From: Vermamoeba vermiformis
Taxonomy: Eukaryota
NCBI GenBank assembly: GCA_045837725.1
Contig: JBEWZL010000076.1
Location: 248,001 to 312,000, forward strand
Reading direction: 5' to 3'
Length of the DNA: 64,000 bases
Part shown: in pieces, positions 1 through 64,000 of the stretch
How the letters are laid out: each line of letters begins with the position of its first letter
How positions within the stretch are numbered: position 1 is the stretch's first letter
Program-made: the position numbers and the translations under genes
Notes under the pieces: model-generated
The model's input: the letters and a program-made list of their open reading frames with translations, nothing else
Databases searched by the model: none
What the model was told of the DNA's origin: nothing

Positions 1-594
1 GCTGTCCAATGAACGCGTCACTGATCAAGGTTTCATTGCACTGGCGCCTTTTCCTGCGTGGTCACCATTGGACTCCCCTGAAGTGTTGCGTAAGTCAAAT
101 GGGTGTCTCAAATATACCTAAATTTCAGATCCGGATCCATTTTCTCCTCGAAATTTTTCACGTCATAATATTATAGTTAGATTTATTATTAACGGAGTAC
201 TAATGTATATTTTGTGGCAGAGACCAAGTTAAAAATGACAATCAGACGAAAATTCTGCACGTACAATATGACTGGCACGAACCCCGTGAAGCAAGACTGG
301 TACGTTACAATAAGGCTTAAAAATATAAATTGACCAATCACTGACGAGTATATTTTCATGAAACTACAGGTTCACTTGCTCGTCGTGTCCGATTTTTCAG
401 AAAAAGATCTGTGCTGCGTGCATTAAGAAGTGTCATAAGGGACACAAGGTCGCACCATCGCCAGACATTGATAATTTTTATAACTACTACTGGTGAGTAA
501 TATGTCAAAATATGAAAATTAAGTTTTAAAATTAAATTTTTAATTGTTCAGCGACTGTGGATCTGGTCAAGGTTGCAAGGCATTATGGAAGTAA
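1..594 (+). CDS. 3' end of a protein with an LRR-like segment and a C-terminal UBR-box zinc finger (FBXO11-type)
   Basis: Exons 1-89, 221-299, 370-492 and 552-594, joined at GT-AG introns, give ...VTDQGFIALA...FCTYNMTGTNPVKQDWFTCSSC...ICAACIKKCHKGHKV...YYCDCGSGQGCKALWK*. The Cys/His spacing fits a UBR box. Confidence 0.8.
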
Positions 595-1291
595 TAAGTA
601 ACTGGAAACAACATTAAATTTTAGAAAAATTTCAACGCGGACCAAATGCCCATAGTTGTAAGTTGAAAAAATGAAAATTAATTTTTCTGTTTCTTGCTTC
701 GGATGCAGCCTCAAAAAGATTCAAACTATTGAAAGCAATTTCGTTAGTACCAAAAAAAACTCTTTCAGACCAAATTATTAACCATGACTGTTCAATTTGT
801 GTTACAGAAGCTTCTAAATTGGGTGTGGCTTCGCATGCAAAAGATATTTTAGAACTGAAGAGAAACTTCGCGAAAAAGAATAGAAGTGCGTAATTGTGCT
901 CCGCGAAGCCGGCAAGATTCTAAATTTCAATCTTTGCAAGCTCCGCGATCGCGGAACTGAAATTTCACGCAGAAACTTCTATAAAAGGAAACTTTGAAAA
1001 CACGGAGGCATGACCGCGAACAGAAGATTCTAAATGTTTCTAAAAATCAAAAGTATAAATACGAATGGCTCGCGAGTATTGTTCATTCAATCGAAAGAGT
1101 TTACGCTCGACAACAAAACAAATCCGAGCTAAATTTTCAAGTAAGTGCCTCAACTTGTTACGTAATACGATACCCTAATATTACAAATGAAATAATATGC
1201 ATCATTAAATTTGTTATGAATCAAATATTTAAAAGCTCTATAAACATTTTGTAACAACCTAATTAATTAATTTATTCGTAGATAATTAATA

Positions 1292-3095
<1,804 letters not shown>

Positions 3096-3179
3096 GCTTA
3101 ACTCTTCAGGTTAAATAAGCCTCAGGGAGCATGTAAATAAATAACCTTTTAATTCGATTTTTAGCATCTCTGAGTTTTT

Positions 3180-3860
3180 CCCAGGAATTCTTGACAGGGT
3201 CAGCGTTGGCATGTTCTGAATCAAGTACACGGCTTAAGCAACAACTGAGATTCTTCTTGCAGTTGTTCGAGAACGGCGACAATACCAGCATCAGAGGCTT
3301 CAGCATCAGCGTAGAGAGAACTCGATTTGTTGGTCGTTCAATTTCTTCAGCAGAAGATTGTTGTCCTTGTATAATTCGCGCAGAGTTGACGTAGACTTGA
3401 TTGAATAGCCACACTATTAACGAAAGTTGTTGAAATCAGGGAAACGAAGGATTGACTTGGTGGCCAGTCCGTTCTTGAGGAGTTGAAAGGCAGGATCTTA
3501 AGCTTCGTACCAAACGTTGCTTTCTTTGAACTGAGTGTGGTTCTGCAATCGTAGCAAAATCAGCGACGGAAGGACGATAATAACCAATGAGACCAAGGAA
3601 ACTCTTTAACTCTCCTTTGTGTTGAGGGACGGGCCAATTGAGGATAGCATTGACTTTGTCGGGATTCGGACTGCAACATTGTGACGAGATGATGTGTTCA
3701 AGGAAGGGGATTTCGTTGAGAGAAGCATTTTTCGGCTGATAGTTTGACTTTCGCTTCACGGAGGTGGTCAAAGACAGTAGTGAGGTTCTTGATGTGTTCT
3801 TCGAGTGTTTTATCGAGAATATAGTGGCGAGTACGGTATTCCTCTAAAATCGATGCAAAA
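3180..3860 (-). mobile_element. Decayed Ty3/gypsy LTR-retrotransposon pol fragment (RT C-terminus plus RNase H start)
   Basis: Frameshifted pieces TLEEHIKNLTTVFDHLREAKVKLSAEKCF, IPFLEHIIS..PNPDKVNAILNWPVPQHKGELKSFLGLIGYYR..FATIAEP, and RNaseH-like LYADAEASDAGIVAVLEQ near 3260-3320. No LTRs seen. Confidence 0.85.
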
Positions 3861-3991
3861 GCGATCCGTTCTTCTTGACAAGATGAATCGCAGCAGCCCA
3901 TGATTCAGATGGTTCGAATACGTTGCTCATTAATTGCTGAGGTGTGCGGCGTAGCTTCTCTTGGACTAGCTGTGCTTTGGCTGCCATTGAC

Positions 3992-6235
<2,244 letters not shown>

Positions 6236-6314
6236 TCTTCCTTCAATCCCACAGTAGATCTGAGTTGATTATTTACTACGCGATATTAATATTGTACCAG
6301 TTGGTATGAGCGTG

Positions 6315-8397
6315 TTATAGCTTGTTATCGTTGTTGAACTGGATGTGCGACAAGACCAACACATTCGGCTGATCTTTCTTGATCTACACGACTTGTTTGG
6401 TGTGTTTGTTGTAACAAAGCACTTGCGACACTTCTCGCTGATTGTGAAGATCAAGCACGTGACTGTCACTCACATCGACCACTTCAATGCCTTTTGGATT
6501 GAGACTGAACAAGAATTCATCGAACACTATTGGACTTTCTTCTAACGGCACGAACAGCGGTGTTCGCTCTACGTCCAGATTGAATAATAAAAGTGAAGTT
6601 ATTTACGCGAAAAGCATTTAAACTTACCTGTAGTAGTCTCTGGAGTATTAATGTTGATTGAGCGCACGACAGGCAATGCGGCTTCGCTGCCAAGAACGGA
6701 GTCACCCCACACCGCTATCGTGTTGTTGTCGATCCAACAGATTGGATAGTCCCAGTAATCTCCTTCACTTAATTCTTTCTCTTTCTACGGTAACGTAATA
6801 ACAGTTAATAAATTGACCAAAAAAACTTCGCGGAAATTTGTAGCGAGATCCGCTTTCATCAATGTGCACTTAAGTTACTTACATCGGGAGTATCATCGTT
6901 TTTCATCCATTTATCTATAGAAAAATTGTAACATACGCCAATGGGTCCCCAAAACCAACCAAACGAACACATGTTGCGCTGATCAGGCGAGACGTACAAC
7001 GGATTCCAAAAAAAATCTCTGCCGAAAAATGGTGTATCATTGGCGACTACACGATAATAATGTTAGATATTAATTACCTAAAACCCTGCGTACTAATTTG
7101 GTCCTTGAGGGGTTGACCGTTGTCTGGATCGTACAATACTATTCTGTTCCACATTTTACCAGCAATGAAATACTCTTTGTTTTCATATGTTAAAAATGCA
7201 ATTGGGAAGGAGCAATGATTCAAGTAATAATCTTCGCGCTACAAAGAATTAATCAGAATTTGAAACCGGATCCCAAAATTAAAACTTAGTTGTTCTCATT
7301 TTATACACTCTAATTAACCTAATTACCTCAAATGCAAACCCCTTTATCCTATCGTGCAAGTTATAAAGGAATCCTTGCGTTCCTTTCTCCGTGTAAACGG
7401 CAACATATTTTCCATCGTTCGAGATCTGCAGTGAATCGCCAGTACATTCGATCAAATCTTCTTGTTCGATATTGATATCGTTTAGTTTCAATATTACTAG
7501 CTTTTTAGGCTCATTTTCTAAAAATAAGTATTTTTGTTAATTAGACCAAAATTGTAGCGAACGTTATGTACCGTCCTTATTCTTAGAATTTATCGAATAT
7601 TAGTAAAATATTACTTACTTGTTATAGCAACAAGATTATGACTATTCGGAAGTGGTTTAGCGACCAAGATCTCTTCGACCAGATTCAGTTCTTTATGCAT
7701 CCACGTACCGCAGTTCGGTCTCCTAAATAGTTCTGTTAGACCTCTCTTAATAAATCTATATACTGTATTTTTCAGTTGAATGAAGCAGGTCTTGCATATT
7801 AAAGGAAATTGCAAGTATTCATTTGTCCAGATCTTGTCGTGGCACTGGCATTCATCCAGTTTGATAATATACTCGTTCCTGTAGCCAGTATAATACATTG
7901 TATAATCAGGACCTCGTTCAAATCTCAAAGGGAATAAACAAGGGCAAATCCGAGTTTCAGCCCGTTCTAGCGGATGACCACATTGAATTTCTGGCCAATT
8001 ATTTAGATAATATTAAACCAAAATATAGTAGTAATGGTAAAGCAGGTTCGGCGGGTCCTCTTTAAAAACGCACAATAAATTTAATTAATTTTTAATTTGG
8101 TATCCGTTAGAAATAAGAAAAACTATGTTACTTACGTTGATAAGACTTCCAAGTATCTAAGAATTTTTTATGATATTCTGTTGTATTTGTGATATCGACA
8201 AACGGCAGATTCGTTTGAAGAAAAGATTTCCAAAGACTGTTCTTCGTAAATAACGTTCTCCAAGCCTTATTTACCTTGCATACCGATAAAGTCAATATAT
8301 CGTCCCAGCCTAGTTTTGTAAACAGCTCTTTGAATAGAATATCCTCGATCTCGTTTGGTAGATTGTCCCAAGGATTCGTTTGCTCACTCTTTTCCAT
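6315..8397 (-). CDS. F-box protein family copy A; premature TAG at 6384-6386 (truncated or incipient pseudogene)
   Basis: N-terminal F-box-like WDNLPNEIEDILF..LSVCKVNKAWRTL..LW. Colinear with copies B and C. The codon for QVV-S-IKK (TCG in B and C) is TAG here. Confidence 0.75.
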
Positions 8398-8636
8398 TGG
8401 AATTACAACGAATATAAATTAATTGATTTGTGCGTTCTTCTTGGTGGTAAAAATAATAAGCCAGCATTGTAACGAACATTTTTTTTACCGCAATAATTTA
8501 GTTTTCATTCTAGCGCATAAAATTGCGTAGAATCCATTGTTTGTACCGCCAATCTAAATAACTGACTGTGGTCACATAGTTGCTTGTGTTGATTATCTCT
8601 ATGATATCATAAATCAAAAAACAAAACAAATTTATT

Positions 8637-10675
8637 TGTCCGCGGGAAAATTTACCCGGTACCGGGAAATTTCATTACGATCAAAAAATTGGCCACGAAC
8701 TACAATTAAACAAATCAATAGTGTCTTTATTATTACTATGACGTACCATAGTATACATAAAAACAATTGGACCTTGTATCGCCACTCCTGTAATAAAATA
8801 AAATTAATAAATTTATCCGTTAAAAATTGCCGAGACAATATTTTGCATTTGAGAATGTCTCTAACAAGAAAGTACACTCACGTACATACGGACCATATTC
8901 GATTGGTCCTCAAGACAAAGGCTGGTGCTCAAGTAAAGTGGCCTGATGAAGTTAAAGGGCCAGAAAATGAAGGGCATCGGCGGCAGATTAGAAACGCTGC
9001 TAAAAATCACCTAATTAGAGATGGGAAGCTACTACATAAAATAACTTTCACTAAGACAATCACTGCACGAAGCATTGATGGTAAAATCGAAAATTTGTAC
9101 CAGATCGAGACTAAAAATAACTACTTACCAGATGAAGGGTGGAGGGAAGTTCCTCATGAGTCCAAGCGGCAGGCTATCCTCGAAAAATTGCCTGGGCCAA
9201 GTGCTTTCCGACTCAAGAGGTGGAGCCGATCGCGCGTTACATCTTCGAACTCTTCTTGAATGAGCTTCAGTTCCCTGAAATACTACAGTCAGATAATGGC
9301 AAATCTTTTTTGGCTAAAATAATGAAGGACTTACTTGCACTGTTTGGAACGAAGCAAAAAAATTCAAGACCGCGCCATCCAAAGACAAATGGCCAAATTG
9401 AGCGATTCAACGGGACCCTGAAGCGAAAAATTAGAGAACACCTCAAAAAAGAACCAAAGGCACCTTGGGCTCATCTGGTGCCGATTGTGATTGCTGAATA
9501 TAACAACACTTACCACAGTACTATTGGTCGCAAGCCTGTTGAAGTCTTTCGCCCGTGCAACATCAATAGCAATGTTGAAGGTATTGTATTCGAACCTATA
9601 TCACCATCAATTAGCTCCACAGAAATTTTACTGACCAGATCGTACCTTAGCGGATCTCGAAGCACAGAAAGCCTTCGCTGAGAAGCTGTTTGCCCAAACT
9701 CGAGAGAGAAATAAGAAAAAGGCCAACGCAACGATTAGACGCCACGAGGCCAAGTACAAGCTACGTGTGTATGTACCTGGTGAGATCGTGTTAGTGGATG
9801 TGGGTAAAAAGACAAAAGTGAAGCAGAAGAGAGACATGGTCAAGGCAATCGTTGTCGAAGCACTTACCAATAACTACTACACAATCGAGTTTGCTGCTGG
9901 GCCAAAGATAGGCGAACAGGAGGACATTAACGGAGATCTGGTCGAACCTCTGCAGAAAAAAACCCAAGTGATGAGCGACCAAGTGCCAGAGAGAAAAGAG
10001 CAGAAGAAGAAGGGTCGAAACGGGAAAAAAATCAACAAGGAGGTCGTTGTTGTGTCGCCAAGGCCGAAATCTGTGCCTGATCAGCAGCATCCTGAAAAAA
10101 AACGGTCAGAGTCGCACTGGTTCAAACAAACTGAAAAAATACTTACCATGGAGCGAGGCAATCGTGGGGCGCGAGCTAAAATATACACTAAACATCAGGG
10201 TTAATGAAGGCGGCAATTGACTACATTGAATATTCAAATCTGAATTTAAAATAATATTTCAGGAATTTAATATCGTGCATTTGCCACACGTATGTACTTA
10301 CATAGCAAATAAATACTAATAAATAATATTCAAATTTTTCTATGGAAGATCTTTGTTTGTGTCCTAAATCCATGCTTCGCTCAACAGTACGGCAAGGAGA
10401 TAACAAAATAACATTGCCTTATTTTGTATTAGGCAATGCAATGGCCGTGATGTGGTCGTCATCGTTAAATAAAGCTATTGAATAAACCGTAAATTTTTAG
10501 CGGATGTGTTTATCAACTTTATTTCTTACCCTGGTAGATTTGGTTACGATCAACCTTGCGCAACGAACAACCCTTTAGTATACTCATTATCAACCAAAGA
10601 ACAAGCTTAGCAGAGGTAGTTCAGGTACAAATTTTTTATATTTTTTAAATGTCCCGGTAATTTTTAGCGCGGACA
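8637..10675 (+). mobile_element. Ginger2/TDD-like DNA transposon (retroviral-type integrase), internally deleted
   Basis: Termini TGTCCGCG..CGCGGACA with imperfect ~29-bp TIRs (8637-8672, 10647-10675). TTTATT is duplicated at 8631-8636 and 10676-10681. Encodes an rve integrase core. Confidence 0.88.
8855..10204 (+). pseudogene. DDE integrase/transposase of the TIR element, frameshifted near 9190
   Basis: FPEILQSDNGKSF, SRPRHPKTNGQIERFNGTLKRKI, EYNNTYHSTIGRKPVEVF and YVPGEIVLV. In-frame GT-AG intron at 9581-9650. The H2C2 finger and first catalytic Asp are not found. Confidence 0.85.
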
Positions 10676-10684
10676 TTTATTTAT

Positions 10685-12808
10685 TTACTTGTCGTTGTTG
10701 AACTGGATGTGCGACAAGACCAAGACATTAGGCTGATCTTTCTTGATCGACACGACTTGTTTGGTGTGTTTGTTGTAACAAAGCACTCGATCGACTTGCT
10801 GTACGCCTGCGATATCCAGCTTGGAGTTATCAGTCACATCGACCACTTCAATGCCTTTAGGGTTGAGACTGAGCAAGTATTCATCGAACACTAGCGGATG
10901 TTCTTCTAGTGGTACTAATAATTGGTACTTCTTTTCTACCGAGATGAATAAATATTGTTAGAATCCAAAGTTGAAAGAATTACGTAAAGTCAAATAATCA
11001 AATTATAACATTCTACTACGCTATTATAGTGTATTATAATAAAATCGTTATTACGTACTATCGTTAGTATTACTAGAGTCAGGCGAAGGAACATCAAGCG
11101 TTCGAACAACAGGCAAGCCATGATCACCGCCCATAGTTGAGTCACCCCACAATGCAATCGTGTTGTTGTTTAACCAGCACATCGGATAGTCCCAATCAAA
11201 GCCTTCCGTCAACGAAACTCCTTTCTGTTACGCGTATTAATTTCCGAGAATCCGGATCGAATTTTACGACCGTCATTCTTTTGACTTACTTCCATTGCAA
11301 ATATGTTGCCCTTCATCCAATCTTCAATAGAGAACTTGTTACATATGCCGATAGGATGCCAGACCCATCCGAACGAACACAGACTTTTTTGATCCGGCGA
11401 GATGTAAAGCGCACTCCAGAAAAACTCCAAATGATTGTTCGAGACTATATTATAGTGATTAATATTACATAGATTTCATACAACAAATTTGTATGCATTA
11501 CATACCATCTCTCTCTTTCAAACTTTCGCCGGTTTCGGGATCGTACAGATCGACCTTGTTCCACGCTTTACCGGCGATCAAATACTCTTTGTTCTCGTAT
11601 GTAAAGAATGCCACAGGAAATGAGCAATGCTGGGGGTAATAACTGCCTCTCTATATCAAAAATATTAAGTACTCAAAGCCGTTACAAACGAACAAATGGA
11701 TCGGCAGGCCCTAATCGTACATAAATGTCTATTTACCTCGAAATTGAATGTAGTTCTCTTATCATGCAAGTTATATACGAATCCTTGCGTGCCTAGTCTC
11801 GTGTAAACGGCAACATATTTTCCATCGTTCGAGATCTGCAACGTATCGCCGGTACATTCGATCAAATCTTCTTGTTCGATATTTTCTTCATTGAGTTTAA
11901 GCAGAACTAATTTCTTTGGCTCATTTTCTATCAAAAAACGAAGTTTCAAAAAGAAGATCCGATTTAATTTGACTAAAAAAAGCATCAATGGAGAAATAAC
12001 TACGTACTTGTTATTGCAATCATATTGTTGCTATTTGGAATAGGTTTAGCGAACAAGATCTCCTCGACCAGTTCGAGTTCTTTGTGAATCCACGTAGCAT
12101 TGGCCCATTTTCGCTGCGTGGCAGGCAAGCCTCTTCTATGACTCAAATCAATATTCCTACAAAGCTCGTCGTAGCACTCCTTGCAAATTAATGGATATTG
12201 CAAGTACTCTTTTGTTGGGATCTTCTCGTGGCATTTACATTGGTCTTGTTTGAGGATATACTCGGTCTTATAGCCTGTATAATGTAGTGCATGCTCGTGG
12301 TCCGAAGTGAAATTAAAAGGAATCATGCAAGGGCAAACTCGAACCGCTGTTTTGACATCTGCTTCCGGATGCGCGCAACCAAGCTCTAAAATTAAAATTA
12401 GGTACCAATATGTATTCATTCTATAATTTAATAACGATCAAGCACTTAAATTTCGAAACTATTTATAAATAAATAATAGGTGGAAAATCATTTTTAGGTC
12501 TAAAAATTTAAAAATTCTGATCGCACTAAATTAAGCATTAACTTACTCTTGAATGAGGCCAAAGTATCGCAGAATTTTTTATAATATTCTGTTGTATTTG
12601 TGATATCGATAAACGGCAGTTCATTTTGAAGAACTGATTTCCAAAGGTTGTCCTTCGTGAATAATGCTCTCCAAGCCTTATTAACCTTGCACACTGACAA
12701 GCTTAAAGTATCGTCCCACGTCAATTTTGGAAATACTTCTTTGAACAGAATATCTTCGAGCTCATTTGGCAGATGTGACCACGGATTTGATTCCTCGTTC
12801 TTTTCCAT
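10685..12808 (-). CDS. F-box protein family copy B
   Basis: MEKNEESNPWSHLPNELEDILF..VCKVNKAWRAL; Cys/His-rich segment; then CTGDTLQISNDGKYVAVY, CSFPVAF, FFWSALYISPDQKSLCSFGWVWHPIG and WDYPMCWLNNNTIALWG. Confidence 0.8.
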
Positions 12809-13157
12809 CGTGTTCTTCGTTCGTTAGTTTAATCTTGTGCCGTAGTACTCCGTTGTAGTGCTTATATCAATTAATTATCAATGAGACGATTAGTCCATTT
12901 TATGGTCCCTTGTGGTGAGTCATCAACTAAAATTTGACGAACTAAACTGAGAAATCCTTGCTTTTGAAAGTTCGTTGAAAATTAACACTCCCAAAGGGAC
13001 ACTAAGGCATTTGGATGACTAATAATGCGTTGGTTCATGTTCGGGGGTTTTGGAACTTACGGGAAAGTAAGACCAATGTTAAAACGGTTTTGATCCGTAT
13101 CGCCAAAAAAGAAGATTCTAATCGTACTTAATACGACGGTTTGCGCTATTTAATTCA

Positions 13158-15459
13158 TCAATAAAAGATAACGGATCCAACAAAAAAGGCAAGAGTAACA
13201 AACCGCAAGACAAATACAGATTGTGCGCCACTAACATGAATCGGTTGAGGCTGGGTTACTGGTGTTGCTGGGGTCGAGATAGGCGTCGATGGTGATTCTG
13301 AGTTTGGTGTCTGCGTGCCATTGTCGCTGTCAGGTGTCACCACTGGCGGGAGACAGACGCCAATGAAAGCTTCATCCGCGTTGATATTGGAGCTGGGATA
13401 TGTGCAAGAAGTCAAGTTCTTAAGACCTTGCGGGAATATCGTCTGACTGGCCGACAGCTCCACCGCCAGTTCGTTGCAAGAAATCAACACATCAGTACTA
13501 CTGCATATAACTGCGATAGTTTCATTCGATGGAAGAAGAGTATTGTCAAACACATTGTTCACAATTGTAACGTTAGAAGCGCTGCCAACGAGGAAATAAG
13601 AGCGAGCAACAGGCCCCTCGAACGAGTTAAATTCGAAGGTGATGTTTTGAAACACACCTGCAGCGAGCGAAGTCTTGGCGTCTTTAGCTGCACTTAGCGT
13701 TATCAAACCATCGCGCTGTGCTGTACCGTAATTGGAATCGATGAACCGATTGTATCGGATCACGGAATTTCTCGTACAAGCGCCTTCCCTATTAATGTCA
13801 AAACGTCAATCTAATAGCATGACCGCTTTCAACTTGACGGATACGAACCACCAATTATAGGCATCACAGTCCATCAACACAGCGGGACCTGTAATTTGGT
13901 CAAAAGTGCAGTTCTCGATCAACGATTGACGGTTGTTGATTAAGAAGCCACGTGCTCGGTTACGAGACACAGTCACGTTGTAGATATGAGCTGTAGCGAT
14001 TGTTTCAAGAACAGCCACGTCATTAACACTAATAATTATGTTAGCTAAAGTTTTTGCTAATAAACGATCTGCTTACGCGACTTGAACTACATCCACGTCA
14101 AATGTGCAATACGTGAAATTTCCACTGGAAGGAGAATTCACAGACGTTATGGCAGCTCGAAGATATGGGTGGAATGGGTCATCGGGGGTAGCGAATCCAA
14201 TGACGTCACCGACCAGCAACAGATCTGGCTTGCTCGGTTGAGTTCGACCTAGCAACATATTAGCTCCTATTGGATACAATTATCTATATAACATTGACAG
14301 TACCTTGTGACAGAGCAATGGTGCCGTTGTTGCCCCAAACCACCATCACGTTGTTGTGGATGTTGATCGCGTCATCGCCCATGCCCTCGTAGTAGCCGTT
14401 TGATATCTCGACAGTACCACGCACGTTGTTTATGTTCGTGCCATCAGCGGCACTGCTCATCCAGCGGCCGTCTTTTGGCATCACGTTGAAGCGGTCCAAA
14501 CGAATGTTGGAGCTATGAGAGGCTACAAAGCCCATGCCCGGGCACGTCCATACAGTAGTGTTTAGCACTGTAATGCTATCGGAACGGGCGATATCGATGC
14601 AATTGTAGACGTAGATCTGGTATCGCACGACCAAATTTTGACCAGGCAGATAACTTGGAATAGTGCTCAGTGCATAAAATCGGACTGTCAACGGGTCCTG
14701 CGAGAGTATCACAGATGCCTTAGTGGAGCTCGTTTGATACACATCAACGCTTCTAATCGTAGTGTTTGCGGCATTGATGACCCCAAACCGACGTCGATCC
14801 AGATCGAAAGTGATGTAACCGTCCATTGGCCGTTCATCCGCAGTATGAGGTGCTGCTACTAGGAGATCGAAGGATTTTTCCGTTGCATTAACGGAGAGGA
14901 CCTTGCCGCCAGTGAATGGTAGGGGATCGTAATCGATGTACAGATTTTGCAGGGTCACGTTATTGCAATCTGTTAAAGAAAATCCAATGGCAGTCACGTT
15001 GAAAAGCACCGTAGCTCCATTGCCTTCGACGACGATATTATTGCAAGGCTTGGCGATGAGCATTTTGCTGTTTACGACGTAAGTTCCAGGATGCAGCACG
15101 ACACGAGCGAATGTGCCGTTCATTGCTCTTGCTGCACTAATTGCACTAGTAAATCCCTAGGTAACGCACAAATTAATTTAATTCCAAAATACACAAATTT
15201 TTGTGAGTCGTTTCGGTCCAACAACTAAAATCGTTCAAATTTTATATTTAACAATAATAAATAATTGCAATAAAATAAAATTAAATGGTCTACGTCCACT
15301 ACAAAAATTAATGGAAAGATCCGGACTTACCGAAGTGTCGTCTTTACCATCGTCAGGAAAGGCATTATAATTGGCGACATCGAAGTCCACTGCGTAAATT
15401 TGAGAGACATGCAAAGTTATCAGAGCTAATAAAGCGAGGCAACAGCTAACCGTTCGCAT
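13158..15459 (-). CDS. Secreted or membrane-anchored right-handed beta-helix glycoside hydrolase, GH110 (alpha-1,3-galactosidase)-like
   Basis: Signal peptide; FDVANYNAFPDDGKDDT; IDYDPLPFTGGKV; MSSAADGTNINNVRGTVEISNGYYEGMGDDAINIHN; NRARGFLI; Ser/Thr/Pro linker and hydrophobic C-terminal tail. Confidence 0.75.
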
Positions 15460-15938
15460 CCGATCTTTTGGATTTGAACCGCGTTTCTTGAACTGGGTTG
15501 CTGTAGTGGCTCGTTAATGCTTGTATTAAAAAACATAATAATTTATGCATTGAAGTGCCAATGTCAATGTGTTCTTCGCTTTGTTTAGGGTGAATAATTT
15601 GTCCAGTGTGTGCACCAAGTTTTTAATCTTGAACACAAAAACGGATTTCGGCAGTCCCGAGCCTTGTTTACGAATAAAAATGTGTACGGTACCTTTTCTT
15701 GTACGATATAATTGGTAAATCTGTAAATTGGATTCTCTCATAAAACGGATGCGGATCTTTAAATGGGTACTTTGATTCCCAATTGGGGGTTACCAAAATG
15801 GTCCAATTGCAATCGTCCGAGAATTAATTTGGCCACGAAAGCTCCAAAATTTCGATTACAAGCTGTCAACTCGTCATCGACATTGTCGGGCAGTCTTGCA
15901 GCGCACTTGAAAGTACGATCCAGCAATAAAACTATTGA

Positions 15939-17996
15939 TTATTTATCGTAGAATTGGATGTGAGACAATATCAGCACCTTTGTATTATGCTTCTTGATCG
16001 ACACGACTTGTTTGGTGTGTTTGTTGTAACAAAGCACTTGCGACACTTCGCGCTGATTGTGAAGATCAAGCACGTGACTGTCACTCACATCGACCACTTT
16101 AATACCTTTGGGATCGAGACTGATCAGGTATTCGTCGAACACTAAAGGATTTTCACCTAACGGCACCCACAGGGGCTCTTTCGTTTCTGAAATAACAAAG
16201 AATTAGGTCATAAAGGAGAAATATAATTCTATATTTTTGATATTGCGTACCATTAGTAGTGTTGTTTTCATCGGGCGAAGTAATGGTTACTGAACGAACG
16301 ACAGGCAAGCCATGATTGTCCATACTGCTCGTTGAATCGCCCCAAATAGCGATAGTATTGTTATCTAGCCAGCACATTGGATAGTCCCAGTCATAGCCTT
16401 CGGTAATTCTTTTTCCTTTCTGTTCACGTTACAAAAATTAATTCTGCGAATTTGGTGGACTTATTTTTTTTGTGATTACCTCCATGGCGTAAAGATTAGG
16501 CTCAGTGCCTTGCATCCAGTCTTCAATAGAGAAATTCAAACACGTTCCAATAGGATGCCAGACCCATCCGAAAGTACAAAGATTTTTCTGATCCGGCGAT
16601 ACGTACAACTTGCACCAGAAAAACTCCAAATGATGGTTTGTTACTACAAATATTCATTAGAATTCTAAAGCATTGCGTCATTCAAAAAATTACATACGAT
16701 CTCGTTCTCTCAAACTTTCGCCGGTCTCGGGATCGTACAGATCGACCTTGTTCCAGGCTTTACCAGCGATCAAATATTCTTTGTTCTCGTACGTAAAGAA
16801 CGCCACGGGGAATGAACAGTGAGAGACTTGATAGGCGCCTCGCTATTAGGAAAAAGAAGTTAGGTCAAGATCCAAACCAAAGTCGACAAAAATAGTAATG
16901 GTGAATTGTACTTACTAAAAGTTCAAATGAAGTTGCTTTAGTCTCCAAATTAAAAACGAATCCTTGCGTTCCTTTCTCAGCATAAGCAGCGACGAACTTT
17001 CCATCGTTCGAGACTTGCAATGCATCGCCAGTACATTCAGCCAAATCCTCTTGTTCCACTTTATCGCCGTCAATTTTTAACAGCACTAATTTGTTTACTG
17101 GCTGAGATTCTATTTAGAACAAAAAATTAGCTTTTGCCAAAAGCGGAAAGTGACTCCTGGTCACAAGAGATCAAAATTGAAATTTTAATGCTTAATATAC
17201 TGCCTATATACTTACTAGTGATAGCGACAAGGTTGCGGCTATTAGGAATCGGTTTAGCGACCAAGATCTCTTCAGGAAGTTCGAGTTCTTTGTGGATCCA
17301 AATTCCGTTGCCCCATTTTCGCTTAGATTCCGGCGAGCCTCTTCTATGCGTAAAATCAACGCTGTTTTTGAGTGCTTCATGGCATTCCTTGCAAATTAAC
17401 GGAAATTGCAAGTACTCTTTTGTTGGGATCTTCTCGTGACAGTTGCACTGGTCCAATTTAATAATAAATTCGTACTTATTTCCCGTGTAGTATAATGCGT
17501 GCTCGTTGGCGGTGCTTAAGTCGATAGGAAGCAAACAAGGGCAAACTCGGACGGCAGTGTTACCATCTGCTTCTGGATGAGGACATTTAATTGCTAAAAT
17601 ATGAAATTAGATATGCGTACAATATATTATAAATATACCAATTAATTTGAAGTAAAATAACGGTCGATGCAGAAAAAATCAATTTAATGTTGAAATAAAA
17701 AATTCGCTCTTTCTTTTTTACGCACGTTGCTTACTTTTAAATGAGGCCAAGGTATCGAAGAATTTTTTAAAATAATCTGTGGTATCACTAATATCAACAA
17801 ACGGCAGTTCATTTTGAAGGACTGATTTCCAAAGGCTGTTCTTCGTGAATAATGCTCTCCAAGCCTTATTAACCTTGCATATTGATAGGCTTTGTAGATC
17901 ATCCCACGTCAATTTTGGAAATACTTCTTTGAACAGAATATCTTCGATCTCGTTGGGCAGATGCGACCACGGATTTGTTTCCTCGTTCTTTTCCAT
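15939..17996 (-). CDS. F-box protein family copy C
   Basis: MEKNEETNPWSHLPNEIEDILF..ICKVNKAWRAL; same exon structure and motifs as copy B. Confidence 0.8.
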
Positions 17997-18336
17997 CGTG
18001 TTCTTCGTTCTTGTCAGATTTATCGATTGAAAGTAAATAAAATCCAACCATATTTATAGCAATTCTGGTCACAAGTGACTCATCATCGTAAAATGACAAG
18101 AACCAAGAACGAGATAAAAGTGACATGTTACTTTGAACTCTCAACGAACGCTTGCCGAAATCTAGCAACAGACTTGTCGTTATATTTAGTGATGTTAATT
18201 GAACGCTGCAAGATTTAACGTAGCAAAATTATGGCCGAAAGATGTACATCCGGTAGCAAACAGGTCAATGAATTGTATTTTGAGTGTGAACGATTTTATT
18301 ATTATAGGAACGATAGATAGATAATATTACTCATGA

Positions 18337-20759
18337 TTACTCGACAAAAGTAACGGTGTCAATGCGTCCAACGGCTTGGATGCGTTGTTGTGCGACGAAC
18401 AAGATCGCTTCAACCGGGTTCTTTTTGTTGACGCTCTTTTGGGCCTTGTTTTGCTTCATTCCAAACATGTACATCGGATCTATTGGCACGCACAAAACTA
18501 GCGCGGAATCACCTGAAAAATTCATAGTTAGTAAGGGTTAGGGATTAAATTTTCATGAAAAAAAACTAACCTTGAGACATGGAGGTACGAGTAACTTGAT
18601 TTTTAGACTTGTCACGGATTTCAATAATTTTCTCGATTTTGATCGATAAATAACCGCAAAGGTAAACCGCTTTGTAGACACGACCTTCACGCATGACACC
18701 AGTCTTTGCTGTCGGCTACAGAAACGACTCGTTAGTTACTCAGTTAAGGAATAAGATGTAATAATGTATATCTATAAACTCTATATAAACTTCTCGGTAT
18801 TGAAGATCCGGATGTGGATCAAGCGGACTGTCAGAGAGACACTTACGAGAGCGAGTGCTGCCACAAAAGATTTGACTTGTTTAGGCGCACGATCTTTTTC
18901 TACGAGCAACACGCCAAAGTGGCTCAATCGCTGGATCTGGTAATAGGTATTTGCGACCTTGTACATTTCAGAGTACTTCCCCATAGGAATTTTGTTGAAT
19001 TCAATGCCGATAATGTCCCACGGATTCGCTTCTTTAATCTCTTTGTTCTTGGTCTCAATGCGCTTTACTTTCAGCTCCACACTGTCGTTAAATGCTGGCG
19101 ACATCAATTTCAATGTCATTCCTGGCTTCAATCGGCCACCTACACGCACGCAAAAATTAAAATCAATGCAAATAAATTAAATATTTAGTAAATAGTACTA
19201 ATCTCAAAATAAGCGTATTTTAATATATAAAGTATGAATTTCTATAGTTAATAACAATACGTACTAGTGACAATGCCCGTGTGAATGCCAAACGTTCCCT
19301 TGTTCTGTTGAAACACGCGGCACAACGGCATCACGAACGGCATTGGAACGCGTTCGTCGTTGTACTCGAGCTTCTCCCAAATTGAGTGCACTGCACGGAA
19401 CAACGTAGGTCCATTATACCTATAAAATCTTTTTAGCACCTGCTCACTTTTGACGAGTCCATTGTTTGATTGATGCTTTGGATCCGGCTTGGAAACACGT
19501 ACCAAGCGTTGTATGCCTCGACACCAGTATGCGGTGAATAGATGTTGTATCCAGACAAGGCATTGATGGGAATCAACTTAATGTTCGGCAACAGCTTGTC
19601 GGGCACTGATTTGACCAGCTTGGTGCCAATCAATTTTTTGTCTTCCTCGAACGCTACAGATCAAAGATTAGGCTTTTAATAAATGAAACATGCATATAAA
19701 ATAGATGAAGATTTGATACTAGAAACGTTTTTTTGCTTTGCGGCACAAAAACGTCGGATGCAGATCTAAATTTACAATTTCCTTATGGCAAGTAGATCCA
19801 TCTATCTATTTGTAATTTTACTTACTAGCTTGAGTGAACTCAGAAGGCGTGTAATTGATGGCAATAATGAAGTGCGAGTGCGTCAATGACGTCAACACTG
19901 CAGTAACTCCGTTCACGAGCCACTCGAACTTGGCATCTTGCGACTTGGAAAACATGAGGATAGCCGTATTTACCTATTTAAGTAACAATGAATAATTGTG
20001 TTCGCATAGAACAGTACAAAATCTTTTTGATCTGAAAAACCATTGCGTAAGTGATGAATTGCGTCAAAAATATCAGTAGTCAATAGGCGGAAATATAATC
20101 ATAATGATAGAGTCGTACCGTGCTGCAAATTCGATAAGCTGAGAGCAAGCGGCGGCTGCATCCAGGGGTGTCCAAGAAGGTCAAGCTGTGAATGTTGGTA
20201 GTTACGTAGAGCGAATGAATATGTGGTGTATGAGTTCTATGTCCATAATCGTTATTAATGAAGTTGTTGTAGTGGAGGTTGGGCGGCAACTCCGGATGTT
20301 TCTTTACAAAGTTTTGGAATTTGTGTTCGATGTTTTCTTTGTTAGATTGTAGCAATAAATGAGCTAGCGCGGTAGATTTTCCTAAAAATAAACGTTATAT
20401 TAATTGTAGATTATTTTGAATCGAATTTAAAAACTAATCTGCCAGTGAGACTTTGTACACTAACAAATCGTTCTGATAAATTTCTCAAAAATTACGATCA
20501 AGGCAATTAATATTATTAAATACTTACCGACATCAGGAGAACCAATTACAGCGATATTTAAATTTTTGCCCATCCACGAAACGTGGTGGTTAAAATAATC
20601 GAGCATAACGCTTTGGAAGTGCTTCGACAATGTGCCAATAAGTCCAATATATCGAGATGCCTTCAAATACTCGAAAATTTGGTACCACATTTCTAACGGC
20701 AGGTATTGCCAGAGAGTCTCTGGTGAAGGAACCATTACTTCCAAGCCATTTTTCTCCAT
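18337..20759 (-). CDS. F-box fused to a degenerate EF1A/eRF3/HBS1-like translational GTPase (domains I-III)
   Basis: F-box LWQYLPLEMWYQIFEYL..LSKHF; LNIAVIGSPDVGKST; FLDTPG; LIPINALSGYNI; GPTLFRAV; PFVMPLCRVF..GRLKPGM; GDSALVLCVPIDPM..QAVGRI. Confidence 0.8.
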
Positions 20760-20913
20760 TTTTATAAAATAGTACTGCTACTAAACCGCTAGTGATGAGT
20801 ACTAATAAACTAAAAAGACCAGCTGAGCGCTAAATTTATCTCCAGCGGAATCTCGCAGCGGCTGTTCGGTCAACATTTAGTCAACGCACGTCTAGAGTAC
20901 TTAAAAATGAGTT

Positions 20914-22766
20914 TTATTCGCGTTTTTTAGGCTCGTATTGCTTCTTTCCTTTCTTCTTTGGCGGTTTATTGTCTTTCTCTTCGTTGCCAAAAGTCTTATG
21001 AATGTTGGGCTTAGGACTGGATGCTGTTTTCGGACCAAAGTTGTAAGAACCAGCCTCTCGAGGAGCTTGAGCGTTGTTATTATTTTCTATTGATATATTT
21101 CCATTAGTCTATATACAATAAATACTAATATCGGATCACGTACTGAATTTGTCCTCTTTGTTCTTAACCGCAGCTGCTTCTAACAACAACTGTCGTCCAA
21201 GGCAATCAACGCGGTTCATTTGTAAAGCATTTGATAATCCAGAAGGATCAGCGAAGTCGACAAAGCCAAATCTATCAAAAATACTTAGATCCAGTACACG
21301 TACCACTCTTGCAAGTCTACGCGCTTATTAAGCTCGTTTATAATATGGCGTAACATAAAAGGGTATATCGCGGGAATTTAGTACGTACCCAGTTGGTTTT
21401 CCAGTGTCAGGGAATGTCGGCAAGCGAACAGTCGCGATCTCACCACATTCGCCAAAAATCTCTCGTAAGTGCAACTCTGTTGTTTTGAAGCTCAAATTCT
21501 TAACGAATAGACTGTTTGATGAAACAGGGCCTTAAAAAGAGAAAGAGCGTCAGCTAAGACCTTCCACACGATTTTTCAAAACTGGGCGAGATCGGATGGA
21601 TGTACTACTTGAACTTGTAAGAACTAACTAACGTACCCTTATTGCCACCACTATTGTTCTTGTTGCTTGCTGGTGCGTTCTTATCTCCAGCAAATCGTAG
21701 CTTAATCTTTCGGCCTAAGAAGGTCTGTCCTTGTTTCTTGAGACCTTTCTTCGCACCTTCCATAGTCTTAAATTCCAAGAAAACTACTTGCGAGTCGCGG
21801 ATTTGACCTTGCGTCAGGAATCGAACATCACTAAATAGAGATACAAGTTAGAACATCCGCGAACAAAAAATTTAGTATTTTGTAAGCGGACAAACGTCGT
21901 CTAAAATAGGATATTATGGATTATGAGTAGCGGCAAAATTTCAGGTTTACTTACTTGATCTTGCCGCAGTCCTTGAAATAATCGATAATTTTAGTTTTGT
22001 TGGCTTCTAACGAGACATTTCCCATCCATAATGTCTTTTGTTCTTTGGTATAAGCATTTTCTACGATAATATTAGTATTATTAGCAAAACCACGCCAATC
22101 AAACCCAATAGAAATCCGATCGTAACACTTACCGTCTTCGTGTTCAGCCTCTGGCTCTTCCTCTTCCTCAATTTTACTGTTTTTTCCTTTTTTGGGAGCA
22201 TCGTTATATTCAAATTCTTCACGATCGTCGTCTCCGATGGAAACTTGATCATCCGAATCCACGTCGATCTCATCCAAGTTCAAATCGTCCAGATTATCAA
22301 CATCTTCATCGCCTACTACGGGAACGCCAGAAAGAATGTTGCGAATTTCGTTGCGCAACTGTTCAACTGATACTTTCTTCGGGTCGCCTGCTCGATCAGA
22401 TTAGCTCGCCGTGACCCGCAATGAATTTTTATTTTTTATAGCCAATATGATCTTTGTATTATTGATTTTCATAAGGAGACTATTAGAGATGCTAATATAA
22501 TTTTTGAATTAATTTTAAAATTGCGATCGGATCGCGTTACCTGATCCAGTCTTCTGTTTCTTGTTTTTCGTATTTAAATCTTCACCACTATTTTTTCTTT
22601 TCTTATTATTCGTGTTTTGGTTCTGATCTGCTTTCCTCTTCGCCTCTCTTTCTTTCGCTTTCTCAGCCTTGCGTTTTTCTTTCTCTTCTTGTTTCTTCTC
22701 AGCGATTTTATCTTTTTTCTTTTGCACGCTCTTCTCGAATAACGAGCCGAATAGATCGTCAGACAT
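20914..22766 (-). CDS. Nucleolar-type RNA-binding protein with two RRMs (NOP12/RBM34 or nucleolin-like)
   Basis: Lys/Glu-rich and acidic N-terminus. RRM1 TLWMGNVS..YFKDCGKI..VVFLEF. RRM2 SLFVKNLSFKTTELHLREIFGECGEIATVRLP..GFGFVDF. Confidence 0.8.
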
Positions 22767-23161
22767 GGCTGTTGTTGCGTTTATTAACAAAATTAATTAG
22801 TACTGAAACCAACACAAAAAACTAGCTCTAGAACCCGTTTGTATCTAGCTTGGTAATGATAGATAGAGCATACGCAAATTTAATGAGGATAAGGTTTTAG
22901 CGGTGGGCCTCAGAACTGTGGTCGGCTTTGGATTTGATTTTTTTTTGACCGTTACATGAGCACAACACGGGAGAAAGTTCTAAAAATGCAACGATATCAA
23001 CTTGTTTATCTATATTTCGGAAAAATTCCGAGTTAGAGGACTAGGCAAGAAGATTCTGCATTTTTTCGCTGCACGAACCAACAATTAATTGCCGCGAGCA
23101 AGATCTCAGTTCATTTTTAATATTTCATCGAAGCTATCATGTAAATATTGTGTTATACTTG

Positions 23162-24922
23162 ATGGCGAGCAAACCTCAATCGTGGAAAGATTTAACAAGG
23201 CACCAAGCTCCTAAATCTGTCTCCATATCGCACGCAAGTTGGTAAGACTTTCCCCATAATTACTCATTTTTTTTAATTTATTGCTAGCCTAGATAGCAAT
23301 TAAAGTCCTATGCTTTGAGATTGCGTTTTGAAAATTTTACCAAGCCACCTAATAGCACTAATTCCATTTAATTATAGGACAGTATTAGGGGATTCATTTT
23401 CAAACTACGAGCCCGTCTTGCCTTCGATCTATGACTTGCCATTAGATGCAGAATCGCAATTCGATACTTTACGCGGCGAATTTACGTGCGACAAGCACTA
23501 TTTTCTGCTTATTAGCGTCCAGAGATTAAGCGCTGCTTATAGTGAAGCTAATCAGAAGATTTTTCTGGAATTCAAAAACGAATCTATCGATAAAAATTAC
23601 ACCGATAGATGCGACATCAGCGAGTATTTTGGCGACTATGGTCATTGCCTAAGAGAAGAAAATAACAAGTTTGATATTATGAACCATGAAGAGTACACCA
23701 TGACGAAGAATTTTGTTACAAAAGTGATGCAGCACGATCGGATCCCGCAAAGAAGGCCCAAAATAGCGCTAGGCAAATTACGCTTATTAGTACCACGTGC
23801 AAATAATAAGAACCGAATAACAAGGTGCCAATGGCGCGAGTTCAACCGGCCCAAAGGAATTTTTACTCGTTTCGATTACTTTCGCGAATTTTGCGCAGAA
23901 CGACAACGCGAATATGAAGAGGCTAAAGCGAAAAATGAAGAAATGAAGAATAAGGAAGAGTATAATGCTGGTCCTAAGGCATTTGCAACAATGTTCAAAG
24001 TTTTGAAAGGAACGAAGATCAGATTAGTTTTGGAACAAAGCAACAATCAAAAGAATAATACTGCCAACGCCCAAAATGCCGTCAATAATATTAACGACGT
24101 CGTATTATGGAGTTTAGCGGTGGTTCAAGAAGCATTTATTAGCGACAACGACGTCTTAAAGATGAAACTGAAAAAATCATTCGTTATTTATGATCAGCCT
24201 TACTGTTGCTTCAAATGCGGAAAAGTACGTTAATAATCTGTCTTACATTTAGATATAGTATTATTAACCTCTTCGGTTTTAGCGAATTGAAACTGCATCC
24301 GGATTCGTACAGCACTTCAAAACTCATACTGCAGTAAATCCTGCTTTGAATTCGCAGAAAAAAGTTAAAAATATTCCATGCACTGTCAGTGGTTGCACGA
24401 AAAAGTTCTCGAATGAAGAAGGAATGAAAGCACACGTCAAATTTTATCGTCACGCAAAATGTTTGATCTGCAACAAGAGAGTGAAAAACGAATTGGCTTT
24501 GCAAATGCACAACAATGTCAAGCATAGTAGATACGATGATCCGCATTATCATTCGAAAAAGCGCCGTAAGTTCGTCCACAGAATTTTTTTTGTTACCGTG
24601 CCAGATCTCGTTAACGTGGATCAGATTCCTAATTATTTTTTGTTCAGAGTACTACATGTATTATCGAGTAGGCAAGGTCTGTAATATATGCCGCGAACCG
24701 TTCCCACAACCAGATGATAAGCTACGGCATATGAACGATTACAAACACTTCCAATGCCAGATCTGCTGCAAAAGTTTCATGACGGAAGGAAATCTCCAAA
24801 GACACGTCAAGTGCAAACATCCGATTTACTATCAGCAGCACTTGCATGAAGCACCGAATAAGAAAGCTAAGAGATTGGCACACATGACTAAAGCGGATGT
24901 AGATCAAGAAAATTACGATTAA
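23162..24922 (+). CDS. Multi-C2H2 zinc-finger protein with an uncharacterised N-terminal region
   Basis: Spliced CFKCGK..FVQHFKTH, CTVSGCTKKF..H, CLICNKR..HNNVKH, CNICREPF..HMNDYKH and CQICCKSF..HVKCKH. Confidence 0.75.
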
Positions 24923-25301
24923 ATAGATTTTTAGCTCCAAGAACAACAGGGAATATTAGGCCTAGAATAATCGTGGTACAAAAATGCGTCTTGGTTGGAT
25001 CTGGATCTTGTCTCTTGGCCCGAAAAGTAAGTATACTTTTTCTGCAAATACAAATATTTGAAAGGTATACCAATCATATTTACTTTTTCCTTATTGCCAC
25101 AAGTAGTCTATTTTGACAAATTTATCGCATTACGACTTTTTCAGTGAAGGGTTACGTTAATGTGATTCTACCGACCACTATCACTTTTCACGAGTGATTA
25201 CGCAAAGTGATTTTAGCGAGTATCCCGCTCCAAAATCTTACATCGAGTATAATTATTGATTCAGTATGATGTGAACAACACTAGCGAGCAGATCTGAGAA
25301 A

Positions 25302-27213
25302 ATGTTGCGTTATTTGTTGCCACTAATCATGGTATGTTTAGATCAGATCCAAATCAAGACCAATTATCATTTATTTATACTGCTATAGTATACTTATACT
25401 TTATATGTAGGCTATTGGAGTATGTCATTCGCTGAGGCTAATAGAGCCGTTCGAATTGACTTTTAATTCTCCATCTTCCGAATCCAGGGGACCGTTAGTC
25501 TTCAATATTACAGGACAAATAATATTAGCTGATCCTGCAGACGGCTGTTCGCCTATACAAAATACTAACGAAACGCATGGCAAGATCTTGCTGTTGTTCG
25601 ACGGATTCTGCACTCTTGAAAATAAATTGAGATTATCGCAACAGGCCGGTGCCATAGTAAGTATATTTAAAAATATCAAAGCTTAATTAGCCTAATTTAT
25701 GCTTTCCAAAATTAAATATCGAGGTCGATCAGATCCACCGTTTTGATTGGTCAAGTAATTATTTATATTGAAATTTAATGACTATCTTACGCATAATAAT
25801 CGTATAATAGGCCTTGTATTCGGCTTTATTGTACACAAATCTCTAATTTATCTGGCAGGGAGTTATCAACCACGACACGATATCAAATGACGCAGGAGGT
25901 TCATATTATTCGTTCTTCGACTATGATAGAAGCGATATAGTTACACCGCTGGTATTTGTAAATAAGAACGTAAGTGGAGACCAAATCTAAAGTCGCTCCG
26001 GTTTTTTTCTTGATTAACCTCAAATTATAGGACGGCTATACTTTAAGAGAACTCATCGCTAATTCAACGCGAGTAGTGGCTAATATAGTCTCTGGAGGTA
26101 AGTCTAAGCAAAGCATTCTGTTTTGAAATTTCTAAATGCTGATCTGCATCCAGAACGCAATACTTGGAAAGAAGGAAATCAATCCGTTGCTATTGCCGTG
26201 GTAGTGGCTTTACATTGTGCTCTAAATCTAGGCATTTCTGCTTTTGCAGTCTACAAATACGTCTCGTACACGAGGAAAAAGCGAACTGTGATTTCTGTGG
26301 CTCAAGTAACGATGTGGCTGATTATTCTAGCGATGATAGGTATGTACAAATATGATCCATTGCAACTAATCATTTAATTGGTGTCTAGTTGTGCTCGTGT
26401 TCAGAGTGTTAATGCTGGTCTCCGCCAACGGAGTATTTAATATTCCGAGCGTTATCATCTACATAGCGCCGTTCTTCTCCGATACAATGATTCTATGTGC
26501 ATCATTAATTGTTAGTTTCTATTGGTACGTCGCTTACGCTAACTATTTTTCTTCTTGGAAATTTCGCTCAAATTAATTTTTACCTAATTTGTCATTCTGC
26601 AGGTTCGAGTTGACCTCTAAAGTATCAGCAATATCTAGGGCATGGTCTAAAAGGCTATGGATTCCATTTATGATTGGCGTGGGGCTTGCGATTGCAATGA
26701 TCATTTTGATCGTTTTTTGGGCGCAATTCATTCGCACTATTGCAACCTTTATTGTGATCTTAGTCATCTACGCGGTGATTACATTAGGCGTAGCGATAAT
26801 ATGGATCATATTCGGCGCTAGACTGCGAGCCTCACTTCTTGCAGACAATTCAAAAGTAGGCGAGAAAAACAAGAAAAAATTTCGCAAGGTAAAAATAACA
26901 AGATAATTATCATAGTATTATATTAATGCTTATTATGTAGCTTATCGTATGCATTATTTTGAGCGCGTGTCTGCTGATCTGCACGAGGATTTTTACGGCG
27001 TTAATGGGTTTAGCCGGTGCAAGCGTCATTACAAATAGAATCATTTTTGAACCGCTGCAATTTTTCTTCGAATTTAACGCGCTGGTAATATTGCTATTAT
27101 TTACGAATAAGAAGAAAGGCCAAAACTCGTCGCAGGTGGGCAGCTCTCCTAACGCAACAGCTGTGTCTCGGTATACCGAGATGAAATCACCTAGAGACAT
27201 GCAAGTTGAATAA
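25302..27213 (+). CDS. Protease-associated (PA) ectodomain plus seven predicted TM helices (receptor-like)
   Basis: Signal peptide; ADPADGCSPIQN..GKILLL..CTLENKLRLSQQAGAI (PA motif); seven hydrophobic stretches in 26180-27100. Confidence 0.7.
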
Positions 27214-27558
27214 ATGACCTTTGTATTTTAATAATTACTTATCCTTAGTCAGATTTCCGGATGGCGGTTAGGATTTGACACGCAGTCTTTTTCGACCTGG
27301 AGGTTCCTTTGTAGCGTAGAAATTATGAATTATTGCAGTTTGATACTTTCATATTCAAAGATCACTTAAGATTCGCCGTACGGGATTGACGGGTGTGAAT
27401 TTTTCGTTGAAGTAAAGTTTGGAAATAACGTTGGAGCTATTTTTGATATTTTCCGATCGTTTCGACAGATATTTATACGCAAAAACATTTGTGATATCAT
27501 TAATTCAAACCCAACCAACGAGAAACAACAGAACTTCTTACCACATCCAAACAATAAT

Positions 27559-28122
27559 GTGTATCAACAACAACAACCTTATTATGGTGGCGGCGAAGTT
27601 GTCACGACTACCACTGTTATGGAATACGGTGCTCCTAGCATGGGTTGGGGAGCATACGCTGAACCAAGAAAAGTTGCATTGAGAGCTGCAACCGGTCAAT
27701 TCCTTGTAGCTGAGCACAGCACTTTATTCACGCATCATAACGATCATGGAGGCAAGGGCCACTTCCATATTAAGCACTTGCATAGCAACGTAGTGGAGCT
27801 CAAGACTCACCACGGCAAATACGTTGGCCTGTAAGTTTTAATTTTATAGTGAAATTTCGCCGGCTAAATTCAATTTCTTTCGATTCTTTGATATTGATAC
27901 TAATACGTTAATTATAGTAATCATATGGGCCAGCCTTACTTGAGCGATTGGCACCACGATACCGACACTAAGTTCCACATGGAATGGTACGGCAACAGAG
28001 TTGCATTCAAAGTTCACCACGGCATCTATTTATCGGTTGAATTCAACGGCATGGTTGTCGGAGTACCCGGTGGTGCATTTAATTACGGAACTCACGTCTT
28101 TGAAGAACTGCCCGTCTACTAA
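27559..28122 (+). CDS. Histidine-rich fascin/hisactophilin-like beta-trefoil protein
   Basis: KVALRAATGQFLVAEH, VELKTHHGKYVG and RVAFKVHHGIYLSVE repeats; one intron at ~27831-27918; start codon uncertain. Confidence 0.75.
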
Positions 28123-28335
28123 ATCCGTTTTGATCCGCGTCAGGACTTCAAAAAGACAGAAAGGGTCGATACAAATTGTCAATCTTGTTAATACTTCGTG
28201 CTCCTTTCAAATAAATTATTTGTATAGTAACACCGGCTTTGTGCCGAGCGTCTGAAAAAGTTTTTCGATCGACGTTGATTTTAGTTAATTTGTGAGAAAC
28301 CAAAGCATAAGATATATAATATTATATTATATGAA

Positions 28336-29028
28336 ATGAAGCATTTGGTATTAATATTTTTTGCTATAATTTGCTGTGGAGTGGTCTGCGCAGATCCTCA
28401 AAAGCCGAAGATAAGCGACGTCTTCTCAGCAAATTTTATTTGGGCCGAGGCTTCTCCATATTCTCCAGACTCATTTAATGTTTACGCAAACGGCAACATA
28501 TCGTAAGAACCATTTTTTGTAAATTTTTTTGTACCGGATCTGAATTTAATTTTTAAAATAGAATTCGATCGGACTACATCAGCGGTCCGAATGGAGTGGT
28601 TTCTACGACGTATTGGCAATTTTTTGATGAGGTAAACAACAACAATTGAAACGAAAATGTAACGAATCTTGCAGCACAAAGAATACATCGCCGAATACCA
28701 GCCTTACGCATGTTATGGCCACGTTTACCAAGAAACATACCAATCTTTTTGGTTTGCGTTAGCATCAGCTACTTACGTGGGCCAAAAGACGATTCAGAAA
28801 ACGGTTTGCGACTATTGGGAATTCGCATCCGGTATGGTCTACATCCGCCAAAAATTCATTCTAATCGATCTATCAGAAGCTACTAAGGTAGAGTATTGTT
28901 TCGCAAATAACGGAACTCTACCCGTCTATTTCAAGCAAACTTGGCGCAATGCAGATCCGATCAGTTACTACATTAACAATTTTGTTCCTACCGTTGATCC
29001 TGGTGTATTCAAAGTACCTTGTGCTTAA
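28336..29028 (+). CDS. Secreted ependymin-related (EPDR-like) protein
   Basis: Signal peptide, PQKPKISDVFSANF, ATYVGQKTIQKTVCDYW, C-terminal FVPTVDPGVFKVPC*. Confidence 0.6.
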
Positions 29029-29248
29029 ATATGCCTATATGAATAGTATACTTACTAGTAAATAAACAATTTTGAATCACAAGGGGACTGGACTTTGTGG
29101 TCTAGAACTCATTTGGACGCAGAAGTCACGTTCACATTGTTTGGACCGCCATGTCCATACTAAAGATATTTAAGGCGTTGAATAGCGGTCATTTCTTTCA
29201 TCAAGTTCAATCGAACAACACTAAATAACTTACTATTAACTGCTACTC

Positions 29249-29830
29249 ATGGCACTTGCATTGAAGAGAGCGATTGCTGAATTCGAAGCTGGCAACGGAA
29301 TCAAGGGCTTGAATCAAGCTCTTGCTAAGATCAGCCCCAACTTGAACACCTCTTTTGATCTCGACTCAGTTAAGGCTTTGGAAGTAAGTCCGTTGATCCG
29401 ATCCGACCTGAAGAAAACGTTCAACGCAACTTCTTAATTTATGTGTCGACATTATCTCTATAATTATTAATAATCATTTTAGGGTAAAATTGCTTGGACG
29501 AGCAAAGAAGAGTTGGATGCGCCCGTTGCAGTGTTGAAGTACTTCACGCGCGAATACAACGTGCTCAAGACAGTCATCGAAGCCTTCCAAAAGATCACTA
29601 AGGACGCTATTGGCAAAGAAGCCATTCAATCTGAAGTCGAGAAGATCGTCATTCACATCACTCAAGACGCCACGCAAAAAGACACTTTTGCTGTTGGATG
29701 GAAGGTTGAGAAGCAAGGCAAGGACTTGCACTTGACAATTGCACGTGACTGGCCTACGCACGCTAAGGAAGGCAACAACGGCTATCCTGCTGAAGGTGCT
29801 TTAATCAAGTTAATTGAAGCTATTTTGTAA
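29249..29830 (+). CDS. Hypothetical protein (~160 aa), two exons
   Basis: Open exons 29249-29383 and ~29483-29830 with biased codon usage; no family recognised. Confidence 0.7.
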
Positions 29831-30044
29831 AAACCTACTCGAAATGTCGGATCTCGCAGCAGATCTCGATTTTCATTTTCTTCACCTAAATAAATCACAT
29901 TATGATACTCAATACTTCAATTAATGGTTGTATTTTCTAAAGCTAAATGAGTAAGGTTCGGTTAATAAGGATATTTATTACAAGATAGATTTGGTTACCG
30001 CGCCAGTGTTATTAATAATCCATTCGCTGAATTAATCTTTGCAA

Positions 30045-33000
30045 TTATTTTTTCTTTTCCCCTTTTTTGAGCTCTTGTTGGGCCTCAGCTTTAAGTTTTT
30101 CTAATTTAGCTTCAAATCTAATCAATTCTTCTTGCGTGGCTCTCAATTCAGCGTCTAAATGGTGCATGCGCAGTTTGACACCAGTCGCGGGATAACTAAT
30201 GGATCCCAAATCCACCAATTGTTTTTGAATTTCCGCCGCATCTTTTTTGCACTTTTCAACTTCACCTTCAATAATAAATCGTTCAACGCCCTTGGAGAAC
30301 GACGGATCTTTTTCAACCACGTCCTTGAACACTGCCAAGTACAACGGCGAGTACGGCGTTACCTAATAAGGCAAAATTAGCATCAATGTCAGGCTTACAT
30401 TTGCCGAAAATAGAAAAGCTCGAGATGGGATCCGCAAAAAAATACGCAAAACATTATTATGCGTCATGGTGAGTGAAATTTGGGTAGGATAATCCAAAAA
30501 TAGAAATATTTCCTAATATGGAAATTGTGTCCTGGGTACTTACAGCTTTCTTCTCGCCGACTTTGTTGAAACTGATCAAATGTTTCTCGGCCAATGCCTT
30601 CAACGCGCCTTCATTGCCCTCAAACACAGTGAACAAGAGTTCATCGTAGGGAACAAATCCACGCTCAACCAACAACTGCATGGTGGCCCAAAGTTGTTTG
30701 TGGCTCCATGGATTCGTGGATGTGCCTGGTGCAAACTTGCTGCCAAAGCCTTTAGAGCGAATTTCTTTCTTGGCCTCGTCTTTGAGTAACTTTAACGCGC
30801 CTGTTACAATTGCAAAAAATTAATTTCTCGTTCATGAACGGCAGGTTCAGTGAACGTAAAAAAAAACTTACGATCAACTGGCACGCCACGAGTAGCCAAA
30901 CTAATGAACTAAAATAAAGTTAGCAATGTATTAGGTATACTATATTTAGTACTATTAATAGAAGTTAGCTTACGCGTTCTAGATCCGCCAAACGGCCGCC
31001 CAACAAATCAATAATTTGATCCAATTTTTTATCATCGACTGGATCAGGCACTAAAAATAGATCATTAAAAAACATTTCCTTATTTGGTAATAGTTTTTGA
31101 TCCTGACGTACCGACTAATTTGGACAAATCTTCTTTCAAATTTGGCACCACCACGGCCGCGTGATGCACTGCCGCGTCATTGGTAGCTTTAATTGCCACG
31201 TGCATCGAATTTGCAGATGCAAATTTAGCTTCGTCGTCGGTGATCGGCAACACTTCGCCCACTTGTTCTTCATTTGCAGCTTCTTTCGGCTCCACGTACG
31301 AGATGGGCATGAACGCATCGACTTCATCGCTGTTGTCCTGTTCTTGAATGGCCGTGTTGTTGTTTTTGAAATTCAACCACTTGTCGAGCAGCGATTGGTT
31401 CGTGGCTTCAAGTTGTTTTTTCTTTTCAATCACGCTTTCACGGTACGCGTTCATTTGTTCGCGCAAATAGGTCTTCACTTCGTCTTTGGCCACGTCTGTC
31501 ATTTGCACTGTAATCAGCGCTGTTCTGAGAGCCTCGGCTAAAATTTCAAAATTAGATCCGCAAAATTAAAAACACTCGTAATTTTAGGTGTCGTGAAAAA
31601 AATTTTGCAGCGATAAATTAATGCAAAGATACATTTGTTATTTTTGAGCAATCAAAAATATATTCATGAATTATGTTACGTACTGTTTCTGAGCGTGGAT
31701 TCAGTCTGCGGGCTATCACCGACATAAACGACCTGAGCGACACCCCAATTGGTGACTGACCGAGACCAGTTTGACAACACGCGCATGATGGCGTGTGCTC
31801 TGTTGTATTCGTCCTTGTTCTCGGGCTACGGGGAAAAATATTAAAAAAACCGATCTAACACGAACCATTGACAAAAAAATGTGAAATTTCATATCTGTTT
31901 TGGTTAGTGTTATTGTGGCTAAATTACCTTATTTAGAATTTGAGCAAATTTGTCAAAGTCGTCGAAGATGATCCACGCGGGTTCATTCGCTTGTTGTGCA
32001 CGCACGCGCAACACTTTGTTGAGCACTTCCATCATGGCTTTGAACTGCGCTTCTTGTGGCGGCGTGACTGCTCATCAATGACGTCATTAGTAATTCCGTG
32101 GTTCAATATTTATAACGGAATTTCCTTTTATGGAAAGTGATTTTCGTTCAAATTGATCGATAATAAAATATATATGATTGCTGTTAATATGGCATTCGTA
32201 ATATCCTGTGGTTCAGTAATATTTATAACGGAATTTCCTTTTATGGAAAAGATTGTTCGTAAAAAAGTATAAATTATTATCAGCATGAAGTACGTACAGC
32301 TAGAATTGGGCAAGAAACCAGTGAACCAGACGAGCAGCGTGTTGAGTGCGTTGAAGGAAGGTCTGAAGCCAATGGCTTTGATCACTGCGTCCATGAAGTC
32401 GGCTGTTGTTTCCACGTCACCGCACGCGATGCGCACTGAGAACATACGACTAACGGACAATAATAAGATAAGTATCGTAGTACATAGCACAATATATATT
32501 CATTAATATTACTATTCTCATATTGAGATTTAAGTAAAAAAACATTTTGTATTTGTTAATATTACGATAGCTTTGACTGATTGTGTTGATACATATATAA
32601 GTATCGTACAAAATTATATATTATCCAATAGTATAATCATACAAATTTCATTAAGTAGACGAGATCCGGATCAGATTTTTTCGGGAAAAGTTAATTTCAA
32701 CTTGTAATGAATACTCAAACTTATTAATAATATTAAGACTATGTTATGCAACGACGTACCCTCTGCTAACTTTTTTCAACAGCGTCGATTTGTTAGTGCC
32801 CTTAGGACCCATGAACAAGATGACCCCTTGCGGTTTCTGTCTTAACATGTCCCGCAAATCTTTTTCTTTTTCAGTCTCGTTGCGCCAAATAAAGCTCGAT
32901 TGTCGCTCGCGATAATAAACTTCCACTTGTTGCTCGACGGTCAACTTTTGAAACACGAACCAGTAGCGCATTGGATTGATCAGCAGAATCGATGCCAGCA

Positions 33001-34417
33001 CGAAACTGATACCCGTCAGTGGGACCTATATTAGAAGAGTTATTAATATAATAAAGGTTGTATTTGTTGTTTTTCTTACGGTAATTCTTGGTGACTTGAG
33101 CAGATCCGTTAAAAATGTAAGTTTCTATAATAAGAAAATCGTTAGTATTAGTACTCAATACATATCATCACAATAAAAAGAGTCACATATTCAAACTACA
33201 ATACGGTTGTTAATAATAACTGTGAGCAATTTGAAATAGATCCGTATCCAGCTAGTTTTTTTTAAATTTCCAAATATGGTAAATAAGTATCTTATTAAGC
33301 ATAATTATGTTGTAGTACTTACATCACGTGCATCATAATTAATGACCAACATGGTATTATCCACGCGTTTTCCATGCAAACAATTCCTCGCGGCGGTGGC
33401 ACTCTGCGTGTCTTTGAACCAGATCCGCACAGGTCCGTCTTTTTCCGGGAACAAAATGTCTTTCATTTTGCCGTAGGGTCTGAACTCGCGGAACAATGTC
33501 TCTTGCGACAGCACATTACCCACCATTTGCACGCGCAAACGAGGGGTTGGGGCTCGGCTGATCAGATCTTCCACGAATGGCTCGCCCTATGGGATTACCA
33601 AAAATAGTAATAAGTAGCTAAATAGTATATTCATGAATAAAAGAAATTACCAAAAATAGAAATGAGAAAAAATAAAGTAAATTTTACGTGTCGTACGTGA
33701 ATTCAACGTTAAACTCATGTTATTAAGAATAATACTTAGTCATATATTATATAAATATTCGATATATAATTCGATAAAAGTAACTACTAAGGCCGATCTA
33801 GTGTCGTTTCGGAGCGCATCCGAGACTATTTTTGTTTGAAATTGAGATTAAGTACCTGAACGAACCAAGAATGCACTCCCTTGCGCATATTAATTTCTGC
33901 GAATGCTTTTCTAGCGTCTTCAACTGATTTGAAGTTGATGTAACAGCCTCGTTGTTTAGGACTCGGGATCTACTCAAAAATAAATCAGAATAAAGTATTA
34001 ATTATGAATAATAGTATCAAATTACTATATGAGCCTTTGATGAGAAATCAGCGACTTTATCAAGCGTTTCTTTGACCATTTTTTCAGCTGCGAGATCGCT
34101 CGATCCGAAAAGTCGCGACCAAATGGTTTCTTTTTGTCCAACCTGTTATAGAAAAATTAATAATAATTTTTAAAATATAATTCTTGGTTTTGAATTGAAA
34201 ATAAAGCAGATCCTGATGAGCACCAATTTTTAAAATTTCAGAATTATTTAGCCACTTTAATATAGCGTTATTAACGTACCCATAATGTTTTTGTTTGGAT
34301 TACAGGGGTAAATGGGAGTGCAGTCGCTTCCGTTGAATTGAATCTACGTTGGATGTAGTTCTGAACGTAAGGGATCGACTGAACTTTCTTTTGGGCTGCT
34401 GATACTAGTAGCCACAT
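30045..34417 (-). CDS. YME2: Mitochondrial escape protein 2 (RRM + TM + RNA12 P-loop domain)
   Basis: RRM LSQETLFREFRPYGKMKDI..ATAARNCLHG; TM segment; VILFMGPKGTNKSTL; WIIFDDF; LLGGRLADL; C-terminal coiled coil. Confidence 0.8.
32097..32262. repeat. Degenerate ~113-bp tandem duplication in a YME2 intron
   Basis: AATATTTATAACGGAATTTCCTTTTATGGAAA is identical at 32105-32136 and 32218-32249. Confidence 0.8.
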
Positions 34418-34810
34418 TACTGAATATACTTATATAATACAAAGACTCGCTAAATAGTCATAAATAGCCGTTGTGGTTGCCGAGCGCGAAGGAAATTTGA
34501 AAATGAAATCAAAAGTGAACTTACCACCTCAATCCACCGCTACAATACCTATAAATTTGCTTATTGTTAAAAAATACTATAATTTCCGCAATGCAACCGT
34601 TTAAACAAAAGAGAATCTTCGAAGATTCGAGAACGCGGATCGATCTGCCGTTCAATATGCGTTTAATCAATTGGATTGCGTACCTATGGTAGTATACATG
34701 GTAGTAAATACTAGTTTCAGAACTTTTTAGGGCTGGCAATCTGATGGGTCCTGATTTAATCGAGCTGAAAATCTTTTTAATTTTTACACAAATTACCCCG
34801 CGAGAACACA

Positions 34811-35956
34811 ATGGCTGAACAAAAATTACAACAACAAGCTGGAGGTCATCAAGGTGCTTTTATTAAGACCACCGATGGCAAAATTAAAAAGATGACCAAG
34901 CCGATCGAATACGATTTTTATGAAGGCTTGAAAAATCGTCCTATTCCTCCCGAAATTGTGCCTTTCTTCCCTAAATTTTACGGAATTGAAGTTATTGAAG
35001 GCCACAGTAAGTTAACGAATATTTTCTATTATTACTTCACGAAAAGAAAAAAATTGCGAATTTTAAAATCGCTACATCCACCTCAAAAAATCTACTTCTG
35101 ACGTGATTATCATTTATAGAGTATATTGTGATGGAAGATCTTACTTTCGGCTACAAGCAACCCTCTATTATCGATATTAAGATGGGCACATCCAGCGTTG
35201 GCGAAGAAGCTACTCCCGAAAAGCGCGCTTCCATGGCTGAAAAGGATAAAACTACTACTACAGTCTCATTAGGCATTCGTGTCGTCGGTGCTCGCGTAAG
35301 TACTCGATATTTAATTTTTTTTCAAATTTCCTTCCGGATTGCAAAGTCACGCGCAACAAACAAGCCTTAAATTATTTGCAATAATATTATTAAATTAATC
35401 TTTAATATTTTACATAGGTCTACTCGAACACTGAGCACTCTTTCGTCGTAAAAAAGAAAGACTACGGTAAAAGCTTGACAGATGCACAAATGGACGACGC
35501 GCTTGCTTTTTGTTTCAGCGACGGCAGAACAGTGCGCAAGGAGTTGTTGAAAATGTATTTGGACAAATTAAGAGTCTTGGAGCAATGGTTCGCCAACCAA
35601 CACGTCATGCGAATTTACTCCAGCTCTTTGTTGTTCGTTTACGAAGGTAAAACATACATCTATTATAATATATAATATTATCCTTATATTACATACTTAA
35701 TATCCGATACTCTAATGCTACAAATTTTGAACCTTTACGGATTCGGATCGAAGATCTTTGACCAAATTTAAAGTTCATTTTAATTATTTAATACTAATGC
35801 TACGATATTTTTATAGGCGAAGGCAATGACGTCAAGGGTGATATTCGCATGATTGACTTCGCACATGTGTCAGACATTAAGGACGGCGGCATTGACCAAG
35901 GGTACTTGTTCGGTCTCAGAAATTTGATCAATTACTTTGTCAAACTCTCGCAGTAG
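34811..35956 (+). CDS. Inositol polyphosphate kinase (IPK superfamily; IPMK/IP6K-like)
   Basis: QAGGH, MEDLTFGYKQPSIIDIKMG (PxxxDxKxG), YSSSLL, MIDFAH and DQGYLFGL. Confidence 0.95.
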
Positions 35957-36110
35957 AGGGACTGCTGTGCTCAAATCTATTTGCACATTATACGTAACTA
36001 ACTAGCTTATGGCAATAAATAATTCTGTTTTCTAAGTGGGAGCAATTTAATTAAAGCAGCTACGTTAACCAAATATATTTCATAATTATGAGATTTTTTA
36101 TTTACTTCTG

Positions 36111-39100
36111 CTACTTCTTCTTTGCAAGCCTCATTTTTTTGATGGCATGCACATGGTCCTCATCCTCAACATCAGCTGCTGCACTTTTCTCAACATTCTT
36201 TCGTTTTAAACCTTTCCTTGGTTGCAGTTCTGTGTTGAGTGCTTCTGCAATTTGAAATGCTTTTAAAAACAAAGGAGAAAGCCAGCCTTCACCATTGCTC
36301 AACATGATCTTGCCTGCAGCTTCTAATGCTAAGGCTTCATTTTTGAGTGCTGTGTCTGTCAAGTGACCACCCAAAAGATCAGTGCTGGTGTTTGGTGCAA
36401 GCAACATGAATATAATTGGCTTGTTGGCCAGATCCATTTCCTTGATCTCTTGGAACAAATTTGCAGGTATCATCTGGAAACTTGTTAATACACAGTAAAA
36501 AAAGAAAATCTTACCTGTTTTGCAGTTCTGCACTGTATACCCAGCATAGATGCAAATTCAAACTGATTGTTCTTCTTTTCAAACAGAGGCACCATAACGT
36601 CAAAAAAAGATGATTTCTGTTTGTTCACTATGATTGCCCTTGTGCTCTCTACCAGTGTAAGAGCTGCCAAGTAATTGTCTATTTTGAGAGGCTCACCTCC
36701 ACCCCTGGGGACTTGTAAAATGCCATTCAAGCACAACTAAAGTTGATTAACACTTTGCCAATGCTATTTAGAGCACTTACATAGTACATGCTGTGCCAGC
36801 CCTTGATAACATCTGACATTGCAACAAATTCTCCCTCAGCACTAGCTCCCAGTCTGTATCGAAGCCATAAGGCAGAGGCTGCAGCATTTTGTAAAATCTC
36901 TTCTTTTTGTGAGAAGTTATTGTCGGCAGTGTCACCACCAATAACTTCCAGCAGGCTTGGCTCCCATGTGCTTAATTGTTCATGTTGAATGTTCATAGAC
37001 AACAGCCTTGGTTTGAAGTCCTAACAATGTTAATGCTACACTCAATTGAAGTTGACTTTCCACTTACTTTAAGGTCTGGATAAAAGTAGAACGGCAAAGT
37101 GTACATCCTTGAGGAGAGCTGAGTTAGGTCATCATTGACATCAAAGAGAAAGGGAAGTAGATGCCCCTCAGCCTCCAAGTCAGCATATGTTTTTCCTCTA
37201 CAAAACAAGTGAATAAAGAATTTTCCTGAAGAGCGAGGTTCAAACTCTTACACTTCTCCAATTATTGAAGTTGGATCCTTTGGTAAACACAAGGCAGCCT
37301 CCAGGCAAACTCTACCCCAATCATCCTTTGAAAAGCCATCAGGAGGTTGTACTATGCCTTTGGTTTTGTTGAAACATCCCAGCACTGAATGTTGCAACTC
37401 AGTCAGCAGCTGTAATTTCTTTTCCTGTGGAATTGCTGCAGCGGTCAACACAGCTTTGTTGTTGCTAATGCAGCTGAACAAGTACTCAATTGCCCTTGGG
37501 ATTCCTAGTGTTCTAATCCAAAGAGTAGCAAGGACTTCACAAGCGGTCTGTGAAAGTTGACCTTTATCAGTGGGCTTGGCCTCTTCTGCCAAGAAATAAT
37601 GATTCAAGGTCAAGGAGCAAAGGCTTTTCAGGTACTTGATGTCATGTAGTGGCTCAAGAGGCAGATTTAAGCGTAATTGACATAAAGTTGAGTCTTCAAC
37701 CTTGTGTAGCTGGCCTATTTTCAACCCCACCTGATTTCAATTAGTTATCTTACTGCATTAAAACCAACATACCATAAAAATATGTGTAGGCTTGGCCTTA
37801 CTGTTGATATTCAGTAAACATGATAGCACACCATGAGCTAAGCTATGAAAGCCTGACAATTCCCTTGCTGAAAAACACTGTTGTCTGTTAGAAATGTAAG
37901 TACAATGTTCACATTGACATACCTGAATCTCATCAATGTTAATGAGAGCGATTGGGGCCTCTGCCATAACAACTCCGCTAAACACTGGTTCATAAGGGAT
38001 TTCATCCACCAATTGTTGAAATTGTGCATACAATGACTCAACATTAGTTCCAAAGTCTTCACAACTAAAATTATCTCTAATGCCATCTTTGAGCATTTGC
38101 ATACAAATTGCTGAGCTATCCTTCAAATTTGTTAAAGTGCTGGCAGAGCATGAAATCACTCTGCCCTGCTTCAATGTTCGATGAAGTTGTGCAATAAAAT
38201 GTAATCTAGATTCAAACTCTTTGCTTTGCCAATCATCCAGTTGAAAAAGTTCTTGGCGTTGCTTAGGATCACTAGTGTCTACCAGTTTAGCCAAAGTATG
38301 GTCCATCCTTGTCACTTCTTTCAGCTCAGTTAAGAAGGAAAATAAAACATCAGGATGATGAAACACTTGGATTGCCCATTCAACCAGCAAACGTGTTTTT
38401 CCAAATCCAGGAGAGGCAACTGTCAGAGCATGTATTGGCTTTGGTGCCAAATTATTGTAATTGCTATACACATCATTCAGAAGATATAATAAGGTATTTT
38501 GTCTGTTGTAAAATGGTGCTGATGCCACTTTCTTCCATCCACCAATAGTTAGGCGTCCACAAGGATGACAAAATGAAAATCTAGGGTCTTTGGCTTCTAT
38601 CAAATTGCATTTTTGCAGATGTGCATTCGTACTCTCCTTCGTTTGGCTAAGACCTTCAATTTATGTTCAATTCGGCCGCCGAATAATAACGTACTTGTCT
38701 TTTCAACAGCCACCAATATCTTTATCAGTTGTCCGTCTGGAACATTTGGAAGCAATTCTCGTAACTCTTGAATTGATCGTACAGGAGGCTCTAATAACGT
38801 GCTGCCTGAGACTTTTTCGTGTTCGATAACAGCTGCTTCTTCGTTCGTGAAACCTAACCTTGTCTTTGCCCATATTGCTACTTGTTCTGCGGTCAAATTT
38901 TGTCCTATTAACCGAATTATAATCGTGGAAAAAGTAGGGTTTGCGAGCTAAATGGATTATTAAATATTAATTATTTAATTTAATTTAATAAGCCGATGGT
39001 TAATTGATAGTCTATAACGTCATACAATTACAGTAATTTTGCAATATTACCGAAATTATTATAATTATTTACAATGAAAATAAGATGGTAGCACTAACCT

Positions 39101-39132
39101 AATTTTTCTGCGCAAGGAGGTTTGTCCGCCAT
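36111..39132 (-). CDS. Crinkler/CR-effector-like protein: SAM header + P-loop NTPase + restriction-endonuclease-like domain
   Basis: SAM-like LTAEQVAIWAKTRLGF..EKVSGSTLL; Walker A ASPGFGKT; Walker B LINIDEIQ; TLGIPRAIE; FFDVMVPL..LGIQCR; basic NLS-like tail; GT-AG introns restore frame. Confidence 0.7.
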
Positions 39133-39354
39133 GTCGCGTCACTCTTTCTGATATCACCATAACCTAGCACAATAATGGCTACTTATTCTTAATCCTTAAT
39201 CACGCGTGTTTGTTCTTTGCGGATCTAGCGCGAAGTAACTTGGCTGAAAAACACAGACTTTCCTAGGTATAATTTAAACAACATTAATGTTACTCGACAG
39301 TGCAATTAGGAATTATTTACATCGCATTACGCTCGATTGAAAAATATTTACAAC

Positions 39355-40764
39355 TCAATTATAATCTTGTTCTTGATCTTCTTCATCGTTGGGCTCATCG
39401 ACGTTATTATCATATTTGTTAGTCGTCTCAGGATCGCCCTTGAACTCGCGATTATTTAACTCGGCTAAAAACTTTTCAGCTTCTTCTTTATCGCCAAATC
39501 CGTCGTCTGTCAGATCCGACCACTCTGATTTCTTCTCTTTTTTGATTTCTTTTTTGATCGCAGGCGATGTTGGCTTTGCAAACGTAGCTTTGTCGTTCGA
39601 TGCGGTATGCGCTACTTTTTGTTTCTTGGCTGCTTTTAGATCGAGCTGGATCTCCTCCAGTGTCCTTCGATCCCGCTTTGTAGTGCCAAGGACCATTAAC
39701 TTTTCGGGCTCATCATCTAACTTAAACTTTCGCTTCTTTATGTACAAATCCTCTACTGGTTGTTCCTAAAATACTACCGGATCAGATCTACTATTGTAAA
39801 AGGTCATTCGTGCTAAGGCATCTCAGTTAAAATAGTGAAAATAAATGGCAATTGTGTTCGTACCTTTTCTTCGCTATAATCTTCACCTCCATAATCACCG
39901 CCACTGCCATCAGGCTTGCTTTCACCTCCCGCATCCGGATTCGTATCGAACATATCCTCACCATCGTATTTCTAACAATTATATTAGTAACCCATTTATG
40001 TAATATATATATATATATGATATTATATGTATCATTTCAGCTCTTTGGACTTACTCGTTGTAATTCTTGAACGTCGAGGGTCGATGGTGGTGCCTCGGGC
40101 CTCCACGCCATAACGAATCGATCGATGCCTAAATAGTATTATTACTTAATATCAGGCACCTTATTGATGAAGTGAGTGTCTGCAACGCCTCAAAATCCAA
40201 TCAAACGTTACCTTCACGGCCGAAAGAGTGCGTGACACATCCGTACTTTTCTCCAATTTCATGACTAGCCAGGCATTAGAATGGGTATTATAATGATAGT
40301 AGTATTGTATCACTTACACTATCAAGCGATATTTGTTCTCCATCGGCGGGTAACGAAGGGTTGGAGTGGATTTGTTCGACAAAAATTTCTTGAAGTGTCC
40401 TTCTACTTTCACGCGATAAGCGCTTAATTGGTTTGTTACTTTATTCGCCTTCTCCTTTTCTAGCTGTAATTTCCCTAAATATGTAAATTAGCCGAAGATC
40501 CTTCACGAAAATTGAAAACTTGGTAGAATAATTTCTACAAATTATTGAGTGTAAAGATCGAGTAATAATAATCTTTGATGTGCCATTACAGTCTAATTTG
40601 ATTTTTCTCGTTCGATCGGGATAATCAAAAAAGATTTTCAATTAAATTACTGCATCTTTCGTGCTTCAGAGAATCGAGATCTTACTTTTCTCTTCTTCCG
40701 TTAATTTAGGCCTATTTTTTTCAGTTTCTTCGATGCTCTTTAACATAGAATCAAGGATCGACAT
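39355..40764 (-). CDS. SPAG7: R3H-domain protein, SPAG7-like
   Basis: MSILDSM; LRYPPMEK..SHEIGEKYGCVTHSFGREGIDRFVMAW..P; C-terminal KRDRRTLEEIQLDLKAAKK. Confidence 0.8.
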
Positions 40765-40959
40765 GTTTCTGCCTTTTCAATAAACAAGCGAACTTCTATC
40801 GAATATAACGTATGTGATCAATTATGGTACTGCTAAAATAAATATTGAACTGGAATAACTTCAAAAATTGTGCTATGAATCACGCTGTCATGAGTTTGAC
40901 AAAAACTTGAACTCACTAGCCAGCAGATCAAACTATCAACAATTAATAGAAGTGCACAT

Positions 40960-41757
40960 ATGAGTACCAATACTCAACACCAAGAAAATTTGGTCGCACC
41001 CGAATTTAGAGGCAAAACATGCGTGCTGAAGTCGTGGCGATTAGAATGGGCTCCCGCGCTTTCAAAATTCGGAGATAATCCGAATATAGCAGCTAATTTA
41101 CCTGACCATTTTCCTCACCCGTTCACTGAACAAGAAGCAATCAATTACATCAACGGTAAAATCATAAAATTAATTTTCAAAATAATATCTTGGTCTCTAA
41201 TATCGTTAATTGCGTAAAATAGGTATTTTGAATGATAGCAATAAAAAATTGAGATATTTGGCAATTTGTGTTGAAGACGGAGAAAAAGTAGAGCCGATCG
41301 GCACGGTTTGCGGCGTAGCGTTAGAAGGAGGAAAGAAACACGTAAGTATTTATCGTATAGCACGAATACTTGCTAATGAATATCTTGCAGAGGGTGGAGC
41401 TCGGATATTATTTAAGCGAAGCTTATTGGGGAAAGGGGATCGTGACAGAGGCAGCAAAATTGATGGTCAAATACTTCTTTTCCGATTTTTATACGCACCA
41501 AGTGAATGATGGGCAACCAATCGTTCGTGTAGATTGCAATATTTACTCGTGGAATAAAGGCTCAGGTAAACGCGATCGGATTATCCTAAAGCGTGCTTTG
41601 TTAACCTTTGATAATAGAGAAAGTAGCCGAGAAACTGGGCTTTACTCGTGAATGTTATCAACAACAAGCTTGGTTGAAGAAAGGACAAGTTGTGGACGGC
41701 ACCGTGTACCGGTTATTGAAAGACGAGTTTTTAGCGAATCCGTTCTACTCGTCATAG
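40960..41757 (+). CDS. GNAT acetyltransferase, RimJ/RimL family
   Basis: NLPDHFPHPFT, VELGYYLSEAYWGKGIVTEA, WNKGS..VAEKLGFTRE. Confidence 0.9.
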
Positions 41758-41912
41758 CAAATAAAACTTACCTCCAATTCACCTCATATAATAAAACAAT
41801 ATACTCTATTAAAGAAAGCAGCACCACTAGTCAAACCGGTTAAGCTGCATCCGGATTCGAAGTCTAGAAAAAGAGTATTTAATACAAATAGGATACACTA
41901 TGATGCAAGGTA

Positions 41913-43901
41913 TTAAACATCATATTCCTTCTCTTCTGGTGCGTCCTTCTTTTTCATCATTGCCTCGAATTCAGCAGTCCATCCCAACGCATCCACGAGC
42001 TCTTTGACAATCTTTTGACAATCGCCCAACAAGCCCACATCACGATAGTTGTCAGGTCGTTCGAACATCAGTCCTGTGTCGCCTAACATGGCCAAAGCAG
42101 GGTTGAAAGTACCAACAGCGTCCATATTGATCAACACTCGCGGCACTTTGTCGCCCACTCGGCTGATGAGACTGGCGAATGGCTGGACCTTCAGACTAGT
42201 GCCCATAATCAAGAGCAAGTCGCACTTAGGGAAGTCCTATTAACAATACATGAATATATTGCTCACGATCGCAATTTTTTGTTCGCAAGATCCAGTGTTA
42301 AAAACATCTTGTTGGACGTTGTTTCTTACCTCTTTCATTGCGTCGAAGAATTTTACGGGCAAGTTTTCACCAAAGAAGATGATATCGGGCTTGACCAATC
42401 CCTTGCACTCAGTGCATCGCGCAACATGTCCACCCATAATCTCGTTCTTGATCCACTCTTGTGAGAACTCCTTTCGACAGTCAATGCAGTGGGCCTGAGC
42501 AAATGATCCGTGAGCTTCGATAATCTTGTCGTCAGGCACGCCCGCAAATCGTTCCAGAGTATCGATGTTTTGCGTGAAGCACTTCAACAAGAGTCCCTTT
42601 TGGTTCAACAGAGAAGTGAAGTAATGGCAAGGCGTGGGCTAAATAGCATTAATTAGTGCTCTAAAGCTCTATTTTAAACAATAGCACGGGCCACTTACAT
42701 CATAATTAGTCGGGAACAATTCTTTGGCCAACGTGAAGAACGCATCTGGCTTTTGTCTGAAGTAACTACACGAACGATCAGTCACGGTGTATTAATAATA
42801 TTATTATTATCGTCACATACTCTATCTCAAAGATGGCCTCAGCGTAAGGCAAGTCGTACTTGGCCAAGTTGTGATACAATCCTGTCTTCGGAGATCGGAA
42901 GTCAGGAATGCCAGCAGCGACACTGATACCAGCACCGTTCATTAAGATGATGTTCTTGGCCTTGCCTGACTTGATAAACTCGACAACACCGGCCATGTCG
43001 AAGGACGACAACACTGGCTCGTGTTTTTCGGTTGAAGTGGCTTTAGGTGTAATGCCCAATCGAGCCATGAGTGCCTTCAACAGCTCATCGTCCACGTCTG
43101 AATCTGAGTCGCTGTCATCGTTTTCATTATTATTGTTTTTGGTTTTATCGGTTGTGTCCTCTTTGTCCTCTGATTTATTCTCGGTTTCCTTCTTCTCACC
43201 CAACTCTGTTAAGTACGTTAGCTAAATAACCCATGGAAAGAATAACGAGTCTTTTTAAATATACTAGGCAATTTCATTTTCAAATAAAGAGGGTGGACTT
43301 ACGTTGAAGGTAGGAAGGATCGTTGCTTCCGTGCTTAGCCAAGTGCAAGGTGTTCTTAATGGTTGATAATTTCTGTTTAAATTAAGCATTAGAGTTGCTA
43401 AGAATGAACGGATGGGAAGTCAAAGACCCTTACCGGATGGCGAATGTATGAATCGCATTCGTAACACCAGACTGACAAATCAGAAAAACTGATGAGAATA
43501 GGGTGCTTTGATGACTCGTAGTGCTGCACACCGTGGCTTTTAACGTATCTGTAACAAACGGTTATCAAAATGCAAAAATTGCACCCCAAAAAATTAGAAA
43601 AATTGAGAATTATAATACATGTGATATATGAGTGCTGAATTGCTCAATTAAACTCGTAAAAATATTTGAGAAGGGGAAGAGAAAAACATGTAAATTCTTA
43701 CCGACTGCAGAAGACCTCAAAACAAGTCAAACACAACCAATTCTCGCGCTTATCGCTGCAATCAGCACAGGTGTTCTCTTCAAATGCTTTAGCGACTTGG
43801 CCTAACACCCCGATCGTATTTTCGATCGTCAAGCAATGAGGGCAGTCACTCTTGGGATTAATTGAAATAAAACCCTCTGGAGGAATATAATTGTCTGTCA
43901 T
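41913..43901 (-). CDS. SIRT2: Class I sirtuin (SIRT2-like) with N-terminal UBP-type zinc finger
   Basis: CADC..ENWLCLTCFEVFCSR..H..H..DLSVWCYECDSY; GAGISVAAGIPDFRSP; TQNIDTLE; HGSF; KPDIIFFGENLP; GTSLKVQPFASL. Confidence 0.93.
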
Positions 43902-44566
43902 GGTGTTCGTTTGTATTGTTAAATTGAAATAAGGGACCACCGTTGACAATAAATTGCTTGGGTCTACCAGGGCAGATCAAGACTTTGAGGGCGAGTCTTG
44001 CGCACCTGAGTACTCATGATTATAATTTTAAACGCTTGTATTTCCTAAGCTTCAATCCCTGAACCAGCCATTGGCGAGATATCTATCTCGGGTAAACAAG
44101 TTCGCAAACACATCCGATCAACATTCGACGATTAGTTTGGCTGCTTGCCATTCGCTGTGCTGTTTTCTTAGTGATATTGAGGACTTGTTGTGTACAGCAG
44201 CGTGACGTGCAATCAAAAATGAGTTTATTAAATTTATCTCGTAAAATCTCCCCCAGCAGATAAATCAAGCTGGTTCGACATTTTACCCTCACTAACGCTG
44301 TACTTGGTTAGAAGTGAGCATAGGCACTAACATTATCGTGTCGACTGTAGCTTGGATCGTAATTTCATGGTAATGCAGAATCTACAAACCGCATTTACAA
44401 CTTTTTTCTTGATTTCATTTGTAAATAATTATTATCGCCAAATAATTATGTTTCGAATATTATTATAGCTATATTGCGGTATTTGCTGCGTTCTAACGTT
44501 AATTCATTAGCTCAACTGAAGATCACAGAAAATAAACCGAGCTCATTAATTTAATAATCAACAAAA

Positions 44567-47500
44567 ATGTCGACAGAGGTATGTTTTATTATCACACGTG
44601 ATAATATCGGCTATTAATATTGCAATATAACCCTGTAAAATTATTAAAGCGGAAGTTTACACTTTTCGTAATGAGATCAATTTAGCCTCGTAATAACTCA
44701 CTCGCGCAATTAAATATTAAAATAATGATATTATACGATTTTATTTTAAAAACTGAATAATACGAAATTGGAGCAAATCTTATTTTACCGCACCAACGGC
44801 TACTTCGATCCAAACTTTTCGCTATTAGAGCTATCAATAATATTACTTTCAAAGTAAATATATTTTATGCATTATAGCCACAATAATAACCCAAGTTGAA
44901 TGCCACATCCGATCGGCACCAGATTTGCCATTTCAATTTCTAACTGTTCCTTATTATTTTAATAGGTAGAAACACATGCCACAGATGCAGACCACAAGAA
45001 AATAAAGCATCACAATCCATTACACGATGCTCCAAGAGTTAATTTGGTTCCTAAATTGACGCAAGTACCCGCGTCGGATATCCCAATTAAATCAGCGCGA
45101 GGCATGCGATCTTCGTCTTCAAGATTTTTGGGTAGTGGTCCTAAAGAAAAGCTTGAACGATTGCCCGCCTTGAAGAGTAAGTAATTTCTGATAATTAGCC
45201 GCTTTTAAATTGCTATTCGATCGTTGCAAAAATGAACGCAATTTAATTATTTTGCAAAGGCAACGATAATCGATATTTAATAGGCTATTAAATGCTCTCA
45301 ATACGTTTTTTCGCTAATTTCTGAGGATCCATCAATCAAATTACCGCTGGATCGAGCAAAAATTTTTAGTTACTTTACTATCGCCTGTTAAATTATATAG
45401 AAGGTTAAATCATATACTATTGCTTATAATTGATCGATTAAAAATATTTTTAACGATAAAGAGGCTTTTTGAACGTGTTTAGACTGTTTAGGCTAATATT
45501 TTATTTTCCTTTTTTAGTAACACCCAAAGATCAACGTGAGGAGCTGTTCTTGAAGAAAATAAATCAATGCAAAGTCTTGTTCGACTTCACTAAGACACTG
45601 CACGAGGTGGATCAGAAAGAAATTAAGCGCGAGACATTGTTAGAGTTAGTCGAGTATGTCTTGACCGAAAAGAATGCTCTTACACCTGCCAGTTACAAGG
45701 ACATTACTGAAATGGTAAGTGCGGCGCTAATAATTCATTTCTATTAGTAGCAAATAGTTTTTCAATACAACACCCGAAACAACAACGATGTGATTAGTAA
45801 TGTTTGGTTAATGCCAAATTATATTCGTATCGTCACGTTTAATATTATAGGCACTATTATATTATTTACTAGTTCCTTGTACTGCTTACAAATCGTTTCA
45901 TAGATCCCATTTAATCTTTTGCTTACAAAGCAATCAAATGATTTTTATACAATAATATCGATCTAACTGCATTTTATAATTATAGTTAAGCATTAATTTG
46001 TTCCGACCTTTGCCCCCGCGAGTCAATCCTAGTGGAGTAGAATATGATCCCGAAGAAGACGAGCCTATTCTCGAAGCAGCATGGCCGCACATTCAAATTG
46101 TTTACGAATTCTTTTTGCGCTTTTTGGAGAACCCTGAATTCGATTCTAGCATCGCTAAGAACTATTTCACTAAGAACTTTGTTCAAAGCATGTTGGATCT
46201 GTTCGACAGCGAAGACCCGCGTGAACGAGATTACCTTAAAACGACACTACATCGCATTTATGGCAAGTTCTTGTCTTTGCGTTCATTCGTGCGCAAAGCT
46301 ATGAAGAATATTTTTGTCACGTTCATTTTCGAGACGGAAAAACACAACGGCATTGCTGAATTGTTGGAGATTTTGGGAAGGTACGTCTATTTCTAGCAAT
46401 ATATTAATAATATACATTCGTTTGCTGCTATTTTTATCTTAACTATTTTGAATTAATAACCGATAACGGATGTTGTGGACGCCCACAAAAATTCTGAAAT
46501 TTTAACTGTGCTTTGCATTTTGAAGCGGTAGTGTTACTTAACCGATCACAAATACAACATAAGATCATATTTAATCTCTAAATCTTATTTGCAAATTAAA
46601 GTACATGACTGACATGATATTTTTAAAACAGTATTATCAACGGTTTCACTTTGCCTTTGAAAGACGAGCACAAAGAGTTCTTGTTCAAAGGTCTCATTCC
46701 TCTCCACAAGCCCAAGAGTCTCGCGCTCTATCATCCACAGCTCTCTTATTGCATTGCGCAATTCATCGAGAAAGATCCACAACTTGTCGAATCCGTAAGT
46801 TGAACGAATCCAAAATTGATTCGAACGTATAACAAATCGACCTATTAGCGACGTGCTTACTTCGTTCTATTGATAATATTAATCGTTTGGCTAATACTTT
46901 TTTCAATCAGATCTTCAAGGGTATTATCCGATACTGGCCTCAAACTAACAGTGCTAAAGAAATTTTGTTTGTTAATGAAATCGAAGAGGTAAGTTATTTT
47001 TGAATCATTAGTAGCGAGGCTCGCAAATATCCCCCCTCGAATTAGTTATCGGCCGAAAAACCAAATCCGCTATGTCTACCAGATCAGCATTTTTATCGCA
47101 TATACGGAGGGTTCTTATTGACTTAATATTTGTAGTTATTGAGTGTGGTTGAGCCCGAAGAATTCAACATAACAAAAGAATTTTTGTTCACTCGCGTTGC
47201 CCGATGTATTTCTAGTCTACACTTCCAAGTCGCAGAAAAAGCGCTCACGTTCTGGACCAACGAGTATATTTTGGGCCTCGTTGCAGAGAACGTCGAAACA
47301 ATTTTGCCACTGTTATTTGGCCCGCTGTATTTCAACTCAAAACACCACTGGAACAAGTCTATCAGGACATTAGCCTACAACGCCTTGAAATTGTTTATGG
47401 ACATGGACTATAAGCTGTTTAACGATACTATCAAAAAATACAAAGAAGCTAGACACAAGTAAGTCACAAAAATGGATCTCGTTCACACGTGGATCTCGAG

Positions 47501-48075
47501 CACTTTCTAACGATATCTAATTATAGGGCTAAGACAGATAAGGTTAGTCGTGAACAGACATGGCAAGTCATCGCTGAGTTGGCTATTAAGAACTCGACTA
47601 ATGGTCCTATCGTAACTCCTGAACAACGCGCAAAGGCCGTGGATGCGGTGATGGAAGAAATTGAACAGTTCGATCCTAATGACCAAATGTTCAAAGATAT
47701 CTCAGCTGTAAGTATACTCACCACTTGTTATATCCTTATTTCAAGGCTAGCTTTCATTTGAAGCTCCAAGTTGGCCCTTTGCTAGTCCCACTAAATCGTT
47801 TGATTTCACTCAAAAACTAATTTTTTCTTTATTAGGAAATTGAATCTAACAGAAAACAAGCGCGCAAAGCTCGTCGCAAGTCATTGCTGCCTTACGACCG
47901 CGAGGTTGTTGATGCGATCAGCAATCACGTCAGCTTGGAAGATCTGGAGAAGCGAAACGACGATGACGACGATGAATTGAGCGACAGCGGCTCTAGCGAC
48001 GACGAAGGTTCGCACGAGGATGATTCGTCTTCAGGCGAGGACAGCGATTCTGGCTCGCAGAGCGAATCTGACTAA
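44567..48075 (+). CDS. PPP2R5: PP2A regulatory subunit B' (B56)
   Basis: [68 protein letters not shown] and HWN. Confidence 0.96.
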
Positions 48076-48370
48076 TCCAAAAACAACTTGGCGTACAATA
48101 GTATTATATAGCAGTTATTGTCGTCTGTATTTTTGCAAATAGTTCAAAGTGATATATAGGCACTATGTTTGATATTAATAAAGTATATTTTCAAGAGTCT
48201 TTGTGCGATCTGATCGTCTCAGTCGCCTAATGGGCTCGAAAGTACGACTTCTGTGCTCAGTTATAACCAAAGTATACTTTGATAATTTTATCGATAACCT
48301 ATTTTTAGTATTTGATAGGAAAACAAACTGAAAATCTTTCCATTCTCTTTTTCTGATCGACGACCACAAA

Positions 48371-50054
48371 ATGAACTTGTCTGACGACCGAATTAACGAG
48401 CTTAAGGCTTTTATTCAGGTATGTGTCCTACTTTGGCTTCCGATGTTTGAAATATGAATTTAGACGATTAACCTTGATTCTAACCTTTCATGAATCTAGC
48501 TCGTAAAGCGCCAACCTGAGCTCCTTCACAATGAAAAGCTCGCCTTTTTCAAGGATTACTTAGTTTCCATGGGTGCTCACCTTCCTGCTGCGTGAGTTCA
48601 ATTTAGTCACCGATCTGAAAAATATTTTTAATTATATTTTTAATTCATACAGTCCTCAGCCTCAGCCGTCCACTCCATCAACTCATGGTAAGTCTATTGT
48701 TATTTTCAATATTATTATAATGCGTAAATCAAGATGACGACATGCCTGATCTCGCCGACGAGGAACCCGAGCCTGTTGTTGAAGAAGAGGAAAAAGACGA
48801 ACCAGATCCTGACTTGTGGACCCCCGATAATGGTATAATATTATTATGCTCCCAGATTTTATTTCCCGCTAATTTTCTCTTTTGCAACGAATCAGATCCT
48901 GCCGCTGAAATGGGAGATCAAAGCAAGATCGCCAGCGATGCTGACGTCGAGAAGGCCGGCGAATTGAAAGCTAAAGCTATGGAAGAACAATCAGCCGGAA
49001 ACCACACTCAGGCTATTCAATTGTTCACTGAAGCAATTAAGGCGAATCCAGGATTGGCCATGCTATATGTTTCCAGGTTAGTACCACGTTATCTATCGCT
49101 ACGAATATTGGCGAGCATCTTTTCATAAGTCCAACTTCTATTCTTGGCTTGCAAAGCACCCTATGGTTAATCTTGTCGTTTTAGAGCCGCGTGCTTCCTT
49201 CAAATGAAGAAGCCCAACGCCGCTGTTCGTGACTGCGATCAAGCCATCAAGATGAACCCCGACTCAGCTCGTGCTTACAAAGTACGTGGCAAGGCTTACA
49301 GATTCTTGGGCGAGTATGAGAAGGCTTTGAAAGACTTGAACTTGGGTCAACAACTTGACTTTGATGACGCCACTCGTGACCTCGTTAAGGTCGTGCGTCC
49401 TCGCGTCGACAGAATCGTTGAGGTACGTTGTCATGTGATCACTAAGACGCGTGTCATCGCTGACAATTTTCTGTAGCGCAGAAAGGCCAGAGAAGAACGA
49501 GAGAAGGAACGTAAGAGAAAAGAAGAAGAAGCCAGAAAAGCACGTGCTCGTGCTGAAGAGGCTGAAATGCCTGACTTCAGCGGCATGCCTGGCATGGGTG
49601 GATTCCCTGGTGGTATGCCCGGTATGGGAGGATTCCCAGGAGGTATGCCCGGCATGGGTGGCATGGGCGGCTTCCCAGGTGGTATGCCTGGTATGGGCGG
49701 CATGGGTGGATTCCCTGGAGGCATGCCTGGCATGGGTGGCATGCCTGGTATGGGAGGTATGCCTGGAGGAATGCCCGGAGGAATGCCTGGTATGCCTGGC
49801 GGAATGCCCCCTGGTGGCATGGGTACGTCACAAATATGACATGTATATGACATTAGTACTAAGCGTAAGCTGATTTAGACTTCATGAACGAAATGTTTGC
49901 TGATCCTGAGATGCAAGAGATCTTGCAAGATCCTGCTACGATGCAAAAGTTGCAATCGATTATGCAAAACCCTGCCAACATTGGCATGTATCAGAACGAT
50001 CCTAAGATCCAGAAGATTATGAACAAAATTATGGGTCAATTTGGTGGCAAATAA
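48371..50054 (+). CDS. ST13: Hsc70-interacting protein Hip (dimerisation domain, TPR, GGMP repeats, STI1)
   Basis: PELLHNEKLAFFKDYLVSMGA; KKPNAAVRDCDQAIKMNPDSARAYKVRGKA; GGMP repeats; DPEMQEILQDP..NP..YQNDPK. Confidence 0.95.
49582..49822 (+). repeat. Coding GGMP/GGFP repeat tract of Hip
   Basis: Repeated GGCATGCCTGG-like units encoding GMPGMGGFPGG. Confidence 0.9.
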
Positions 50055-50358
50055 ATCAGTGCGTACCTTGCGTGTTGCACTTGATTCTATTAGCCTGATC
50101 TCGATCTAGTACCATTCATCTTGATCTTGCAGGTGTGAACAACCAGAAATATAGTGCCTTCCCGAATACCTTAGGCGCCGCTTTTATTGCCAGCGGAGTG
50201 ATCGACGGAGGACGGAACCCAAAAAAGGAACGAATTTTCTATTTTTGGTTGGCAAGTAATAGAAGTTAGTCGAAGAGGCTCGAAAGCATAAATTCGATTT
50301 ATTTACTTCATTGTAATTCATACAAACAGATACCACTGCTCGTACTACAATTGAATCA

Positions 50359-51137
50359 ATGGAACAACAAATCCAGATCTACCATCTTACTCCTTTCTCT
50401 CGATCGTCTCGTGTCATCTGGTTGCTCGAAGAACTTGGTCCAAAAATTAAAGAAAATTTTCTTATCAAGACCTACGACATCAAGAAGCCACAAGAGTTCA
50501 GAAAGTCTGAAGAGTTTGGAAAGATCTCGCCTCTACGAAGATTTCCAACGCTCGTCGAAGGAAACTTCGTATTAACTGAAGGAATTGCTATTAATAATTA
50601 TATTCTTCGCACTAAAGCACCAGACAGTTCATTGCTGCCAAAAGATCCGAAAGATCTAGCAACGTACGAGAGCGTGAACGCGTTCCTCGTTGGCCATATC
50701 GATGATTTGGTAGCAAAAGGTCTAAGAGAGCGCTTCCTTCTTCCAAAGGACAAGAGAACTCGTAAGTAACCGAAAAGATTTGATTTGTTTCTGGGATCCG
50801 AAAATAAACCATCTTACAGCTGGTCTGTTGAACACCCTAAAAGAAGAATTCGGTCGAAACGTCGTGCCCTTCTTAGCTAAGAGATTGTCATTGACAAAGT
50901 ACATCGCTGCCGATCATTTCACCGCTGCTGACATAAACTTAGGCACGATCTTAGTACTAGCGGTAAGAAAAGCTAAATCTACAGTACAAAAGTATATTAA
51001 TAGTAACTTTAACTTCGTAGAGAGGCTTAGGATGGGTTAATGACCACAAGGAACTTGTCGAGTACTTCGATCTACTTTTGACCACACGGCCTGTCTTCGC
51101 GCAACTCGTGGCTCAGTTTATGAAAACCTCCCTCTAA
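50359..51137 (+). CDS. Glutathione S-transferase
   Basis: SRSSRVIWLLEELG, ISPLRRFPTLVEGNFVLTEGIAINNYI and YIAADHFTAADINL. Confidence 0.92.
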
Positions 51138-51645
51138 ATACTGAAGCTTTAATCAGTTGATTTTAGCTGGTACTGCTAGCCTCAAAGTAAACTTCAAAAG
51201 AAAAGAAAATAAATAAATAGCTAGAGCCATTGCGCGTTTACCAAAAACAAATAGGTCATCCATCGCCGCATAGTGTGTACATTTGTTTATGAGATCTAAC
51301 GTTCCGCTACTTTGCCTTTTCTTTAGTGACACGTTCTGAAATTTCCAAGTGTGTTTTTTTAACTTTAACCCAAGCACAACGAATCTCGCCTATAAGCTCA
51401 GCTATTACATATGAACTTGGAATACTCGCAATTCTCTTCGCTCTTGACGATGCTTCATGGGCCACTGAAAACGTCCCCTACCATTGCTAAACAGCTACAC
51501 GTTTTTAGAAAAAAGCTAGACACATTTAAAACGCAGAACGTATGACTATAAGATTGATATTTACGTATTGCCAATTTATTCTAATTTTTTGAAGCGTAAA
51601 CAATATTTTCAGTTTCTAAACCGGCTGTTGCAACAAGATAATACC

Positions 51646-54522
51646 ATGTTTGCTAATGGCTTTGAAGAACTCAAGCTATCAATAGAAGTATGTTAATACG
51701 TATACTGCTAAATACTTACTTGATTCTGTTTCAGATTCAAGATCCCGCCGGACTTAGTCTTTATAGCTTCCTTAAGAAAGAAGTAACGGCATAAATTACC
51801 TACGAATCGTATTATATGTCTCATAAATGTGTTTTTAGTTCCTTAAGAACGGCTTAGACGAACAGATCACGTTTGATCCTACACGTTATTATTTCCCAAA
51901 ACCAGCTCTCGATGTAAGCCTAAAACTACGATGAAACCCTGGTTTAATATTCATTATAATAGAATTTGGCTAAATGTTTGTCATATGACCTCACCAAACA
52001 AAACTACGAGACGCTGGATCAAGTCATCTCATTTTTGACGGGAAATCGCGATGTGGAGCAATACGCGGCACTTCACCTTCTTGAAAAATGCGCTAGAGTA
52101 TGTTATTTTTGCTATATAAAGCGCTAAATACCTTTTTCAGGGTTTAAATGGTCAGTTGCGGGATCAAGTTCTTCATCGAGCGTTTGTTTTGACCCACGCT
52201 GAATATCATATGATGGTCAGACTAAAGGCAATCGAATTCATATATGAACTGGCGCAACTGCCTAATGTCAGCTTTGAAAATTGTTTGACCAGCACCGAGA
52301 TCCAAGAACTTTTCCAGAATCATTTACCTCTTATGGAATCATCATTCTACGTCATTAAAAGTCTCCTACAACTCGGAAATTTATTTTACGATCACGTGCC
52401 TGGCTTTATTCGAAGATTTTTGCAGGTACGTAAATGCACTTATAGTAACATCCATTTTTTCAGCGATTACTAAATAAGGAAAATTATTGAAATAATTTTT
52501 TTCAGGCCACTACCAAACATCACGGCAAATTCAATCAGGGGTTTATGAACTTCGCTGAAGTAATCTTTCATTTAATCGATTTGGAACATAAGCAACAATC
52601 AGCCATTGAAGAGTTCGAAGAATATGATATTCCACATTGCATAAGCTATCATAATGAGTTGACTAGTAACTTTGATGTCGCAAGTGAAAATTTATCGAAA
52701 GTTTTCCAAGCTCAAAAGGTAAAAAAAAAAAAAGTACTTAGGGTTAGGGTTAGATTTTTTTTTCTTCGAAGGCTCGTTCTGATTAATACTAATTTCTCAA
52801 TAGCTGTTATCCTCTGGCAAAGGCCTCCTGAAAGCACCACACATTGACAAAATAGCAGACTTGGGCGGCTTGTTGGATCTGCCGTTGGATGTGACAACAC
52901 TGCCGCCAGAGATGCAATTGCACTTGTTTGCAGGGCTCAAACGAGACTATACCAATAACTACGAAAACATTATCAAAGCTATGGAGTATAACATGACCAG
53001 TTCTGCTTCGGACTATTGTAAGCACAATAGGTACAATATTGCTTGCTTATTAACGACTTTATTTAGTTCTTTCGAAACAACTCTTTGATCAATTCCAAGT
53101 GCCACCAACTATAATAGAGAACAATATTAAAGAAACTATTCGCTCGTCATGGCCCGAAGTCAGTCGCGTAAGTTTGGATTCAGCGCTGTTTGACACGTGT
53201 CAAAGTGTCATTTTTCGGTGTCACATCTCACCGTATATTTTTACAGGCAATTATGTTCTGTCCAACATCTGTGGTATTGAATACAAAAGTTAAAAATGAT
53301 GCCAATGACTTAATGATAAAGCGAATGCTAGAACCCTTAGCGATCGAGCAATCATACTCACTAAGGCCAGCAGTAGAATTCATTGAATTAATCAGAATTC
53401 TTGGAATTAATTCGCATGCAAATTTTGATGCCGTATTGCAACATTTCTTGCCCGTGCTTAATGTACAAACTACGGGAACAATAGTTGACACAATCTTGCA
53501 CCAACACTTGCACACGTTGCTGCTGTTATGTCACGGATCGATCTCCGATACAACTGCAAAGCAATTACTGCAAATATGCCTGGCATCTGATTTCGGCTCT
53601 AGTCCCATGTCATCCATGCTAGCTTCCGAACTGTCAATCATTGTCAATTGCAAGTATTTTAAACATCACTCATTATTCGCACATTTAAAGGCTGAAACTA
53701 ACAGAACTTTATACAACCAGCTGTTGCTAGTCTGACGCAGGAAGAAGCAAAAAAAATGCTTTCTAATATCAACACAGGACTACTCGCAAATTCTAACTGG
53801 AACGTAGGTTATTCGAATGATAATCACCTTTGCATAGACCTAATTAGCCTTATTTGGCAATATAGATTGAAGAATCGTTCGAACTCATGCGTTTGATTGG
53901 TCAGCGAAGTCAATTCACAACAACGGAATTTAAGGCGTTGTTAAACCATATCCGAAAGAAAACGGTTTACAACGTGTTCAACGTATTTTCTGGATTTGAA
54001 TCGGTTGTTGGATCACAAGACTATTTAGATATCGTCATCAGCTTCATTCAGCAGGCAAGTATCGTAAAAAAAAACACATCCGCGTTCCACATCTGACTGA
54101 ACCCTTTTTGTAGCTAATTTGCCCCAACGATGATGTGCAATTAGAGTTTATTTTGAAGGGTTTGAACAATTTATTCGATGTTCACAAGAAGAAATCATGC
54201 GTGGAGATGTTTGCAGCAAAGATGGATGTGCTGTTGAACTTGATTGACCCTGCCTTCAGTGAACCATCGCATGAGACCTTATTAGCGTTCTTATACTTTA
54301 TAAGGTACTAATATTATGACTATTACCATATCCGTATTATTGTCTAACGAGCTTTGCAGAAATATATTGCGAACGTGTCCTGACTTGGTTGTACCAGCTA
54401 TTCAACACCATTCAACAGTCCTACGGGTGATTGAACAAGCGCTATCGCCCAATGTAGTAAACCCTACTATGAGGGACTATGCGAATCAAATATCTTCTAT
54501 GTTAAAGTCACAAGCGAAATAA
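51646..54522 (+). CDS. Multi-exon hypothetical alpha-helical (HEAT/ARM-like) protein
   Basis: Series of Leu-rich helical ORFs linked by short GT-AG introns; no family recognised; start uncertain. Confidence 0.55.
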
Positions 54523-54535
54523 ACGGATCTGTACC

Positions 54536-54740
54536 AAAAAAATCGGTGGATGGCAGCGCCATGCGTTTATCTGGCGTGATAACCAACTACACTACCCAGC
54601 CGTAATGGCGTTCACTACTGCCTGCAAATTTGCAGGCAAATAATTACTAACCTGAGGGCTGGGCCTGGCTTCGATCCAGGGACCTCCGGTTTATGAGACC
54701 AACGATGTAACGCATCAGGCAATTGAGCATCCAACAGCCC
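54536..54740 (-). ncRNA. Candidate circularly permuted tRNA(CAT) or permuted tRNA-like Pol III RNA
   Basis: 3' half (54700-54656) GGT CT CAT AA ACCGG AGGTC CCTGG ATCGAAG CCAGG CCCAGCC C precedes 5' half (54601-54573) GGCTGGG TA GTGT AGTTGGTTA TCAC G CC. Perfect 7-bp acceptor stem across the halves; T7 run at 54542-54536. Confidence 0.65.
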
Positions 54741-54884
54741 GCGGAGCAAAATCTAGTGACGGCGCCGCCAAGAGGCGACCCTCGAAATCTCGAGTTTATC
54801 TATATAAGGAAACTTACTCTCATGTCGGGAAAAGCACGAATGAAGAAGGAGCTTTTCTCCTTTGCACAAAAACGTTTTTGGATT

Positions 54885-58800
<3,916 letters not shown>

Positions 58801-58906
58801 ATTTGTGGTCTTTATATACAAATTGGAACTAAATCAAAATTGTTTGAGCTGAACCGAAACACTTTTTTTGCGCTTGCAGAGATCCAATTATTTTTCTTAA
58901 TTCAAC

Positions 58907-59594
58907 ATGTCAACACCAACCAATAGTACGAATAATACTAATACAGCGCAAGAAAATAATACAAGCGCTAATCCAGCCACAGAAGAAGTTCACGTTGACT
59001 TCAAGTCTCTATTGTTCAATTGGAATAAGATTCCTTGCATGAAGAAATCTTTACTTCAAGGTGTATTGGGTGGCGTAGCCTTTGGTATATTGCAGAACAT
59101 TAGAGGAAGTAAGTTGTGACAATTTCGGACAGGATCTGATTTTTCATTAACACAAAAAATACCAATAATTATTTTGCAATTAATACCTCACATTTATATT
59201 CATATTTAACCCTTGCATGCACGTAAAATGATTTTAAAATTTATCGCCGCCTTCTCGCGCGATCTCACTCATGACTCGCTAATCTATGTATTACATAGGG
59301 TCTGCTTTTAATGGATTTATATTCGGATTTGCTAGTACATCAGTGGTTTCATGGTAAGTTTTTAATGAACTCAGATATCGTCCTTTGCCCGAGCTTACAC
59401 GTCGTCGTAGGAATTACTGTCGATTCCATTGGCGACAATCTAAAGAAGCTACGAAAAATATTTTGTTGGCTCAATCACAAGGAGCAGATCCAAGGTTAAG
59501 AAAGAGCGTTCAAGACATGCAACAGAAACAACCGACAATGGCGCCTGAAGGCACTCTCAATTTAGATGAACCTCTTATGCCCAAGAAGAAATAG
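58907..59594 (+). CDS. COX20: Cytochrome c oxidase assembly protein COX20-like
   Basis: IPCMKKSLLQGVLGGVAFG..GFIFGFASTSVVSWNYCRF (two TMs with conserved Cys). Confidence 0.75.
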
Positions 59595-59676
59595 ACTGTA
59601 AATTATTATATTCACCTAGATTCAACTACAATTTATTTTGTGCTAAAATCTTGTTCGGACTACATCCGTTGCGCGC

Positions 59677-62887
<3,211 letters not shown>

Positions 62888-63318
62888 TTCGCCTTGACTG
62901 ACACGAGTCGTGCTAGTGGTAGTGGTACTCGATCAGAGAAAAATAATTCAAATATGACCGACGTCGGTTTCAGCAACCTCCGTGACGTCAGATTCACCAG
63001 GGTCAATTTTCTTGACTAGTCAGCAAAATATTTATGGACCATTCAAATCTTTAGTGTAGCTTCGAACACTATGAAGAATCATCTTTAGTTTATTGACTAA
63101 ATGCAATAGGAAGCGAACGCCAAATCAACAAGCACCGCCAATTGCTTCACCGAATTTCTTTTACTTAAACTTTTGAATACAAAAACGTGCGTTATTGGTA
63201 GGAAACTCATTGTGCTGCAAAAGAATTTTGGATGTGTAGGTCAAAATTTAATTGGCTAATTATCTTTAATTGTTACTCCAGTATACTCGATTATTTTCGA
63301 TTAATACTTAATATTAAT

Positions 63319-64000
63319 TTAGAGAATGCTCAGTAAAGCCGGTGCAGTAGCCTTGGCGATATCTGCCGCAATTGGCACTGCAGTCTATTATTAAATATTA
63401 ATAATGATAATTAAGAATAGCGTTCTTAAAGCTATTTACCTTCAAGAAATCATTGAAGTTTCGAGGACGCACTTCGAGGCCTTTCTTGAGCCGGTAGAGA
63501 TGCACCTTGTAGAGGATCTCTGCGGTTGGGTGATCAGCGATCATATTAGCCACCGATCTAATACCCATTTCAAGCGTGTTTTGACGAAGGGAATCAGACT
63601 GTTGTAAGTTAATTAAATACGCTCTATAAATAGTAACCTAAACTTACATGTTTCAAAATTCCGTCAGTCACCAAGTTGGTTGCACCAATGTCAGTAACAT
63701 TGGAGAAAGTCGGAGATAAATTAGCCACGGCAAGAGCGGCCAAGCGGAACTTATCACGAAGCTGTTTGGGCGGCTCGTCTCTGGAAAAACCAGGCGGCAC
63801 TGGCGTATTGTTGAACGTATCGAGAGTCGCCTGGGCACCGAGGTTACATGCGCGGTCCGACAAATCACTGATAGCCTTGTCAGTCACGACTGTGGCCTCG
63901 GGATTGGGCGTCCCGTTCACAATGCGTGAGGCTAAAACGATCTTAGTCGGAATATCGAGCTCATGGAAGCCCTTGCAAGAAAGGACGACTTCGCTAGGCA
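63319..64000 (-). CDS. 3' part of a hypothetical protein
   Basis: Open exons joined by GT-AG introns, ending ..EVRPRNFNDFLKTAVPIAADIAKATAPALLSIL*. Confidence 0.65.

Follow-up and report, generated by a model that had tools for sequence, protein, structure and literature searches.

An F-box is a module by which a protein connects to SCF ubiquitin ligases: F-box proteins choose the targets of SCF ubiquitination, usually through LRR, WD40, kelch and similar receptor domains. EF1A-family proteins, for their part, sense which state the ribosomal A site is in. The gene described here can be compared with both groups, and within the second also with Ski7, the yeast Hbs1 paralogue. The available text of PMC4509514 describes a Ski7 in which a Ser replaces the catalytic His and GTP is still bound, and the Ski7 N-terminus binds the exosome and the Ski complex according to the accessible parts of PMC4509514 and PMC4933942. 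The N-termini of Hbs1, Ski7, and eRF3 have been rebuilt repeatedly across eukaryotes, as described in the accessible part of PMC4342817.

On these partial accounts, our protein is like Ski7 in having a three-domain EF1A-family body that lacks the catalytic His (replaced by Ser in Ski7 and by Cys or Trp in this family), with a candidate partner-recruiting N-terminal region ahead of it. Its body is also predicted, in a structural model, to adopt the GTP-like closed conformation for which it may be likened to Ski7. It differs in that Ski7 keeps the guanine-binding motifs and binds GTP, whereas here NKxD is gone, and in that the Ski7 N-terminus leads to the exosome and Ski complex, whereas the one here is F-box-like. 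With eEF1A/aEF1A, eRF3, and Hbs1 it shares all three domains and one fold, but the catalytic His and NKxD are absent and an F-box-like N-terminus is present. With F-box proteins such as Skp2 and Cdc4 it shares a segment of ~40 residues (LP..E..I..L...SK.F) at the extreme N-terminus, followed by a separate globular domain, which in this case has the fold of a translational GTPase.

No description of an F-box joined to an EF1A-like body turned up in the literature searched, including the accessible part of a survey of translational GTPases (PMC4342817), whose supplementary subfamily tables could list such proteins. This agrees with the original prediction, which did not know the architecture as a described family.

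The window is a 64,000-nucleotide stretch of a Vermamoeba vermiformis contig. The gene lies on its minus strand, with ends exactly as first given, and the spliced model has a coding sequence of 1563 nt (520 aa) with seven introns of 58-172 nt, all seven bordered by GT..AG. Its features are as follows.

18337..20759, minus strand: whole coding sequence of the F-box-like plus EF1A-like gene, with its stop; 8 exons encoding 520 aa
20759-20757, minus strand: start codon, ATG
20528..20759, minus strand: exon 1, Met1 to base 1 of the Gly78 codon
20583..20711, minus strand: F-box-like segment, residues 17-59 (LPLEMW..IFEYL..LSKHF)
20382..20527, minus strand: intron 1, 146 nt, GTAAGT..TAG, phase 1, within the P-loop Gly78 codon
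20119..20381, minus strand: exon 2, remaining P-loop, switch-I remnant, DTPG and Cys152
20379-20371, minus strand: KST part of the P-loop, exon 2
20244-20221, minus strand: switch-I remnant GHRTHTPH, exon 2
20172-20158, minus strand: DTPG and Cys152, exon 2
19826..19973, minus strand: exon 3, with NYTP replacing NKxD at 19856-19845
19503..19653, minus strand: exon 4, last part of the G domain, with the G5-like NAL
19265..19419, minus strand: exon 5, linker, then start of domain 2
18847..19139, minus strand: exon 6, beta-barrel of domain 2, including a helical insert around residues 378-388
18571..18715, minus strand: exon 7, first part of domain 3
18337..18512, minus strand: exon 8, end of domain 3 and the stop
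18339-18337, minus strand: stop codon, TAA

Exon 1 carries the F-box-like segment, the first strand of the G domain, and half of the P-loop. Because the segment and that first strand share one exon, the fusion does not depend on splicing. A search of 955 ORFs for a second N-terminus of this type, or a paralogue, gave no further match below E 0.1 in the window.

Residues 64-520 form a complete three-domain fold of the EF1A/eRF3/Hbs1 type, a G domain followed by two beta-barrels. All three EF1A domains had been proposed from the sequence, and they are borne out by phmmer, which aligns residues 66-478 of P0001 (a close relative introduced below) to yeast eEF1A (1f60), and by Foldseek, which matches the AlphaFold2 model to GTP-bound aEF1A with a target-normalised TM of 0.80 over ~480 columns. 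That full-length model has a pLDDT of 83.9 and a pTM of 0.83, with a low-confidence loop at residues 483-492; its TM scores are 0.79-0.84 against GTP-state aEF1A, eEF1A, eRF3, and Hbs1l, and 0.42-0.47 against GDP-state EF1A. Pfam GTP_EFTU scores 38.7 bits in P0001, above the cut-off of 26.5, and 11.7 bits against window exon 2 alone. GTP_EFTU_D2 reaches E 0.015 on window exon 6; for this profile (cut-off 30.3) P0002, a second relative, lies above at 32.5 bits and P0001 below at 18.1 bits.

Which family within this fold the body belongs to is less evident. The phmmer E-values against PDB entries (aEF1A 6e-13, eEF1A 1e-12, eRF3 3e-12, Hbs1 4e-10) lie within three orders of magnitude of each other. 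Nor do they point to specific kinship with Ski7, which does not appear in the list of PDB matches (E up to 1), with Hbs1 weaker than aEF1A. The best-scoring profile is EF-1_alpha, yet identity to real EF1A is 20-22%, and against the TIGR00483 equivalog (cut-off 540.1) P0001 and P0002 score 87.3 and 100.6 bits, both far below. The database name "translation elongation factor EF-1alpha" is therefore an over-annotation.

For the nucleotide-binding motifs, the spliced protein was compared in an alignment with 110 EF1A-like proteins. The P-loop GSPDVGKST is intact, as originally read, and has Asp76 where the consensus places it. Also in accord with the original reading, DTPG is retained but its next residue is Cys152 instead of the consensus His, and NKxD is replaced by NYTP (residues 205-208). 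The G5 motif reads NAL. The original reading of HRTHTP in place of RGITI needs one correction: Thr129 within this stretch aligns with the conserved switch-I Thr, which may thus survive.

These losses are common to the window protein, P0001, P0002, P0018, P0023, P0030, P0102, and L001. The residue after DTPG is Cys in the window protein, P0001, P0018, and L001 and Trp in P0002, and the NKxD position reads NYKP, NYTR, or NYNR in relatives. Since His and NKxD are lost in every close family member seen, the "pseudo-GTPase" label first given to this gene appears a fair one, and we infer that the body is hydrolysis-dead and has stopped cycling as a GTPase. With the P-loop and DTPG intact, some nucleotide-dependent switching may nevertheless persist.

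The N-terminus calls for more care. Against Pfam F-box-like, window exon 1 gives E 0.022 and 15.0 bits, below the cut-off of 24.3; PRANC, at E 0.012, is likewise below its cut-off. Relatives score 14.1 bits (P0001), 15.6 bits (P0002), and 22.3 bits (P0037); the F-box matches of the window protein, P0001, and P0002 are sub-threshold at E 0.014-0.042, with P0037 at E 1e-4. Two more distant proteins carry Pfam-valid F-boxes on EF1A-like bodies, namely P0027 (31.4 bits, cut-off 24.3) and P0056 (25.1 bits, cut-off 20.5).

When five close-family N-termini were compared with the F-boxes of these two by hhalign, the result was a probability of 89.5, P 2e-6, and a score of 31.5, which none of 100 column-shuffled controls reached (maximum 18.9). 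An N-terminal profile that includes P0027 and P0056 finds the Skp2 F-box (1fs1) in the PDB at 1.1e-5, and its best 8 PDB matches are all F-box proteins; the profile built from the close family only has no significant PDB match, its top match being the Cdc4 F-box at E 1. The positions invariant among family N-termini (L20, P21, E23, W25, I28, F29, L32, L40, L44, S45, K46, and F48) are the ones that fall on the F-box core when Skp2 and P0027 are aligned, and the segment has the highest identity of all segments of the protein (90% to P0001 and 57% to P0002).

In the full-length model, helices are predicted at residues 22-31, 34-41, and 46-59 with a pLDDT of 55-76. Folded alone, the N-terminus gives two long helices (pLDDT 72.7) with no PDB match in Foldseek and no match to an F-box fold; a wide VIA search with this model has a best Z of 5.1, all matches being generic helical hairpins. 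The N-terminal ~60 residues are probably a divergent F-box. The original F-box call is less secure than first implied: it falls below the Pfam threshold for the window protein itself and draws its support from the family-level profile comparisons.

A database relative, P0001, is a 520-aa protein that aligns without gaps over 520 aa at 79% identity, and a further full-length orthologue stands at 48%. Domain 2 evolves fastest: it is 62% identical to P0001 and 29% identical to P0002, as against 81-90% and 45-57% elsewhere. Only 312 of the 1.84 billion proteins in the library reach E 0.001, which shows how strongly the family has diverged. The architecture is not confined to this lineage: P0027 and P0056 have it too. 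These and P0168, environmental and transcriptome proteins, resemble the window gene in placing an F-box before an EF1A-like body, at 12-24% identity per segment. Unlike the window protein, P0027 and P0168 keep DTPGH/DSPGH and NKCD/NKMD, and on this basis may be active GTPases.

Phylogeny places the family on a long branch (stem 1.41 changes per site) without a position among EF1 members. In a tree of 40 hand-chosen rows, a 13-row group plus 27 others, forcing the five F-box rows into one clade was not rejected by the AU test (p-AU 0.68), and the constrained tree lay 7.83 log-likelihood units above the free tree; the long branches make this grouping unsafe. The 13-row clade found in a 115-row tree (SH-aLRT 98) is absent from the 40-row tree and was not relied on.

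A metagenome scan with P0001 gave 15 pattern matches, none confirmed, and one with P0002 gave 2 loci. A search with profile A4 scored only the 8000 candidates that had the most words in common with it; its 7 proteins did not include P0001, P0002, or P0056, so it says little about the range of the family. The Atlas look-alike search gave scores of at most 0.84 to EF-Tu-like clusters, several of them commonest in Nucleocytoviricota; scans of viral contigs with P0027 and P0056 found no relative, and we therefore claim no viral link.

That this is one gene with one transcript, as first proposed, is upheld by exon 1, where the F-box-like segment and the beginning of the G domain occur together, and by a spliced 1577-nt contig of run X6, whose RNA origin is a guess. 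This contig covers 20776..18352 and joins all 8 exons at the predicted sites; it skips intron 1, the alignment gap running from 20382 to 20530 ("skips 147") with one letter between the sides. The splice first called at ~20529 to ~20382 was accurate within one base, at 20528 to 20381. Between the window and the X6 contig, which comes from a close relative, 30 of the 32 listed differences are synonymous, against an expected 21%. Judged from these sequences, the gene is under purifying selection, its degenerate motif state included.

The P0001 cluster includes five intron-free 520-aa ORFs on contigs of 1.6-4.8 kb, and genomic fragments of that lineage end where the window's exons end. The end of exon 1, with read-through after ..VG, is common to the fragments P0011, P0017, and P0037 and to L001. 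A search for sequencing runs containing the gene listed none of RNA. Three RNA runs were picked by species label, that of the organism with the best DNA match. They gave 27, 37, and 40 aligned reads, of which 26, 32, and 37, respectively, overlapped the gene with only part of their length, and none was at least 99% identical to it; this exact copy was therefore not seen expressed in those runs, whose reads look like a diverged homologue.

We propose, and give an even chance, that this lineage-restricted, expressed gene encodes an SCF adaptor in which an EF1A-like body, itself hydrolysis-dead, recognises a ligand of the translation machinery. The divergent F-box-like segment, fused in exon 1 to a complete EF1A/eRF3/Hbs1-type body, would dock the protein on Skp1-Cul1. 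The body, keeping its phosphate-binding elements (the P-loop with Asp76, and DTPG), would be fixed in a single conformation and serve to recognise the ribosomal A site or GTPase centre, a partner shaped like tRNA (eRF1 or Pelota, for example), or aminoacyl-tRNA, and the bound ligand or a neighbouring protein would be ubiquitinated. By analogy, this layout would parallel that of eRF3, Hbs1, and Ski7, with a partner-recruiting N-terminus before an EF1A-like body.

Several other readings deserve consideration. It is hardly credible that the gene is a decaying paralogue or an annotation artefact (two merged genes, or a pseudogene): the loss of the catalytic motifs and the lack of near-identical reads in the three RNA runs would fit, but this reading is contradicted by a frame kept open over 8 exons, the synonymous excess, full-length orthologues (79% and 48% identical) that agree in length and motif state, the contiguity of the F-box-like segment with G-domain strand 1 in exon 1, and the spliced X6 contig. 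We also think it very improbable that the protein is a decoy, an EF1A look-alike that baits EF1A-targeting pathogen or viral proteins for degradation. The rapid evolution of domain 2 would fit a contested surface, if weakly; however, at 20-22% identity to real EF1A and with so long a stem branch the protein mimics the host factor poorly, and no link to pathogens was found.

More serious is the case for an adaptor of the Ski7/Hbs1 type that works without SCF, in which helices resembling an F-box bind another partner and the degenerate body attaches to ribosomes or to a mimic of tRNA during mRNA or ribosome surveillance. The sub-threshold F-box score of the window protein and the insignificance of the close-family profile against the PDB would fit this reading; so would the repeated rebuilding of Hbs1, Ski7, and eRF3 N-termini (PMC4342817, as far as available) and a Ski7 that also lacks the catalytic His (PMC4509514, likewise). 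Yet the invariant N-terminal positions are those that align to the F-box core of Skp2 and P0027, and two distant proteins of equal architecture score above the Pfam F-box cut-offs; we regard this reading as a real contender, if an unlikely one. A nucleotide-regulated SCF receptor is a rather more doubtful idea: the body would bind a nucleotide, possibly not guanine-specifically now that NKxD is lost, through the P-loop and DTPG, and its state would gate substrate binding. It draws on the retained P-loop with its Asp, DTPG, and the Thr aligned to the switch-I Thr, on P0027 and P0168, which retain all motifs on an equal architecture, and on a Ski7 that binds GTP without the His in the available text of PMC4509514, and it runs against the absence of both the Lys and the Asp of NKxD in all close relatives and of every canonical catalytic residue.

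Returning to the SCF adaptor with a locked body, a broader version can be put forward as speculation, unlikely as a whole: a new family of SCF receptors, derived from a translational GTPase by one ancient fusion, that would deliver Skp1-Cul1 to stalled or aberrant translation complexes through the A site or GTPase centre, or through eRF1, Pelota, or aminoacyl-tRNA, with GTP-competent members (P0027 and P0168) and locked pseudo-GTPase members (this gene). Any protein that unites an F-box with an EF1A-like body would tie recognition of ribosome state directly to cullin-type ubiquitination; to our knowledge, the ribosome quality-control ligases, ZNF598/Hel2 and RNF14/RNF25 among them, operate differently.

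For practical purposes, the "EF-1alpha" label that the sources give these proteins is wrong. Beside Ski7, they would be a second independent case in which an EF1A-like body has been retained as a scaffold without hydrolysis, and since relatives with intact motifs (P0027) exist alongside those with degenerate motifs, the family may offer a natural comparison for the passage from translational GTPase to pseudo-enzyme.

The gene runs on the minus strand from window position 20759 to 18337 as eight open segments separated by seven GT..AG introns (58-172 nt each); spliced together, they give a frame of 1563 nt, or 520 codons. The original prediction had given the exact ends of this CDS, and its first splice is correct to within one base of the spliced gene model. 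The ATG at 20759 is the earliest in its own open frame, and an N-terminal start of MEKNG or MEENA is common to every relative. The first exon is organized as follows:

Exon 1, minus strand, residues 1-77 plus one base: an F-box-like segment (residues 17-59), then strand 1 of the G domain (NLNIAVIG) and half of the P-loop.

Because exon 1 encodes both parts, the F-box-like segment is contiguous with the start of the G domain in the DNA, and the fusion requires no splice. The same exon-1 end, within the P-loop Gly codon, is found in the database proteins P0011, P0017, and P0037 and in the metagenome locus L001. A merger of two genes is ruled out by this same-exon contiguity and by the recurrence of the exon end in relatives.

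The gene is genuine and conserved, and its transcript is a single message. P0001, a JGI protein that we used as a full-length proxy, is also 520 aa long and aligns without gaps to the spliced window product at 79% identity (410/520); its cluster has five 520-aa members, on contigs of only 1600-4827 nt. Fragments from the same lineage (P0004, P0008-10, P0015-17, and P0022) break off, or run on into nonsense sequence, exactly at window exon ends, and we infer that the 520-aa ORFs derive from spliced transcripts and the short fragments from genomic DNA. In the sequencing run X6, which carries a different organism label and whose RNA status is a guess, one 1577-nt contig spans 20776..18352 in eight pieces and skips 7/7 introns, in agreement with the predicted splicing and with one gene rather than two. 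Four of its joints coincide exactly with CT..AC, which is GT..AG in the minus-strand reading, and at the other three, 1-3 unmatched letters blur the junction. Its listed differences from the window are synonymous in 30/32 cases, vs. a share of 21% expected under random change, and the other two are conservative (S to T, L to I). It is the P0001 match, the intron-free 520-aa ORFs, the spliced X6 contig, and this synonymous bias that mark the gene as real and expressed.

Three RNA runs (X20-X22) with the organism label of the best DNA run, of which ~46-48% each was read, gave 27, 37, and 40 reads and none at 99% identity; most of these lay only partly on the gene (26/27, 32/37, and 37/40). At 95-99% identity, reads within window 18100-20950 match only short conserved stretches (e.g., 20218-20274 and 18992-19035) and are then unlike the window, with loose ends that, by eye, run on as the coding sequence of a diverged homologue. 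We conclude that a homologue is transcribed in these samples, where the exact window copy was not seen transcribed; judged by eye, it is either a paralogue or, in a divergent strain, the orthologue.

Beyond the window and the X6 contig, the relatives all come from environmental or transcriptome sources. They include exon fragments (P0018, P0019, and P0020, with 64%, 67%, and 58% identity to P0001), a second cluster represented by P0002 (530 aa, 48% to P0001), the metagenome loci L001 and L002 (~50% to P0002, 45% to the window, and fewer introns), P0037 (44%), and P0072 (38%).

Taken singly, the window exons gave only weak Pfam matches to the EF1A-like body (GTP_EFTU E 0.2, D2 E 0.015). P0001 passes the GTP_EFTU cut-off (38.7 vs. 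26.5 bits) and matches the solved structures of aEF1A (6e-13), yeast eEF1A (1e-12, aligned over 66-478), eRF3 (3e-12), and Hbs1 (4e-10). An AlphaFold2 model built from a 115-row alignment (pLDDT 83.9, pTM 0.83) matched GTP-state aEF1A, ribosome-bound eEF1A, eRF3, and Hbs1l in Foldseek at a target-normalised TM of 0.79-0.84, and GDP-state EF1A structures at only 0.42-0.47. Against bona fide EF1A, the body scores 87 bits where the equivalog cut-off is 540 bits, and it shares 20-22% identity with EF1A structures. Only 312 of 1.84 billion proteins reached E 0.001 and 17 reached 1e-10; the stem branch measures 1.41 changes per site. Judged by its sequence, the gene is far from a working EF1A and is not a bona fide member.

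G1 is kept (GSPDVGKST, including the consensus Asp), switch I has a changed sequence in which Thr129 aligns to the conserved Thr, and the G5 position reads NAL. DTPG is kept and is followed by Cys, vs. His in the consensus of 110 other rows, and the NKxD position, whose Asp reads the guanine base, is NYTP. With Cys for the catalytic His and NYTP for NKxD, the proposal of a pseudo-GTPase has a sound basis in the sequence. Either Cys or Trp follows DTPG, and NY.. replaces NK.D, in P0001, P0002, P0018, P0023, P0022, P0030, P0102, and L001, that is, in every close relative seen, so the losses are old and have been maintained. PMC4509514 describes the His of trGTPases as placing the catalytic water and reports that Ski7, with Ser at this site, retains GTP binding.

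The window N-terminus alone is below the Pfam cut-off (F-box-like 15.0 bits, E 0.022; PRANC E 0.012), a profile built on the four closest N-termini had no significant match in the PDB (top, the Cdc4 F-box at E 1), and the N-terminus folded alone gave two long helices without an informative fold match. In the full-length model, this region forms three helices whose lengths resemble those of an F-box, with modest confidence. An exhaustive HMMER search found two distant full-length proteins, P0027 (F-box-like 31.4 bits, cut-off 24.3; GTP_EFTU 92 bits) and P0056 (F-box 25.1 bits, cut-off 20.5; GTP_EFTU 48.7 bits), whose alignments extend through the N-terminus. When five close-family N-termini (without these two) were compared with their F-box core by hhalign, residues 19-50 aligned with a probability of 89.5, P 2e-6, and a score of 31.5; 100 column shuffles averaged 9.3 and never exceeded 18.9. 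With both included, the profile matched the F-box of Skp2 (1fs1) at 1.1e-5, and 8/8 best matches were Skp2 or Cdc4. A family N-terminus HMM, in which P0027 and P0056 match by construction as they were part of it, had no further match below E 1 among 164 proteins. The invariant family positions (L20, P21, E23, W25, I28, F29, L32, L40, L44, S45, K46, and F48) are those aligned to the F-box core, and residues 17-58 form the best-conserved segment, with 90% identity to P0001 and 57% to P0002 (G domain 81% and 55%, domain 3 88% and 45%, domain 2 62% and 29%). The original F-box call is below threshold on the window N-terminus alone and is made probable by the distant-family profile comparison and by conservation; a divergent F-box is, in our judgment, the likely identity of this segment.

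The window consists of normal nuclear DNA (39.6% GC) with genes for old-yellow-enzyme-type reductases, Sir2, PP2A-B56, Sec24, an AAA ATPase, GST, and RRM proteins, an integrase remnant, and no paralogue of the gene. Its neighbors include:

21136-21531 and 20914-21108, minus strand: RRM protein gene directly upstream (RRM_1 E 1.5e-8) with a Lys-rich tail; a gap of ~150 nt separates its end from the gene.
17721-18053, perhaps on to 17130-17606, minus strand: next ORF downstream, starting MEKN.., with a weak F-box-like match (PF12937, E 0.0016, 18.6 bits, below cut-off).
1426-2417 and 4514-5171, plus strand: two neighboring NADH:flavin oxidoreductase copies (Oxidored_FMN) matching the same profile positions, probably a tandem duplication.
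9160-9678, plus strand: integrase core domain (rve_3 E 1.7e-7), probably a retroelement remnant.
30460-30819, minus strand: match to the mainly fungal RNA12 protein family (PF10443, E 2.7e-7), a hint of a fungal or fungus-like source.

Given the match in the downstream ORF, two putative F-box genes may lie side by side; that ORF has no specific likeness to the N-terminus of the gene (E 0.42).

In a 115-row tree with the N-terminal columns left out, all five F-box rows fall inside a 13-row group (SH-aLRT 98) whose other members are divergent EF1A-like proteins, most without the catalytic His; this group is not recovered in a 40-row tree. When the five F-box rows were constrained as one clade in the latter, the likelihood was 7.83 units above that of the free search (p-AU 0.68), so one origin of the fusion is not rejected, and long branches could also account for this outcome. 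DxPGH and NKxD are retained in P0027 and in P0168, a truncated relative of it; if the origin was single, the fusion preceded the loss of motifs. The C-terminus of P0027, on a 2163-nt contig, is a run of Glu and Lys, in which the Lys residues may come from a poly(A) tail taken for coding sequence; the contig would then be a transcript. Further highly divergent proteins of EF1A-like type were also seen (P0051, P0064, P0137, P0103, P0126, P0053, P0133, and P0145), most without His after DxPG and several encoded without interruption on contigs 160-950 kb long; an Atlas lead, at a score of 0.84 or less, is to EF-Tu-like clusters, several of which are commonest in Nucleocytoviricota.

Full-text literature searches turned up no publication on a protein with an F-box fused to an EF1A-type GTPase, and the available part of PMC8409312 is unrelated to such a protein. 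The trGTPase survey PMC4342817, in its available text, names 57 subfamilies and lists EF-Tu, aEF1A, eEF1A, EFL, Hbs1, Ski7, eRF3, CysN, and GTPBPs in the EF1 family; "F-box" and "ubiquitin" do not occur in the main text available. The architecture that had been noticed from the sequence is confirmed as real, conserved, and carried on one message, with its F-box part probable. Ski7 would be the closest in working, with a putative F-box here in place of its exosome-binding N-terminus, and a role as an SCF receptor would be a reasonable mechanism.

Follow-up and report, generated by a model that had tools for sequence, protein, structure and literature searches.

A possible circularly permuted tRNA-Met(CAU) gene lacking a bulge-helix-bulge in eukaryotic nuclear DNA

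Permuted tRNA genes, as far as the accounts in a 2014 review (PMC3978253) and a review of August 2026 extend, are found in only a few unicellular algae, a single nucleomorph and a single archaeon, and our own literature search likewise found none in amoebae, as an earlier reading of this DNA from its letters alone (the sequence-only reading) had supposed. The junction types given in Table 1 of the 2014 review are 15/16, 20/21, 37/38, 50/51 and 59/60, and permuted tRNAs with the anticodon CAT are described as recurrent, in red algae, green algae and Thermofilum (PMC3978253). The permuted genes of Cyanidioschyzon merolae are described there as having a TATA-like box 50 bp or less upstream, a T run, and no internal terminator (PMC3978253). 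Maturation of the known permuted tRNAs is tied to a bulge-helix-bulge (BHB), the element said to dominate recognition by splicing endonucleases, and to an endonuclease of this kind that is unusually permissive.

The DNA analysed here is a 64-kb stretch of eukaryotic nuclear DNA (64,000 nucleotides, called the window below). Searching with the GST exon yielded relatives at 77-99% identity. Checking of coordinates against its sequence showed that the minus strand carries, in this order, the 3' part of a tRNA, a spacer and the 5' part of a tRNA; on one and the same strand the 3' part thus precedes the 5' part, and the spacer links the two acceptor ends, which is the arrangement by which a permuted gene is recognised. 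The features, with the basis for each in brackets, are as follows.

54807-54795, minus strand: TATA-like element TTATATAGATAAA (sequence)
54761-54770, minus strand: leader strand TGGCGGCGCC of a predicted 10-bp terminal helix (constrained and free folds)
54716-54741, minus strand: predicted leader hairpin, two stacked 5-bp stems (fold only)
54709-54715, minus strand: leader strand ATGCGTT of a 7-bp helix, partner of trailer AACGCAT (sequence and fold)
54656-54700, minus strand: tRNA 3' part, positions 29-73 (sequence, ARAGORN)
54602-54655, minus strand: intervening sequence of 54 nt, closing the acceptor stem (sequence and fold)
about 54644-54614, minus strand: predicted spacer hairpin around the palindrome (fold)
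54619-54638, minus strand: perfect 20-nt palindrome in the spacer (sequence)
54623-54631, minus strand: 9-mer AAATTTGCA in the spacer, 22-30 nt upstream of G1 of the 5' part (motif count)
54573-54601, minus strand: tRNA 5' part, positions 1-28 (sequence, ARAGORN)
54551-54567, minus strand: trailer AACGCAT plus GGCGCTGCCA, 17 contiguous nt pairable with two leader strands (fold)
54542-54536, minus strand: T7 run, resembling a Pol III-type terminator (sequence)

The 3' part consists of the remaining anticodon stem, the loop CTCATAA (anticodon CAT), the variable loop AGGTC, the T arm CCTGG-ATCGAAG-CCAGG, the acceptor strand CCCAGCC and a discriminator C, and the 5' part consists of the acceptor strand GGCTGGG, U8 A9, the D arm GTGT-AGTTGGTTA-TCAC, G26 and C27 C28. 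Each part is present in a single copy within the 64-kb window. All coordinates of the sequence-only reading agree with the minus-strand sequence, including the palindrome at 54619-54638 and a T7 run at exactly 54542-54536; the 7/7 acceptor pairing that it had proposed is borne out (CCCAGCC/GGCTGGG), and the TATA-like sequence that it had noticed is TTATATAGATAAA at 54807-54795.

When the 3' and 5' parts were joined by script, ARAGORN at default thresholds called a clean cloverleaf, a tRNA-Met(CAT) of 74 nt, in agreement with the earlier proposal that joining would give a perfect anticodon stem. Its acceptor (7/7), anticodon (5/5) and T (5/5) stems are fully paired and its D stem has three standard pairs and a 13:22 T-T mismatch; the conserved nucleotides U8, A14, G15 with C48, G18 G19, A21, G26 with A44, U33, A37, G53, U55 C56, A58 and C61 are all present. 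The frequency of such calls by chance was measured by joining 45 nt to 29 nt across a skipped 54 nt, as at the locus, every 3 nt on both strands of the whole window: ARAGORN called 2 of 42,582, and both were the permuted locus itself in overlapping registers. A scan of the window for permuted tRNAs gave 5 candidate pairs, two of which passed the D-arm test; the second of these, at 102/179 on the plus strand, has A+T-rich acceptor strands and was set aside as probably due to chance.

The native (unjoined) locus is not called as a tRNA by ARAGORN, nor by Rfam at its gathering score; the Rfam tRNA model matches it over positions 10-63 only, with 15.9 bits and an E value of 2.6 (gathering score 29). 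The sole tRNA that either method finds in the native sequence of the window is a tRNA-Pro(AGG) at 60708-60779. An ordinary colinear tRNA gene, or one with an intron at 37/38, was rejected because the tRNA finders do not recognise the native sequence. Running ARAGORN at a low threshold with introns allowed gave 130 calls, which we judged to be noise.

The rejoined tRNA has C73, combines A54 with G1-C72 and holds just two of the three initiator G-C pairs, an identity that is unusual among eukaryotic Met tRNAs. A54 is described as an initiator tRNA feature (PMC3978253). The caveat that this identity is chimeric can be softened: contiguous tRNA(CAT) genes in which an ATCGAAG T loop accompanies a D arm of the TAGCTCAG type occur among the metagenome and viral matches of our pattern search (below), for example L008, L036 and L041 among the metagenome matches and L083 and L086 among the viral ones.

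The TATA-like box and the T7 run, together with the leader-trailer pairing, delimit a unit of about 235 nt. A Pol III-type start, placed from the TATA-like box, would lie near 54778. The box precedes the 3' part by ~95-107 nt, a greater distance than that reported for C. merolae. The long leader contains a T4 run (54751-54748), and there is no T run of four or more between 54747 and 54543. The locus therefore has the upstream TATA-like box, the downstream T stretch and the terminator-free intervening sequence of a permuted gene. Downstream of the tRNA-Pro in the window are T6 and T7 runs, and the 9-mer AAATTTGCA of the spacer also occurs 20-28 nt upstream of that gene. There are 6 copies of AAATTTGCA in the window where 2.67 are expected, and 5 of 100 shuffles reach 6. 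It may be an upstream element of tRNA genes, a promoter role suggested by this one comparison.

The two parts would join at 28/29, or at 26/27 or 27/28 if U-G wobbles are allowed. This position is outside the five junction types of the 2014 review's Table 1; the supplementary tables of the papers cited may list others. All cut pairs were scanned for a 4-bp central helix flanked by 3-nt bulges, those near 54700-54704 and 54573-54577 included. No BHB, strict or relaxed, was found at any cut pair compatible with the tRNA, and in a hand check of junctions 24/25 to 28/29 at most 2 of the 4 central pairs could form. The sequence-only reading had already failed to draw a strict BHB, and the scan confirms this. 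A junction at 28/29 would probably also be too near the tRNA body for the eukaryotic ruler mechanism.

The leader can pair with the trailer through ATGCGTT (54715-54709) with AACGCAT (54567-54561) and TGGATG (54733-54728) with CATCCA (54552-54547), as was previously pointed out, and also through a 10-bp terminal helix that had gone unremarked, between 54761-54770 and trailer 54560-54551 (9 Watson-Crick pairs and 1 G-U). The predicted leader hairpin at 54716-54741 overlaps the alternative TGGATG strand. These helices are present in the sequence, but they are weaker evidence than had been implied, as a perfect helix of at least 7 bp appears in 692 of 5000 dinucleotide shuffles. Colinear helices of 7+6 bp appear in 100 of 5000, and a helix of at least 10 bp with no more than one G-U in 66 of 3000. 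The energy of the leader-trailer duplex is matched or beaten by 142 of 1000 dinucleotide shuffles and so is not significant; it is matched or beaten at 10 of 2000 random genomic places, a strong value that is due mostly to G+C content.

Two contigs that were assembled independently from two environmental metagenomes contain the locus with its parts in the same order: a 151-nt contig (X6) that spans 54552-54702 and a 241-nt contig (X5) that spans 54585-54820. The tRNA parts are constrained in sequence. They have no differences in X6 (74 nt) or in X5 (62 nt), where the 3' part is identical in both contigs and the 5' part is identical throughout in X6 and over 54585-54601 in X5, and the X6 trailer also has none from 54552 onward. 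There are 4 differences in the 47 nt of the sole aligned flank of X6 (54799-54845), with unalignable sequence on both sides, and X5 differs from the window by 6 letters and 2 gap positions over 236 nt. A soil-metagenome relative has a 2-nt insertion beside 54795 and retains TATATA. The one leader difference in X5 (54721) is at an unpaired position in the leader-hairpin model. In the spacer the relatives vary at four sites (54618, 54619, 54620 and 54636); pairing is kept at all of them in minus-strand RNA, and 3 of the 4 would disrupt pairing in plus-strand RNA. All seven substituted sites within the putative transcript are unpaired or pair-keeping in a constrained fold of the minus-strand RNA. 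With relatives as close as these, conservation is not a strong test.

More distant relatives were sought by pattern. The permuted pattern, which was validated on the window, found no permuted ortholog in viral contigs or prokaryotic genome contigs. A relaxed 3'-part pattern gave at least 84 matches at 80 or more loci in metagenome contigs, and 81 of the 84 listed are contiguous tRNA(CAT) genes according to ARAGORN; of the remaining three, two run off the ends of their contigs (L028 and L053) and one, L038, contains an interruption. All 17 viral matches to the same pattern are contiguous. This 3'-part pattern is very general, and among the metagenome and viral matches listed there is neither a permuted nor a divergent ortholog of the locus.

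The reading that we prefer, with a probability of roughly 45%, takes the locus for a circularly permuted tRNA-Met(CAU) gene whose ends are joined in an unorthodox way. A single transcript of about 235 nt would start near 54778, downstream of the TATA-like box, and run to the T7 run. It would fold into the tRNA body, with the 54-nt spacer closing the acceptor stem and the 5' leader pairing with up to 17 nt of the 3' trailer, both of which would emerge from the anticodon stem between 28 and 29. Removal of leader and trailer and ligation of C28 to G29 would then give a circular intermediate, from which RNase P and tRNase Z would remove the spacer by cuts at G1 and behind C73, and the product would receive its CCA and presumably be aminoacylated. 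The canonical BHB cannot be used for this end joining, which would make the step a variant of the pathway not seen before. The missing BHB, a junction outside the published types, the unusual tRNA identity, the distance of the TATA-like box, the T4 run in the leader and the unremarkable duplex energy count against this reading. The sequence-only reading had left the choice between a permuted tRNA that is spliced and a tRNA mimic that is not. Its permuted anatomy, its promoter- and terminator-like frame and the reality of the locus in independent DNA have stood, but splicing is without support from reads or from a BHB. Rather doubtful to us is the wider proposition that a eukaryote not shown to belong to the algal lineages with this trait has a permuted tRNA that is either joined at 28/29 with no BHB, under the guidance of the long leader-trailer helix, into a working Met tRNA, or left unjoined as a two-piece or closed-acceptor mimic that is the eukaryotic counterpart of YrlA.

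That the product is a stable tRNA-mimic RNA which is never rejoined is possible, though we consider it less probable than a joined tRNA. Such an RNA could be the entire Pol III product of ~235 nt, its acceptor stem closed and its 5' and 3' ends paired in a terminal stem, a topology like that of the bacterial YrlA Y RNAs; or it could be two pieces, if RNase P and tRNase Z open the acceptor stem and the leader-trailer helix holds the pieces together. The lack of a BHB at the locus agrees with this, as do transcript ends that can pair over up to 17 trailer nt and finish, like those of many stable Pol III RNAs, in a run of U, and spacer-hairpin changes that are solely pair-preserving in two relatives, which would be unexpected for a sequence that is discarded. 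In the published description the modules of YrlA follow one another as T arm, closed acceptor and D arm, the two ends of the RNA forming a stem like that of an anticodon arm, and the YrlA of M. smegmatis, with its 7-bp acceptor, is cleaved by RNase P (10.1101/312249); permuted rRNAs and tmRNAs are said to function as two pieces (PMC3978253). Two reads of the RNA run X21, one first-mate and one second-mate, both cover about 54547-54602 only; they begin at about G1 and end short of the U run, which matches the piece expected from the 5' part plus trailer. However, these reads are 90-95% alike, lie partly on the stretch, and for that reason may derive from another locus. The RNA would also have a full 7-nt anticodon loop (U33, CAU, A37) and C27 C28 completing the stem, none of which a non-decoding RNA needs. 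Rfam searched at E up to 10 on 54300-55000 gives four matches, among them no Y RNA family and, as a family, only a weak partial tRNA; the strong match to a different RNA family that had been named as a way in which the tRNA interpretation could fail was not seen. Finally, Pfam finds no TROVE/Ro60 domain in 55 open reading frames (53 of the 61 window frames of at least 110 aa and 2 shorter ones; exons are short).

We think it unlikely that the locus is a young non-functional relic, in which a tandem duplication or rearrangement of a tRNA-Met gene was followed by loss of the outer parts, the inner parts being too recent to have decayed. The locus is single copy in the window, has no BHB and gives no evidence of expression in two ordinary cDNA libraries, whose 2 and 0 reads on the stretch, with no joints, are no test either way; the closeness of the relatives leaves room for such an origin, and AAATTTGCA, which is as far upstream of the 5' part as is usual, resembles the promoter region of a former second gene copy. 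Yet in local alignments the leader resembles the 5' part, and the trailer the 3' part, no more than shuffled sequences do (p about 0.98 and 0.22), so the outer parts would have to have been fully replaced while the inner parts stay perfect. The tRNA parts of X6 have 0 changes in 74 nt against 4 in 47 nt in its sole aligned flank, and a relic would not be expected to have leader-trailer complementarity with a T7 run directly after it.

Split tRNAs of Nanoarchaeum are held together by leader-trailer complementarity, and the complementarity at our locus recalls them. Two half-genes, the 3' part transcribed from the TATA-like box and the 5' part from AAATTTGCA in the spacer, could yield RNAs that are joined or annealed in trans through the leader-trailer helices. 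In keeping with this, AAATTTGCA is almost equally far upstream of G1 and of the tRNA-Pro, and the X21 reads start at about G1. But no T run of four or more follows the 3' part to end a first transcript, there is no BHB, the motif comparison rests on one tRNA gene, and the halves are 54 nt apart and not at separate loci. We consider a split tRNA very improbable, with a weak version of it kept possible by the potential internal promoter motif.

An assembly artefact that joined pieces of two ordinary tRNA genes, the misassembly against which the sequence-only reading had warned, is contradicted by the X6 (54552-54702) and X5 (54585-54820) contigs, whose independent assemblies span 3' part, spacer and 5' part in the same swapped order, and by four DNA runs of the source organism that hold 0.54-0.89 of sampled words (one of which may be the window's own source), so that we regard it as next to impossible; nothing that we found speaks for it. 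The small word shares in runs X7-X20 are not taken as evidence of habitat or expression.

If the locus is a conserved permuted Met tRNA gene that lacks a BHB and has its junction within the anticodon stem, it could widen the substrate range of eukaryotic tRNA end-joining; alternatively, it could reveal a tRNA-shaped regulatory RNA in eukaryotes. Since standard tRNA finders miss such genes, censuses of protist tRNAs may be incomplete.

The pieces of the split tRNAs of Nanoarchaeum equitans and Caldivirga are encoded at distant loci with their own promoters, and a BHB is present, whereas the pieces of our locus are 54 nt apart with no terminator between them and no BHB. What these split tRNAs (named in PMC3978253) have in common with the locus is that the pieces come together through complementary flanks. 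The permuted genes of Cyanidioschyzon merolae, prasinophyte green algae, the Bigelowiella nucleomorph and Thermofilum pendens (Soma 2007) are closer. As they are described in PMC3978253, they share with it a 3' part upstream of the 5' part; a spacer whose published range of 1-74 nt accommodates its 54 nt; an upstream TATA-like box and a downstream T run with no terminator between; a leader and trailer that can pair; a CCA that is not encoded; and the anticodon CAT, found in permuted initiator genes of three lineages. The locus differs from these descriptions in that its junction is at 28/29 in the anticodon stem and lacks a BHB, strict or relaxed, with a 4-bp central helix, in that it has a long leader of about 75 nt and a leader-trailer pairing of 17 nt, and in that it is known from DNA anatomy alone and its host is not shown to be an alga.

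Bacterial YrlA, as depicted in 10.1101/312249, shares with the locus the module order of T arm, closed acceptor stem-loop and D arm, and its 5' and 3' ends form a stem that continues from the anticodon-stem position as they do in our predicted fold; the 7-bp acceptor makes the locus RNA a plausible substrate of RNase P. In contrast to the YrlA depicted there, which has none, the locus has a complete anticodon hairpin with CAU, and it is without a Rfam Y RNA match or a Ro60 gene seen among the scanned frames of the window, and its host is a eukaryote.

The position of the interruption has its closest counterparts in two colinear genes. Table 1 of the 2014 review gives the Ser(TGA) tRNA of O. 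lucimarinus an intron at 27/28 with the entry 'no H' (PMC3978253), and the metagenomic tRNA-Met(CAT) gene L038 (L038:1536-1664) is interrupted by about 57 nt at 27/28-28/29. Both share with the locus an interruption of the anticodon stem's 5' strand at 27/28-28/29, but both have an intron in a colinear gene, with no permutation. L038 shares G1-C72 and the ATCGAAG T loop with the locus, although the loop motifs were demanded by the search pattern. Its insert would form a 10-bp helix with short single-stranded linkers to the putative splice sites and no clean BHB, and so resembles the leader-trailer helix of the locus; with its interruption near 28/29, L038 suggests that such a site may be processable somewhere in nature.

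Read on the minus strand, the locus runs in the order TATA-like element, leader, 3′ part, spacer, 5′ part, trailer and T7, and its elements are placed as follows:

Features of the locus and of flanking minus-strand exons (from the sequence, unless Pfam is named)
54807-54795, minus: TATA-like TTATATAGATAAA
54700-54656, minus: tRNA 3′ part, positions 29-73, 45 nt, with three anticodon-stem pairs, loop CTCATAA (anticodon CAT), variable loop AGGTC, T arm CCTGG-ATCGAAG-CCAGG, acceptor strand CCCAGCC and discriminator C
54655-54602, minus: spacer, 54 nt
54619-54638, inside the spacer: perfect 20-nt palindrome
54601-54573, minus: tRNA 5′ part, positions 1-28, 29 nt, with acceptor strand GGCTGGG, U8 A9, a canonical D arm, G26 and C27 C28
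Between the 5′ part and T7, minus: trailer, 30 nt
54542-54536, minus: T7 run
56291-58821, minus: NVL-type AAA ATPase exons (nucleolin-binding domain, AAA domain, AAA lid; Pfam)

When the two parts were joined by their coordinates in a script and given to ARAGORN at default settings, they were called as a 74-nt tRNA-Met(CAT) with perfect acceptor (7/7), anticodon (5/5) and T (5/5) stems and a D stem of three standard pairs plus a 13:22 T-T mismatch. By sequence the tertiary-fold positions are all standard: U8, A14, G15 with C48, G18 G19, A21, G26 with A44, U33, A37, G53, U55 C56, A58 and C61. The native locus gives no tRNA by ARAGORN or by Rfam at gathering score, and tRNA-Pro(AGG) at 60708-60779 is the sole tRNA that either finds in the native window; a permissive Rfam search places tRNA model positions 10-63 on 54716-54664 (15.9 bits, E 2.6) by taking a leader hairpin as D-arm substitute. 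Control joins of the same geometry (45 nt, skip 54, 29 nt), moved along both strands of the window in 3-nt steps, were called tRNA by ARAGORN in 2 of 42,582 cases, both of them the locus in overlapping registers. A scan of the window for permuted tRNAs (T arm and acceptor strand, then the complementary strand and a D arm) listed five pairs, two of which passed the D-arm test: the locus and 102/179 (+), whose acceptor strands are A+T-rich and which we take to be chance. Our preferred reading, with a probability of roughly 0.45, is that the locus functions as a permuted tRNA-Met(CAU) gene, whose spacer RNase P and tRNase Z would cut out and whose C28 and G29 would be joined end to end, an unorthodox and unproven step.

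The sequence-only reading had called the identity of this tRNA chimeric. Among the metagenome and viral matches listed, the ATCGAAG T loop accompanies the TGGCGCAG-type D arm of initiator-type genes in some cases and the TAGCTCAG-type D arm in others, so the mixture of D arm and T loop is by itself not abnormal. The caveat holds for C73, which is unusual in Met tRNA.

Joining C28 to G29 restores the tRNA, and the CGTT at the end of the leader means that a junction at 26/27 or 27/28 would work too, with U-G wobbles. A scan of all cut-site pairs for a bulge-helix-bulge (BHB) with a 4-bp central helix found none at tRNA-compatible junctions, and a hand check of junctions 24/25 to 28/29 gave at most two of four central pairs, in agreement with the earlier remark that no strict BHB could be drawn. 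The BHB is described as the dominant recognition element of splicing endonucleases in the available text of the Soma review (PMC3978253). Ranked second, and in our view doubtful, is that the product would instead be an unjoined tRNA mimic or a two-piece RNA, with a topology resembling that of the bacterial Y RNA YrlA, which carries a tRNA-like module (YrlA as described in 10.1101/312249).

Are the tRNA parts of this putative permuted gene constrained? A 151-nt contig from a hot-spring metagenome (X6) covers 54552-54702 with three differences from the window, all in the spacer hairpin (54618, 54619, 54636), and a 241-nt contig from a soil metagenome (X5) covers 54585-54820 and differs in the spacer (54618 and 54620), in the leader (54721), near the putative 5′ end (54774 and 54775) and by a 2-nt insertion adjoining 54795. 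The tRNA parts are unchanged in both (74 nt covered in X6, 62 nt in X5). The one other X6 contig touching the stretch has 4 differences over the 47 nt that align (54799-54845) and is unlike the window on either side of them; if it shares the organism, neutral divergence would be several-fold above that of the core, which would make 0 changes in 74 nt unlikely (by our own arithmetic a probability of ~0.002 at 8.5% divergence and ~0.1 at 3%). That the locus is a young relic is unlikely. The four spacer variants all preserve pairs in the minus-strand RNA (G-U to A-U once, Watson-Crick to G-U three times), and three of the four would disrupt pairs in a plus-strand RNA, which points to transcription of the minus strand, a weak argument with a chance probability of ~1 in 8. 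The three leader variants lie at unpaired positions in the constrained fold.

On that strand the sequence from 54747 to the T7 is free of T runs of four or longer; a T4 run at 54751-54748 would need read-through. The terminators 3′ of tRNA-Pro are T6 and T7. Leader and trailer had been described as complementary, as expected for a permuted precursor, and the helices do exist, although they are only moderately unusual against shuffles: 692 of 5000 contained a perfect helix of at least 7 bp, 100 of 5000 had the colinear 7+6 bp pair, and the duplex energy of -23.6 kcal/mol was equalled or beaten in 142 of 1000. A fold run from a start near 54778 (the position that the TATA-like box would set) added a 10-bp helix between leader TGGCGGCGCC (54770-54761) and trailer GGCGCTGCCA (54560-54551), which abuts the 7-bp helix on the trailer side, so that 17 consecutive trailer nt are paired (helix of at least 10 bp with at most one G-U: 66 of 3000 shuffles). 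It competes with the TGGATG/CATCCA pairing proposed earlier, and the choice depends on the start site. As to RNA, a cDNA RNA-seq run labelled as the source organism (X23) has 0 reads on the stretch, and a second cDNA run with that label (X21) has one first-mate and one second-mate read, each 90-95% alike, covering about 54547 to 54598-54602 (beginning at about G1 of the 5′ part and stopping six nt short of the U run), the remainder of each being unlike the stretch. These may be a short 5′-part-plus-trailer RNA read into adapter, or similar sequence elsewhere. Neither run lists joints, and such libraries, unsuited to tRNAs, are neutral for splicing. We consider it very improbable that the halves are transcribed separately. 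An assembly artefact is least credible of all, since the X5 and X6 contigs have the same swapped order; four DNA runs labelled as the source organism contain 0.54-0.89 of sampled words, and as one of them is possibly the source of the window their support is not independent.

The window is nuclear DNA of a eukaryote, its exons are short, and Pfam finds B56, Sec23/24, SIR2, an NVL-type AAA ATPase with nucleolin-binding domain, GST, OYE, C2H2 fingers and an integrase core. On one side of the locus are plus-strand frames ending near 53732 and on the other the minus-strand AAA exons from 56291, and tRNA-Pro(AGG) lies between the NVL-type gene and Sec23/24-type exons (61153-62494). The 9-mer AAATTTGCA precedes G1 of the 5′ part by 22-30 nt (54623-54631, minus) and tRNA-Pro(AGG) by 20-28 nt (60799-60807, minus), with six copies in the window against 2.67 expected. 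It may serve tRNA genes of this organism as an upstream element, one that is retained in the spacer. Adjoining the locus upstream on the opposite strand is a weak, sub-threshold match to the C/D-box snoRNA SNORD12 (54828-54917, plus; Rfam 21.7 bits, where the gathering score is 43; E 0.1), probably by chance. Elsewhere, an integrase-core frame (9160-9678, plus; rve_3 E 1.7e-07, rve E 7.8e-05) suggests a remnant of a retroelement or DNA transposon, and frames 1426-1902 and 4514-4885 (both plus), each matching Oxidored_FMN profile positions 24-93 (Old Yellow Enzyme family), suggest tandem paralogues.

A relaxed 3′-part pattern (anticodon loop, variable loop and T loop) run on metagenome contigs gave at least 84 matches in at least 80 loci; among the matches listed, 81 of 84 are colinear tRNA(CAT) genes by ARAGORN and two are cut by contig ends. 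One 1815-nt contig (L038, 1536-1664, plus) holds a putative tRNA-Met(CAT) gene with G1-C72 and an ATCGAAG T loop, interrupted on the 5′ side of the anticodon stem by ~57 nt at 27/28-28/29; neither ARAGORN nor Rfam calls it as it stands, but with the insertion deleted by script it is called by ARAGORN. The insertion folds as a 10-bp hairpin with short single-stranded links to the splice sites and without a clean BHB. This is possibly a related case, a single one whose loop motifs were imposed by the search pattern, and the coincidence of its insertion with the 28/29 junction would be expected under the "duplicated intron-containing gene" model of how permuted genes arose, as given in the accessible part of PMC3978253. 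Table 1 of that review has an Ostreococcus Ser tRNA with an intron at 27/28 of "no H" type. In three other contigs (L040, L048 and L058) initiator-type tRNA(CAT) genes stand in tandem at a spacing of ~258-267 nt, an arrangement of the type from which permuted genes have been proposed to start.

According to the available portions of a 2014 review (PMC3978253) and one of August 2026 (PMC13578239), permuted tRNA genes occur only in some unicellular algae, in a nucleomorph and in archaea, and among the papers listed on permuted tRNA and BHB, represented mostly by titles and abstract openings, there is no amoeba case and no 28/29 junction. The junctions in the accessible text of PMC3978253 are only 15/16, 20/21, 37/38, 50/51 and 59/60, so the locus, with a 28/29 junction and no BHB, departs from the described permuted family in these two features. 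It agrees with the published genes in gene order, cloverleaf and the layout of promoter and terminator, and its spacer of 54 nt falls inside their range of 1-74 nt.
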